From Neoechinorhynchus agilis (Eukaryota > Animalia > Acanthocephala): a stretch of DNA of 64,000 nt. The notes beneath the pieces are model-generated. The model was not told the DNA's origin, did no database searches, and was given only the letters and a program-made list of their open reading frames with translations. Both the position numbers and the translations under genes were made by a program. Position 1 is the first letter of the stretch. Each line of letters opens with the position of its first letter. This document shows positions 1 to 64,000 of the stretch, piece after piece. The stretch covers positions 962,389 to 1,026,388 of the forward strand of contig CM121343.1 of the NCBI GenBank assembly GCA_051530055.1, in the 5' to 3' direction.

Positions 1-10
1 CGTTTTTATA

Positions 11-240
11 CCCTTTGGAGTGGAGACTCTTGGTGCGCTCGGTAGTTCGGCACTTAGATTTACGGAGTAGTTATCGAGTAGACTCCAGGCCAAGAAATGA
101 AATGCAAGAGCTGGTGCCTTCCTGCGCCAAACCATTGGTCTCGCGATCCAAAGAGGAAACGCAGCGAGTGTGGTCGCGACCACTGAGGGGAGAGCAATGC
201 CTCTTCTTCGTGGACGGTGGTGATTGTTGAAACGTTTTGT
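11..240 (+). mobile_element. 3' fragment of CRE-clade non-LTR retrotransposon (RLE endonuclease C-terminus), decayed
   Basis: Translates as PFGVETLGALGSSAL...RAGAFLRQTIGLAIQRGNAASVVATTEGRAMPLLRGRW* with internal stops; matches the C-terminus of the CRE ORF at 14004-14819 (FGVETYGALGSSAL...LRQNISLAVQRGNAASV...GRW*). Confidence 0.8.
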
Positions 241-661
241 TGTTGTGTGTAAATGAAAGAGTTGCTTTCAAAAAAGGAAACAAAATTTTAGTTTTAACAT
301 TACGTAAAAAATTTCTTTTAAAACTCAATGCTGCGCGTTGTATCGTAGGAAATGATAATCTAATAAATCAAAGTCGATAAACGTGCGACGTTTTATCTGA
401 ACGAGATGAGTATTCGAGGTAAAATTATAATCTTACATTATAAAACTGATTTTTTGCACTTATAAAATTGATAGAGTCCAAGAGTCGTCCACAATTGGAT
501 AAAAATGCTTGATTGTTATGAATGAAATGGTTAACAGAATCTACGCATGTAATTTATAGTTTTTCAGCTATTATTTGCCTTCAATACCAAAAACGAACAT
601 TGTAAATGAGGGTGAGATATATGACAAAGATAGGACGGAGCATGTTAAAACCGACACATAC

Positions 662-900
662 CACGCTGATTAGCTGATGGAAGCCTATTCCTAAGTTTGC
701 TCGGAACGTTTCATTGTGGTATCGAACCGGTCTCAAAAGTGGATTGTAATTCTTTAATAGTTTTTCTTGTAGTTTTTCTTCGTGATAAGATGTATTTCCT
801 ACAATAGAATGTAGCGGCATTTATATTGCATTTTAAACTGACCGATTCCTATCGTGCCCATGAAAATGAGCATCATGATTACGTGAGACATTTGCCCCAT
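662..900 (-). CDS. Cys-loop ligand-gated ion channel (nicotinic acetylcholine receptor-type) subunit, first two exons only
   Basis: Exon 843-900 encodes a hydrophobic signal peptide (MGQMSHVIMMLIFMGTIG); 44-nt GT-AG intron 799-842; exon 662-798 gives GNTSYHEEKLQEKLLKNYNPLLRPVRYHNETFRANLGIGFHQLISV, matching the nAChR N-terminal pattern (E..L...LL..YN...RPV...............QLI.V); donor gtatgt at 661. No further exon found in the window. Confidence 0.75.
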
Positions 901-1034
901 TTCGACGTCTTTAGTTCCTGTGCATTTCCCTCCGCTACCGCATGCCACAGAAAGCGAATTTCGCATAATGATCGCAAAATAAGGAGCGCAGTCTCATTGT
1001 AGAGATCCCAATGCCGTGGTGGTTTATCGAGCAT

Positions 1035-1925
1035 TTAGAGGAGTGCACCCAATGCAACTTCAAGCTCTTCCTTCATCGATTTTACCTTTCCTTTTTCGCT
1101 TTCCAGTAGACCCTCAATCTCCTCATTTTGCCGTTTAAATTTATACGCTGCTCTTTCCGCTTTCTCTTTAAAGCGTTCGGATCTCTCAACCGTCGCCGTC
1201 AGCTGCTTTACTTGCTGCTCCAGTTGAGCTTCCCGATTGTTCATTTGTGCTGCATTGTTCTTCAAAGATTGGTTTTCTTCCTTTAAAATCTTGGATTCAT
1301 CTCTTAATTTACTTAGCTCATTCTCGGTGTACGTTAAGCGTCCTACACTTTTCTCAAGCTCCACTTCGGCAATTTTTAGTTTTCTGCACAAGTCGTCACA
1401 ATTGTCGGACAACTTCGATGACCGTTCCATTTCCGTATTAAGCCGAGTTTGCAGGACATCCACTTTTTGGGTCAATTCAATAGAATGCTTTTCGAAAACT
1501 TGAAGTGATAACCGGTTTTGTTCGCTTTTTCCAACCAGTTCCTCGATTTGCAACTGACTTTTGTCAAATTTTAACTCTAGTTCAGACATTTGGTTTTCAA
1601 GCAAAAGTTTCTGTCGACGGGTGGATTCGAGTTCGAGTTCAAGGTGATTCACATGCGCATCTCGACTTGTAAGCTTTCGATCCAATGTCTCAACTTTTAG
1701 TTCGGCATCAGTTGCAGCCTTGATCGCTTGCTTAAGTTCATTTGTTAACTTGTTTATTTTGTCATTGCTGTCATTAAGGCCATTCTCCAGCATTTTCTGC
1801 TTATCACGATTCTTGACCGAATCCTCCAGTGCTTGATCCCTCTCCATTTTGAGTGCTTGCATCTTTTGCTTTATTGATTCCATTGCGATCGATGTTGTCG
1901 AACCTGTAGCTTGCGTTGTTGCCAT
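1035..1925 (-). CDS. Tropomyosin-like coiled-coil protein, single exon
   Basis: 296-aa ORF; from Met15 (1883) MESIKQKMQALKMERDQAL resembles the tropomyosin N-terminus MDAIKKKMQAMKLEKD; 282 aa from Met15, close to the canonical 284 aa; proline-free heptad-rich sequence. Confidence 0.75.
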   Translation of the reverse strand: MATTQATGSTTSIAMESIKQKMQALKMERDQALEDSVKNRDKQKMLENGLNDSNDKINKLTNELKQAIKAATDAELKVETLDRKLTSRDAHVNHLELELESTRRQKLLLENQMSELELKFDKSQLQIEELVGKSEQNRLSLQVFEKHSIELTQKVDVLQTRLNTEMERSSKLSDNCDDLCRKLKIAEVELEKSVGRLTYTENELSKLRDESKILKEENQSLKNNAAQMNNREAQLEQQVKQLTATVERSERFKEKAERAAYKFKRQNEEIEGLLESEKGKVKSMKEELEVALGALL

Positions 1926-2320
1926 TTTAGATGAAAAAGTAATTATGATGAATCAAGTTGCGAATTGAAAGTTTTAAATTGGTGCTAAGGAATGTACCAC
2001 CTTTACAGTTTTAAAATGGGCGTCGTCATCAGTCTCTCACTCATTCACACCTATCTTCGCTATGTTCGCTGATTCATCCTTTCAACGTTTTCCCCTTTAA
2101 CAGTTTTCAACCAGAAAATCGACGCTTACATAATTAAAAAGTGCAGTCTTAGCTTAAGTATTCCCTCTGAGATTAATTTTATTAAGTCAATATCTCGAAC
2201 TTCATCAGGAGATTACGAAAATAGCATTAAAAAACTCCTCAAATTGGATTTTTTAAATTCCTAATCATTTAAATCTTTTTAGCATGTTAATTCCCATTAT
2301 AGAATATATATTTGCCATTG

Positions 2321-2547
2321 TTAAATTGATATTTGGCGCAACTAAAGAATCATAGATTAATGTCATGAAGTGTTTTAGATAGGCTGAAAATTAATTTATT
2401 AAACGATTACAATTTATTCCTGTGAACTTCTTGACGTTGCCAGTAGACTGGCAGCGTTCCCTTGCTGTATCGCAAAGGCTCCAGGGACGAAATAATAGGT
2501 CCTTAAAAGCTCCTATAATTCTTTAGTTGCGCCAAATATCAATTTAA
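2321..2547. mobile_element. MITE-like element with 30-bp perfect terminal inverted repeats
   Basis: TTAAATTGATATTTGGCGCAACTAAAGAAT (2321-2350) is the exact reverse complement of 2518-2547; both ends are TTAA; interior carries a minus-strand CRE tail fragment (AFAIQQGNAASLLATS, ~2430-2500). Confidence 0.6.
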
Positions 2548-3359
2548 TTCCCATTATACAACGTAATAGCGCATTATCCGCATCTTTTAAAATAATCATT
2601 CTAACCATTTTTTACCAAAGGAATCTTGTTTACAGTGCCCATTCCTTGACATATTAATAGTTAATCCGTTTTCATCTTATCGCCTTGAACAGAATACAAT
2701 TCAAGGCATGCCAAAAGGCAAGAGTTTTAGAAAATCTTTGCCTGGATACTTTCTTCAATCTTGGTGCGGACACCATGGAGGTTAAATAAATTTTTCATAC
2801 AGCATCATCTAAAAGTGCATTGATCAACAACAACAACAACAACAATTTATTCGTACAGGAACGATTGATTTTCTTGACTCCGGATTGACGGGCGCTGATT
2901 CGCAAGTTCAATTGCGAAATTTAATTATTTTTGAATCACTCTTTGCTCGCAACTCAGATCTTGAACTTCCTTGTACACAAACAATTTAACCGCACACTCT
3001 TTAACAATGATGACCCAGACGGAAAATCCAACGAAGTTTGTCGACGATCTCATCAGCCCCCACAAATAGTTTTGTTCAGCAAGAGTTATTGCCATTTCTC
3101 TCTTCTGGTAAGAATATTTTGAAGTAGCTTCAGTTTAATGAACGTTGAAATAGTCGATTTTAACCAATTCGAGCAGTGGAAGGACATTCAGGATTATCTC
3201 TTTAATATCTACGATTCGAGTCTGCCAGCAACCAGAATTTTCTTAAATCAGAAATGCATTGGAGGCGGCGTTGAAATTCTTTTTTGGAGATAATCAGCGA
3301 AATCGAACCCCGATCGAGGAAAATCTAAATGAGAAAAAGGAGAATACAAAAAAATCAAT

Positions 3360-3506
3360 CGATTAATTGCTTAAGATTCACAAAATCGTAATGTTTGGTA
3401 AGAGCCTGGCATGTCTTCGTACGTCGTTAAGAGCGTATTAAATCGATATCAAATCGGAGATGAAAATATCATTAAATTTAATCAAATTGAAAACTGCAGA
3501 TAGATA
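3360..3506 (+). pseudogene. Glutaredoxin pseudogene, N-terminal fragment
   Basis: Translates ID*LLKIHKIVMFGKS then frameshifts into SYVVKSVLNRYQIGDENIIKFNQIENCR*; resembles Grx HKVVVFSKSYCPYC; 3399-3506 is an inverted near-copy of 16635-16742. Confidence 0.5.
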
Positions 3507-4716
3507 TTCTCACCAAATAAATTGTTGCAAAAGTTGGATAAGACACAGGAAAACCGAGCGTTACTTCGCCAGTTTCTATCAAAAGACAGAATAGAAACCG
3601 AATTAAACGTTCAACAAAGGAGATATGAAGACAACGGCAAGAATGCGACATGCGAATGTTTTGAGCAACTTAGGAACATGTAAGACTTTTTTTAAACAAT
3701 ACTCTACTCATTTTGGTTGTTTTACTGTCCAGTGTGGCAGATAAGGTGCTAGAAAATGAGAGAAAAACCGAAGAGCGAATAAATGCAATGGACCATATAA
3801 ATATAGAACAGTGTGTCAAATATTTTGTGGACATACTGATGATGAACATTAAAAAAACATTGGTTCGAGCTGGCCTCGAAGACGATTCGGTGAGTGCAAG
3901 CGAAGGGAGAGTGCTGCTCGGCGGTAACTTTGCGGGCTTTTAGGCGAAATCCCAAAGAGAAATACATAAAATTTCCTGGCAAAATGGTGACCATAAGAAG
4001 GGACCATTCTTTAACCAGTATTTTAAATTTTTATATTTAAAAGTTTAAAGCTACAATCACCCAATGGCTGGTTTGAACAACGATTTTTCAAAATAGCTAA
4101 TAACAAAATACATTAAAAAATATTGATGATAATTTAGAGTGCTAAAGAAAAGTGATATAAAGTATCAGTTGTTTTTGATCCTTTTGAGAAAAATCAGTAA
4201 AAATCATTAGGTTTTCGGTCTTTTATCTTCTTCTTTAGCCGAATAGCGAAGCGACCTTTAAAGACATGGCATTATGGGCATTGGAAAAGATGAAATTATT
4301 GCGACAAAAAGCTCTCGAGCAAGGTCTTGACGAATCCATTGATTACTCATTTGAAAATGTTTTGAAAGTAAGCAAAAACCTACCTTCCGTTTTAACGCAT
4401 TAATGAATAAAAATAATAGATATTAAATGAAAGAAATGAGAAATCACCTGTCGAGGAAATGGTTGCCGGAGAAGCTACTATGGCCAATCCAATGCAATAT
4501 ATTTTAGAAATAACTCAGCAAGATGTGAACAAGATGCAAAAAGCTATGGAGAATATGAAGCTGGAAAAACCAAAAGAGAAAAGGAGGCAACATGCAGAAA
4601 CGGCCGGGAACCTACAAAGCGGCAAGATAAGTAATATTAAAGTACTTGATAAATCCTCAATCAAGAAAATGAATGAACCATTAAGTTATAAAAAAGACAA
4701 GAAGGCAACGAACTAA
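3507..4716 (+). pseudogene. Duplicated 3' half of the unidentified multi-exon gene at 11723-13880
   Basis: Contains the same exons and GT-AG introns (donors gtaaga ~3680, gtgagt ~3890, gtaagc ~4369) as the right arm but lacks the upstream exons. Confidence 0.45.
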
Positions 4717-4887
4717 TTTTTGCCGTAAAAAATGATCTTTATCGTTAGATTGTTTAAATCGGGAGTACAAAGAGACATTTGAATTTTAGATAACTTGGAC
4801 ATATTATTGTTATTGAGACAAAAATAAACCGTTAACCGACAGTAAAATTCTTATCACTGACAATTCCAAGCTCCTATTCATCAGCGC

Positions 4888-5000
4888 TGGCACGAATTTA
4901 CGCAGCGACTGGAGAGCAAAGATCGACGTCGTTCTTGGCGCAAAAAATAAGCATTGCGGTGCAGCGGGGCCATGCGGCTAGCATTTTGTCCAGCGCCGAT
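4888..5000 (+). mobile_element. CRE 3' tail fragment (also duplicated at ~11440-11550 minus and partly at 58915-58990 minus)
   Basis: Translates ARIYAATGEQRSTSFLAQKISIAVQRGHAASILSSADE*, the conserved RLE C-terminal L.Q.IS.AVQRG.AAS motif. Confidence 0.7.
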
Positions 5001-5281
5001 GAATAGGAGCGTTTAAGCATCTCGAATAAATAATTAATGATCTGATCGTACGCAAGAAATATTAGAGTTTTGAGATAGTTGTCTCTTGATGAGACATCAT
5101 CCGTCTTTGCAGTTATAAAGCCTCTCGGTCCTTTTCGGAACTTCATCTTTATATCCCGAGTAGGAGGAGTCCGATTGCGACTTGCTAAGCTCCTAAACAG
5201 CTCCATACTATACATCATCCGCCATGGCTTCATTAATAAAACGAAGAGGTCGTTTACTAGTGAGCTAAGGGAAGTGTTGAA

Positions 5282-6710
5282 CCTGGGCCTCCCTATGCAC
5301 TGATAAAGAAAAGATCAGACAAGATGGTGCCATTGGACTTGGCGACGAATCTTGAAGTAAGCGCAAAGAAAATAGTAACGACTTTTGGGGAAAATGGGGC
5401 TACGTCGCAGGTAATAAATGGTCTCTCAACAGTTTATGGAGAAACAAAATTACCGGACGTTGGTCGTAGAATGCATGGTAGTAACTTACTCAAGCAATAA
5501 AGTCAGTCGATACAGGAGCTTAAAATACGACCAAAGAAATCGTTATCCTAAAAGCGGACAAGGGAAATATAAAGGTAGCTCTGGAAAAAAAGAGGATCAC
5601 AATCAAAAAAATTGGTTTAATCGGGCACAGATACCTTTACTGAAACAAAGGGCCCCCTGCTAATAAGCTGACGAATAAGCTTATAAAACTTCAGAAGCAG
5701 TTCAAAGAGAAGGGATGCCTAAGCCAGGAAATATATAGACAGATATACCCAAGTGATCCAAGGATTCGGAAGATCTATGGTCTGCCAAAAATACACAAAG
5801 AAGGATGTCCCCTGAGACCGATCGTATCAATGAATGTCAGTTTCAATTATGATTTGGGAAAGTTCTTGATTAAGTAGCTGCCAATGTGAAGAATTCGAGG
5901 GAATTCGTCGAGAAACTGAGGGAGACCAACATCAAGGAAAAATGTACAATTTTCACAATGGATGTGGTATCCCTCTATACCAATGAATGCGTCGAGGATG
6001 CCATAAATGGGGCGACCCCACACCTCCTTTCGGTTCTTCAGAGAATTGACCCGAAAACACATCTCAAGAATCTGCTTGAGTTGGCCTGCGCGCCACGTTT
6101 TGAGTTCAATGGAAAGTATTATCTTCAAAAATGGGAGGAGGGTATCCATGGCTTCACAAAATGCCCCAGTTATGGCTAATCTCTTTATGGATCACTTGGA
6201 AAAAAGCGGAATGGAATCCTACGCAATTAAACCGGTCTACAACAAAAGATATGTAGATGATATATTCGTGATTTGGCCGGTAACGAACAATGTGCTAACC
6301 ATTTCATGGAACATCTCAACCGCCAACATAATGGAATCAAATCCACTATGAATAGGTCCGATGAAAATGGAAGGTTGTCGTTTCAAGATGTGTTGATTCA
6401 AAAAATGGAACACAAATTACAACATCGGTCAATTGAAAGCCAACTGATTCAAATAATTATATACGGTGGATGCTCAAAGGTTTCCTTCGTCGTGCCTACA
6501 ACCTCTACAATAATGAGTGTCTCAGTGATGAAAACCAACAGTTTAAACGAATTTTCAGGAAGTTGCGGTATCCAAAAGATATTCCGAATTCAGCGCGACG
6601 GCAAGTGGCCCGTGCGAGAAACACCCAGTAAACAAAAAACCATTAATCCGAATGGAATGTATCAGCGCATTGGAGTGTCGGACAAAGGCCAGCAGGACGA
6701 ATACGATTGA
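5282..6710 (+). mobile_element. Penelope-like element reverse transcriptase remnant (Penelope/Poseidon type), frameshifted
   Basis: Motifs across frames: IVILKADKGN, IYGLPKIHKEGCPLRPIVS, MDVVSLYTN, SMASQNAPVMANLFMDHLE, RYVDDIFVIWP, LSFQDVLI; truncated at the 118-bp array. Confidence 0.85.
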
Positions 6711-6714
6711 GGCT

Positions 6715-9700
6715 TACTAAGCCCCTAACCAGCTCCCGATTATACACAATCCGTCTTTACAGTAATGAAGCCTCCTCGCAATGTTCGAGCAATCATTTGT
6801 GTATCTCGAACGAAACGAATCCGAACGCTGCTTCCTAAGCTCTTAACCAGCTACCGATTATAAATCATCCGCCTTTACAGTTATGAAGCCTCCTCGCAAT
6901 GTTCGAGCAATCATTTGTGTATCTCGAACAAAACGAATCCGAATGCTGCTTCCTAAGCTCTTAACCAGCTACCGATTATAAATCATCCACCTTTACAGTT
7001 ATGAAGCCTCCTCGCAATGTTCGAGCAATCATTTGTGTATCTCGAACAAAACGAATCCGAATGCGCTCCTAGCTCTTAACCAGCTACCGATTATACATCA
7101 TCCGCCTTTACAGTTATGAAGCCTCCTCGCAATGTTCGAGCAAATTTGTGTATCTCGAACAAAACGAATCCGAATGCTGCTTCCTAAGCTCTTAACCAGC
7201 TACCGATTATACATCATCCGCCTTTACAGTTATGAAGCCTCCTCGCAATGTTCGAGCAATCATTTGTGTATCTCGAACAAAACGAATCCGAATGCTGCTT
7301 CCTAAGCTCTTAACCAGCTACCATTATACATCATCCGCCTTTACAGTTATCAAGCCTCGCCCTTCGAAGATTAATTTGAGTATCTCGAACAAAGCGAATC
7401 CGAATGCTGCTTCCTAAGCTCTTAACCAGCTACCGATTATAAATCATCCGCCTTTACAGTTATGAAGCCTCCTCGCAATGTTCGAGCAATCATTTGTGTA
7501 TCTCGAACAAAACGAATCCGAATGCTGCTTCCTAAGCTCTTAACCAGCTACCGATTATACATCATCCGCCTTTACAGTTATGAAGCCTCCTCGCAATTTT
7601 CGAAGATTAATTTGTGTATCTCGAACAAAGCGAATCCGAATGCTGCTTCCTAAGCTCTTAACCAGCTACCGATTATAAATCATCCACCTATACAGTTATG
7701 AAGCCTCCTCGCAATGTTCGAGCAATCATTTGTGTATCTCGAACAAAACGAATCCGAATGCTGCTTCCTAAGCTCTTAACCAGCTACCGATTATACATCA
7801 TCCACCTTTACAGTTATCAAGCCTCCTCGCCCTTCTCGAAGATTAATTTGTGTATCTCGAACAAAACGAATCCGAATGCGGCTTCCTAAGCTCTTAACCA
7901 GCTACCGATTATACATCATCCACCTTTACAGTTATCAAGCCTCCTCGCCCTTCTCGAAGATTAATTTGAGTATCTCGAACAAAACGAATCCGAATGCCGC
8001 TTCCTAAGCTCTTTACCAGCTTCCGATTATACATCATCCGCCTTTACAGTTATGAAGCCTCCTCGCAATGTTCGAGCAATCATTTGTGTATCTCGAACAA
8101 AGCGAATCCGAATGCGGCTTCCTAAGCTCTTAACCAGCTACCGATTATACATCATCCGCCTTTACAGTTATGAAGCCTCCTCGCAATGTTCGAGCAATCA
8201 TTTGTGTATCTCGAACAAAACGAATCCGAATGCGGCTTCCTAAGCTCTTAACCAGCTACCGATTATACATCATCCACCTTTACAGTTATGAAGCCTCCTC
8301 GCAATTTTCGAGCAATCATTTGTGTATCTCGAACAAAACGAATCCGAATGCGGCTTCCTAAGCTCTTAACCAGCTACCGATTATACATCATCCGCCTTTA
8401 CAGTTATGAAGCCTCCTCGCAATGTTCGAGCAATCATTTGTGTATCTCGAACAAAACGAATCCGAGTGCGGCTTCCTAAGCTCTTAACCAGCTACCGATT
8501 ATACATCATCCACCTTTACAGTTATCAAGCCTCCTCGCCCTTCTCGAAGATTAATTTGAGTATCTCGAACAAAACGAATCCGAATGCTGCTTCCTAAGCT
8601 CTTAACCAGCTACCGATTATACATCATCCGCCTTTACAGTTATGAAGCCTCCTCGCAATGTTCGAGCAATCATTTGTGTATCTCGAACAAAACGAATCCG
8701 AATGCGGCTTCCTAAGCTCTTAACCAGCTACCGATTATACATCATCCCTTACAGTTATGAAGCCTCCTCGCCCTTTCGAAGATTAATTTGTGTATCTCGA
8801 ACAAAGCGAATCCGAATGCGGCTTCCTAAGCCTTACCAGCTACCGATTATACATCATCCGCCTTTACAGTTATGAAGCCTCCTCGCAATGTTCGAGCAAT
8901 CATTTGTGTATCTCGAACAAAACGAATCCGAATGCGGCTTCCTAAGCTCTTAACCAGCTACCGATTATACATCATCCGACTTTACAGTTATGAAGCCTCC
9001 TCGCAATGTTCGAGCAATCATTTGTGTATCTCGAACAAAACGAATCCGAGTGCGGCTTCCTAAGCTCTTAACCAGCTACCGATTATACATCATCCGCCTT
9101 TACAGTTATGAAGCCTCCTCGCAATTTTCGAGCAATCATTTGTGTATCTCGAACAAAACGAATCCGAATGCTGCTTCCTAAGCTCTTAACCAGCTACCGA
9201 TTATACATCATCCGCCTTTACAGTTATGAAGCCTCCTCGCAATGTTCGAGCAATCATTTGTGTATCTCGAACAAAACGAATCCGAGTGCGGCTTCCTAAG
9301 CTCTTAACCAGCTACCGATTATACATCATCCACCTTTACAGTTATGAAGCCTCCTCGCAATTTTCGAAGAATCATTTGTGTATCTCGAACAAAACGAATC
9401 CGAATGCTGCTTCCTAAGCTCTTAACCAGCTACCGATTATACATCATCCGCCTTTACAGTTATGAAGCCTCCTCGCAATGTTCGAGCAATCATTTGTGTA
9501 TCTCGAACAAAACGAATCCGAATGCGGCTTCCTAAGCTCTTAACCAGCTACCGATTATACATCATCCGCCTTTACAGTTATGAAGCCTCCTCGCAATTTT
9601 CGAAGATTAATTTGTGTATCTCGAACAAAACGAATCCGAATGCTGCTTCCTAAGCTCTTAACCAGCTACCGATTATACATCATCCGCCTTTACAGTTATG

Positions 9701-11157
9701 AAGCCTCCTCGCAATGTTCGAGCAATCATTTGTGTATCTCGAACAAAACGAATCCGAATGCGGCTTCCTAAGCTCTTAACCAGCTACCGATTATACATCA
9801 TCCGCCTTTACAGTTATGAAGCCTCCTCGCCCTTCTCGAAGATTAATTTGAGTATCTCGAACAAAGCGAATCCGAATGCGGCTTCCTAAGCTCTTTACCA
9901 GCTTCCGATTATACATCATCCGCCTTTACAGTTATGAAGCCTCCTCGCAATGTTCGAGCAATCATTTGTGTATCTCGAACAAAACGAATCCGAGTGCGGC
10001 TTCCTAAGCTCTTAACCAGCTACCGATTATACATCATCCGCCTTTACAGTTATGAAGCCTCCTCGCCCTTCTCGAAGATTAATTTGTGTATCTCGAACAA
10101 AGCGAATCCGAATGCGGCTTCCTAAGCTCTTAACCAGCTACCGATTATACATCATCCGCCTTTACAGTTATGAAGCCTCCTCGCAATGTTCGAGCAATCA
10201 TTTGTGTATCTCGAACAAAACGAATCCGAATGCTGCTTCCTAAGCTCTTAACCAGCTACCGATTATACATCATCCGCCTTTACAGTTATGAAGCCTCCTC
10301 GCAATGTTCGAGCAATCATTTGTGTATCTCGAACAAAACGAATCCGAATGCGGCTTCCTAAGCTCTTAACCAGCTACCGATTATACATCATCCACCTTTA
10401 CAGTTATCAAGCCTCCTCGCCCTTCTCGAAGATTAATTTGTGTATCTCGAACAAAACGAATCCGAATGCTGCTTCCTAAGCTCTTAACCAGCTACCGATT
10501 ATACATCATCCACCTTTACAGTTATCAAGCCTCCTCGCCCTTCTCGAAGATTAATTTGTGTATCTCGAACAAAGCGAATCCGAATGCTGCTTCCTAAGCT
10601 CTTAACCAGCTACCGATTATACATCATCCGCCTTTACAGTTATGAAGCCTCCTCGCAATGTTCGAGCAATCATTTGTGTATCTCGAACAAAACGAATCCG
10701 AGTGCGGCTTCCTAAGCTCTTAACCAGCTACCGATTATACATCATCCACCTTTACAGTTATCAAGCCTCCTCGCCCTTCTCGAATTAATTTGTGTATCTC
10801 GAACAAAGCGAATCCGAATGCCGCTTCCTAAGCTCTTAACCACCTACCGATTATACATCATCCGCCTTTACAGTTATGAAGCCTCCTCGCAATGTCCGAG
10901 CAATCATTTGTGTATCTCGAACGAAACGAATCCGAATGCCGCTTCCTATGCTCTTAACCAGCTACCGATTATACATCATCCGCCTTTACAGTTATGAAGC
11001 CTCCTCGCGATGTTCGAGCAATCATTTGTGTATCTCGAACAAAACGAATCCAAATGCGGCTTTCTTAGCTTTTAACCACCTACCGATTATACATTATCCG
11101 CCTTTACAGTTATGAAGCCTCGTCGCACTGTTCGAGCAATCATTTGTGTATCTCGAA
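6715..11157. repeat. 118-bp tandem satellite array, ~37-38 monomers, two interspersed variants
   Basis: ORF starts recur at 118-bp multiples (8052, 8170, 8288, 8406...); variant A tcgcaatgttcgagcaatcatttg versus variant B tcgcccttctcgaagattaatttg. Confidence 0.97.
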
Positions 11158-12934
11158 TTCAACACTTCCCTTAGCTCACTAGTAAACGACCTCTTCGTTT
11201 TATTAATGAAGCCATGGCGGATGATGTATAGTATGGAGCTGTTTAGGAGCTTAGCAAGTCGCAATCGGACTCCTCCTACTCGAGATATAAAGATGAAGTT
11301 CCGAAAAGGACCGAGAGGCTTTATAACTGCAAAGACGGATGATGTCTCATCAAGAGACAACTATCTTAAAACTCTAATATTTCTTGCGTACGATCAGATC
11401 ATTAATTATTTATTCGAGATGCTTAAACGCTCCTATTCATCGGCGCTGGCCAAAATGCTAGCCGCATTGCCCCGCTGCACCGCAATGCTTATTTTTTGCG
11501 CCAAGAACGACGTCGATCTTTGCTCTCCAGTCGCTGCGTAAATTCGTGCCAGCGCTGATGAATAGGAGCTTGGAATTGTCAGTGATAAGAATTTTACTGT
11601 CGGTTAACGGTTTATTTTTGTCTCAATAACAATAATATGTCCAAGTTATCTAAAATTCAAATGTCTCTTTGTACTCCCGATTTAAACAATCTAACGATAA
11701 AGATAATTTTTTACGGCAAAAATTAGTTCGTTGCCTTCTTGTCTTTTTTATAACTTAATGGTTCATTCATTTTCTTGATTGAGGATTTATCAAGTACTTT
11801 AATATTACTTATCTTGCCGCTTTGTAGGTTCCCGGCCGTTTCTGCATGTTGCCTCCTTTTCTCTTTTGGTTTTTCCAGCTTCATATTCTCCATAGCTTTT
11901 TGCATCTTGTTCACATCTTGCTGAGTTATTTCTAAAATATATTGCATTGGATTGGCCATAGTAGCTTCTCCGGCAACCATTTCCTCGACAGGTGATTTCT
12001 CATTTCTTTCATTTAATATCTATTATTTTTATTCATTAATGCGTTAAAACGGAAGGTAGGTTTTTGCTTACTTTCAAAACATTTTCAAATGAGTAATCAA
12101 TGGATTCGTCAAGACCTTGCTCGAGAGCTTTTTGTCGCAATAATTTCATCTTTTCCAATGCCCATAATGCCATGTCTTTAAAGGTCGCTTCGCTATTCGG
12201 CTAAAGAAGAAGATAAAAGACCGAAAACCTAATGATTTTTACTGATTTTTCTCAAAAGGATCAAAAACAACTGATACTTTATATCACTTTTCTTTAGCAC
12301 TCTAAATTATCATCAATATTTTTGTAATGTATTTTGTTATTAGCTATTTTGAAAAATCGTTGTTAAAATTAACCATTGGGTGATTGTAGCTTTAAACTTT
12401 TAAATATAAAAAATTAAAGTACTGGTTAAAGAATGGTCCCTTCTTATGGTCACCATTTTGCCAGGAAATTTTATGTATTTCTCTTTGGGGATTTCGCCTA
12501 AAAGCCCGCAAAGTTACCGCCGAGCAGCACTCTCCCTTCGCTTGCACTCACCGAATCGTCTTCGAGGCCAGCTCGAACCAATGTTTTTTTAATGTTCATC
12601 ATCAGTATGTCCACAAAATATTTGACACACTGTTCTATATTTATATGGTCCATTGCATTTATTCGCTCTTCGGTTTTTCTCTCATTTTCTAGCACTTTAT
12701 CTGCCACACTGGACAGTGAAACAACCAAAATGAGTAGAGTATTGTTTAAAAAAAGTCTTACATGTTCCTAAGTTGCTCAAAACATTCGCATGTCGCATTC
12801 TTGCCATTGTCTTCATATCTCCTTTGTTGAACGTTTAATTCGGTTTCTATTCTGTCTTTTGATAGAAACTGGCGAAGCAACGCTCGGTTTTCCTGTGTCT
12901 TATCCAACTTTTGCAACAATTTATTTGGTGAGAA
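11158..12934 (-). repeat. Right arm of ~1.78 kb inverted duplication (mate 3507-5281)
   Basis: Reverse complement of 3507-5281; inner end ttcaacacttccc at 11158, outer end ggtgagaa at 12934. Confidence 0.95.
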
Positions 12935-13880
12935 CTATACGATAGAGGTTTTGGTGTACATGAGAGCGCCGGAGATTAAACTAAAAACGCAAGTCAAAGG
13001 TCTTTTGCTCTACACATTAATTATCCGTTTGCAATAAATCGGTACCACATATTCTCTTAGAGGGACCCATCGGAAATCTAACAATTTTAATTTTGCTAAG
13101 GAGATATTTACCTCAAGATCCGGATCGATGCCATTATGGGCCAAAAGTAAGCTCATTTCATGGCTAAGTATTTGCTGTGTCAATGATTTTGTTGGACGTT
13201 CGTCTAAACATTTCCCGATTAAAATAAGCAATTGCCGCATATCATCCACTCTTACGTTTTGCTTCAAAGTTATTAATTTTGTGATTGGCTACAAATCTCA
13301 TTCTTGCGGTCACATCTCTATTGGCCAAGTCTTCAGCAATTTTCAGTTGTTTATCATTTTGTTCGTTGACCGTTACGGCGTTCGTCGTTTCTATCAAACG
13401 CTTTTCAAAATCTGATTTCAATTTTGTGTACTCTTCCCATAATCTTGAATTGTAATTTATAAGGTCAGACATCTCTTTCTCTTCTTGCATTGAATCTTCT
13501 TCACTTAAAATCTCCTCCCTTGCTGAAATCTCACTCATTAAATAAGATGTTGCCTGATTGTTTAACGAAGAGTGAAAACTACACTAAAACTGAGAACTTC
13601 TACTCACCGATTCAATGACACTTTTCAATCTTTCCGTGAAGTTAACGGCGTTACTTATAAATTGACATCGGGATCCACGTGATAATTGGTACCGCCCGTT
13701 TTTTCTACCACGACGCCTATGCCTTCTTGGAAAAGTATTCTCGCCGCGGACGTTATTCTGAATGTTTCGGACGAGCTGCGAATCTTTCTTCGTTTCAACA
13801 ACGCAATGTTTTAATTCTTTACTTCTAGATCTTAGTCTTGTTAATTTCTGTACTTGATCCGCAAATGTACTGTTCAGCAA
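11723..13880 (-). CDS. Unidentified multi-exon coiled-coil protein (boundaries approximate)
   Basis: A chain of open exons with GT-AG signals: LNSTFADQVQKLTRL...VIES|gtgagt; MSEISAREEIL...; KQNVRVDDMRQLL...PDLE|gtaaat; acceptor cgtatag|TTCTCACC at 12935; ...KRPLKDMALWALEKMKLL...NVLK|gtaagc; last exon ...KKDKKATN*. No family recognised. Confidence 0.45.
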
Positions 13881-13979
13881 ATTGAGGACTTTCTATATGC
13901 AAATTGTGATATGTTTGTGAAAGTTCAAAAGAACTAATGGTTTATCAGAACTCGAGTTACTAATGCTACTTTTTAATCA

Positions 13980-14830
13980 GGGACGTTTTTAAACCAAGTT
14001 CCCGTGAATGGCCTCAGACAGTCGATCTGGGACGGACCTCTTGTCGCGAGAGCTCACAGCTCTCTTCTTTCAGGTTCTCGCGATGGGGTCGTCCGAGCTA
14101 GACTGTTGGCAGTTTCAACACGAGAATCTGGGGCGTGGTTGGAGGCTGTTCCTCTGGCATCTGTGGGAACTCTTCTTACTGACGAGGTGACGAGGATCGC
14201 AGTATCCTTAAGACTCGGTCTCCCGATATGCACGCCCCATCGCTGTCGATGTGGGTCTTTGGTTGATGCTTTCGGGCGACACGGTCTCGTCTGCAGAAGG
14301 TCAGCAGGAAGGTTTTCACGCCATTCTGAAATCAATAACGTAATTTCTCGGGCGTTGAGAACGGCGAACTTCCCGAACATCCTGGAACCCGCCCACCTCT
14401 GCAGACTAGACGGCCGTAGGCCCGATGGAATTTCGGTCTTCCCGTGGCGGGAGGGCAAATGCCTTCTCTGGGACGCCACGTGTGTGGACACCCTCGCAGC
14501 CAGCAACATCCCCTACTCCCTCGAAATCGCCGGTGGTGCCGCCAGTGCAGCGGAAGGGAGGAAGGTACGAAAATATATGCAGCTATCGAGGGCTCACTAT
14601 TTTGTCCCCTTTGGGGTAGAGACGTATGGAGCGCTCGGCAGCTCGGCACTCTCTCTGCTCAAGGATCTCTCGAAGAAATTGAGAGAGGCAACCGGAGACT
14701 CAAGAGCAGGCTTATTTCTTCGACAAAATATCTCGCTGGCAGTACAACGGGGCAATGCTGCCAGCGTGATGGCGACGGTCGAGGAAGGACAAAAGCTGGA
14801 ATTTGGTGGGAGGTGGTGAATGTAAAGAAA
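13980..14830 (+). mobile_element. 5'-truncated CRE-clade non-LTR retrotransposon (CCHC knuckle + RLE endonuclease)
   Basis: ORF 14004-14819: CRCGSLVDAFGRHGLVC zinc knuckle, RRPDGISVFPW...WDATCVDT and KVRKY RLE motifs, FVPFGVETYG, QRGNAASV. Confidence 0.9.
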
Positions 14831-16459
14831 AGTAATTAAGTTCAGGGTAAACAGGGCGCAATGGCTTTTAAAAAAATCATAATTGACAAAACTTTCGAAC
14901 AAATGATTCTCATCTCCAAATTATTTAATCGTCGGATTCCATTTCTTAAGTATTTACATTCTTATGGAATTCCACGAATTTTAGGTCCCTGAAAGCCGTG
15001 TAAAATAATCTAATTAGTGCACTAGACGTGCAACGTCTATTTCATTTGCAATTCGAAAGCGAGGTACTATATTTTCATATCCACAAGATTCTTTAAAGGT
15101 TCATCTACTGTAAAATCCAAATTCGTGAAAAAAAATCGGAACTAGGCATTAAAATACGACCCACCAAAAACAATTTCTTGAACATTTTATTCATGTTATT
15201 AAAATTTAGATCTAAAAATGTTTACCTCATATCCGGATATTGGTTTTATATGTTTCATATCCAAATCACTTAAAAGGATAGCAATGTCTTCGGCCTACAA
15301 ATCATTTTAAATTCAACGCATCATTCTAGCGCGTGATTTCACTTACGCTTTTTAATCCGAAAAATGGAACACAATCTTTATAAATGGCATTCTTCTTTTC
15401 GATTATGGCATTTCCGCTAATCAATTTTTCCTTTGTTAACTCGCTTTTCTTTTCGGCTCTACTCAACTCGATTTCTATAGACGATAACAACTTTTATGTT
15501 CATTTTTAATAAACAATCAATTACCCTTGTCGTCCAGAATCAATTTGGTCAAATATTTCTCATCCTCCAAATTTATTTGTTTTCTGTGTACAAATCCTGA
15601 GATATTCTTGCTTTTTTCAGCAATCTTCATTTTAGCCAAATTGACCATTGTCAGAATTTTATCGTAGTAATTTTAAAAACTAAGATCGGTTACCTAGGAA
15701 ACACTTTTAAAGAGTAAACCGTCGTTGGCATTTTAAGAACGCAACTTAGAAATAATGAACTTTCTCAAAGTTTTAATGCCGTCTTTAAAAAGAATTTATG
15801 AGCGCAATTTCTTCATGAAGAGAGATCAAATCGCAAAACGAAAGGGATAAGTTAGATAAGTGATTTGGAATAATAAGCGTTTATTTATATATTTTAGATT
15901 TTGATCACTGAAGGCTCTGTTGATTTCAAGAGAAAATGCTTTAAAAAGTATCTACACAGTTCGATGGTTTCTCCGAATCGCGTGTGTTTAGCAAACGGAC
16001 TAAAAAGGGACATTTGAATTTTAATAAACTTCAGCACATTGTTGTTATTCGAGAATAAATAAACCGTGAATCAAAAGTAAAATTCTTATCAGCAAAAATT
16101 CCGAATACGTAAAATCACCTCTGAAACGGTTAAACAATTAAAGTTTATGCATCTTCTTTAATTTCTCGGATTTATGAAATTCCTCCGTTTTCGATAATCC
16201 CCCCGATGAATTTCTTTTTGGCAAAAATGCGAAGAACTTTTGAATCTCCATTACACTTCGTCCCAAAATATTCTTGAATTATTTTGCATTGCGGCGTACC
16301 TTCTATTTCAACCGTCTTAATATCTTGAAATGTAGCAAAGACAAAGGACATTTTTTGCTTTGGATGGAAAACGGGCAATACTTCTTGTTAAAAACAACTA
16401 CTTTGGTATTATTAATAAGATTCTTGACCAATTGTTTTGAAAATACGATTTAACATTCC

Positions 16460-16742
16460 GACTTCATAGCAAGTTTGTGTTTGCTTGCGATTTCTTGGTT
16501 TTGCGTAACATCGAAATCAATTTACCATTTGTGTTCATTTTATTAAGATCCAATCACCCGGCTATACATTTTCCATTGAGAAATATTCTCGGCATTGTTC
16601 GGTTGCCATCGCAAATAGTGGTTATGTGATTATTTATCTATCTGCAGTTTTCGATTTGATTAAATTTAATGATATTTTCATCTTCGATTTGACATCGATT
16701 TAATACGTTCTTAACGACGTACGAAGACATGCCAGGCTCTTA
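16460..16742 (-). pseudogene. Glutaredoxin pseudogene
   Basis: Translates SYVVKNVLNRCQIEDENIIKFNQIENCR*INNHITTICDGNRTMPRIFLNGKCIAG*LDLNKMNTNGKLISML; RTMPRIFLNGKCIAG matches the Grx RTVPRIFINGK.IGG motif; two in-frame stops; CPYC site not intact. Confidence 0.65.
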
Positions 16743-17330
16743 TTAAACCTCAAGACATTGGAACTTCCCGGCGAGAGAAAAACCAGGCATAAGACAAATC
16801 ACGGATTCCAGAAAATGCAGATAGTTTAGTCGCTGTTGGCCCGAATCGGCAAAAACAGTTTCCACCAGGCGTTGAAATTTCGTTGGAATTAGTAGAAGGC
16901 GGGATATTATCGGTGAACGAATACCTAAGAATTATTAAACCATTGATCGCTTGTTGTCTGTGTAGAATTGGTGGCTATCTAGAGGCCTCCCAATAAATTT
17001 AAAATAAATAATATACCAATACTAAAGAACAGTTCTTTTTGACGAATGATATTAAAGTCAAAAATCGGATTTTAAAAAATGAAATACCTCGTGCCTTTCG
17101 AAACGAATTAAAATAATCTCCGCATTAATTTAGTTTTTTACTAGAAAGCAAACTAAACGCGAATTCGCTTTGTAAATGAAGCGACGCCGAAACACAAATG
17201 AATGATCGAAAAGGAAGGGGAGGCTTCAAAACTTTAAAGACGGATGATATCTAATCAGAAGCTTGTTCGAAGCTAACACGGCGCTATCCCTGAGCCGATG
17301 AACTGGCTGAGTTTGACATTTCGTAGTTGT

Positions 17331-17402
17331 GTCGAGGTGGTCAAGTGGACTAATGCCCGTGATCCCGATTAGGGGTCAAGTGGTTCGAATCCGTTACCAC
17401 CA
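17331..17402 (+). promoter_or_regulatory. tRNA-like sequence with Pol III internal promoter (A and B boxes)
   Basis: A box TGGTCAAGTGG 17338-17348, B box GGTTCGAATCC 17382-17392; T arm AGTGG/CCGTT, anticodon-like arm GATCC-CGATTAG-GGGTC, stem GGTGGT/ACCACC; D arm and variable loop are non-canonical, so not called a functional tRNA. Confidence 0.6.
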
Positions 17403-17419
17403 ATGACGCACAGCCAAAG

Positions 17420-17485
17420 GGGACGAAATACCGCTGAAGGGAGGAAACTCACTGATGAGTCCCGCCTCCTCGGGAGGTATCTGAG
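17420..17485 (+). ncRNA. Candidate non-circularly permuted hammerhead ribozyme, copy 1
   Basis: GGGAC-GAAA-TACC ... CTCA-CTGATGA-GTCCC ... GGTA-TC-TGAG: stem II GTCCC/GGGAC, stem III ATACC/GGTAT, stem I CTCA/TGAG; predicted cleavage after C17481. Confidence 0.65.
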
Positions 17486-17879
17486 GATCCGGAGGAATGT
17501 ACAAACTCTTAACCGTGCATTAGAGACTATGTGGTTATATCACTTCTCTGATGTAATTGGTTTGGCTTTATGCCTAAATAAAATCAGCCGGACAAGAAAG
17601 GGATTGTCTAAAATTGAAGTATCTTAACAATTAGCAATCGGATTCGTGCTGCTTGAGATATTTAAATGAATGCTTGAAAAGGTCTGGGTGGCTTCATAAC
17701 TTTAAGGACGGATGATGTCTAATCGGGAGCTGGTTGGGAGCTTAGCAAGCCGCAATCGGATTTCCCCTGCTCAAGATAATCAGATGAGTGCCCGAAAAGT
17801 AAGGGGAAGCTTTATAACTTTAAAGACAGATGATGTCTAACCGGGGCAACTTTCTTATTTAAAGTTTTAATATTTCGTT

Positions 17880-19670
17880 ACAAAAATAAACGCGCGAGTA
17901 TTACTTCTAATAATACGTTTATTTGTAGGTTAATGAAACAATGGACCCATGTATCTGTGGGTCCTTTGAACACTAATGCGCAGAAGAGATTGTGAGGTTT
18001 TGAGGTTGGGTCTTTCCTCCGGTTCAAGATAATTTAAATTTTCATGCCAAAATTTAATTTTGGTTCCAAACAGACCTTGAACGTGGTTTCGTTTTTGTGG
18101 TTGAATTATTTTGGTCCGTTATTTGGCTTTTGATTTTGGTTGGTTTATTTATCAACACGTTTTATAAATTTAAGAAAAGCGCGATCCACACACTTGCCAG
18201 CATCTATCTTTCCTGAAGGTGTCTGGATGTCGGATGTTGAGGTAAGGGAGGTGGGACTGGTTTTTGAAGGGGTGTTGATGTGGGATCGGAGGCTTTGTAA
18301 GCGAGATGACAGATTAAGTCTTTCCTTGTTCTCCGGTTATTAAGGAAAGATTGGGCTTGGGGGAGGCAAGATTTTTGGTAGAGGGTGGTACGAGCGAGGG
18401 ATGAAAAAGGTTGGGGTTACGGGTGTTTACGAAGGAAGAGTATTTAGAGATAAAAGAAAATTGGGGAGGGGGTTGAAGAAGACGGAGGACGTTTTTGGAG
18501 AAAATGGAGTGGAGGTGGGTGTCGAGGGGAGGGAGTGAAGTCCCGAATATTCTCTCTGCTCTCTTGTGGAAGGTCTCGAGGGAATGGAGAGCATTGACGG
18601 AGAGGGGGAGGAAAGTGGGGGAAAGCGTATGTAAGGATAGGAAGGATGGTAGAAAGATAAAAGTGAGCAAGGTGTTTAGGGGATACGCCGAGATGCCGGA
18701 GGAGTTTGAGAAGGTAAAGACGAGGGTTTGCTTTTGAGAGGGTAAATGAAATGTGGGTATCCCATTTAAGGTTTTCTTGGAAAGTCAGGCCCAATATTCG
18801 GAGAGAAGAGGAGCGTTAAATGGGGAGAGGGAGAGGCGCGGGGATAAGGTTGCGTTTGGAAATGTGGGGGAAAAGCTCAAAAGATTTGGACAAATTTAGG
18901 AAGAGGTTTAGGGTGGAGAGCGAGGAAATGAGATGGGTGATCTCGTCCATGGTTGTGGAGAGAGAGGGAGAAGCGATGGTAATGACTGTGAGGTCATCTG
19001 CATAAGGAAAATATTTGGTAGAGGGAGCGAGGGGATGGAGGTCATTTAGAAAAATGTCAAAGAGGAGAGGGGAAAGTACGGCGCCTTGGAGGACCCCTTT
19101 AAATACGGGCAGAGAGGAAGAACAAGAAGTTCCACATTGGATATATTGTTTGCGGTTGGAGAGGAAAGAGGAAATCCAAGCGAGTTGCCAGATTGGGAGG
19201 CCAAAGGAAGCACATGATTGGAGGAGAAGGGAGTGATCTACCGACTCGAAGGCCCTGGAAACATCGAGTTGCACGAGACAGACGGTTGATGCTGGACTGG
19301 AATCTAAGCTGCGCACAAGCGTATCGTAAAAGCAGAGGAGGGCATCAGAACAAGAGTAATTGGGACGGAAAGCGAATTGGGAAGGGGAGATGTTTTTGAG
19401 GAAGGGAAGTAGGCGGGTTTTAAAACATTTTTCTAAGATTTTAGAGAACGTTAAGAGGATAGAGATGGGACGAAAGGATGTGGGGGAAAACGGTTTATCG
19501 TTTTTGGGAAGGGGGACGACACGGGCTTCCTTAAGACACGATGGGAAAGAGCCCAGTAGAAAGCTAAGGTTCGTTATGTGCGTTAGAGGATCGATAAGTT
19601 CCGGGATGATGAAACGAATGGCCCAATTTGGGATAGTCGAATCAGGGGATCCGACGAATGGAATAAGCTG
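17880..19670 (-). mobile_element. L2/Crack/CR1-type LINE, 5'-truncated ORF2 (RT) and 3' UTR
   Basis: PLPK...SFRPISILLTFSKILEK, QFAFR, DVSRAFESVDH, GVLQGAVLSPLLF, YADD; post-RT LGLTFQENLKWDTHI...KANPRLYLLKLL; 3' stem-loop GGACCCA-CAGATACA-TGGGTCC at 17943-17964 followed by AATAAA. Confidence 0.85.
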
Positions 19671-20365
19671 ATGCATACCATCAACGGTAATCCGGTCTAC
19701 GTTCCTTATCTGCCATTGGCTTACCAAATGTATGCAATTTACCATTTTTTAATCCTATGGAACACTGCTTGATTATTCAGGCGCATTGTTTAATCTTTTC
19801 CCCCTTTTATTTTGTTTGACAATCGGCGCACTGATTTATTAGTCTTTTGTTTTTCCAAGCTTTCGCCGATTAACGGCCTCTTCAGGGATCTACAATGGTG
19901 AAGTGGAGAAGTGAGACTCATAACAGTGACATTGAAGCGGATAGCTCGTCCCGTTTGTTGAGCGATTCCCGAGGTACTTTACTCGCTTCATCGGTGACGG
20001 ACCCATTATCGCTTTCCCTACCTACCGCCCGGGATATCAATAACGCCTCGGCAATCGAGAGCTCTACGGGGTCCCGTGCCACAAACCTGACCTGGGTGAT
20101 AATCTCTACTTTCCCATCACGGTGGAGCTCCGCTTGGTGCTTTGTCCAGGGTGTGGCTATGTACGATTTTGCGTCCAGATTTAACGCGCTACGAACGTGC
20201 TTCGTGATACGTTGACGTAAGGGCCGTTCCGTTTTTCCAATATAAGTGACCTTGCGATTAGCATCGTTCAGGCATCGCTTGCACTCCATCTCATAGACAA
20301 CGTTGCCTCGAGTGCAAATCCAATTGCGTCCTCCATTTTTCAAGGTCCTTCCCGGAGCATAGGCG
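19670..20365 (-). mobile_element. Inverted terminal arm (pLTR-like) of the Penelope-like element, carrying an intact GIY-YIG endonuclease segment
   Basis: ORF 19918-20343: CTRGNVVYEMECKRC...YIGKTERPLRQRITKH; 19793-19925 is the reverse complement of ~23698-23830. Confidence 0.85.
19847..19895 (-). ncRNA. Minimal type I hammerhead ribozyme (Penelope-associated)
   Basis: TTGT-AGA-TCC-CTGAAGA-G-GCCG-TTAAT-CGGC-GAAA-GCT-T-GGA-AAA-ACAA on the minus strand; same motif as 23727-23775. Confidence 0.7.
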
Positions 20366-23300
20366 CATGGGGGAAACTGTCACAGTGCAAAGTGAAAACG
20401 AGAGCGGGGTATTGGAACATTCAGAGAACTCTAGGCCGCGGTTTAATTTTGAGAGAATAGTGGTGGCGACTCCTAGAGCAGATGACTGCAAAGAGAGACG
20501 CTTGCTCCAGCTTCGTGAGGGCATGGAAACCCTTACGAATCGCTACAGGGATCAAAAGCAGAAATCGAACCTCACCCGGGCAGAGCAGAATGCGCTAGCA
20601 CTGGTAAAAGACCGAGTCAGGAACAAGTCGATTCGCATTCTAATGAGTGACAAGGGAGGTGATTTGGTTTCGGTATCAAACAGTGTAGAGGAGGCCATGA
20701 TGGAGGAAATCCTTCAGGATCGGACAACATATGTGACCGAATAGAAGGACGATTGCGAGTCAAAGCGAAAGAGTCTAAACGGAGTTTTTCGGGAAGTGAT
20801 AGCCGCCAGAGGTTTAAAAGGAATGGGTGGCTTCGTGCATGGACCGTTGAGAGTTCCTGTGATGTACCCAACGGTAAAAACGCACAAAATACCGGTCGGT
20901 ACAATAACATTGACAACGACACTTAAATGCAGACCGATTATTTCGGCAATAAATGGGCCGGCATACCGATTATCCTGTCTCCTAGCGAGAGCTGTTAGCC
21001 CACTACTAAAAACTATGATCTCGCACGTGAGGGTGCGCGGCGTGACGACTTAAATGGAAGCAGGCTTATGCCCTATCGATTTTGTATCACTCTACATGAA
21101 CGTCGATAATGAAGGATCGATGAGAGCACTAGAGAAGCGGTTGAACGAAAGCAAGGAGGACTTAAACCTGTTCAGGATGCGGAGTGCGGCCTCTTTCGAT
21201 TCAAGGACCGACTATACAGGCAAATCCGTGGATTGGCAATGGGAAACAGTCTTGCTCCAGTCTTGGTCATGATTTTCCTCGATGATTTGGAAAGGCAGCA
21301 TATTTTCCCAGACTTTTAACGTCGAGTCAGATCTACCTCCGTTATGTGGATGATGTGTTGTTCGCCTATAAAGAGGATTCTGAGGTCGACGATATGAAGA
21401 GAGAGTTTAATTCTATGGACCCCACCGGCGCAATTAAGGTGACACGAGACAATCCATCGGATCATTTGCCGTTCCTCAATTTACGCGTCAAGACTGATGA
21501 TGCCAAGGATTACAGTTGGTACCGCAAACCGTGCCGGAAGGACATCGTAATGCACCGGGATTCGCATCATCCGTGGGTGATGAAGCAAGGAATATACGCG
21601 GAGATGCACCGGACGGCACTTGTCTGCTCATCATCACCAGAACAAAAACAACTGGCTGTAGAGAAAGTTAATAAGCTCTTCGCTGATAATGGATACACAG
21701 CCAATGAGATCAAGAGGTTCCAACGGCGGTGCAACCGGAGAACCAAAGGATGGAGACGGGACGGAAAGCGCTCATTGGAGCGGGCTGGAGTGAACCCGCC
21801 AATTCTGAACATTCAGTATATCAGCGAGAAGTTCACTAGTGACGTTCGGAAATTACTACGGCAATCGAAAATGGATGTCCGGGTAGTCCACAGAAGCGCA
21901 CCTACGCTCAGACGGATTTTTGACAAGGACTGGCCACCATAAAACGACTGAGTCATGTCCAGCTTCCTGCTTAATGTTCGCCTATGCACCGGGAAGGAGC
22001 TTGAAAAATGGAGGACGCAATTGGATTTGCACTCGAGGCAACGTTGTCTATGAGATAGAGTGCAAGCGATGCCTGAACGATGCTAATCGCAAGGTCGCTT
22101 ATATTGTAAAAACGGAACGGCCGTTACGTTAATGTATCACGAAGCACGTTCGTAGCACGTTAAATCTGGACGCAAAATCGTACATAGCCACACCCTGGAC
22201 AAAGCACCAAGCGGAGCTCCACCGTGATGGGAAAGTGGAGATTATCACCCAGGTCAGGTTTGTGGCACATCAGTGGGTGATGAAGCAAGGAATATACGCG
22301 GAGATGCACCGGACGGCACTTGTCTGCTCATCATCACCAGAACAAAAACAATTGGCTGTAGAGAAAGTTAATAAGCTCTTCGCTGATAATGGATACACAG
22401 CCAATGAGATCAAGAGGTTCCAACGGCGGTGCAACCGGAGAACCAAAGGATGGAGACGGGACGGAAAACGCTCATTGGAGCGGGCTGGAGTGAACCCGCC
22501 AATTCTGAACATTCAGTATATCAGCGAGAAGTTCACTAGTGACGTTCGGAAATTACTACCGCAATCGAAAATGGATGCCCGGGTAGTCCACAGAAGCGCA
22601 CCTACGCTCAGACGGATTTTTGACAAGGACTGGCCACCATAAAACGACTGAGTCATGTCCAGCTTCCTGCTTAATGTTCGCCTATGCACCGGGAAGGAGC
22701 TTGAAAAATGGAGGACGCAATTGGATTTGCACTCGAGGCAACGTTGTCTATGAGATAGAGTGCAAGCGATGCCTGAACGATGCTAATCGCAAGGTCGCTT
22801 ATATTGTAAAAACGGAACGGCCGTTACGTTAATGTATCACGAAGCACGTTCGTAGCACGTTAAATCTGGACGCAAAATCGTACATAGCCACACCCTGGAC
22901 AAAGCACCAAGCGGAGCTCCACCGTGATGGGAAAGTGGAGATTATCACCCAGGTCAGGTTTGTGGCACATCAGTGGGTGATGAAGCAAGGAATATACGCG
23001 GAGATGCACCGGACGGCACTTGTCTGCTCATCATCACCAGAACAAAAACAATTGGCTGTAGAGAAAGTTAATAAGCTCTTCGCTGATAATGGATACACAG
23101 CCAATGAGATCAAGAGGTTCCAACGGCGGTGCAACCGGAGAACCAAAGGATGGAGACGGGACGGAAAACGCTCATTGGAGCGGGCTGGAGTGAACCCGCC
23201 AATTCTGAACATTCAGTATATCAGCGAGAAGTTCACTAGTGACGTTCGGAAATTACTACCGCAATCGAAAATGGATGCCCGGGTAGTCCACAGAAGCGCA

Positions 23301-23870
23301 CCTACGCTCAGACGGATTTTTGACAAGGACTGGCCACCATAAAACGACTGAGTCATGTCCAGCTTCCTGCTTAATGTTCGCCTATGCACCGGGAAGGAGC
23401 TTGAAAAATGGAGGACGCAATTGGATTTGCACTCGTGGCAACGTTGTCTATGAGATAGAGCGCAAGCGATGCCTGAACGATGCTAATCGCAAGGTCGCTT
23501 ATATTGTAAAAACGGAACGGCCCTTACGTCAACGTATCACGTTCGTAGCGCGTTAAATCTGGACGCAAAATCGTACATAGCCACACCCTGGGCAAAGCAC
23601 CACGCGGAGCACCACCGTGATGGAAAAGTGGAGATGACCACCCAGGTCAGGTTTGTGGCCTCAGCAAACGGGACGAGCTATCCACTTCAATGTGACTGTT
23701 ATGAGTCTCACTTCTCCACTTCACCATTGTAGATCCCTGAAGAGGCCGTTAAACGGCGAAAGCTTGGAAAAACAACAGACTAATAAATCAGTGCGCCGAT
23801 TGTCAAACAAAATAAAAGGGGGAAAAGATACCATTATTTTGAAAAATGCTCCAATCCAGTAAATAAGAAA
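20366..23870 (+). mobile_element. Penelope-like element (Neptune-like: Cys-rich linker before GIY-YIG), frameshifted, with 700-bp triplicated 3' part
   Basis: SDKGG, MYPTVKTHK, CRPIIS, DFVSLY, YVDD, LPFL, WYRKP...SHHP, then C.ASCLM(C)AY...CTRGNVVYEIECKRC...Y.KTERPLR; ORFs repeat at 21920/22620/23320. Confidence 0.88.
23727..23775 (+). ncRNA. Minimal type I hammerhead ribozyme (Penelope-associated)
   Basis: CTGAAGA 23737-43, extra G, stem II GCCG/CGGC, GAAA, palindromic AGCT helix III, predicted cleavage after T23765, stem I TCC/GGA plus TTGT/ACAA. Confidence 0.7.
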
Positions 23871-23889
23871 TAAACAAGTAGAGTTCACT

Positions 23890-24555
23890 TTGATAAAGCA
23901 ATGGAATATTTTTCCTAGCAAGCTTATTCAAATCTGGCGAATCTACAAGTTTACCCAGGAGAGGAAGATATTCCGTCAATTGACCGTTCATGACGAAGAT
24001 GAGAAGAGGGTGAGCAGAATAAAAGAGATGATGTCTCAGATGGGGGAAACCCGGAAATTTGAGACGCTTCAGTATAAGGATGCACAGGTAAGGTGTGCCT
24101 TATGTGAATCGAAACGTTTGGCCTGTGAGGGCTGTTCAGACTATGCCTCGGAACACGGCGGGTCAGCTGGTTGGCGCATTGGTCAGCAGATTGTGGACCA
24201 TCGCATGTATCAAAAACACTATCAGGACTTGTACGTGACCTGTGGAGTAAAGGAATGTGGCGAGTGCGCCAAATGGAAGCTCCAAAATGTAGGTTACCGA
24301 TTCGGCTCCTTCCTTATGTCCAGTGATCATACAAAGATATTGAAACAATGTGGTTCTGAAGAAACCCGCAAAAACAGCGATAGGGTTATTTATGAACCGC
24401 AAATGGGCAATAATCAGGGTCAAAGAGCGGATGTTCCAAAGGAGCTCAATAGAAAAGAGATGGAGAATGAGATATATCTGCGTGAAATGGCGGAGAAACA
24501 TGGGATTACATGGGACGAATGCGCAAAGCTCTACCTCTCACTAATAAAGATTTGA
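23890..24555 (+). CDS. Cys/His-rich ORF of unknown function directly downstream of the Penelope pLTR
   Basis: 221-codon open frame with CALC..CEGC, HxxxxxH and CGVKECGEC motifs; no family recognised. Confidence 0.4.
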   Translation: MIKQWNIFPSKLIQIWRIYKFTQERKIFRQLTVHDEDEKRVSRIKEMMSQMGETRKFETLQYKDAQVRCALCESKRLACEGCSDYASEHGGSAGWRIGQQIVDHRMYQKHYQDLYVTCGVKECGECAKWKLQNVGYRFGSFLMSSDHTKILKQCGSEETRKNSDRVIYEPQMGNNQGQRADVPKELNRKEMENEIYLREMAEKHGITWDECAKLYLSLIKI

Positions 24556-25144
24556 TTCCTTATGATGAGGTGGTGATTGAGAGCTTAAGCCTATTGTGCG
24601 CAGGAGACAGTATCGAAGAAATTAGCGCACTCACGGCAGATCTTTGCACTGAAGAATTTAACTGCTACCAGGACAAGGATGCGTTACTAATGCATCGGTT
24701 AAAGCAACCAAGAAGTCGTGTCTAACCAAACTCTCAATCTGGAGATGGAAGAGATATCTAGGGAGGTTTTCATCAGGCATCTATCCAACAAGAAATGAGG
24801 CTTCTTAGAGTACTGTTGAAAGATGGAAGGCAAAACATCCCAAAGGAGCAAATCAGGTGACCAGTATGAGAAACAGCTCCGATTTGTGTTAAAAAGCACA
24901 ATTTTTTCTGCGAACAATGTAAAGATCACACGCAACACGCGGCTGAGACTTCGAGATAAAGTCAGCAAGTGTAAAAATCTAAATAGCTCTTGATCTAGTA
25001 AAGACGTCGAAGTGATAGAACTTTCGAACGAAGGCTTTCATTAACACAAATATGTCTAAAACGGTAAGCAAAAAAACTGTTGAATGGCTGACCTTGGTTT
25101 TTTTATAAATTTCATTGATTTTAGCAATTTACCACTATCGCGGT

Positions 25145-25387
25145 TCACTCTTGGGAGGATAGATATCTAAAGACCTTAAAAACAATCGTCTTGCAGTTCA
25201 AAAACAAAAAATCGTTGCTACCCAACGCTCGAGCGAACAAATTAGGCCAAAGCGGCTCAACATTCACATTTGCACTCTTTAAGACCGAAGAAATACGACC
25301 GGCCGGGATCTTTAAATCTTCATCGACCAGAATTAGACAAGTGCACATACAAGCCTTTTGGTCATGAGATAAATCACTATTAGTCAT
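25145..25387 (-). pseudogene. RPLP1: 60S acidic ribosomal protein P1-like, truncated
   Basis: ACMCTCLILVDEDLKIPAGRISSVLKSANVNVEPLWPNLFARAL matches the P1 N-terminus (ACIYSALILHDDEV....KINALIKAAGVNVEPFWPGLFAKAL); the Ala-rich hinge and acidic DDMGFGLFD tail were not found. Confidence 0.6.
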
Positions 25388-25849
25388 TTAAAGAGGATCA
25401 AAACGATTTCTACTCGATAAATAGTTCATAAAATTTCACGAATCAAAACTAATAATAATGACGATGACAGCCATTAAACGTTTGCAATTCAAAACTCTCA
25501 ATATTATAGACGAATGTAGAACTTTGACTTTAGCAGAGAAACACCTTTAAAGGGTATTACTAAATCTTTCCAACGTTCGGCTAAATATAAATTCGAATGA
25601 CATTTTTAACCGTGGAGAAAGTTTACCACTTCACCCAATATATGGGAGCTGAGAGAAATGGCACTAGATAGAGCGATCAAAATTGAAATTTCAAAGTTTC
25701 CTAGGGACCCGGAAATTTCCGATGAGTTGCTTACGGTTTTCCACAAGTTTACAAAAAGCCAGGATGATTATGAGCCTATAGTGAAGAGACTGAGGAAGAA
25801 TTAGAGAGTGCAATGATTGGTTAAAAAGGAATAAAAACAGTTTGATAGC

Positions 25850-26290
25850 TAGTCCATCTTCATCAAAAACAATCCCACGTATGTGTGATATCCCGAATTT
25901 CAAATCCCAATTCATTTTATCCTTCCAACAACTCTGCTTCTTGCTCCATACTGGGCAATCTTCTTGGATATCATGACTCGAAATGAACACGAGGAAAGAC
26001 CGAAGCTGACGACTTGCAGCTCATTCCGAATTACAATCTCAATCAAACAGCACGAATCCAAAGATACATGGTTCCCGTGTTTGTTTGTGTGTGGAATAAT
26101 AAAACGTGTTATATATAAACCACCGATCCCCGTCCGAACAAACCTTCGAACCCGACCGAAACCGTAATCCACTCCAAAATCAACTTCCGCATTCATGGAA
26201 CAAATCTAAATCCGAGTTTTTATGAGCACCCAAAGATACATGGGTCATTTTCTTTGTTAACTAACAAATAAACGTGCTAATATAAGTCTT
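25850..26290 (+). mobile_element. Decayed 3' end of the L2/Crack-type LINE family
   Basis: Similar to 30400-30790 and to the reverse complement of 17880-18350; 3' stem-loop ACCCA-AAGATACA-TGGGT at 26228-26245, then AATAAA. Confidence 0.55.
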
Positions 26291-28150
26291 CTTGGAATCT
26301 AAGTCCAACGAGTTTCTAATTAGTCTCCATTGAGTCTATATGAATATTCAATCGAATCAAAAGTGAAGCGGAAAGACTTTCTGACAAACTGATTGAATCA
26401 GCCAGAGTCAAGGACATTTTGAGAAAGATAAAGAAATGAGATACGAGAATGATTGTAATTAGGAAAGTCAATAATCAACTTCATTATTCAAAAAGGTTCA
26501 TAGCGATCAAAAAAGAAATGCTTCTGGAATTAAAATTGGAAAATAAATGGTCTGGATTCACGGGAAATCAAAATCTCGGAGACACTTACCAATCATATCC
26601 GTGTTCGCATGTTGTCCTAAAGTTTTCAATCTATGACTTACGGTTCAAACTTAACTCACAAACGCAAAGGACCACACTGAAATACCGCTCAATCATTAAA
26701 CCAAAGCGCACAGAGCAGTTCAGGGACAACGCATTTGATTCGCAGCTGACGCTGTAACGTCGACGGAATTTTTGCACATTACGACACGAAAGAAACCATA
26801 TCGACAATGACGTCATTGTCGCGTTTTCCTACGCGCAGTAGACCGAATCTGGTCTGATAACCGAAATTGAGTAATTTCATCGATTTTAAGGACGAATTCA
26901 GTGCTAATAAAATCATATTTTTATAAAACTTTGGATGATGGATTTTTTTCTCTCTATTGGTTTATACTGAACAGAAATCGGCTACTTCACCATCTCTCTT
27001 CTGAAGAAAAATAACGTCGTCCAAGTTCTCAATTTTAATGATTCCGCCTAGAATTGTCTTGAAGAACTCGCGGATACGATAGTCTTTGATTTAATACCTT
27101 GCAACGAAGTAGCTAAGCCGCTTTTGCGCTCGGAAATTCCAAAGACCAATTATCACGGGTATCTTTAAACTAAAGCCACGGTTACCGACTAATTCGGACG
27201 TGGCATACCGCATTCCAGGCGAAGACCGCGAGGTGGCCTTCGTAGATGAAACAATGCGCTGTTCAAAGAAACCCGTCTCCTTATTAAGACGTGGCGATAC
27301 ACAACTTCAAAGACTCCATCGGGTTCCATAAGACCAAAGGTTTCTGCAAGGAACCAAGAAAATTCCATCGACTTATAAAAAAAGAGTCGATATTTATATT
27401 GAATTTGTCAATACGATGGAACAGGGAACAAAGCAAAAGTTTCCAAACAATTACCGGTGGTTGGTTCAAATACTCACGAAGGTGGTGATCCCGAGTTAAA
27501 ACGAAAATAATCGGTCGTGCGATTGTGACCTCACGTGCTTATTTTTTAGATAAAATCGATAAAATTACTCTGATTCAATCAGTCGAAACATTTATACGTC
27601 TTTAAGGACCGAATGCAATCTTCAATACCATTAATTGTTGTCCGTCGAAAAGTGCACCAGAGCGAATCTGCCGAAAATTCACGGAAGTGCCACAAATTAA
27701 ACTATCTTGGCGATTCGAAAACCTCCGTCGCTCTGTTTTCGAACACAATTCAGTAAGCAACTTTTTAATCTCTTTATCTGGATAGCCTCGCAATCCAACG
27801 AGGAAATGCGGTCAGCGTCCGGGGGACTATTTAATCATTTTAAAATAATTTGTAAAACTTTAAAAAAAATAATATTGAATAAACTGATAATCGGGCGATA
27901 TAGGAAACGTTCAATGAGCGACATAAACATTCTGGTCTAAAACTAACATCAAGAAATCTGATAACGAGTGCTTCTCAAATTTTAAAGGGGCGATGGTTTG
28001 TGATTTCTGATTCGCCTATTTTTGAGCAGTTTTCTTACACCATTGGGGTTTGATCCCGGGTCCTTTTTTTCACATTTAAAACAGCGCTTATTTACATGGC
28101 AGTCATTTTGCATGTTAGTATTCGCAGATTTTGTTTTGGCACCTAAGGAA

Positions 28151-29424
28151 ATGCTGAGTGCAAGAGTTGTTTCTTCATGTCGCGTGAGTGTTGGTGTTCA
28201 ACGTGCGGGAAGTTTATTTTCTTAATTTAGTCATTGAGTGGTTTGTTCACCACGCGGGTTCCGGTTGTTAGCTCGACGAGGCAATATCGTTCTGGATTGC
28301 CATATAACACGGTGATTGAATTCGTTCCTCAGCAGGAGGCGTGGATAATAGAGAGGATGGGTCGATTTTACTGTATTCTTCAACCGGTAATTGATTAGGC
28401 GAAGGTAAACAACATCTATAATGTTTTCCGTTGTTGATAGGGTCTAAATTGGCTGGTACCTGTGATTGACAAGGTCAAATATGTTCAAAGCCTCAAGGAA
28501 ATCGCGATTGAAGTTCCCCAACAAAGCGCCATAACGAAAGGTTTGTTTTCTGGATCATTTCGTTGAATTTATCGTGCTTGCAGACAACGTGACTCTTCAC
28601 TTGGACGGTGTATTGTACCTGAAAGTGGTAGATCCATACAAAGCGAGCTATGGGGTCGAAGATCCGGAGTTCGCCGTCACTCAATTAGCCCAGACAACCA
28701 TGAGATCGGAAATCGGTAAGATTAGTTTGGATAATGTTTTTAGAGAACGCGATAGTCTTAATATTGCGATTGTTGGTAGGTTTCTTGTTCTGTCGAAAAT
28801 AAGGTTTTTATCCGGGTTTTTCTAGAGGCGATCAATAAGGCTGCGATGGCTTGGGGAATATCGTGTATGCGGTATGAGATCCGCGATATCAAACTGCCAC
28901 CGCGAGTCCACGAGGCAATGATAATGCAGGTCGAGGCTGAACGAAAAAAGCGAGCCGCTATTCTCGAATCCGAGGGAACCAGAGAAAGTGCCATCAACAC
29001 TGCTGAAGGGAAAAAAATTGCCACCATACTTAACAGTGAAGCTATAAAACTTGACCAAATCAATAAGGCTAACGGCGAAGCTGAGGCCATTATTGCGAAA
29101 GCAAAGGCTACAAGTGAAGCACTGAAAAGGATCTCGGACGCTCTTAGTGGAACGAATGGTTCAGGGGCGGCATCACTCTCAGTTGCAGAACAATACGTCA
29201 AAGCTTTTGGTCAGTTCGCCAAGAATACAAACACTCTCATTTTGCCGGCTGGTACTGGGGACATTTCTTCAATGGTTACTCAGGCAATGAGCGTTTTCAA
29301 AATTGTTGAAAAAAGTGCCGCGACACAGATTCAATCCACAGAATACAGCCCAGATCAAGAGAAATCGGAAAAGGCCTCTCATACAAGTGATAATCCAAAT
29401 GAAACGCCCAAACAAAATGAATAA
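28151..29424 (+). CDS. STOML2: Stomatin-like protein 2 (SPFH/Band 7), 5 exons
   Basis: Spliced product: LPYNTVIEFVPQQEAWIIERMGRF..ILQP|GLNWLVPVIDKVKYVQSLKEIAIEVPQQSAITK|DNVTLHLDGVLYLKVVDPYKASYGVEDPEFAVTQLAQTTMRSEIG...|EAINKAAMAWGISCMRYEIRDI...QVEAERKKRAAILESEG; four ~47-54 nt GT-AG introns. Confidence 0.95.
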
Positions 29425-29989
29425 ATTCAAGTGCGATTTTAATCAGTGAGGTAGGATAACATCAACTGTTTGTTTCTGGTGGAAGATTAAAGGAATTTAT
29501 TGAATTCGATTGGTTTCGGAGCCACAGTGTGTATTTTTCGTCGATAAACGCGTCCAAGATTATGGTTCTGAAAACAATCGAATTCAATAAATTCTTTTAA
29601 TTTTTTCGCCAGAAACAAACAGTTGAAAATATAAAATCCAAAAATCTCAGCCATGTTTTCAAATTTATTCCCAACTCAAAATGTAATTGGAAAACATCAA
29701 TTTTTGCCACTTTAACAATATGTTTTTGTCTATTAGATATCGGCATACGCCCTCCCGCTTTCAATTTCTCATTTGAGATCAGGTTTAAGCTCAGCAACTG
29801 GAGACTAAAAGGGTTAATTTTTCTCAAGCGCGATTGGGTGCATGTTTAACAAAATTATATTGAGCCCTTCATCCCTTCATGACGTAATAATTGAAGAAAT
29901 CTACATCCAATCTCGTAGCTGTCCGTCTTTATTTTTCGTTCATATTTACATAAAATCAGATTAATTTACAATGACTGACGAGGCCTCCT

Positions 29990-30790
29990 CTTTTAAAATA
30001 TCTGGATAAAATATTTCGCGCTCCGGGACACCGAGAAGCATATTTCTCCTTCGTTTTATCTTCCGTCACATATCCCAATGGAAGATCATATATCCTTTGT
30101 CAACTTCCGATAGAGAAGTAGCGAGGAATATCAAACCCAGGATCCAATCTCACAGAATCTTAGCGTATTTAAGGCGAGCACAACCTGCGCTAAGCAAACT
30201 CGTTCTTTTATTGATCAATATATCATGATAATCTATCAAGCGCATTTATTTTACCCTCCCTTCCGTCGTCTTGGAATTTTTCGTAAAAGAGCATCTAAAA
30301 TTTGCATAGCTGACTTTAGCCCTCTCACCGAATGCCTTGATGATATTTTCATAAAACGAACAAAACAAAATTTCTTCCACACATCGCTCCTTTTTAACAC
30401 GAGCACAACACTCGTGATCCTAAATCGTTTCATCCTCCCTTGACCTCGCACCTCCCTGATACCTACGCTCCTTTTTCCATGCTGCCCAATCTTCTCGAAT
30501 ATCATAACCTGAAATGATTGGGAGGAAAGACCAACCTTACAAGCGCTTCTGCAAACAATATCCGCCAATTACCACCAGAACTGACCTTCCAACCCAACCG
30601 GATATTGCCACCCGCCCGGACTCGTAATTCACTCCAAATCAATAGCCAGTTTCATTTATCCAATCAGAACTCGAGTGTTTATGAGGACCCAAAGGTACAT
30701 GGGCCCTCTTCTTTGCGAATCAACAATAATAAAATGTGTTATTATTATACAAACCCAAACAAAACATCGCAGGTTTTTCTATCAAAAGTG
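29990..30790 (+). mobile_element. Decayed 3' end of the L2/Crack-type LINE family
   Basis: Fragments GIFRKRASKI and NTRDPKSFHPPL parallel ETFHKRAERI and NTRNPNLFHPSL of the 18314-18670 ORF; stem-loop GGACCCA-AAGGTACA-TGGGCCC at 30685-30706. Confidence 0.6.
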
Positions 30791-31551
30791 GCCGCAAATT
30801 ACAAATATTAAATCATTGAAGTTGAGGATATTCAGAGGGATTGCTGACAGTCCGGCACAATGAATAAGAAAGCTTTTATTTAAGGACTGAGTTTAATTTT
30901 TTATTGTTTTTGATCGTTGGCATTCTTTTATGACCTTTAGGAAGCATTTTACCTTCTTGAAATTGATGGGCTCTTTTCCGGATTAAGCCGCGAAGCACTT
31001 AGTTACCGAATAATGCTAGTATGGGTTTTGTTCACTAGAACCACAAGAACAATCGGTAAAATTATTTGCTAAAACGATAAGAATATTTTACATTTAAGTC
31101 GACTCGTGATAAATCTAATATTTGTATAGGTTTAGATGTTTTCGAAAAAAATTACCTTGTTTATGGTCTAAATAAGGATCCCAGCTAAAATATGCAATCT
31201 GAAATCTCACGTCCCGCTGTCATGGACGTAGAACGATTGTGGAATCTCAGTTGGGTCAGTTATATTACTACAATCTATGATTTTCTGGATTCGATGCTAT
31301 AGGATTGAACCCTAGTTAAAATCCCCCTAACAAAAGAGATCCGGTCTTTAGCTATGATTTTATACATCCCAAAGTTTAGAGTTCTATTGTGGATATTTTG
31401 GATTCAATCGAAGGGCAATAGGTTGTTAAACGTGTTTTGTCCTTCTATGAAAAGCTGGCAGATTTCTTCTTACCGCATGAGGAACGGAGTTCACGCCAGA
31501 GTTTATTCTTAAGTCGTGATTAGCTCAAAAAATAGAATGTACATCCAAAGT

Positions 31552-34508
31552 CTAGAAAGAAGTAGAGAATTCGTTTTGTCCGCTTATAAGCTCAAGAGCT
31601 TTTATAGACTCTTGCTGAACATTGAAGTGCGGATCTTGTGAACCAAAAGACCGATAGGAGAGTTGGATCAGGTTTACACAATCGGATGGCTTGATTTCTG
31701 GGTACTTATGGATTTTATTGAGAATGAGTGAACAGTCCACGTTCATAAGAGCAGTGTAATATTCAATGGCAGGCATTAATGGTCCGCCTTTTCGCACTTG
31801 AAGATGGCATTCTCCAGTGGTGGACTGTTGATCAAATGGTTCTTCTACCATGTCGTTATGAGTTTTTGATGCCAAGGCGATGGCAGCGATGCAATTATTA
31901 AGCTTCTGTAAGTTTTTTAGCATCAATGAAATTGTTCGTCGAGATACTGTTTGAATAGGTTGAATGCGATCTATAAGCAATCGATTAAAAAAGCTAACAA
32001 TGGTACAACCAAATATAAACTCCAGTTTAAGTTCTTTATTTGCCAGGCTAAGTGAATGGGATATTGTTTCAAAGCATTGCCGTACATCAGTTTGAAAAAG
32101 TAATGTTGCATTTGATAATTTCTTTTTGTTGTCATCAGCCACTAGAAGAGCAGCATACAAATGGGTAGCGTGACCAAAGCAACGAGCACGGACATCAACA
32201 TATAAAAGTAGCAAGAAATCGATTGCCAGCTTTTTATTTTGTTGTAGACTCGAAGCCAATGCTTCCTTAGTTTCCTTTTCTACAAATGATGAAGTTTGAA
32301 AGGAATTTATGTCACTCTCTATTTGGTTCACAAGCCATTCGATTGAGTGCTGAACATATACAATCAATCGCATACGCCGTGATCCCCAGATAACTCTTCT
32401 ATGTTGCTCGTCAGAATGGGATTCGTCTGTTGTAAGTCGTAACAGCACTGCCTCCGTTTCCTTGAGAATCAAAGCTTCATTCAATTCCAAGACTTCATGG
32501 TTCATATAGATCCTCCTCATGTATCGGTCACATGAAGGAAGACTTCTTGTAAGTGGAGTTATGTTTCATGCAGTCTAAAAGACCCGAGGAAACACAACTT
32601 CACTGTTAAATATCGGTTAGTATCCGGATCTATAACCCATTCCAAACATAAAGGCGACAGTTTTGAAAAATCATCCGTGTTGTATTTGTTTCGACTATCA
32701 TCCATTTTCAAGTTTAACATATCGTTTATGATGGATGAACAAACATTGCAGTGTCTCACAAGTACATCGTTGGACGCAATCGCAAAGTCGTTTGCTAGGC
32801 TTGTCATATCATCTGAATAACCCTTGAGCCTCTTGATTGCATCAAATGCTGCCTTTGAAGATGCCAATATTATCTTTGGGTTGCGCGAGCGGTCGTAGTT
32901 GAATATAAGTGATCCTAGTATTAGATCAGAATTTTCGTAGCTCGATATAGCACGAATGGGTTTATCGAGCACATCAATAGATGCAATCAAACTCTCTCTT
33001 ACGATCTGTATTACTAACTTCTCCAAATGACTCTCACGAGACCGTCCGAATCCATCAATAGCTCTCTTTATAGGTCTAAATGCCTTTTGTATATTCTCTA
33101 TATTGGGCTCACATACCAAAGCGATCTCCTTTTTTGGAGGCGCTGGTGTTTTCTCCTTACTTTGCATCTTCTGACTTTGAGCCGAACGTCTGAACTTAAA
33201 CTCTTCTACTCGGTGACCTATTCCGTATGCTGTTGTATAAGAACCCGCCGTGATACCGCTCGTTCCGATATTCACATTTGGATTCGCGTAGCTGCTCATG
33301 CGGTTTATGGCCGGTTCAAAATATTTATCAAACTTAAATGAACTTAAAGATTGTTTAGTGTGATATTTCTCGTGATTGTCCTCGTCTAAGGGGCGGATAT
33401 GCTCGTACAATATATCAACATACACACGTTCGGCCGTTGACCAAGCGAGAGCACGGCTTCGTTCCGCATGAGGTCCATCGATATGCTCAATAATTAGTGA
33501 GCATTTATGAGCAGCGTCTCTAAACACTCCGAAAAGCTTATTGAGATAATCAGGCAGTATCTTGTATTTTGTAGCTAGAGTTGAACCAATACCTGTAAAT
33601 CGTTCTTGGATGAAGGCTTCAACGCTCTGTAACACAAAAGCGCTCATGGTTTCGTTAGGCATGCTAACAGAACTACTATCTCCGTTGCTAGTCCTAGCGT
33701 TCAATCCAGCAGCGTCGGCAAGCCTAATTGCTTCTCCAATTACCTTATGAAGCGCGTCAACTTTCTTTGACCAGACTTTATCATGGTCCGGATTTTCAAA
33801 ACTTAACTTATCGGACAACGAAATTTCATCGTCAATGAAATTCTGAATAGACAGTGATGCGCCCGATTCAGCAAACTGATCGCCAAATGTGTATACATCA
33901 ATTGCTTTCACGATCTCGGATCCCAATCTCTCGTGAGGAACTTTTAATAGGTAACGCCTCAAATCGTCGCCGACGCTTGAATCAACAGTTATACTTTCAA
34001 ATATCTGCTGCTTGTACGCGCGAATTACCAGGTCAACGGCGTGGACGAATCTTGATTCGCGAACATAGGTCTTCACTCTTGCGTCCACCTCACTGAGCTC
34101 ATTGATCAGATCGTAAATCTGTGCTAGACGACCTTGAAAGACTGATTCCTCCCATAAATCGCGGATATCTAATCGCCGCATGTGAAGCAGACTTTTACTA
34201 GTACGAACGGCGATGAGACAATAGCTACCCTCATCACGGCAATCCTCCAGCAACTTAAGCACTTGATTGAATAAGTGAATTAACTTAGCTAGTTGCCCAC
34301 TCGAATCGCTAATAGCTCGATCAATCCGCACATCAGAATTCTTGAACTGTTGCTCAACAAAATGTCTGTGGTTCTCGCGAGTTCGGCTATCGTCCGATTT
34401 CATTGTAAGATCTCTTACAATACGGGTTAGAAGCGCAAACGCCGATGATGATGAAAGACATCCCGTCACTCCATGAGCCGGTGAAAAATTTCCTGGATCA
34501 ATGAACAT
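31552..34508 (-). CDS. EXOC4: Exocyst complex component 4 (Sec8), 2 exons
   Basis: SLLHMRRLDIRDLW, LVCEPNIENI, LLLLYVDVRARCF and IEYYTAL parallel the human EXOC4 motifs LLHCKRDELRKLW, VCKPGARNI, LVLHLEVRVHCF and RQYYEML; one short GT-AG intron near 32545-32590. Confidence 0.85.
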
Positions 34509-35060
34509 ATCTAAAATAAGAATTCAATACGTCGACATTATTCGTTCTTCAAGAGCAGGGGTTTTAACGGCCTCCACTAAAATGAACGAACTTTTTTTGG
34601 GTTTCGAACACGATATGCTCCATCTCGCTTAAGAGTACTGATCCCATAGAATATATTTTTTGTATTCACAATACCTAAGGAGTTCATTTAGACAGCTCCT
34701 TGATTATATTCCTCAAATTTATATTTTATTTTTCGCCGGTAAAGTGGTTCAGAATTTAAAGCCACTATATATCTGCGAATTCTAGCAATAAACTGAGAGA
34801 TTTTTAAAGTAAAAAATTGAGAAACTAACAAATCTATACAGAAGCTCAGTTTTTGCCCTAACTTGGAAATAGCGGAAAATGACATGCTGAAATTTTTCTG
34901 CAAGGTGGCATGAAAACGAATTCATAAACCAAAAATTCTTAGGATTCAGAAACGACACCGATGTTGTATAAACACTCAGATTACGACTTCTATAAATAGA
35001 ATTGGAACGTCAGTTGTTTGACAAAACTCCAATTTGTTGTATGTAGTCTTTTAGTTCCTA

Positions 35061-37408
35061 TCAAAAAAGTTCAAATTTATTTTTTTCTTGCATCACGTCG
35101 AATAACCTTGGTGGAGCTCTGAATTTCAGTATTTCCTCGCATTCGTCTTTTACTACCCTTGTATTGATCATAAAACTGAAACAATGGGCATTTTCCATCC
35201 ATTTCACGTTGACGGATCCAATGCTCCTAAATCGGAGGTTACAGAGGTCAAAATAAGAGATTGCTTACAGTTTGTGATTGCTCCCTGAGGTCGAGAAAGT
35301 TAGAATTTCGAGTTTCCTCTATATACTTAGAGTTATCTGCTAGTCTTTCATAAAGCGATTTGAATTTGATTCGATGATGATCACGTTCGCATGTCTTAGA
35401 CAAAGCAAGTATCTATTCGAGAAAAAAGTAAGTCAACATGAAATACACCGAATGTATAAAACAAAAAGATCCTTTTGAGATTCTCCCTTGAGACACTTAA
35501 CATGAACAAAGACGGTCAAAAGACTGGATGCTAAAAGTCTTCTGCGAACTCCTTAAAATTCAAGAGCATTAAAGCGAGACTCGAACACTACTTAAAATGT
35601 TGTTTTCTGGCACGAAGAAAATAAAATGATTTTATTTTAAAATCCAATATTTCGGCACAATCTTATACGCCTTTATCAGGGTTGCAAATCATTTTAATTT
35701 CTCCGCCAGAAAACAGCCAATATGAGCAATTCAATCTTCAAACACTACTTAAAATGGAGATCAAACGGCATTTATAAACTTGGCGTCAACGCCACGAAAA
35801 GTACTGGAGTTTAAGGTGTCAGCGGATCGATTGAGAGGCGGTGAGAGAAGTGATAGTCTCGTTTTTATCTTCTGATTCCTTTCCAAAGGGAGAATTTCGA
35901 TAAGGAATAAATCAGTTGAAAGTTGCTTCTAATATTGTACAAACGTGGCGCACGAAGGCATACACCAAATCCGGGAAAGATATGTGGCAGGCATAGTGAG
36001 CAGCATATTCCAACGATAAACCATAAAGCGTATCGACAACGGAGTCCTAAAGTAAATAAAATGTTAGCTTCAATTTAGAGCACGATTGAATGTACCTGAA
36101 ATGAATTAGTCTGCATTTGTTCCTTGTTGAGTTTTAGCGAGAAAACAAAATTTGGCTCATTTTCGTTGTTCCGATTGGCGGTTTTTGTGTTGCGGTTAAG
36201 ATCGATTAATCTTAGAGCGTCTTCGATTTGCCGCAAGACTGGTATAAAGGTTTTCTTCTCCTTGCATAATGAAATGAGTTTAGCAATGCAAAAGAAACGG
36301 AGAGGTTGGTATCGTGGTGATTGTCCGCAGATCCTATGCAAGACTTCAGTGACAGTTGAGGAATGTTAATGCGTCGAACCTCATTGTTTCAGTGATTAAC
36401 TGGACCAGCGGTGCGACTAACAGCTCGATAGAGTCGGCGGGATTATTGTTAAGGCAGATAACTGTTGTCCATAGCTCAAGACCCTTCATAAAAGGCCAGC
36501 ATGTGACTTCTTTAAGTTTCTCTTTAGGATTTCTAATGGCTTGTCGTAACTTGATAGCAAGATTACGCATATGAACAAAGCATATCGGATAAGCCAAATC
36601 CGGATTTATAGCGCAAATGTCAGCGATGGAGTTTTGCATGAAACCGATCACATCACAGGTTTCCTCGGTTACACGACGAGTGTTAGCCAGATAATCGTTG
36701 ATCATAAACTGTATTTAGAAAGAGGTAATATCCAGAAATAATACAGAAACACACCTTCAATACACAATGTAAAGGATCCTCTGGTGCCTTAATGTCCTCA
36801 GCCTTGGAGCGACCACTTGAAGCTATTTTATGCAGACATATAAACGAAATCCGACCATTGATGGTTGATCGACTTGAAGATGACCAAACTTGAACCAAAT
36901 GCTTTATAAGTTTCCTCTCAATAAGAGGAAACTCCGCGTACAGTGGGAGCGCTTTTAGATCGGTACGTAATACCATTGAGCAAATATCGGAAGAGTCCAA
37001 AACGTTGGAACCCAATTCAATTAAATTTGAAAGGAATGCCCGGATATATCCCTTATTCTTATTCCAGGACTTCGAATGAACATGAATCGTCAATAGACAT
37101 TGAACCACTCGGCCCAAACATGTTTGAGTGAGAACATTGAGTACGTTCGGATCTCGGTAAACGATGCTTGAGGAGCTTTGTTTCTTATGCGTCACAGCAC
37201 CATTTTCGTTCAATGCACTTGTAAAAGCTTGTATAACCTTACGGATTACAACAATGTTCATTGAAGTATCCAAAATATTCTTCCATTCGTGTACTTGCTC
37301 AATACTCGGTGGCAACATCGACTCTATCGTTGGTGGTCCATTCGGATCGCAATCACTCAAGGTAGTCTCCTGTTTTTAAAACAGCAAATATACCAAGATG
37401 TTATTCAT
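35061..37408 (-). CDS. NOC2L: Nucleolar complex protein 2 homolog, multi-exon (ends approximate)
   Basis: VHEWK...KVIQAF, FMQNSI...LAYPICFVHMRNLAIKLRQAI, PRYQPLRFFCI, FIPVL, DSVVDTLYGLSLEY...ISFPDL and EHWIRQ...CPLFQFY match NOC2L; GT-AG introns. A putative first exon (ATG 37408) would need a 24-nt intron. Confidence 0.88.
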
Positions 37409-38644
37409 AGATTGTTTTTAGTCAAACGAAATAAAATTGATTTAATAAGAAAATTATGAAGCTTTCTCGCAATGTTTTTATTTCGCCTGACTAAAAACAT
37501 GTCAATATATTTCGAAAATCTGACCTTTTCGATGCTCCGATTGTCGTACTCCATCTAAAGAATTCTGAACTGTCAAATATGCTCATTAAGCTCACAAGTG
37601 CGACTTTGCGTCTAAAGAAATCAACTTAGATTTCTTTTGGTAGTTATTTCAACCCGGCGATTTAAATTCACTGATTTATTCCCCAATTTCACGGTGGAAA
37701 AACTAAGAAAAAATAGCATCCTTTCTCCTAAAGACAATAATCGATTTTCGAGCAACATAAACGATCGCAGTCAATCGGCTAAAATGAGTCTTTATCAAAA
37801 GCGTAGCCCATTCACTAATAAAAATAGGAGATGCGACGGTGAACATAATCCCGCATCGCGAAATATTTTATTGAGATATTTCAAATTCTCTTGATGATTA
37901 ATAGTAGAATCTTAAAACTTTACCGAATTCCATTTTAAAACCAAAAACCCCAATTTTAAGAGAAATCACAACAAATCGCAAACTCCCACAAAGACCATCG
38001 AGGAGAAATGGCTCTCCTCGGCTAAATGCAATGATTCTTCCTTCCTTTAGAAAAAAGTAATTTTAAGGGCAGTCTAACGCTTAGTAGCACCAAATTACAT
38101 ATTTTGTAGCCTAACAAATGAAATATATTGGGCGTTTTAAAGTTCTTTTCCGATTTTGGACTAAGAGAACCATTCTAATAAAGAAGACGCTTGTTTTTAC
38201 TAATACTTAACGTTTTTGAATGACGAACTCTTGCAATCTCGTGTTAAGCGGACTTAATAGTCTCCTCCCGAGGGGTTGAGACCAAGGATCTCGATCTATT
38301 GCTGTACTTCATTAATGTCCATAAACAGTATTCCCTACTGATTTGCTTTACCAATCATTTTTCTCCTTGCCGTTTTTCCATTGCCTAATGCAATTCGCTC
38401 GCGTGCTCAGTCTGATGATTAATGCGACCAAGGCTCTCTTTTGTGAATGCGCGGATTCGGATTAGCGACTAACGCTTTTCCTGGACTCGACAATTTTTAG
38501 AACTCATTAAAATGCACAGCTCACATCAACGTCTTTAAATTTCGCCGTTTTTATATAATACTCCCAGTTAATCCTGGCTTACTGAAATTAAGATCGACTA
38601 TTGTAAAGAAGTTGTTAATTTGTGTGTTCTTTGGTGATGAAAGA

Positions 38645-39908
38645 AAAATAGATATTGATTTCATGTATTATTGCCCTCGAGGTAAATTTGATTGTACATT
38701 GGCGAATCCTGTCTCATTTATTTATTTGAGAAATATTTCGCAAGGTTTTCCTTGCCTCTTCAGTCGCTATTGCTTGTAAGTTTTTAAATTGTACGTCGGC
38801 GAATCCTGTCTCATTTACTTATTTTAGAAATATTTCGGAAGGTTTTCCTTGCCTCTTCAGTCGCTGATGCTTGTAAGTTTTAAAATAATGAGTATCGATA
38901 AAACCGGGGACAGGATTAGCCAACGAACAAGAAATTGACTTATTATTCTCGAAATGGATATTGATTTCATGTATTATTGTCCTCGGGGTAAATTTGATTG
39001 TACGTTGGCGAATCCTGTCTCGTTTATTTATTTGAGAAATATTTCGCAAGGTTTTCCTTGCCTCTTCAGTCGCTATTGCTTGTAAGTTTTTAAATAATGA
39101 GTATCGATAAAACCGGGGACAGGATTCGCCAACGTACAAGATATTGATTTATTATTCTCAAAATAGATATTGATTTCATATATCATTGTCCTCGGGGTAA
39201 ATTTGATTGTACGTGGGCGAATCCTTTCTCATTTATTTATTTGAGAAATATTTCGGAAGGTTTTCCATGCCTCTTCAGTCGCTGATGCTTGTAAGTTTTT
39301 AAATAATGAGTATCGATAAAACCGGGGACAGGATTAGCCAACGAACAAGAAATTGACTTATCATTCTCGAAATGGATATTGATATCATGTATTGTTGTCC
39401 TCGGGGTAAATTTGATTGTACATTGGCGAATCCGGTCTCGTTTATTTATTTGAGAAATATTTCGCAAGGTATTCCTTGCCTCTTCAGTCGCTATTGCTTG
39501 TAAGTTTTTAAATAATGAGTATCGATAAAACCGGGGACAGGATTCGCCAACGTACAAGATATTTATTTCATATATCATTGTCCTCGGGGTCAATTTGATG
39601 GTACGTTGGCGAATCCTGTCTCGTTATTTTATTTGAGAAATATTTCACAAGTTTTTCCTTGCCTCTTCATTCGCTATTGCTTGTAAGTTTTTAAATGAAT
39701 AGTATCGATAAAACCGGGACAGGATTCGCCAACGTACAAGAAATTGATTTATTATTCTCAAAATAGATATTGATTTCATGTATTATTGTCCTCGAGGTAA
39801 ATTTAATTGTACGTTGGCGAATCCTGTCTCATTTATTTATTTTAGAAATATTTCGCAAAGTTTTCCTTGCCTCTTCAGTCGCTGTTGCTTGTAAGTTTTT
39901 AAATAATG
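38645..39908. repeat. 209-bp tandem array; each monomer contains a 22-bp inverted repeat; A/B alternation gives a ~418-bp higher-order unit
   Basis: TTGTACGTTGGCGAATCCTGTC (38998-39019) pairs with GACAGGATTCGCCAACGTACAA (39118-39139); recurrence at ~39011, 39220, 39429; further fragments at 41818-41875 and ~52400-52450. Confidence 0.9.
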
Positions 39909-41817
39909 ACCCGAAAGCATCAAGGACCCACATCGACAGCGATGGGGCGTGCATATCGGGAGACCAAGCATTAAAGACACTGCGATACTCGTTACCTCAT
40001 CAGTGAGCAGAGTTCCCACGGATTCCAAAGTAGCAACCTCCAACCACGCTCCCGATTCTTGTGTCGAAACTGCCAACAATATAGCTCGGACGACCGCGCC
40101 GCGAGAACCTGAAAGTACAGTGCTGTGAGCTCTCGCGACGAGAGGTTTGCCATAGATCGACTGTCTGAGGCCATTCACGGGAACATCGTTAGGGCGTGTC
40201 TGCTGGCACCATTCTTCAACTGCTACCACAAAGTCTTGGTCAAGACAAAACTTTCCCTTCAGAATTATCTTCGTCGGATGACACAGGCAATGAAGCTTGT
40301 CGCCACGCCTCATCTATCTATAGACGGTACTATATGCCTCTTCCAACTCGAATAGCGATCCAGGTTCACTATTTTCTAACTGCTCTCATTCCTATTGAAC
40401 TCGTCGGTTACATAATCTCTCTTGTACTTCTAGCAGCAACACTCGCTCTCTTAATCCGGTCCAAACGTGAATTCTGCATTCGAAATCGAATCCATATCTG
40501 TATAGAACTTTGTCTTATCCTTCAAACTCTAAGGACAAGCCCTTGCCGTGTCGTCGAGCTTAGCCAATCCTTCCTTATGTTTGAAGAATGTTGCTGTGCG
40601 GACATTATATAACAATTTGGGAATAAATAATGCGTTCTTTATCAGAAATAACGCTTCGTGAGCCGAGAGGGCGCTCACCCTATCGCACAGCCACGAAAGT
40701 TTCGGTATGATACGGCCGATCTCAGCTTCCACATTTGAATCAAAGACGCAACTTTGCTCTGGAATCACGAGTTATGGACCTGGAACTACGGCCTCGAACC
40801 CATACATTAGCTCCTTGACTTTGACAGCGTCTTCGATATTTAATACTAGGAGCTCACACTGTCCAGCATAAAGCTCAACGCCCAATCTCGCAGTCTCCCA
40901 AATCAGCGTCTCCAAATTGCACAGTACAACGGAGGGATCACCTCCGAGCGTAGCGTCATCCAAGTACCAAGCCTTGAAGCTGCAATGGAGAGAGTGCGTA
41001 GAGCGAGAGCTGCTTCACCAGTTGTAAAGGACATCATGTCCTTTATGTCCTTTAGGTGCTAAGGCCTTAGCGTGTCAAGCCCATGACCCGAACCATTTGC
41101 AAAAGATGAGATGGCCTTTTTTAACTCTAAAATTCTAGTGGGTGCCCTGTTTTGTATGGGAGGAGGTGGAATTTCAAAACTGTCACTACTGCATGGGTGT
41201 TTTGACCGGAGTATTTGTAGTGCCGCGTTGCCTCCTTTTGCGAAACTGTCGGAGGATAATAATAACCGAACGGCCCCGCGAACATCTCCGTCCGCTAGCT
41301 TGGAAGAAACACGTTCAGTCAGTGATCGCTTTGAAAAACGGCAACAAAACCCTCCCTTCGTACGTCCATTACGAACCTCGCGAAATTTCATTTCGAAATT
41401 GTTAAATATTTGTTCGAAGGAGACCACCCTTTCTTTGATTGTTGATCTCAAAGACACCCCAGAATCATCACTGGTTCAAAGGACTAAGCGCGGGAATGCG
41501 AAGAGCCGTGCCCATGATGGCGTACAGTTCTTTTGGAGGCAATGGTTGCGCAATCCCGCAAATGCTATGGCGACTTGATGTCGTGCGCCCTTTGCGATCC
41601 GTTTCAGGACGTTCCTGGGCAGAACACGCACGATATCTGGTGTCGAAATAGAGTCAGTGGTGATCTGAGAGGTCCCAGGCATAAATAGATCGGTTGATTG
41701 TGGTGGAGAACCAGACCTGCTACAGCGGAGATCCCGAGGACCATGGGCAAACAAAAACCCCAAATTGGTCAATTTAAAAGACTTGCCGACAATCGAATAC
41801 ACACCAGTAGAGACGCG
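39909..41817 (-). mobile_element. Internally deleted CRE-clade retrotransposon inserted in the 209-bp array
   Basis: LKRIAKGAR...SWARLFAFPRLVL N-terminus, WYLDDATL RT motif, CRCG knuckle; nearly identical to 53000-55340 but missing most of the RT core; satellite sequence resumes on both sides. Confidence 0.88.
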
Positions 41818-42139
41818 TAAAACCGGGGGACATGATTCGCCAACGTACAAGATATTGATTTATTATTCTCAATATTTTGTCCGTCTCGTTGGACTTCTTC
41901 AAATCGTTAGTTATTAATAGAAGCTCACGATCTCTTCTACAGCTATGCGAAATAACGGTTAGAAGCGTAGGGTCGCCATTAAAGACAGTTTTGACCAATT
42001 CGTTTAGTTTTGGAACGACGTTTATGATGGAACGTAAAAGTCTTACAAATGTGGCTTAAGATTCTTATATGGCGAACAAAGTAACGACTTCTAAAAACAA
42101 TTTTAATCTAACAATAAAAACTATACGCAACCTTAAGGT

Positions 42140-42220
42140 CTTTGAGTACGAGGCAATGCTGTTAGCGTGATAGCCACAGTTGAAGAAGGAGAGAAGGTCC
42201 GATTTTGCGGACGGTGGTGA
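42140..42220 (+). mobile_element. Short CRE 3' tail fragment
   Basis: RGNAVSVIATVEEGEKVRFCGRW* followed by the same ttgttg tail as the other copies. Confidence 0.65.
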
Positions 42221-42338
42221 TTGTTGGAAAATTGAATTCAATTAGGAGTTGTGTGTTTATTTATCGAACTTTTTTAGAGAAACAATTTTATTTTTAAATG
42301 TTTTTACTGGCAAACCGGTTCTTTTAATTCAGATTCAT

Positions 42339-42586
42339 GACATCCCTTCCTCGGTCTTTTAGTTTTTCTTTTTGGCATGAAGCGAGGATGAAATACCTCG
42401 TTGAAGGAATAGGAAACTCACTGATGAGTCGTGCCTCTTCGGGAGGTATCTGAGGATCTGGACGGGGATTCGTACAAACTCTTTACCGTATGAATTTGAT
42501 TCTCAGTGATTCAATCACTTCTCTGATACGAGAGATCGGTATGGCATCATGCCAAAAAGAAAGACAGAAGCCGAGGAAGAGATATC
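42339..42586 (+). ncRNA. Second copy of the permuted-hammerhead element, with ~40-bp imperfect terminal inverted arms
   Basis: GAT-GAAA-TACCTC...CTCA-CTGATGA-GTC...GAGGTA-TC-TGAG (42387-42454); arms 42339-42380 and 42547-42586 are complementary; downstream gtacaaactct and tcacttctctgat shared with copy 1. Confidence 0.6.
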
Positions 42587-44559
42587 CCAACTCTGAATAT
42601 AACAATAATTTATTAATTATACTTGTTCACTTTTAAGTGTACAACAGTGATTAAATCAAGAAATACTGTGAATTATACGTTATTTTGATATGTTTAAGTT
42701 GTTGATCTTTATCGTGTTGTTTGAGGAATGATGCATTTTGTAGCAGGATTTCGCCAATATGTTCGGATAGTTGATGACCTCGACTGAAAAAGTTTTGGAT
42801 TTAAATAACCCATGTTTTCAATATATTTAAGATTTAACTTCAATGCCCTTGTACATTAGCGTTTGCTAGTTTTAAAATCTTTTTAAATTGTTTAATGTCT
42901 AATTTTTCATTTAGAATCAAAATTGTATCCTAAACATTTTAATGCTATTTAACATCGTTACAAATTGATTTCTTATTATTAATTTTAGTTTCTTGTTAAT
43001 GGCTAAAACTTTAGTTTTATTAGGATTAATCTGGAGACACTTCATCCATGCATTGTTGGTAAAAAGAATAGCACTTATCCGCATAGATGACCGTTTTAAT
43101 ACCTCTTCTGTTAATAGTTGAAAGAAATTGCATGGCTATTGTTGGAGCAAATGAACAATTAAATGTCAAACTGAAATGGAGGGATTTATTCGAAGAGAAA
43201 GGATGTGGTATAAGTCTGCATAATTAATTGTTGGTGAATTAGCTTTGGCTCCTTTGTCTATTGCGCCCTATCAATGTCAATCCATAAATTGATTCTGTCA
43301 GCCCTGTCAGATGTATGTACCCAATTGTAAGGCAACTTTCCTTCATCCGCTGTTCAGGCGGACGTCCCCGTGAATAAACGACCAAACCAGCGATAGTCAA
43401 AATAGCTTTGTTGTTTAGCCCTAGGTCCGGTAGTCTTTAATAGACGCCTAAATTTCGCTAGATGGGGGTTGGTGAGAAACTAGTTATGAAAGTATATCCC
43501 AGGGAATCATAGGAACACTGTCGTGTATTCTAAATGTAGATCATGTTAATATATTGATTTGACGCATTTTCAAATAGGTTTTTAGTATACATGGAGCCAA
43601 TACCCATACGGAGTCGGCAGGATCACTTTTAGAGCTATTCTCATCGTGCAAAACTTTTCTCTTATCTGTAGTGGATTCTTTGTTTGCTCTATAATGTTTA
43701 TTTAAGAAAAACTATGAATAAGGATTTCAGGCTTCTTATTGCGCCAAATTTATCGAGGATTACTAAGGTAAATTTCTTGATCCCCTTCCCCCCGCGGGAA
43801 ATGAAATTTTTGATTGTAATTGCACCTTTTATTCCCGATGTTTCGTTAAATTCAAAAGGTCCTACACGTAAAAAGGATTATACTATTTTCCAAGGAAACT
43901 CTGGGCATTCATTCACCCTCAGAGCTTACTGAAAACTATTTCCTAAAGATGCTACAAGATTGAATAATCTCTTCATCCTAGCTGAACTCGCCGAAAGATT
44001 TGAAGTTGAGGACTTTCATTGCATTGAATCTGAATTAGGAGTTAAACTGATTAAATATTTGTTGTAATCTATGTTCGGTGTCCTTGAATGTTGCGATATC
44101 AGTTTGCCGGCTACATTTTTTGAGTTCCTCGAATACTTCTACGACTTAAACCTGAAAATTTGTCCGAAAAGTGCTTGAAGGAATCACATTAAATCTTAAT
44201 ACACTTTTGAACTTTTAGGCATAATGTGCTCAGCTCCCCACATTGAAAGTGGATCTAAATCCAAGGGAACGATCAAATGGGCCAATTATGGCAATGTTCG
44301 TCCTGATTTACCGCCAGCTTACACGTTCACTAAGAAATATTTTAATTAGACCTGTGGTAAACATAATCCCGGGCATGAAATACTCCAGCTTAAATTGTAG
44401 AAAACTTACAAGCAATGTTTGATAAGGAGGTTGAGGCCCCGCAAAAATTTGAATGTTTACAAATAAATCTCGAGAAAGTGTAAATTATTTAATCTTCACA
44501 AATTTTCGACAATGACAACTACAATTTGTTGTCTTCAAATGTTATGTTTGTTCGGCAGC

Positions 44560-44780
44560 TTCCTTGATGACCGCGTTGGATCGCCGCGCTGATTCGCTGC
44601 AACAGGAAGCTGCTGGATCGCATATCGCCGGTGGCATGTTTTAGCATCCCTCGCAGTCGGGAGAGGAAATAATCGGCTTCTTTTCCGAGACATCCCAGTG
44701 TTTCTACCGCAATCGGGATGAAAATATAATCCCGAGAATGGAAAACTCGCAGTATAGAGAAAATGAACCCCTTGAAGGAA
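44560..44780 (-). mobile_element. CRE 3' fragment of another subfamily
   Basis: FIPIAVETLGCLGKEADYFLSRLRGMLKHATGDMRSSSFLLQRISAAIQRG. Confidence 0.75.
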
Positions 44781-45169
44781 AAACTCGATTTATTTGAGAT
44801 ATTTCACGAAGTAACCTCTATCCACAAATTATTTTCACTTATAAATGCATACGATTACAGTATCATTACTAACTTTTTGTGAACTAACAAAATATTTGTC
44901 GTAAGTTCTTTAGGTTTCTTTTAAATCGTGTACAAGCAGGGATCAATTGAAGTGCTTAGTATAAATGAGCTCCCAACTAAAGTTGAAACAACGACCGATC
45001 TATCGGAAACCTTTTCGGGTTAATTTTCCAAACCGAAAACTTCTTTATTGCCAAGCTCACTCCTAGTTTGTAAGTCGCACCACTCTCAACCCCAAAATAT
45101 TCCAGTTTCATCCTTGCTGTTCGGATATCAACGGAAGAATCAGCTTATACATTGAATACTGAAATCGAT

Positions 45170-48100
45170 ATGTTTACTTGCATTCTGCAATATGAAACAG
45201 CATTTAGGAAGCCATCGGATAGCTGAGCGATTGACTCTTTTGACTAATCGGGCCAAAGGTGTTCTTGTAAGACTTTACAACATAAGGAAGGTGATGAGCT
45301 TTAAACCTTTTCATCGATTTAATATCAATCAATTTTTAGGCATGCGTTGATACTAAATCGAAGCCTTGGTTCCTGACAGATAAAAAGTATGAGGCTGCGC
45401 TAAAGCACATAAATAAGAAATATCCATTATTGGAACGGGTAAATTCTCGGGATTTTTATTTCCTTAAAGTATTGAGTATTCAGGGGGCAATGAAAGACGT
45501 AAGCGAACTACGCGAAGAAATCGTGAAATGCTTATCGACTTATTATCTTACGATGGTTGATGTGGTCGAGCTTAAAGTATTCTTTATCCTGGTTATCTTT
45601 CAATTTTTAACTCTTGATGAACAGGAAAATATTCTCGATTTATTAGCCACAATCGATGCTTGCACAATCAAATTCGATATTGTGAGTCTATAAACGTACT
45701 GAGCAGCTGCATTGTTTTTGCTCTTGAAGATTTGCCGGATTATCAGTCCCTGAAATTTGCCGAGTCTGGAATGCGAAATTCAATATTTTTTGAAGCATAG
45801 AAAAATTCAGCTCTTTAATACTACGTCCGTCCGATTCCATGATCTTCAATAGTGAATTCATTCTTGAAATTACACTGCTGTAGTCTTTCGATTTCCTATA
45901 ATTTGTAACTCAAAATTTTTATTAAAAGTATTTTGTTCACCAAGGTAAAAGAGAATCCCACATACTGCTACTTTATTAAATCCAAGGACATGCCCTTGAA
46001 ATTTATTTAAATCGTAGACAACTTTCGCTTTTGAAATATTGAACCTTTTTGCAAAGATGTCAGTGAAGATCTTGCCCCTATGCCGTTGAGTGTCCCTTTT
46101 TAACTTGCATTTTTCATACGGCTCATAGTAGAAACGATTACACGCTTTTGACAATGGAGCGAAATTTCTGCACGTATTCTATTTGCAAATATTTTCTACT
46201 TTGTCGATTGATCACATCACGATGGATTGTTGATATTTCCAAACTTGAAATCTCCTCGACCTTTGTATTTACACTGTGATGAATTGGATAATAGTGTACA
46301 CTTTTTCAAGTTTAGAGTATCTACGAGTATGGAAGGACGATTCACTTAGAACGGAATATGCTGAAAAATCAAATACGAGAATCGGCGAAATATATCGTGA
46401 TGTTTTCTTTATTCGTGCTTGTTTCAATCATGACTAAAAAAGATTTTTAGGCATACACAACTAAAGAAAATTCGTTCAATGAAGCTTTAGGTCTCACATT
46501 TCTAATTTTAGTTTAGACCCCAAATACTCGATCTTCCAGCCGTACGTGATTAAACTTTGCTTTCGAAAACGGGCATTTCAGAGGGCTGTTGTAATGATAA
46601 AAAGAGAAATATTTATTTCTGAGCACTTTCGCCGTTTTACGGCGGTTAGAGTATAAAATTAGAGATTTAGGCAATGTAACGGAGAGAATTATTTAGAAGT
46701 CTTCACCCGATACATAATTTTTTATTTAAAACGTTTTGCGGCATCAATTTTAAAATAAAAGTTATGAACTAGTTATTGATGATGAACGCGACGATGTTCA
46801 CAGAACGTCTTTAATAAACTCTTTACCGGGTAAAGACTTTAAATAATTCTCTAATCACCACATATCGACAATGCGATGGACTAGACAAAGCTCTAGTATT
46901 GCTCTACAAACGGTACGAACTTTCTACACTTCAATGTCGCTACTCTAACCTAAATTTCAAATCTCCAGACTCCGTTGGGTAGATTCATGAGATTAAGCCG
47001 TAAGACATCGAAAGCACTCGTAAATAAAGATTTCTCGTTTCATCATTGCAACAGCCTTCTGAAGTGTCCGTTTTCGAAAACAAAACTTAATTTAGACATT
47101 AAATTGCGATCAAATATTTTCTATCATATCTCAAAGATGATTTTTATGTTTAAAAGTTCTAGGTTGAAGATTAAATGTTGGAATTTGGCTTATAATATCT
47201 TAAAGGGGTTTTACCCTTAACCAGCTTGCGGCTTTTGATGCCTTACAAATTTTATTATGCCCAAATATCTACAGTTTTATTTGAACGCGAATACTTGGAA
47301 ATAGACATTGCAGCGATGCTTTTACGAGATAAGATTTAACGACTGCTTTTAATAGCAAACCTGTACAAGCCTGACGACAATGTACCTCGATGTGATAAGT
47401 TCATTGATTTGTGTATTTATATTGCTTTCATACATAAGCGATCGAAAAATCGTCACTGGGCTTTACAGTGTTGCAATCACATCACCGTCTGAAAAGTATG
47501 CTTTACTCAATTGCAAGAATCTCATTCGTTTGTTTAAAACCAGAGTTACCTTTGGAAGACTTAGTCAGATGATTGCGGATTATGAGCAACCGGTCATTCA
47601 GTTGAGTTCGGATTTCGGTTCACATTCATCTACTGTGAGACAAGTTATTATGTCTCTGCTTAAAGTACTTCATTGTGGACGTCACGATAGATTCAGTTGC
47701 CGGCTATTGACTGAATACAAAATTCATAGATGGATATTTCGTTAGTTTATCACAAAATTGTGTCTATGTGTCCCATTAATATTCTCTTTTAGTGTGTTCA
47801 ATAGCTTGTCCGTCAGTAGCTCAGGATGAAAGCATAAAAGAGGCTCTAGTTTTGATCTCGAAGACAAATTCAAGTTTTCTTTTATGCCGCGACATGAGCT
47901 TCAATTTAAATGAGCTGTTCAATAGCACAACTGCTAAATGGTAAGTCATTGATTATTTGATCTGAAAATGCCTAAATTCCAACAAGGGCATCAAAGACCT
48001 TTAATGAATGGTACGACGCAACAAATTGCAAACGTAATCGAAAATTGAAAGATTTGTGAGTAAATCACTTCAAGTCCTTTTTTATGTTGCTTTGAAAAAC

Positions 48101-51100
48101 ATAGAGTCGAATATCACGAGCAATGTATACAACAGAATTGTAGAAGTCTCTCAAGGGTTTACTATCGCTTAATCGATGGTAATTTTGCTACGGCTGATGA
48201 TTGCCTTGTAGCACTCAAGCGCATGTCGGACTGTCTTAAATGGCGGGCCGTTCATGGTTTCATCGAACAACTGTTGCCGTTGTCTAATATGTTGGCCCTT
48301 TTAAAAAAGCAGCCATCAAAAGGCCTAATTCTGAACCATACTCCACAAATGCGAATACCTTCTTAAAATGCGTAGATCATAGTTCATCGAAGCGCCCTTT
48401 TCTTATACCAATGATGGTTGCTGATGTAAATGACACGGTCAAACTTTTAAAAAAATACTACAATGAAATATCGATAATATTCGATCGTTTAATCAAAGCA
48501 GAATGCACACATTTCAACGACGATGTTATAGCTAAACCATTGATTATCTTACTCTTAAATGGTTCCAATTTGCAGGACATTGAGCTTGATTGGTTACGAA
48601 TCCAGGTAAAAATTACTACTTTGCAATCTTCTAGACCTCATCGATCTCGTAGGTGTTGATATCATCCAAAAGTTTATCTAACTATCAACAAATCAACTAT
48701 GGTCGACTTGGCGATGCTATTGGTTGGTATCGCCTTATTCATCCCGATTTTGATCCATGTTGCTACCTTGACCTCGCTCCTCTTGTGTAAGTATACCAAA
48801 ATCACGTACTTAACTGATTTCCTACCGATTAAGATTTAATTTGCGGTCGTTTGAACAAATTTATGACCAGGAACTAGCAGACGCCAAATCCTGTAATCTA
48901 CATGCCTACGTGATTACTGTTTCACATTCCGTGCAGCAAGCATTTCACCATTTCTGCCACGAAGAAGTTAGTCTTATAATAATGTATTAGGTGCCTCTTT
49001 TCGTAGCGAAAATGAATAAAACTCAAAATGAAACTAAATAGTCATCGAGTATCTAAAATTATTTGCGTCCTAACTAAAAACTTCGGACTTTTCGGCCCGA
49101 TGTTCTTAGATTTTTGTTTAATCGAGAATTGATCATATTAGTTTGCCCATTAAGATGATTTCCCTACACATCTAAATTGGAAATAGTAAATTTATTCTAG
49201 TTGCCAAAATCAAACTAACGTGTTGACCACTTTCTACCTTATATACATCTTCCACTTTAGACATTGCAGCTGAATAATTTATGTTTCAGGCTTCAACAGA
49301 GATTTTTAATTGCTTTTGTGAAGGCAATAAATAACGCGACGATACAAACCGATAAGGTAAACTTACTCTTTTCCTGAATTTTTGCTTATATGAAGACCCC
49401 ATGAAGGCAAGAACACATACGATGGTTGTTTTATAGGTTTGGCGATTATTTTAAAATAACACTTCAGTGCGGCTCAGCCTATCTCAATGCACTTTTTCAT
49501 TCGATAAGTCCAACGATCAAAACAGTGACGAAAGTATAGTTTCAGAAATGAGGCTGTTCCTGTTTTCAAAATCAATTCCTTACAGCTCCTTTTTTCACTA
49601 CGGGAAAAAGTCACAAGCAAAATTTAAAATTATACACCAAGAAGAACTCGATTTTTATTGGGAATACATTCATTTACAGATAGAAAGCTAATTTATGAAA
49701 AATTAAAAACTTTTGGTTCACCATTCAAAGCGTATAAATACTGGTTTTTTGGCGGAGTGAATCAACTTTTTTTCAAATCAGTAAATGCGATTTTTTAGGT
49801 TAATTATGCTCTTATTCACAGCTACAATGGATCTATTTATCGATTTATGCGAGATCCAGAATATCAAAAAACCTGCATCCCGGACTTTATACTAGGACAA
49901 CTACGAGCACGATGCCTCAAACGTTTAGCTTCAGTTACATTTCAAACATCATTGCTGCCTCCATTTTATCTTCACTTTGTATACCATGGACTTATAACAT
50001 CACTCTCAAGCCTTCAATGTTTGTATACCGGTTCAAGACAAAATAAAGTCGTTTTAGTAAACGAACAAACCTTCTTAAAACTGTGCAAGGGCGTATTCTC
50101 TTCTTCATCCCGAGTCATTCCCACGTTGATTGAGCTATATTCCAATTGGTTAGTGTAATTTTTTATTGCTTATATTAAATGCCTACACCAGGTACACTGA
50201 TCGATTTTTGAATCTATGTGCAGCCGGAAAGGTCTTATACGTCCCAAGTGTACAAGTTTTTAGGTCTATTGGTCACGGTGACAGAATCGATGCTGAATTG
50301 TTTACTGGAGTAAATAGTTTGTTGCGCCCTATAAGCAATTTGAACCCTCAAATCCTGTAAAAAGATCTAAAGTTTTTGGCATATTGCATCGGAGTTGATG
50401 GATTATGGAAGATTGCCCAATCTCTTGAAAACATTCTTTTGCGCGAGGCACATCTTGTCAAGGTATATTCGTGGTCCTTCTCTTACCTAAAAAAGTCCTG
50501 CATTGCACTAAATAGGAATTACGGTTAGATATTGACGTAAAGGAAGCAAGTTAGCTTAATTTGGATATTAGTTAAGCCCTTTGATGATTTTAGGGCGGAT
50601 CTGTGAACGGCTATTGATTATAGGATCGATCACAATACTACTCGATCAAATCCAAGCTGCGATTAGTGCGGTTGTTTCAATTTATACGTTTAATACAATT
50701 ATCGGCACAATTTTATTTTAGACACTAATCGAGAGCTCATGTCACTATTATCCGCCTGATCAAAGATACGTCATCAAGAAGACGACCGGGCAAAGCTCCA
50801 GCAGTCAAAATTTGACAATAATAAGTGCGTTGACATTTGCATGGTGCCGAGCGCGGTCAGAGGCCCTTGGACAATTTTCTAATGCTATGATGTCAAGTGC
50901 ATATTGTCTGTCCCGTGCTGTATCTTTCCTAACGAATGACAATTCCGATTCCATGGATAGACTCTTTGAAGTTGGTTAATGACTCTTGCATCCACATGAC
51001 TTACCCAAATTTATTATTAGCTGATGACTTTAGTAGCGCTAAATCATTCCTGTGGTCGACGACTTTGTGAACATCGAATGTTAATGCTCGTATCGGATAT

Positions 51101-51179
51101 TGCGCCCAAAAATGTTATTGGTATAACGCCTCTTGGATTGATTCGAAAGTTGGATTTTCTACGACAGGACATAAGTTAG
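45170..51179 (+). CDS. NCKAP1: Nck-associated protein 1 / Hem family (WAVE complex), multi-exon; 3' end approximate
   Basis: LAERLTLLTNRAKGVLVRLYNIRK|ACVDTKSKPWFLTDK, ENILDLLATIDACTIKFDI, YLDVI...LLSYISDRKIVTGLY and FGRLSQMIADYEQP match NCKAP1 ([40 protein letters not shown]); last exon tentatively ...IRKLDFLRQDIS*. Confidence 0.88.
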
Positions 51180-51506
51180 TGCCATAAATGTGCAAATGGA
51201 TCGTGTGCGGTAAGACAGGTAGCATACAGATTCTTTATGTAAGCACGGAGCTTTCTCAATGCGAATTTGAACAAACGCGATGTAATCCTTAACAAGTAGG
51301 CAACGCATTTGAAAATTAGAAATTTTCTCTATTTCATTACAGTTCTTGGCACCTAAGGAAATTTAAGACCTGAATTTTATTAGCTTAATTCTGCTGTGGT
51401 TCATCAATGTCCTGAAATTAATGTTGTGAAATACTACCCCAAGTTTTTTTAAATTGACACAAGGAAAATCTTTATTTTCAAGCTTCAGGAATTGGTAACT
51501 TACAAG

Positions 51507-51547
51507 CAATTCCTGAAGAAGCTGAAAGACGGCGAAAGCTTGGAAAT
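51507..51547 (+). ncRNA. Third copy of the minimal Penelope-type hammerhead, not attached to an RT
   Basis: TTC-CTGAAGA-A-GCTG-AAAGA-CGGC-GAAA-GCT-T-GGA; the two stem substitutions relative to 23727-23775 become G-U pairs. Confidence 0.6.
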
Positions 51548-51599
51548 AAAGATTATCTTTATCATTACAAAAGCTCTCTGAACTGTCCATTTTCCGAAA

Positions 51600-51740
51600 A
51601 CATAACTTGGATCTGAGATTACACAAGGATGATCTGTCGCGTTTATAATAACACGTTTTATTGTTCGAAGTATAGGACCCATGTACCTGTGGTTCCTCGT
51701 GAACACTCGAGTGGATAACGGTTTCGGTATAGTGGGAAAG
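51600..51740 (-). mobile_element. Short 3' tail of the L2/Crack-type LINE family
   Basis: Stem-loop GGAACCA-CAGGTACA-TGGGTCC at 51675-51696 (minus) followed by aataaaacgtgttatta, as in the other copies. Confidence 0.5.
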
Positions 51741-52125
51741 TTAATGGTCATTGGTGTACTGTAATTTCTCAAATGTTTTAACGAATAGCGCACATATTCA
51801 GTAAAATTTTCTGATATGAGAAGACCGAACTTTACTGATTTCGAATTCTGGCACCGCGTTGGTCTTTTTGCTAGAAAGCATAAATTTTGACCATACGAGC
51901 ACTGGAAAAAAGAGATATTCTCGTGCTTTGGAAGAAGATAAACCTATGAGTAATTTAGTTGTTGCTTTACCTTGGCAATCACGGAAATACTCTAAAAGTG
52001 GAAGGGTGGTTCTTTTCGAGTGTCAAAGTATTGTGCAAACCACAAATTGATAAACCATTTTACAGCACGCCTTATTTCGAACCAAAAGTCACTTAAAAAC
52101 ATTAACCTAGGATAATAAATTGGGA

Positions 52126-55100
52126 TTTTCTAGGTTTTACAATAATAAGGCACAAAACGTGCAATCACCACCGTCCGCAAAATTGGAGCTTCTCTCTTTC
52201 CTCGGCTGTCGTTATCACGCTAGTAGTACTGCATCGTTGTACTGCGAGCGAGATATTTTGTCGCAGAAATACACCTGCTCGTGCGTCGCCGGTCGTTTCT
52301 CCCACCCAAGGCTCCATACGTTTCCACGGCAAAAGGGACGAAATGGTAATTCCTTAGGAGCTCTATATTTTGAACGCTTTCGTTCCTCCGCTACGTGTCC
52401 TCGTGGTAAATTTGATTGTACTTTGGCGAATCCTGTCTCATTTATTTCAGAAATTTTTTTCAGTTTTAAACTTTTATTTGTAGAACATAATAAAGTACAA
52501 AACGTGCAATCACCACCGTCCTCAAAATTGGAGCTTCTCTCTTTCCTCGGCTGTCGTTATCACGCTAGCAGCATTGCCTCGTTGTACTGCGAGCGAGATA
52601 TTTTGTCGCAGAAATACACCTGCTCGTGCGTCGCCGGTCGTTTCTCCCACCCAAGGCTCCATACGTTTCCACGGCAAAAGGGACGAAATGGTAATTCCTT
52701 AGGAGCTCTATATTTTGAACGCTTTCGTTCCTCCGCTACGTGTCCTCGTGGAAAATTTGATTGTACTTTGGCGAATCCTGTCTCATTTATTTCAGAAATT
52801 TTTTTCAGTTTTAAACTTTTATTTGTAGAACATAATAAAGTACAAAACGTGCAATCACCACCGTCCTCAAAATTGGAGCTTCTCTCTTTCCTCGGCTGTC
52901 GTTATCACGCTAGCAGCATTGCCTCGTTGTACTGCGAGCGAGATATTTTGTCGCAGAAATACACCTGCTCGTGCGTCGCCGGTCGTTTCTCAATTTCTTC
53001 TAAAGATCCTGGAGCAGAGTGCCGAGCTGCCAAGCGCTCCATACGTCTCTACTCCGAAGGGAACAAAATAGTGGGCCCTTGCTAATTCTCTATATTTTCG
53101 TACCTTCTTCCCTTCTGCTGCACTGGCTACACCTCCAGCGATTTCGAACGAGTAGGGAATGTTGCTTACTGCGAGGGTGTCCACACACGTGGCGTCCCAG
53201 AAAAGGCATTTGCCATCCCACCACGGAAAGACCGAAATTCCGTCAGGTCGACGACCGTCTAGTCGACAAAGATGGACGGGTTCCAGGATGCTTGGGAAGT
53301 TCGCCGTTCTCAACGCCCGAGAAATTACGCTGTTGTCGCGAGAACCTGAAAGTAGAGAGCTGTGAGTTCTCGCGGCGAAAGGCCTTTCCCAGATCGACTG
53401 TCTAAGGCCATTCACTGGAACATGGTTAGCGCCTGTCTGCTGGCACCATTCTTCAACTGCCACCACAAAGTCTTGGTCAAGATAAAACTTTTCCTCCAGA
53501 ATTTTCTTCACTATTGGTTGACTCCCCTGATACGATCCAAGAAAGGCTGGGAAGGCAAGGTCTACTAGCGGGCGAATGCCTATTCTCCCAGATGACATAG
53601 GCAATGAAGCTTGTCGCCACTCCTCATCTGAGAGCTGGATATTTAAAATACGCTTGAGACAAGACCTTGTCGTCGAGCTTAGCCAATCCTTCCTTATGTT
53701 TGAAGAATGTTGCTTTGGGGATACCGAGTGCGTTCTTTATTAGAAATAACGCTTCGTGAGCCTAGGGCCGCTCACCCTATCGCACAGCAACGAAAGTTTC
53801 GGTATGATACGGCCGATCTCAGCTTCCACATGTGAATCAAAGACGCAACTTTGCTCTGGAATCACGAGTTATGGACCTCGAACCCATACATTAGCTCCTT
53901 GACTTTGGCGGCGTCTTCGATATTTAATACTAGAAAACTCACACTTTCCAGCATTAAGCTCAACGCCCAATCTCGTAGTCTCCATAATTAGTGTCTCCAG
54001 ATCGCGCAGTAGAACGGAGCTATCACCTTCGAGCGTAGCGTCATCCAAGTACCAAGCGTTGAAGCTGGAATGGAGAGAGTGCGCTATTGGATTTACTGTT
54101 AGGGAGAATGCGATTGGACCGAGAGGATCTCCTTTCTGCGCTCCTCTTTCGGACCAATTGAGGTGGTTTTCGAAAAGCAAAGAAGTCGCGGTCCCGTAGG
54201 CATTGAGAAAATACTGGAAGGCTTCTGGCCCGTGATCCCGAATTGCGCGGAACATGCTTTCTCCATTGAGAGAGTTAAAGGCGTTCTGAAAATCACACTT
54301 AAGAATCACGCACTTCCGCCCCGCAGGATGTGCAGCAGCCCAGTTAGACTGGGCGAAGTTTCTGCCCGGTTTTCTCTGTGATACGTTTACAGAGAATTTT
54401 CCTTGCAAGTCGCCGTATCGTCGAAGATACGGCGATTGGACGAATCCTGCCTTTTTTTGTGAGGGCACATAATGCTTCGAAAAATAGGTCTTTTGCAACG
54501 GGATTCCGTTCCCCTCCAGTCAGTCGCTCGGCTAACCGAGAAAGCGCACTTTCTAGAGAGAGCTGCTTCACCAATTGTAAAGGACATTATGTCCTTTAGG
54601 TGCTAAGGCCTTAGCGCGTCAAGCCCATGACCCGAACCACTTGCAAAAGATGAGATGGCATTTTTTAACTCTAAAATTTGAGTGGGTGCCCTATTTCGTA
54701 TGGGAGGAGGTATAATTTCAAAACTGTCACTACTGCATGGGTGTTTTGACCGGAGTATTTGTAGCGTCTCGCTGTCTCCTTTTGCGAAACTGTCGGAGGA
54801 TAACAATAACCGAACGGCCCCGCGAACATCTCCGTCCGCTAGCTTGGAAGAAACACGTTCAGTCAGTGATCGCTTTGAAAAACGGCAACAAAACCCTCCC
54901 TTCGTACGTCCATTACGAACCTCGCGAAATTTCATTTCGAAATTGTTAAATATTTGTTCGAAGGAGACCACCCTTTCTTTGATTGTTGATGTCAAAGACA
55001 CCCCAGAATCATCACTGGTTCAAAGGACTAAGCGCGGGAATGCGAAGAGCCGTGCCCATGATGGCGTACAGTTCTTTTGGAGGCAATGGTTGCGCAATCC

Positions 55101-55594
55101 CGCAAATGCTATGGCGACTTGATGTCGTGCGCCCTTTGGGATCCGTTTCAGGACGTTCCTGGGCAGAACACGCACGATATCTGGTGTCGAAATAGAGTCA
55201 GTGGTGATCTGAGAGGTCCCAGGCATAAATAGATCGGTTGATTGTGGTGGAGAACCAGACCTGCTACAGCGGAGATCCCGGGGACCATGGGCAAACAAAA
55301 ACCCCAAATTGGTCAATTTAAAAGACTTGCCGACAATCGAATACACACCAGTAGAGACGCGTGAGAGCCCGGTAGCGTTGGTCTTCGCAGGTCGAGCGCG
55401 ATCGATAAGTGGCGTGTTCAAGGTGTCTGCGTGAGTGATTTGAGGAACAGAATTTCGGCTTGGTGTCCCGATAGCGTTGGGCGTTTCCTCGGTCTTTTCA
55501 CTTGGCTCATTTTGGGCGGGCAAGTTTCCGTCTTCATATTGTTGTCTAACATCCAAGTTCCGAGCGAAGCGAGGAGACGGCATCGGTGTCGGTG
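52126..55594 (-). mobile_element. Near full-length decayed CRE-clade retrotransposon with triplicated 3' end (345-bp period)
   Basis: LKRIPKGAR N-terminus; GRIRPIAV, ILKCDFQNAFNSL, GAQKGDPLGP, WYLDDATL RT motifs; RRPDG..WDATCVDT RLE; tail gcaatcaccacc recurs at 52161, 52506, 52851. Confidence 0.9.
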
Positions 55595-55774
55595 GTGGGA
55601 GAAACGACCGGCGACGCACGAGCAGGTGTATTCCTGCGACAAAATATCTTGCTTGCAGTACAACGATGCAGTACTACTAGCGTGATAGCTACAGCCGAGG
55701 AAGGAGAGAAACTCCAATTTTGCGGACGGTGGTGATTGCACGCTTTGTGCTTTATTATTGTAAAACCTAGAAAA
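55595..55774 (+). mobile_element. CRE 3' tail in opposite orientation, fused to the 5' end of the element
   Basis: RETTGDARAGVFLRQNILLAVQRCSTTSVIATAEEGEKLQFCGRW*; reverse complement of 52126-52306. Confidence 0.85.
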
Positions 55775-56154
55775 GTTAAAAAAGAACAGGTTTATACTAA
55801 TTGGGATTCAGCTAAAGAATCATTGCAAAGATTGGATCCCTATAATCGTAGATAATTCATTGCAGTTTAGACGCGTCTGTGGGTTATTTGGTAAATTCAA
55901 AAACTTAGGTGATTTACTTTGCGTTGGCATAGCTATATCGTGAGAGATCAATTAGATTTGTGGTAAACGTTAAAAATATCACATGAATTCGTATATGTCT
56001 ATTAATTTTTTGCGATAATTAAATTTAAAATGAATACAGAATTCAAAATGGCTTCTGTGGACGATTGCATCAGCGATCAACATCGTTTCATACTGTTTGG
56101 GAACTATGGTCACTTAAGGTTGATGGAAAATAATCCTTGGATGAAATATTTGTT

Positions 56155-57530
56155 TTATTTTTCTCCCATCAAGTTCATAACCATTTCGATTTCCTTACTT
56201 TTATACTTAAGAGAATCATATCGACGTCTTACTTCACCATTTTTGAACGTTAGTCTAGAAAGTCCTTCAAGCACGTTGGATACAAAATGATGAGATCTTT
56301 TGACAAACTCCATATCTCCCGCCAAGGCAGCACTGATGGTGAGCAATCGAATCCGCGAACAAGTTGACATTAGTGCCATAAAATACGTGTCGAGATCAAT
56401 GCTGATTTCTGAAATATCTCGATCACCTAAGGATATCATTGAAATTTCTCGACAATAATGAATTTGTAATCGCACCAAAAAGTAATTTTTGAACACCATT
56501 ATAGCTATATAGCTTATCATATTTAAGAAAGCAGAAACTCAGGATTACTTCGCTAACTGAACGTAGTTGACCAGCGAATATGTTGTAGTGCCTAGAAGAT
56601 TTGAAACGGTAATAAGATTCAGTCGAAATGGGCACATAGCATTGAAAGCATATTTTATTGAAATACTTCGCGAGGAAGTCAAATAGCGATCTCGCGTACC
56701 CGGGCCCCACCATAGAACTAAATTCCATTTTGACGATTAACGACGCCTCCTAACGAAATATCTCGATTTTAACAAAATATGTTTTATCCCGCCCGAAAGA
56801 TTTCCTCTTAATGATTACTTGAAGTACACAATTAATTGAAATATTTCGCGAGGAAGTCGAATAGCGATCTCGCGTACTCTAGCCACGCAAAACAACTAAA
56901 ATCTTTTTAGACGATTAACGACGCCTCCTAACGAAGTATCTCGATCTAATAAAATATGTTTTATCCCGCCCGAAAGATTTCCTCTTAATGATTACTTGAA
57001 GTTCACATTTTATTGAAATATTTCGCGAGGAAGTCGAATAGCAATCTCGCGAACTCGAGCCACACAAAACAACTAAAATCTTTTTAGACGATTAACGAAG
57101 CCTCCTCGCGAAATATCTCAGTAAAATATATTTTATCAGGGGTCACTCTAAGGATTTTCTCTTAATGATTACTTGAAAAATTGTTCATTTGGTGCTACGT
57201 CGATAATAGAGGATAAGTATTGTTTAAGATCGCCTATACCGCTTTCCATCAACGATGTGTACTCTGGAAAAGAAAGATTGTTATTTGAAGAAGGGAAGCT
57301 TTTTGAATCTACCTTCTATCCGTGAATGATCCGCTTGGCATAATACGAGCTCAATTGTTAACTTGTCGTTTTGCTTTCTCAACTCGTAAGTAGCTTGCTT
57401 GATCTTCTTTACAGAAAAATTACGACAAAAACAGTGGACAGAAAATCTATACTTTTTGATCTTTATTCTCTTGTTCGATAGTATCCAGAGTATTGTGGTA
57501 CAAGCTTCTTATTGTTTCAAATACTTCCAT
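56155..57530 (-). CDS. TSN: Translin, 5 exons
   Basis: Spliced: MEVFETIRSLY...EQENKDQK|KIKQATYEL...|EYTSLMESGIGDLKQYL...APNEQFFK|HYNIF...FLKYDKL..NGVQKLLF|GDRDISEISIDLDTYFMAL...AGD...LTFKNGEVRRRYDSLKYKSKEIE, matching translin PAEQYYR, FHLDVEDYL, VTAGD and LNLKNDSLRKRYDGLKYDVKKVE. Confidence 0.85.
56645..57177. repeat. ~3 monomers of the 180-bp satellite inside translin intron 3, inverted relative to 61495-63345
   Basis: Reverse complement matches cgcgagatcgctattcgacttcctcgcgaaatatttcaataaaat...; ~181-bp period. Confidence 0.9.
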
Positions 57531-58269
57531 CTGAAGCTAAATTGCGCTTTTTAAATCTCTTGAATATTAGGCAGATGGACCTCAAACCCAAAATTTTCGC
57601 GCTGCTCTGTATGAATGTCGTCTTAGCGGCAAAAGTCAATTCACCTTTTTATGCGGGAATCTAGTTTCCTCATGGAGTTTGCTGTCTTGGAATCACGCTG
57701 TTTCCTTTTAATTGGAGAACGTAAAGGCGTTCAACGAGGTCGAAGAAAGTAGTGCAGTAGGGTTTTTAAAAGTAAATATCTAACTGCTTGTTTTTTTCTT
57801 CGCGTTCTCTAGTTTGGCTCCAAAAGATACAATTACTAATGAAAAATTATGCGCATTTTTCGTATTGAAGGATTCAAGATTGGAAATTTTCGTAGGGCTA
57901 CGAACAATTTCGCAAGCAACTATAAGAACATTTCTTTACGCCGGTTGACTATTTCATAATGGGTTTTGGTGAGATGGTATTTGATATTTCGGCACAATAT
58001 TGTGCCTTTATCAAGGTTGATGGATTATCGACTGATTTCTCAACCATGTGTTATTTTAGTGATCATTCTTATTTAAGCAAATTAAGCGATTGAAAACAAA
58101 TGCTTATTTTTGATACCGATATTTCGGAGTTTTACACCTTCAGGATCCTAAAAGAACGCACGATTGCTATTAAGTTTTTCGTATTCACATTTGAAAAAAC
58201 TTACTAGCAATCGCGTGTTTTTTCAGGACCCTGAAGAAGGTTTGCTTAAGGATAATCTTTATCAAGGTT

Positions 58270-58420
58270 GTAAATTAATCTTGTGCCAAAAGAGCTGGTG
58301 CCATCCTGCGCCAAAACATTGGTCTCGCGATCCAAAGAGGAAACTCAACGAGTGTGGTCGCGACCACTGAGGGGAGAGCGATGTCTTTTCTTCGTGGACG
58401 GTGGCGATTGTTGAAACGTT
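58270..58420 (+). mobile_element. CRE 3' tail fragment, same subfamily as 11-240
   Basis: gagctggtgccatcctgcgccaaaacattggtctcgcgatccaaagaggaaac...gtggacggtggcgattgttgaaacg is nearly identical to 108-237. Confidence 0.75.
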
Positions 58421-59357
58421 TTGTGTTTGTCAATTGCAGAATTTAATAAACGGGTTGCCCGTATAAAAAATATCAAATTCAATTAATAAAGTACTTCAAT
58501 TTTTTCGCCATGTAGAAACGCGTCCTTATTTTAAGTGAGCATTTAAAATAAAGAAACGTTTAAAATGGTCAGGCGAATATCTTTAGTTAGCTAAAAGGTA
58601 AACTTTAAAGCAATCAGAAACGACCTTCAAGCATTGTATTTCTCTTTTTCCACGTGGATTTAATCATGATTAACAATTGAGGGAAAGATATCATCCTAGA
58701 AATTCTTCTGTACGGAAACGGTATTACCAATATTTAATTTGCAGACTTTGGTTTATTCTTTTAAATTTTTTGGGCGGGCAATCCGTTTATTAAATTTTGC
58801 AAATGGAAACACAAAATCTTACGCGAGATCGCAATTAAAACAAAAAATTTTTTTTGACTGTTACAATTTATTTAACCAAAAGCAAGCATACATAATTTAT
58901 AGTCTCTTCGACGCTCCTATTCATCGGCGCTGGCCAAAATGCTAGCCGCATTGCCCCGCTGCACCGCAATGCTTATTTTTTGCGCCATTTTAAAAATTTA
59001 CTTAATTCTCGTAAAGAAGGGACACAGCGATGACTTAATTTCTCCGCGAATTTTCGATATAACAATTAACCGTCAAAATCTCGCATTTTCCACTATTTAA
59101 ATAGTTTCCTAAATTCGACAGTGTTTTTAATTGGTAACTTATTTTAGCAAAAACAAAATCTTACGCGATATCGCAATTAAAACAAAAATTGAAAATATTT
59201 GAAAAATTTACTTAATTCTCGTAAAGAAGGGACACAGCGATGACTTAATTTCTCTGCGAATTTTCGATTCTGATAATAACAATTATTTTCGGTCACAAAT
59301 CGGAAGCGTACTATTTCGGTGGCAAAAAGACACTTTTATTTTGCACTGGTTTTGCTC

Positions 59358-61263
59358 TCAATACATCCGGACTCGTTTATTTTTTTGGCGTCCATTACCA
59401 CTCCAGCGTTTCTTGTTTCTGAAATCACCGGACCGTTTCAACGTTGGTCGACGTCCGTGTCCGTTAGTTCTTGGCTCATTCATTGATTCGCCGAACAATT
59501 CATCAGGAGTTACAAGTTCTTTGGGGAGCTCACATGCAATACTTAGCTTCAAGCTCCTGCTATCGTGCCAAGAACTTGTTATATGTGGCACCAGTCGATT
59601 ACTCACCTCGAAGAATGCATTAAGTTTGTCGTCAGTGAATAAGATTTTCCCAATGTCTTTTCTAGGGTCGAAGTCCACGGTTTCTCCAAATGCCCGACGT
59701 AAAAAGAATATAATGACTGAGCATGACTGAAAGGCGAGCGTAGTGTTCAAATGGTAACTTGTGAACCCCGATCGACCCGATAATAGCGACGCGTTGGTGT
59801 CGACATTCTCGGATGACGATATGACCGCAAGTGCGGATGCGAGTGCTTCACGCGGACTCATTTTTGCAAGAATTTCGTCTGCAGATTCCATGAAACTTTC
59901 TTGGACGTCCGCGGTTATTGATGCTAGACTCTGGAAAGCGTCCCGGACGCGTGCCTTCATTAGATCAGAACTTGTGGGCGCTGGTACACGTTTGAAACGA
60001 ATATTCGTATGCACTTCGAGATTCTGAAGTTCATTTCGCTGCCTTGACTTATAGAGACAAATGCATCTACCCTTCCTACCGGCCCTTCCGGTTCGTCCAC
60101 TGCGATGTACATATTGATCTGAATCAATAGGAGGAGCCGTGACGACGACTAAGTCCACATTGGGGATATCGAGACCACGGGCAGCAACATCGGTCGTTAC
60201 CAAGACCCGATACTTTCCTTCCCTGAAACATTGCATTACCATTTCTCGTTTGTCCTGTGGAATGTCACCGTGTATTTCGTTGATTATCGTTTGTTTTATT
60301 TAAAGAAGACAACATCAGACGATAATCATTGAAGTTTAAAACATGACAGTCGAGATGAACGAGATTACTTGTGCTGAGCGCATCGGCTTCTTTTTTAGTA
60401 TCGCAAAAAACTATTGCTTGTCGGTGCAGGCCACAGTAACATCTTAGAATATTGGCGATCGTCTCTTCCCGTTCGGAGAATTCACATTTGATAGCGTAGT
60501 GATCGACACACGTTGAGGTTTGCAGTGAATCGTCTCCAACGAGATCAATGATTTTCGCTTTCGCCCCTTCACAATACTTGACGGCTGCGTCGTGAACCCA
60601 CTTGGGTACAGTTGCGGAGAAAATGAGTGTTTGTGGCCTAATCAGAGACTCTTTGTCCGTGGAAAAGTAAGGAGCGTAATTCAAAATGGTTTCCACGTCG
60701 TCCTTGAATCCCATATCCAACATCCGATCACATTCATCCAAAACCACACATTTCAAATAATCGAATGTGAACACTTTCTTCTCAAGATGATCTTTTATAC
60801 GTCCGGGAGTACCCACGATCATCGTTGGCTTTGATTTCCGGATTTGTTGAGCCTGCATGTAAACGTTAGAAGCGCCGCCATACAAGCACATCGCCCTCAG
60901 TTCCGGATAAAGCCATCGGACTGTGTCGAATGTCTGCTTAGCCAACTCCCGAGTCGGTGCCATCACTAAACAAAGTGGCCAGTTCGGAGATCTCGTGCTC
61001 GATCTCAACGTCTCGACGATGGGAAGCAAAAATCCAAGAGTCTTTCCAGTCCCAGTTCGCGACCTCACTATTACATTATAACCGCGAACAATTAACTTAA
61101 ACGTAGACACTTGGACCGGAAACAAATACTCGATCCCACGATCCCTTAGGTTCTTCTTTGTCTCTTCACTTAGTGAGAAGTTCTCAAACGCACCCGAAGT
61201 ACGAGCAATCTCATCACCTTCCGCTTCTATCATCCTTCCCAAAAACCAAAAAGTTCTTCTCAT
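59358..61263 (-). CDS. DDX21: DEAD-box RNA helicase of the DDX21/DDX50 family with GUCT domain; reading frame interrupted at 60276-60339
   Basis: Q motif LFPVQ, SRTGTGKT, PTRELA, TPGR, DECD, SAT, HGDIPQDKRE, TDVAARGLDIP, YVHRSGRTGRAG, then SLLSGRSGFTSYHL...AFFEV GUCT-like region and a basic tail; start codon uncertain; DDX21 and DDX50 cannot be distinguished. Confidence 0.88.
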
Positions 61264-61494
61264 ATCAACTCCTTACATTGTTCTTCCGCGTGAACATCTT
61301 AAATACGTCATTCATAACGATGTGTACCCCATGGACCATTTAATGAATCATCGACAAAATCCTACGAGTTAATGAATGTAAATTTTTTGGTGGAAATCAA
61401 CTCATCAGTCATTGTAAATTAAAATCAAATACGTTGTAACCGGGTTGATGTCCACCAAAAGTTTATAAATTTAATCAATTCCCTCAATAGTCCG

Positions 61495-63345
61495 AAAAGG
61501 GGGCGTCGTTAGTCGTCAAAATGGAATTTAGCTCTATTGTGTGGCTCAGATACGCGAGATCGCTATTCGACTTCCTCGCGAAATATTTCAATAAAATGTG
61601 AACTTCAACTAGTCATTAAGAGAAAATCTTTCGGGCCGGATAAACATATTTTATTAGATCGAGATATTCCGTTAGGAGGCGTCGTTAATCGTCTAAAAAG
61701 ATTTTAGTTGTTTTGTACTGCGTTGTTCGGGTACGCGAGATCGCTATTCGACTTCCTCGCGAAGTATTTCAATTAAATATATACTTCAACTAGTCATTGA
61801 GAGAAAATCTTTCGGGCCGGATAAACATATTTTATTAAATCGAGATATTCCGTTAGGAGGCGTCGTTAATGGTCTTAAAAGATTTTAGTTGTTTTGTATT
61901 GCGTTGCTCGGGTACGCGAGATCGCTATTCGACTTCCTCGCGAAATATTTCAATAAAATGTGAACTTCAACTAGTCATTAAGAGAAAATCTTTCGGGCCG
62001 GATAAACATATTTTATTAAATCGAGATATTCCGTTAGGAGGCGTCGTTAATGGTCTAAAAAGATTTTAGTTGTTTTGTATTGCGTTGCTCGGGTACGCGA
62101 GATCGCTATTCGACTTCCCTGCGAAATATTTCAATAAAATGTGAACTTCAACTAGTCATTAAGAGAAAATCTTTCGGGCCGGATAAACATATTTTGTTAA
62201 ATCGAGATATTTCGTTAGGAGGCTTCGTTAATCGTCTAAAAAGATTTTAGTTGTTTTGCGTGGCTAGAGTACGCGAGATCGCTATTCGACTTCCCTGCGA
62301 AATATTTCAATAAAATGTGAACTTCAACTAGTCATTAAGAGAAAATCTTTCGGGCCGGATAAACATATTTTATTAAATCGAGATATTCCGCTAGGACGCG
62401 TCGTTAATGGTCTAAAAAGATTTTAGTTGTTTTGTTTTGTGTGGCTTGTGTACGGGAGATCGCTATTTGACTTCCTCGCGAAGTATTTCAATAAAATGCG
62501 TACTTCAAGCAATAAATAAGAGAAAATCCTTCGGGCCGGATAAAACATATTTTACTAGATCGGGATATTCCGTTAGGAGGCGTCGTTAATGGTCGAAAAA
62601 GATTTTAGTTGTTTTGTATTGCTTGGCTCGGGTACGCGAGTTCGCCATTCGACTTCCTCGCGAAATATTTCAATTAAATATAGACTTCAACTAGTCATTG
62701 AGAGAAAATCTTTCGGGCCGGATAAACATATTTTATTAAATCGAGATATTTCGTTAAGAGGCGTCGTTAATGGTCGAAAAAGATTTTAGTTGTTTTGTAT
62801 TGCGTTGTTCGGGTACGCGAGATCGCTATTCGACTTCCTTGTGAAATATTTTAATAAAATGTGAACTTCAACTAGCAATTAAGAGAAAATCTTTCGGCCC
62901 GGATAAACATATTTTATTAAATCGAGATATTTCGTAAAGCGTCGTTAATGGTCGAAAAATACTAGTTATTTTGTATTGCTTGGCTCAGAGACGCGAGATC
63001 GCTTTTCGACTTCCTCGCGAAATATTTCAATTAAATGTGGACTTCAACTAGTCATTTAGAGAAAATCTTTCGGGCGGGATAAAACATATTTTATTAAATG
63101 GAGATATTTCGTTAGGAGGCGCCGTTAATGCTGATAAAAGATTTTAGTTGTATTGTATTGCGTTGCTCGTGTACGGGAGATCGCTATTCAACTTCCTCGC
63201 GAAATATTTCAAGAAAATATGTACTTCAAGTAATCATCAACAGAAAATCCTTCGGGCCGAATAAAAATACTTTATTGAATCTAAATATTTCGCGAGACGG
63301 CGTCGTCAACCGTCTAAAAAGATTTTAGTTCTATTGTGAGGCTCG
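61495..63345. repeat. 180-bp tandem satellite array, ~10 monomers
   Basis: tacgcgagatcgctattcgacttcc recurs at ~61551, 61731, 61911, 62091, 62271 and onward. Confidence 0.95.
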
Positions 63346-63676
63346 GGTACTCGCTACTGCTCGTATCGTTGTATTTGCCCATTTATAATATGGACGTCAT
63401 GAACCACGACGAGTGTTGGCACTTTTTAGTAAGAACGCCGAGAAACGCTTTATTTGGACTTTCAGTCTTGGTATGTTCAATATTTTTCGAAAATTCGGAA
63501 GTTCATGGCATGCGTTATTAAACACGTATTTCTGAACTATGCGATCATTGAGAAGGATATTTGTCGACAAGAAGCATTGACCGCTCATCGTTTTTTTATA
63601 GCCACCACAAATTATGTTGAGGCTTTCGATGTCGAAATTCCGTCACAATAAATGGGACCTTATTATTTAACTAAAG

Positions 63677-64000
63677 TTAAAAACCGTGCGGCTTGCAGTG
63701 GGGGTTTAGTGGCTGTTCCTGCGTCCTAACAACAGTGGATTGAGTTGGGCATTCTGATGTGGAGTTTAAATTCTTGTTATTCAACACGGATTTCCCGGTT
63801 GTGTTCATGTTGTCCGCTGTTTGGTTGACAGGAAATCTTTGGCAAGTATGTGCCATTCCAAATCGTGGGTCTTCGCCTGTGATGTTCGGTACCGGATTAT
63901 GGTCGTCGTCGTACATAGCAGGCCTGTGGACAGTGTTACACTGAGGCGGAAACGGTGCTCCATACGGCAAATGCTGTTGTAGCCATATAGCCTGCTGGCA
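63677..64000 (-). CDS. Possible last exon of a gene running off the window edge (low complexity, P/N/T-rich)
   Basis: Frame open from the window end to the stop at 63677 (CQQAIWLQQHLPYGAPFPPQ...KPHGF*); no homology recognised. Confidence 0.25.
   Translation of the reverse strand, partial: CQQAIWLQQHLPYGAPFPPQCNTVHRPAMYDDDHNPVPNITGEDPRFGMAHTCQRFPVNQTADNMNTTGKSVLNNKNLNSTSECPTQSTVVRTQEQPLNPHCKPHGF

Follow-up and report, generated by a model that had tools for sequence, protein, structure and literature searches.

A head-to-head composite in a mobile element family with a G-C-S hammerhead motif from Neoechinorhynchus agilis

Introduction

SINEs are normally tied to LINEs, and the Sm-alpha repeat of Schistosoma, reportedly described by Ferbeyre et al. 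in 1998, is said to bear a hammerhead of the canonical type I. Hammerheads are typical both of the pseudo-LTRs of Penelope elements and of animal retrozymes (PMC4209133, PMC7229834), the latter being defined by type I hammerheads in tandem repeats and by abundant circular RNAs (PMC7229834). A preprint from 2026 makes the case that animal retrozymes derive from Penelope as non-autonomous elements (Li, Clavereau and Pollet, doi 10.64898/2026.07.22.740005). Penelope-like elements themselves show the head-to-head architecture that we describe below, together with one-sided tails of 30-40 bp (Craig et al. 2021, PMC8557442, section 6). A permuted form of the ribozyme, the type-GCS hammerhead, is represented by a single bacterial example that has no covariation support and was found to cleave only slowly in vitro, at 0.014 per min (PMC10085705, NAR 2023).

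Here we analyse a stretch of 64,000 nucleotides from the acanthocephalan Neoechinorhynchus agilis (hereafter the window), which holds two dispersed copies of a repeat with a hammerhead motif in this permuted order. An earlier note on this DNA had interpreted the repeat as a mobile, non-coding, non-autonomous element whose RNA would fold into a closed rod. We find that a mobile, multi-copy retroelement with a hammerhead motif is supported, while a rod-forming design is not. Our reading of copy 2, to which we assign a probability of roughly 0.6, is that it represents a dead composite left by the Penelope-style insertion of a SINE-like or retrozyme-like acanthocephalan family.

Results

Anatomy of the element

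Copy 1 is a simple insertion into satellite DNA (Table 1). The spacing of the satellite units at this site is 468 instead of 118, and the insert plus any target duplication therefore amounts to 350 bp. The last ~20 nt of copy 1 fit both the element tail and a duplicated target (satellite phase 88-105), and because of this overlap the target duplication is ambiguous. The same 118-bp satellite forms an array of 38 units with 92% identity at 6697-11157, and the diverged units that host copy 1 (17155-17845) lie on the opposite strand.

Judged from copy 1, the canonical element is ~350 bp long. Its 5' leader is followed by a tRNA-like module containing an A and a B box, by a hammerhead motif in the non-circular G-C-S order, by a conserved body, and by an A-rich 3' region with an AT-rich tail. 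The A box matches at 10 of 11 positions and the B box is exact, being the only exact B box in the window; neither ARAGORN nor the Rfam tRNA model makes a call on the module. Copy 2 has neither the tRNA-like promoter module nor a B box. The element is non-coding and of low GC (0.41-0.46 in the two copies), with no LTR, PBS or PPT. A protein search with the longest open frame (84 codons, over copy 1) found no relatives. Within the window there is no poly(A) tail and no likeness to the LINE-like RT region. Neither locus holds a tandem array, and among the listed joints none goes back within the element.

The two copies have in common a stretch with 77% identity (17421-17578 and 42386-42557), including the downstream blocks gtacaaactct and tcacttctctgat that the earlier note had already pointed out. 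Their flanks are unrelated, so that the copies are independent and the segmental duplication which the note had considered falls away. No further family copies were found within the window. The 5' leader of copy 1 has no homology to the left arm of copy 2 (p ~0.7), and the likeness of the arm region to the 3' end of copy 1 alone is not significant. From these alignments the 3' regions of the two copies appear either to have diverged or to come from different subfamilies.

Table 1 Coordinates of the features of copies 1 and 2 and DNA read depth across copy 2, in positions of the window
Feature	Position	Strand	Basis or remark
Copy 1, simple insertion into a diverged 118-bp satellite unit	~17285..17635	+	Unit spacing; alignment of both flanks with the satellite consensus
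tRNA-like module of copy 1	17331..17402	+	A-box-like 17338-17348; exact B box 17382-17392; read from sequence
Copy 1 hammerhead motif, order G-C-S	17420..17490	+	Read from sequence; pattern search
Copy 2, inverted, 5'-truncated 3'-terminal fragment: left arm plus ~30-nt tail (42294-42323)	42294..42383	-	Relatives' contigs on the minus strand; depth
Copy 2, direct copy, 5'-truncated, starting at the equivalent of copy 1 position 17421, without tRNA-like head	42385..42602	+	Homology; breaks of relatives; no B box
Left arm of inverted repeat	42324..42383	+	Pairs with 42544-42602
Right arm of inverted repeat, native 3' region of the direct copy	42544..42602	+	Gapped alignment; DNA depth of 42552-42598 ~5x single copy
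Copy 2 hammerhead motif, order G-C-S	42384..42459	+	Read from sequence; pattern search
Copy 2 block G	42384-42389; 42390-42393; 42394-42399	+	Stem II strand; GAAA; stem III strand
Copy 2 block C	42412-42420; 42421-42427; 42428-42433	+	Stem I strand; CUGAUGA; stem II strand
Copy 2 block S	42443-42449; 42450; 42451-42459	+	Stem III strand; C17; stem I strand
DNA depth 2,957	42270-42316		Half a bin, placing the start of the repeat near 42294
DNA depth 5,862	42317-42363		Left arm
DNA depth 7,009	42364-42410		
DNA depth 84,536	42411-42457		Ribozyme core, ~1000x the single-copy level of 83.8
DNA depth ~11,500	42458-42551		Body
DNA depth 440	42552-42598		Distal right arm, nearly unique
DNA depth 83.8	from 42599		Single copy

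A hammerhead motif in the G-C-S order

Both copies contain GAAA, then CUGAUGA, then UC at the predicted cut site. In copy 1, stem II has 5 bp (17420-17424 with 17459-17463, including G10.1-C11.1), GAAA lies at 17425-17428 and CUGAUGA at 17452-17458. Stem III (17428-17434 with 17474-17480) forms 6 of 7 pairs, including A15.1-U16.1, with one G-A mismatch, and stem I has 4+3 bp; the predicted cut falls between 17481 and 17482. In copy 2, where cleavage is predicted between 42450 and 42451, the core is intact and, just as the earlier note had reported, stem III has 7 bp. The note was equally right that stem II of this copy is decayed: a G-U pair at 10.1-11.1 and two mismatches reduce it to 3-4 pairs. 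Most relatives carry other letters than copy 2 at the stem II positions 42389, 42431 and 42432, and we therefore regard copy 2 as a decayed copy.

A search with the core pattern found it at two places in the window but in none of the shuffles, and a metagenome scan with it returned 0 matches. Rfam gave nothing at the gathering level across the whole window, and neither a hammerhead nor a tRNA model matched either copy at E up to 10, where the only matches were chance ones, e.g. to a long-hairpin miRNA model. The missing hammerhead match is expected, since the G-C-S order is pseudoknotted. In block order, in the intact core and in the three stems that can be drawn, the motif of both copies appears to be of type GCS, and RNA of the family would on this basis be predicted to cleave itself.

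Copy 2 is a head-to-head composite

Copy 2 consists of an inverted 90-nt tail fragment set against a direct copy of the element. Both pieces are truncated at the 5' end and meet there with at most 1 nt between them (42383/42385), and the 3' end of the direct copy lies somewhere in 42602-42630. Contigs of the relatives reveal where each piece begins. The closest relatives of the core, with ~90% identity (contig records 3, 11, 12, 19 and 27), lose their likeness to copy 2 at 42385/6, though they run 90-385 nt further. The relatives of the left arm (contig records 18 and 26) align on the minus strand over 42294-42381 and end there, and the loose ends behind 42383 are the reverse complement of body sequence that is found at 42528-42543 in the direct copy. 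This strand and this continuation identify the arm, in the relatives, as the normal 3' region of the element, preceded by the body and followed by the ~30-nt tail. That tail is common to the relatives and the left fragment and is absent from the right copy. Since both pieces hold the same 3' region, copy 2 contains a 60-nt inverted repeat.

The junction is specific to this locus. The copy 2 locus is matched without difference by one contig from the DNA run (41850-43200) and by one from an RNA library (42165-42415), and these exact matches establish that the junction is real. In the one contig alignment made, at 80% likeness, none of the relatives' contigs spans the joint between arm and core. 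Other contigs hold head-to-head junctions with other breakpoints, such as a loose end ...ACATCCCT joined to 42507, and a short arm-loop-arm foldback after 42371. Same-strand joints, from 42335 or 42368 to 42411, are present as well. A candidate for a target duplication around the composite (42281-42293 and 42601-42614) is not significant (p = 0.24).

The arms form a significant inverted repeat that is longer than proposed

The arms quoted in the earlier note are located at 42339-42383 and 42544-42586. They form an inverted repeat with a 22-nt seed of 91% identity in the repeat finder, which a gapped alignment stretches to 60 nt at ~80% identity. Its score of 56 compares with a shuffle mean of 15 and was reached in 0 of 2000 shuffles, and the arm duplex is predicted at -62.3 kcal/mol against -17 +/- 6 in 200 genomic controls of the same geometry. 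The note's claim of complementary arms around the ribozyme is thus borne out as to their existence. Their extent had been underestimated: instead of ~40 nt, the repeat runs beyond the proposed termini and into the common tail motif (TTCAGA / TCTGAA). The ~20% divergence between the arms of copy 2 indicates an old insertion.

Folding of the 248-nt RNA of copy 2 places the arms in a ~40-bp closing stem with a branched interior (z = -7.15). The proposed closed rod is not recovered; the structure is a stem with a branched head and not viroid-like. We note that the pairing of the arms is symmetric between the strands (-62.3 and -65.2 kcal/mol, with two G-U pairs each). Equal pairing on both strands gives no sign of selection on RNA structure, and it is what an inverted duplicate made at the DNA level is expected to show.

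Copy 1 lacks significant arms. The weaker version that had been described there is at the level of chance in local alignment (p = 0.14), and its duplex energy of -22.2 kcal/mol is attained in 6% of the shuffled sequences and in 7% of the genomic controls. Arms are therefore not kept across the copies, a result which the earlier note itself had named as one that would speak against its rod. Most likely, then, the hairpin arose as a by-product when copy 2 was inserted and does not belong to the design of the element.

One further likeness concerns the arm region itself. The stretch 42562-42578, or 42343-42359 in reverse complement (AAAGACCGAGGAAGGGA on the element strand), resembles the block of copy 1 that comprises GAAA and stem III (17426-17442) at 14 of 17 positions. 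Taken alone this likeness is not significant (p ~0.15); a partial tandem could have left it behind as a vestige.

Read depth and transcription

Four runs from this organism, one of DNA and three of RNA, contain the locus, in all cases as assembler contigs, which carry no molecule ends or circle junctions; neither circular nor unit-length RNA of the family was seen among them. The family is present in many copies: summed over contigs aligned at 80% likeness, DNA depth rises from ~42294, at the start of the inverted fragment, to ~35-70x single copy and peaks over the ribozyme core, although such depth sums are not copy numbers (Table 1). Two neighbouring stretches are likewise of high depth. A fragment of a 345-bp tandem repeat (52142-52991) lies at 42129-42223, 70 nt upstream of the composite, and reaches ~950x single copy, as high as the hammerhead core; a further high-copy stretch at 41847-41940 reaches ~120x.

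In run X4, one RNA contig skips a 50-nt interval of the plus strand with GT..AG ends (41958-42007), which is retained in run X3. The removal of this interval by splicing indicates that a spliced Pol II transcript of the plus strand runs toward copy 2. Exact RNA contigs extend to 42415, and no RNA was found beyond 42598. The copy 2 locus is thus probably transcribed by read-through and not from a promoter of its own, and in such an RNA the ribozyme would come to lie inside a long stem. For the family core, the ratio of RNA to DNA depth (0.017-0.033) does not exceed the ratio in the flank, where transcription is weak, which indicates no bulk over-expression in these libraries of unspecified type.

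Two arm-containing relatives are abundant in RNA. The first (42323-42371) has an RNA depth of 1012 in X3, at most ~2 in X2 and 0 in X4, at a DNA level of 1.5-3 copies. The second, with the joint from 42368 to 42411, has an RNA depth of ~275 in X2 and in X4. Both are most simply explained as fragments embedded in expressed genes.

Elsewhere in the window, arrays of a 177-181-bp satellite (56652-57177 and 61535-63337) lie in opposite orientations, and a DEAD-box helicase gene with DEAD, Helicase_C and GUCT domains (59358-61263, minus strand) is found between them. Host gene fragments are represented by a tropomyosin-like ORF (1035-1925, minus strand) and a Band 7 / stomatin-like ORF (28846-29424, plus strand).

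Discussion

A probable Penelope-type origin of the composite

In copy 2, the minus-strand fragment 42294-42383 abuts a plus-strand copy running from 42385 to ~42602, which is the inverted, 5'-adjacent arrangement of Penelope-type insertions. Since this layout is a published hallmark of Penelope-like elements, it points to Penelope-type mobilisation of the family. By this mechanism, which like Pol III transcription of the full-length copies we infer, reverse transcription would be primed from 3' ends of the element RNA on both nicked strands of the target. Dual priming of this kind would produce an inverted, 5'-truncated copy adjacent at the 5' end, with a tail on one side, as is typical of Penelope-like elements. 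By analogy with those insertions, the family is probably mobilised in trans by a Penelope-like element of the GIY-YIG/RT kind.

The earlier note had left the choice between Penelope and LINE reverse transcriptases, and we find the former plausible. In LINE twin priming it is a segment further upstream that becomes inverted, and the 3' end is not duplicated; this does not fit copy 2, and we rejected twin priming for that reason.

The window contains pieces of possible machinery. A GIY-YIG ORF (19918-20343, minus strand) carries the Penelope-type pattern Y..C..C...YIG.T.R.L..R...H; its Pfam match has an E of 3e-4 and, at 21.4 bits, lies just below the cut-off of 22.6. This ORF is located directly upstream of a LINE-like RT ORF (18816-19745, minus strand; RVT_1 E 2e-30) with FRPIS and YADD motifs, whose best solved relatives are R2 and L1. 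The pair lies ~1.2 kb from copy 1 and is either a mosaic in which remnants of two retroelements adjoin or an element with an N-terminal endonuclease (Naiad-like). The RT ORF is the only intact one nearby, and its LINE-like character counts against a Penelope reading. No autonomous Penelope-like element with the family's 3' end is present in the window.

Alternative explanations

The strongest alternative, which we nevertheless consider unlikely, invokes two unrelated events without Penelope-type integration: either a short inverted copy landed later at the 5' edge of an older copy, or the 3' region was duplicated in inverted orientation at the DNA level, through a fold-back or a template switch during replication or repair. 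Of the two arms, the left one has the greater likeness to the relatives, which would also fit two events or two templates. This is seen in the DNA depth (5862 at 42317-42363 vs 440 at 42552-42598) and in the private changes, ~3 in the left arm vs ~9 in the right, a difference that is our own reckoning from contigs and alignment and is not significant. The duplication bracketing the composite is not significant either, so that a single insertion event is not proven, and the nearest RT is LINE-like. Against two events stands the abutment of the two truncated 5' ends within 0-1 nt, which would be unlikely for independent insertions. In addition, several other head-to-head junctions with different breakpoints show that the arrangement is recurrent.

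The design proposed in the earlier note, a distinct tRNA-less subfamily whose RNA forms a closed stem or rod around the ribozyme and amplifies in this form like a retrozyme or viroid, we judge to be improbable. It would account for the strong fold (z = -7.15) and for the fact that the arms stop right at the 5' edge of the ribozyme. The same-strand joints from 42368 to 42411 (RNA ~275 in X2 and X4) and from 42335 to 42411 (DNA ~1.5 copies) also reveal other loci with an arm upstream of the core. However, the closest relatives break at 42383/42385 and none of their contigs crosses that junction, the arms of copy 1 are at chance, and the DNA run holds hardly any other copies of the distal right arm. 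The pairing of the arms has no strand asymmetry, and both the inverted repeat and the likeness to the family go past the proposed termini. The left arm is in fact the 3' end of the element itself, copied in inverted orientation, and copy 2 is without the promoter module and has a decayed stem II. A single ribozyme, moreover, splits an RNA into two parts, and no unit that could circularise is set free in this way.

The arms might also be read as the terminal inverted repeats of a MITE-like DNA transposon. This has in its favour the 60-nt inverted repeat, the small size and the lack of coding capacity, but it is very improbable, given that copy 1, with its exact boundaries, has no terminal inverted repeats, that the arm in the relatives is an internal 3' region followed by the tail, that the target duplication is not significant, and that 5'-truncated copies with variable junctions are traits of a retroelement.

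Meaning of the composite

If copy 2 is a dead, Penelope-style composite, its hairpin is ordinary and yet informative: a composite that keeps both 3' ends is a footprint of Penelope-type integration and, as such, points to the machinery that spreads a tRNA-headed, hammerhead-bearing repeat. If Penelope-like elements spread a SINE-like element, this would connect SINEs to the animal retrozymes. Among candidates for the G-C-S permutation of the hammerhead, for which the literature holds one doubtful bacterial case, this family alone is populous. The distinction between an intact element (of the copy 1 type) and a dead composite (copy 2) tells experimenters which sequence to assay.

A more ambitious proposal, which we offer tentatively and on balance doubt, is that the family is a SINE with a tRNA head and transcription by Pol III, that it relies on machinery of the Penelope type (GIY-YIG/RT) in place of that of a LINE and has a working type-GCS hammerhead, and that its recurrent composites give rise to ribozyme-containing long-hairpin RNAs with a role of their own. 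Were this true, the family would be the first eukaryotic and the first well-populated example of the G-C-S permutation, and the hairpin RNAs could serve, e.g., as precursors of small RNAs against the family.

Comparison with known systems

The family differs from the Sm-alpha repeat of Schistosoma, with its canonical type I hammerhead, in the G-C-S order of the motif. With tRNA-derived SINEs it has in common the tRNA-like module upstream of the ribozyme in copy 1, the short length, the dispersed copies and the A-rich 3' region. Unlike in such SINEs, neither ARAGORN nor the Rfam tRNA model identifies the module, a poly(A) or LINE-derived tail is missing, and copy 2 is headless.

The likeness to the published type-GCS hammerhead (PMC10085705) lies in the order of the G, C and S blocks, in the presence of GAAA, CUGAUGA and UC, and in the three stems that can be drawn, copy 1 being nearly intact. 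The published case is bacterial, whereas the motif described here belongs to an animal repeat with ~1000 copy-equivalents, and its cleavage is a prediction.

Similar to the metazoan non-LTR retrozymes (Cervera and de la Pena 2020, PMC7229834), the family is non-coding, of ~200-400 bp and low GC, multi-copy, and equipped with a hammerhead; as in the genomes that host retrozymes, Penelope-like sequences are present too. In contrast to retrozymes, copies 1 and 2 are single and dispersed, and their motif is G-C-S and not type I (C-G-S). At these loci the family thus lacks two defining features of retrozymes, the type I motif and the tandem units.

In the manner of insertion the family resembles Penelope-like elements (PMC8557442; doi 10.64898/2026.07.22.740005), with which it has in common the heavy 5' truncation and a hammerhead on board; the insertion of copy 1 into a satellite is a further likeness, and the extra ~30 nt on one side of copy 2 may correspond to their one-sided tail. 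Unlike those elements, neither locus has an RT/EN ORF or a pseudo-LTR, no direct partial duplication (partial tandem) being found at either copy. The hammerhead is G-C-S and not the minimal type I of Penelope pseudo-LTRs, and the tRNA-like head is not a Penelope trait. In sum, the element works like a non-autonomous, Penelope-associated, hammerhead-bearing retroelement.
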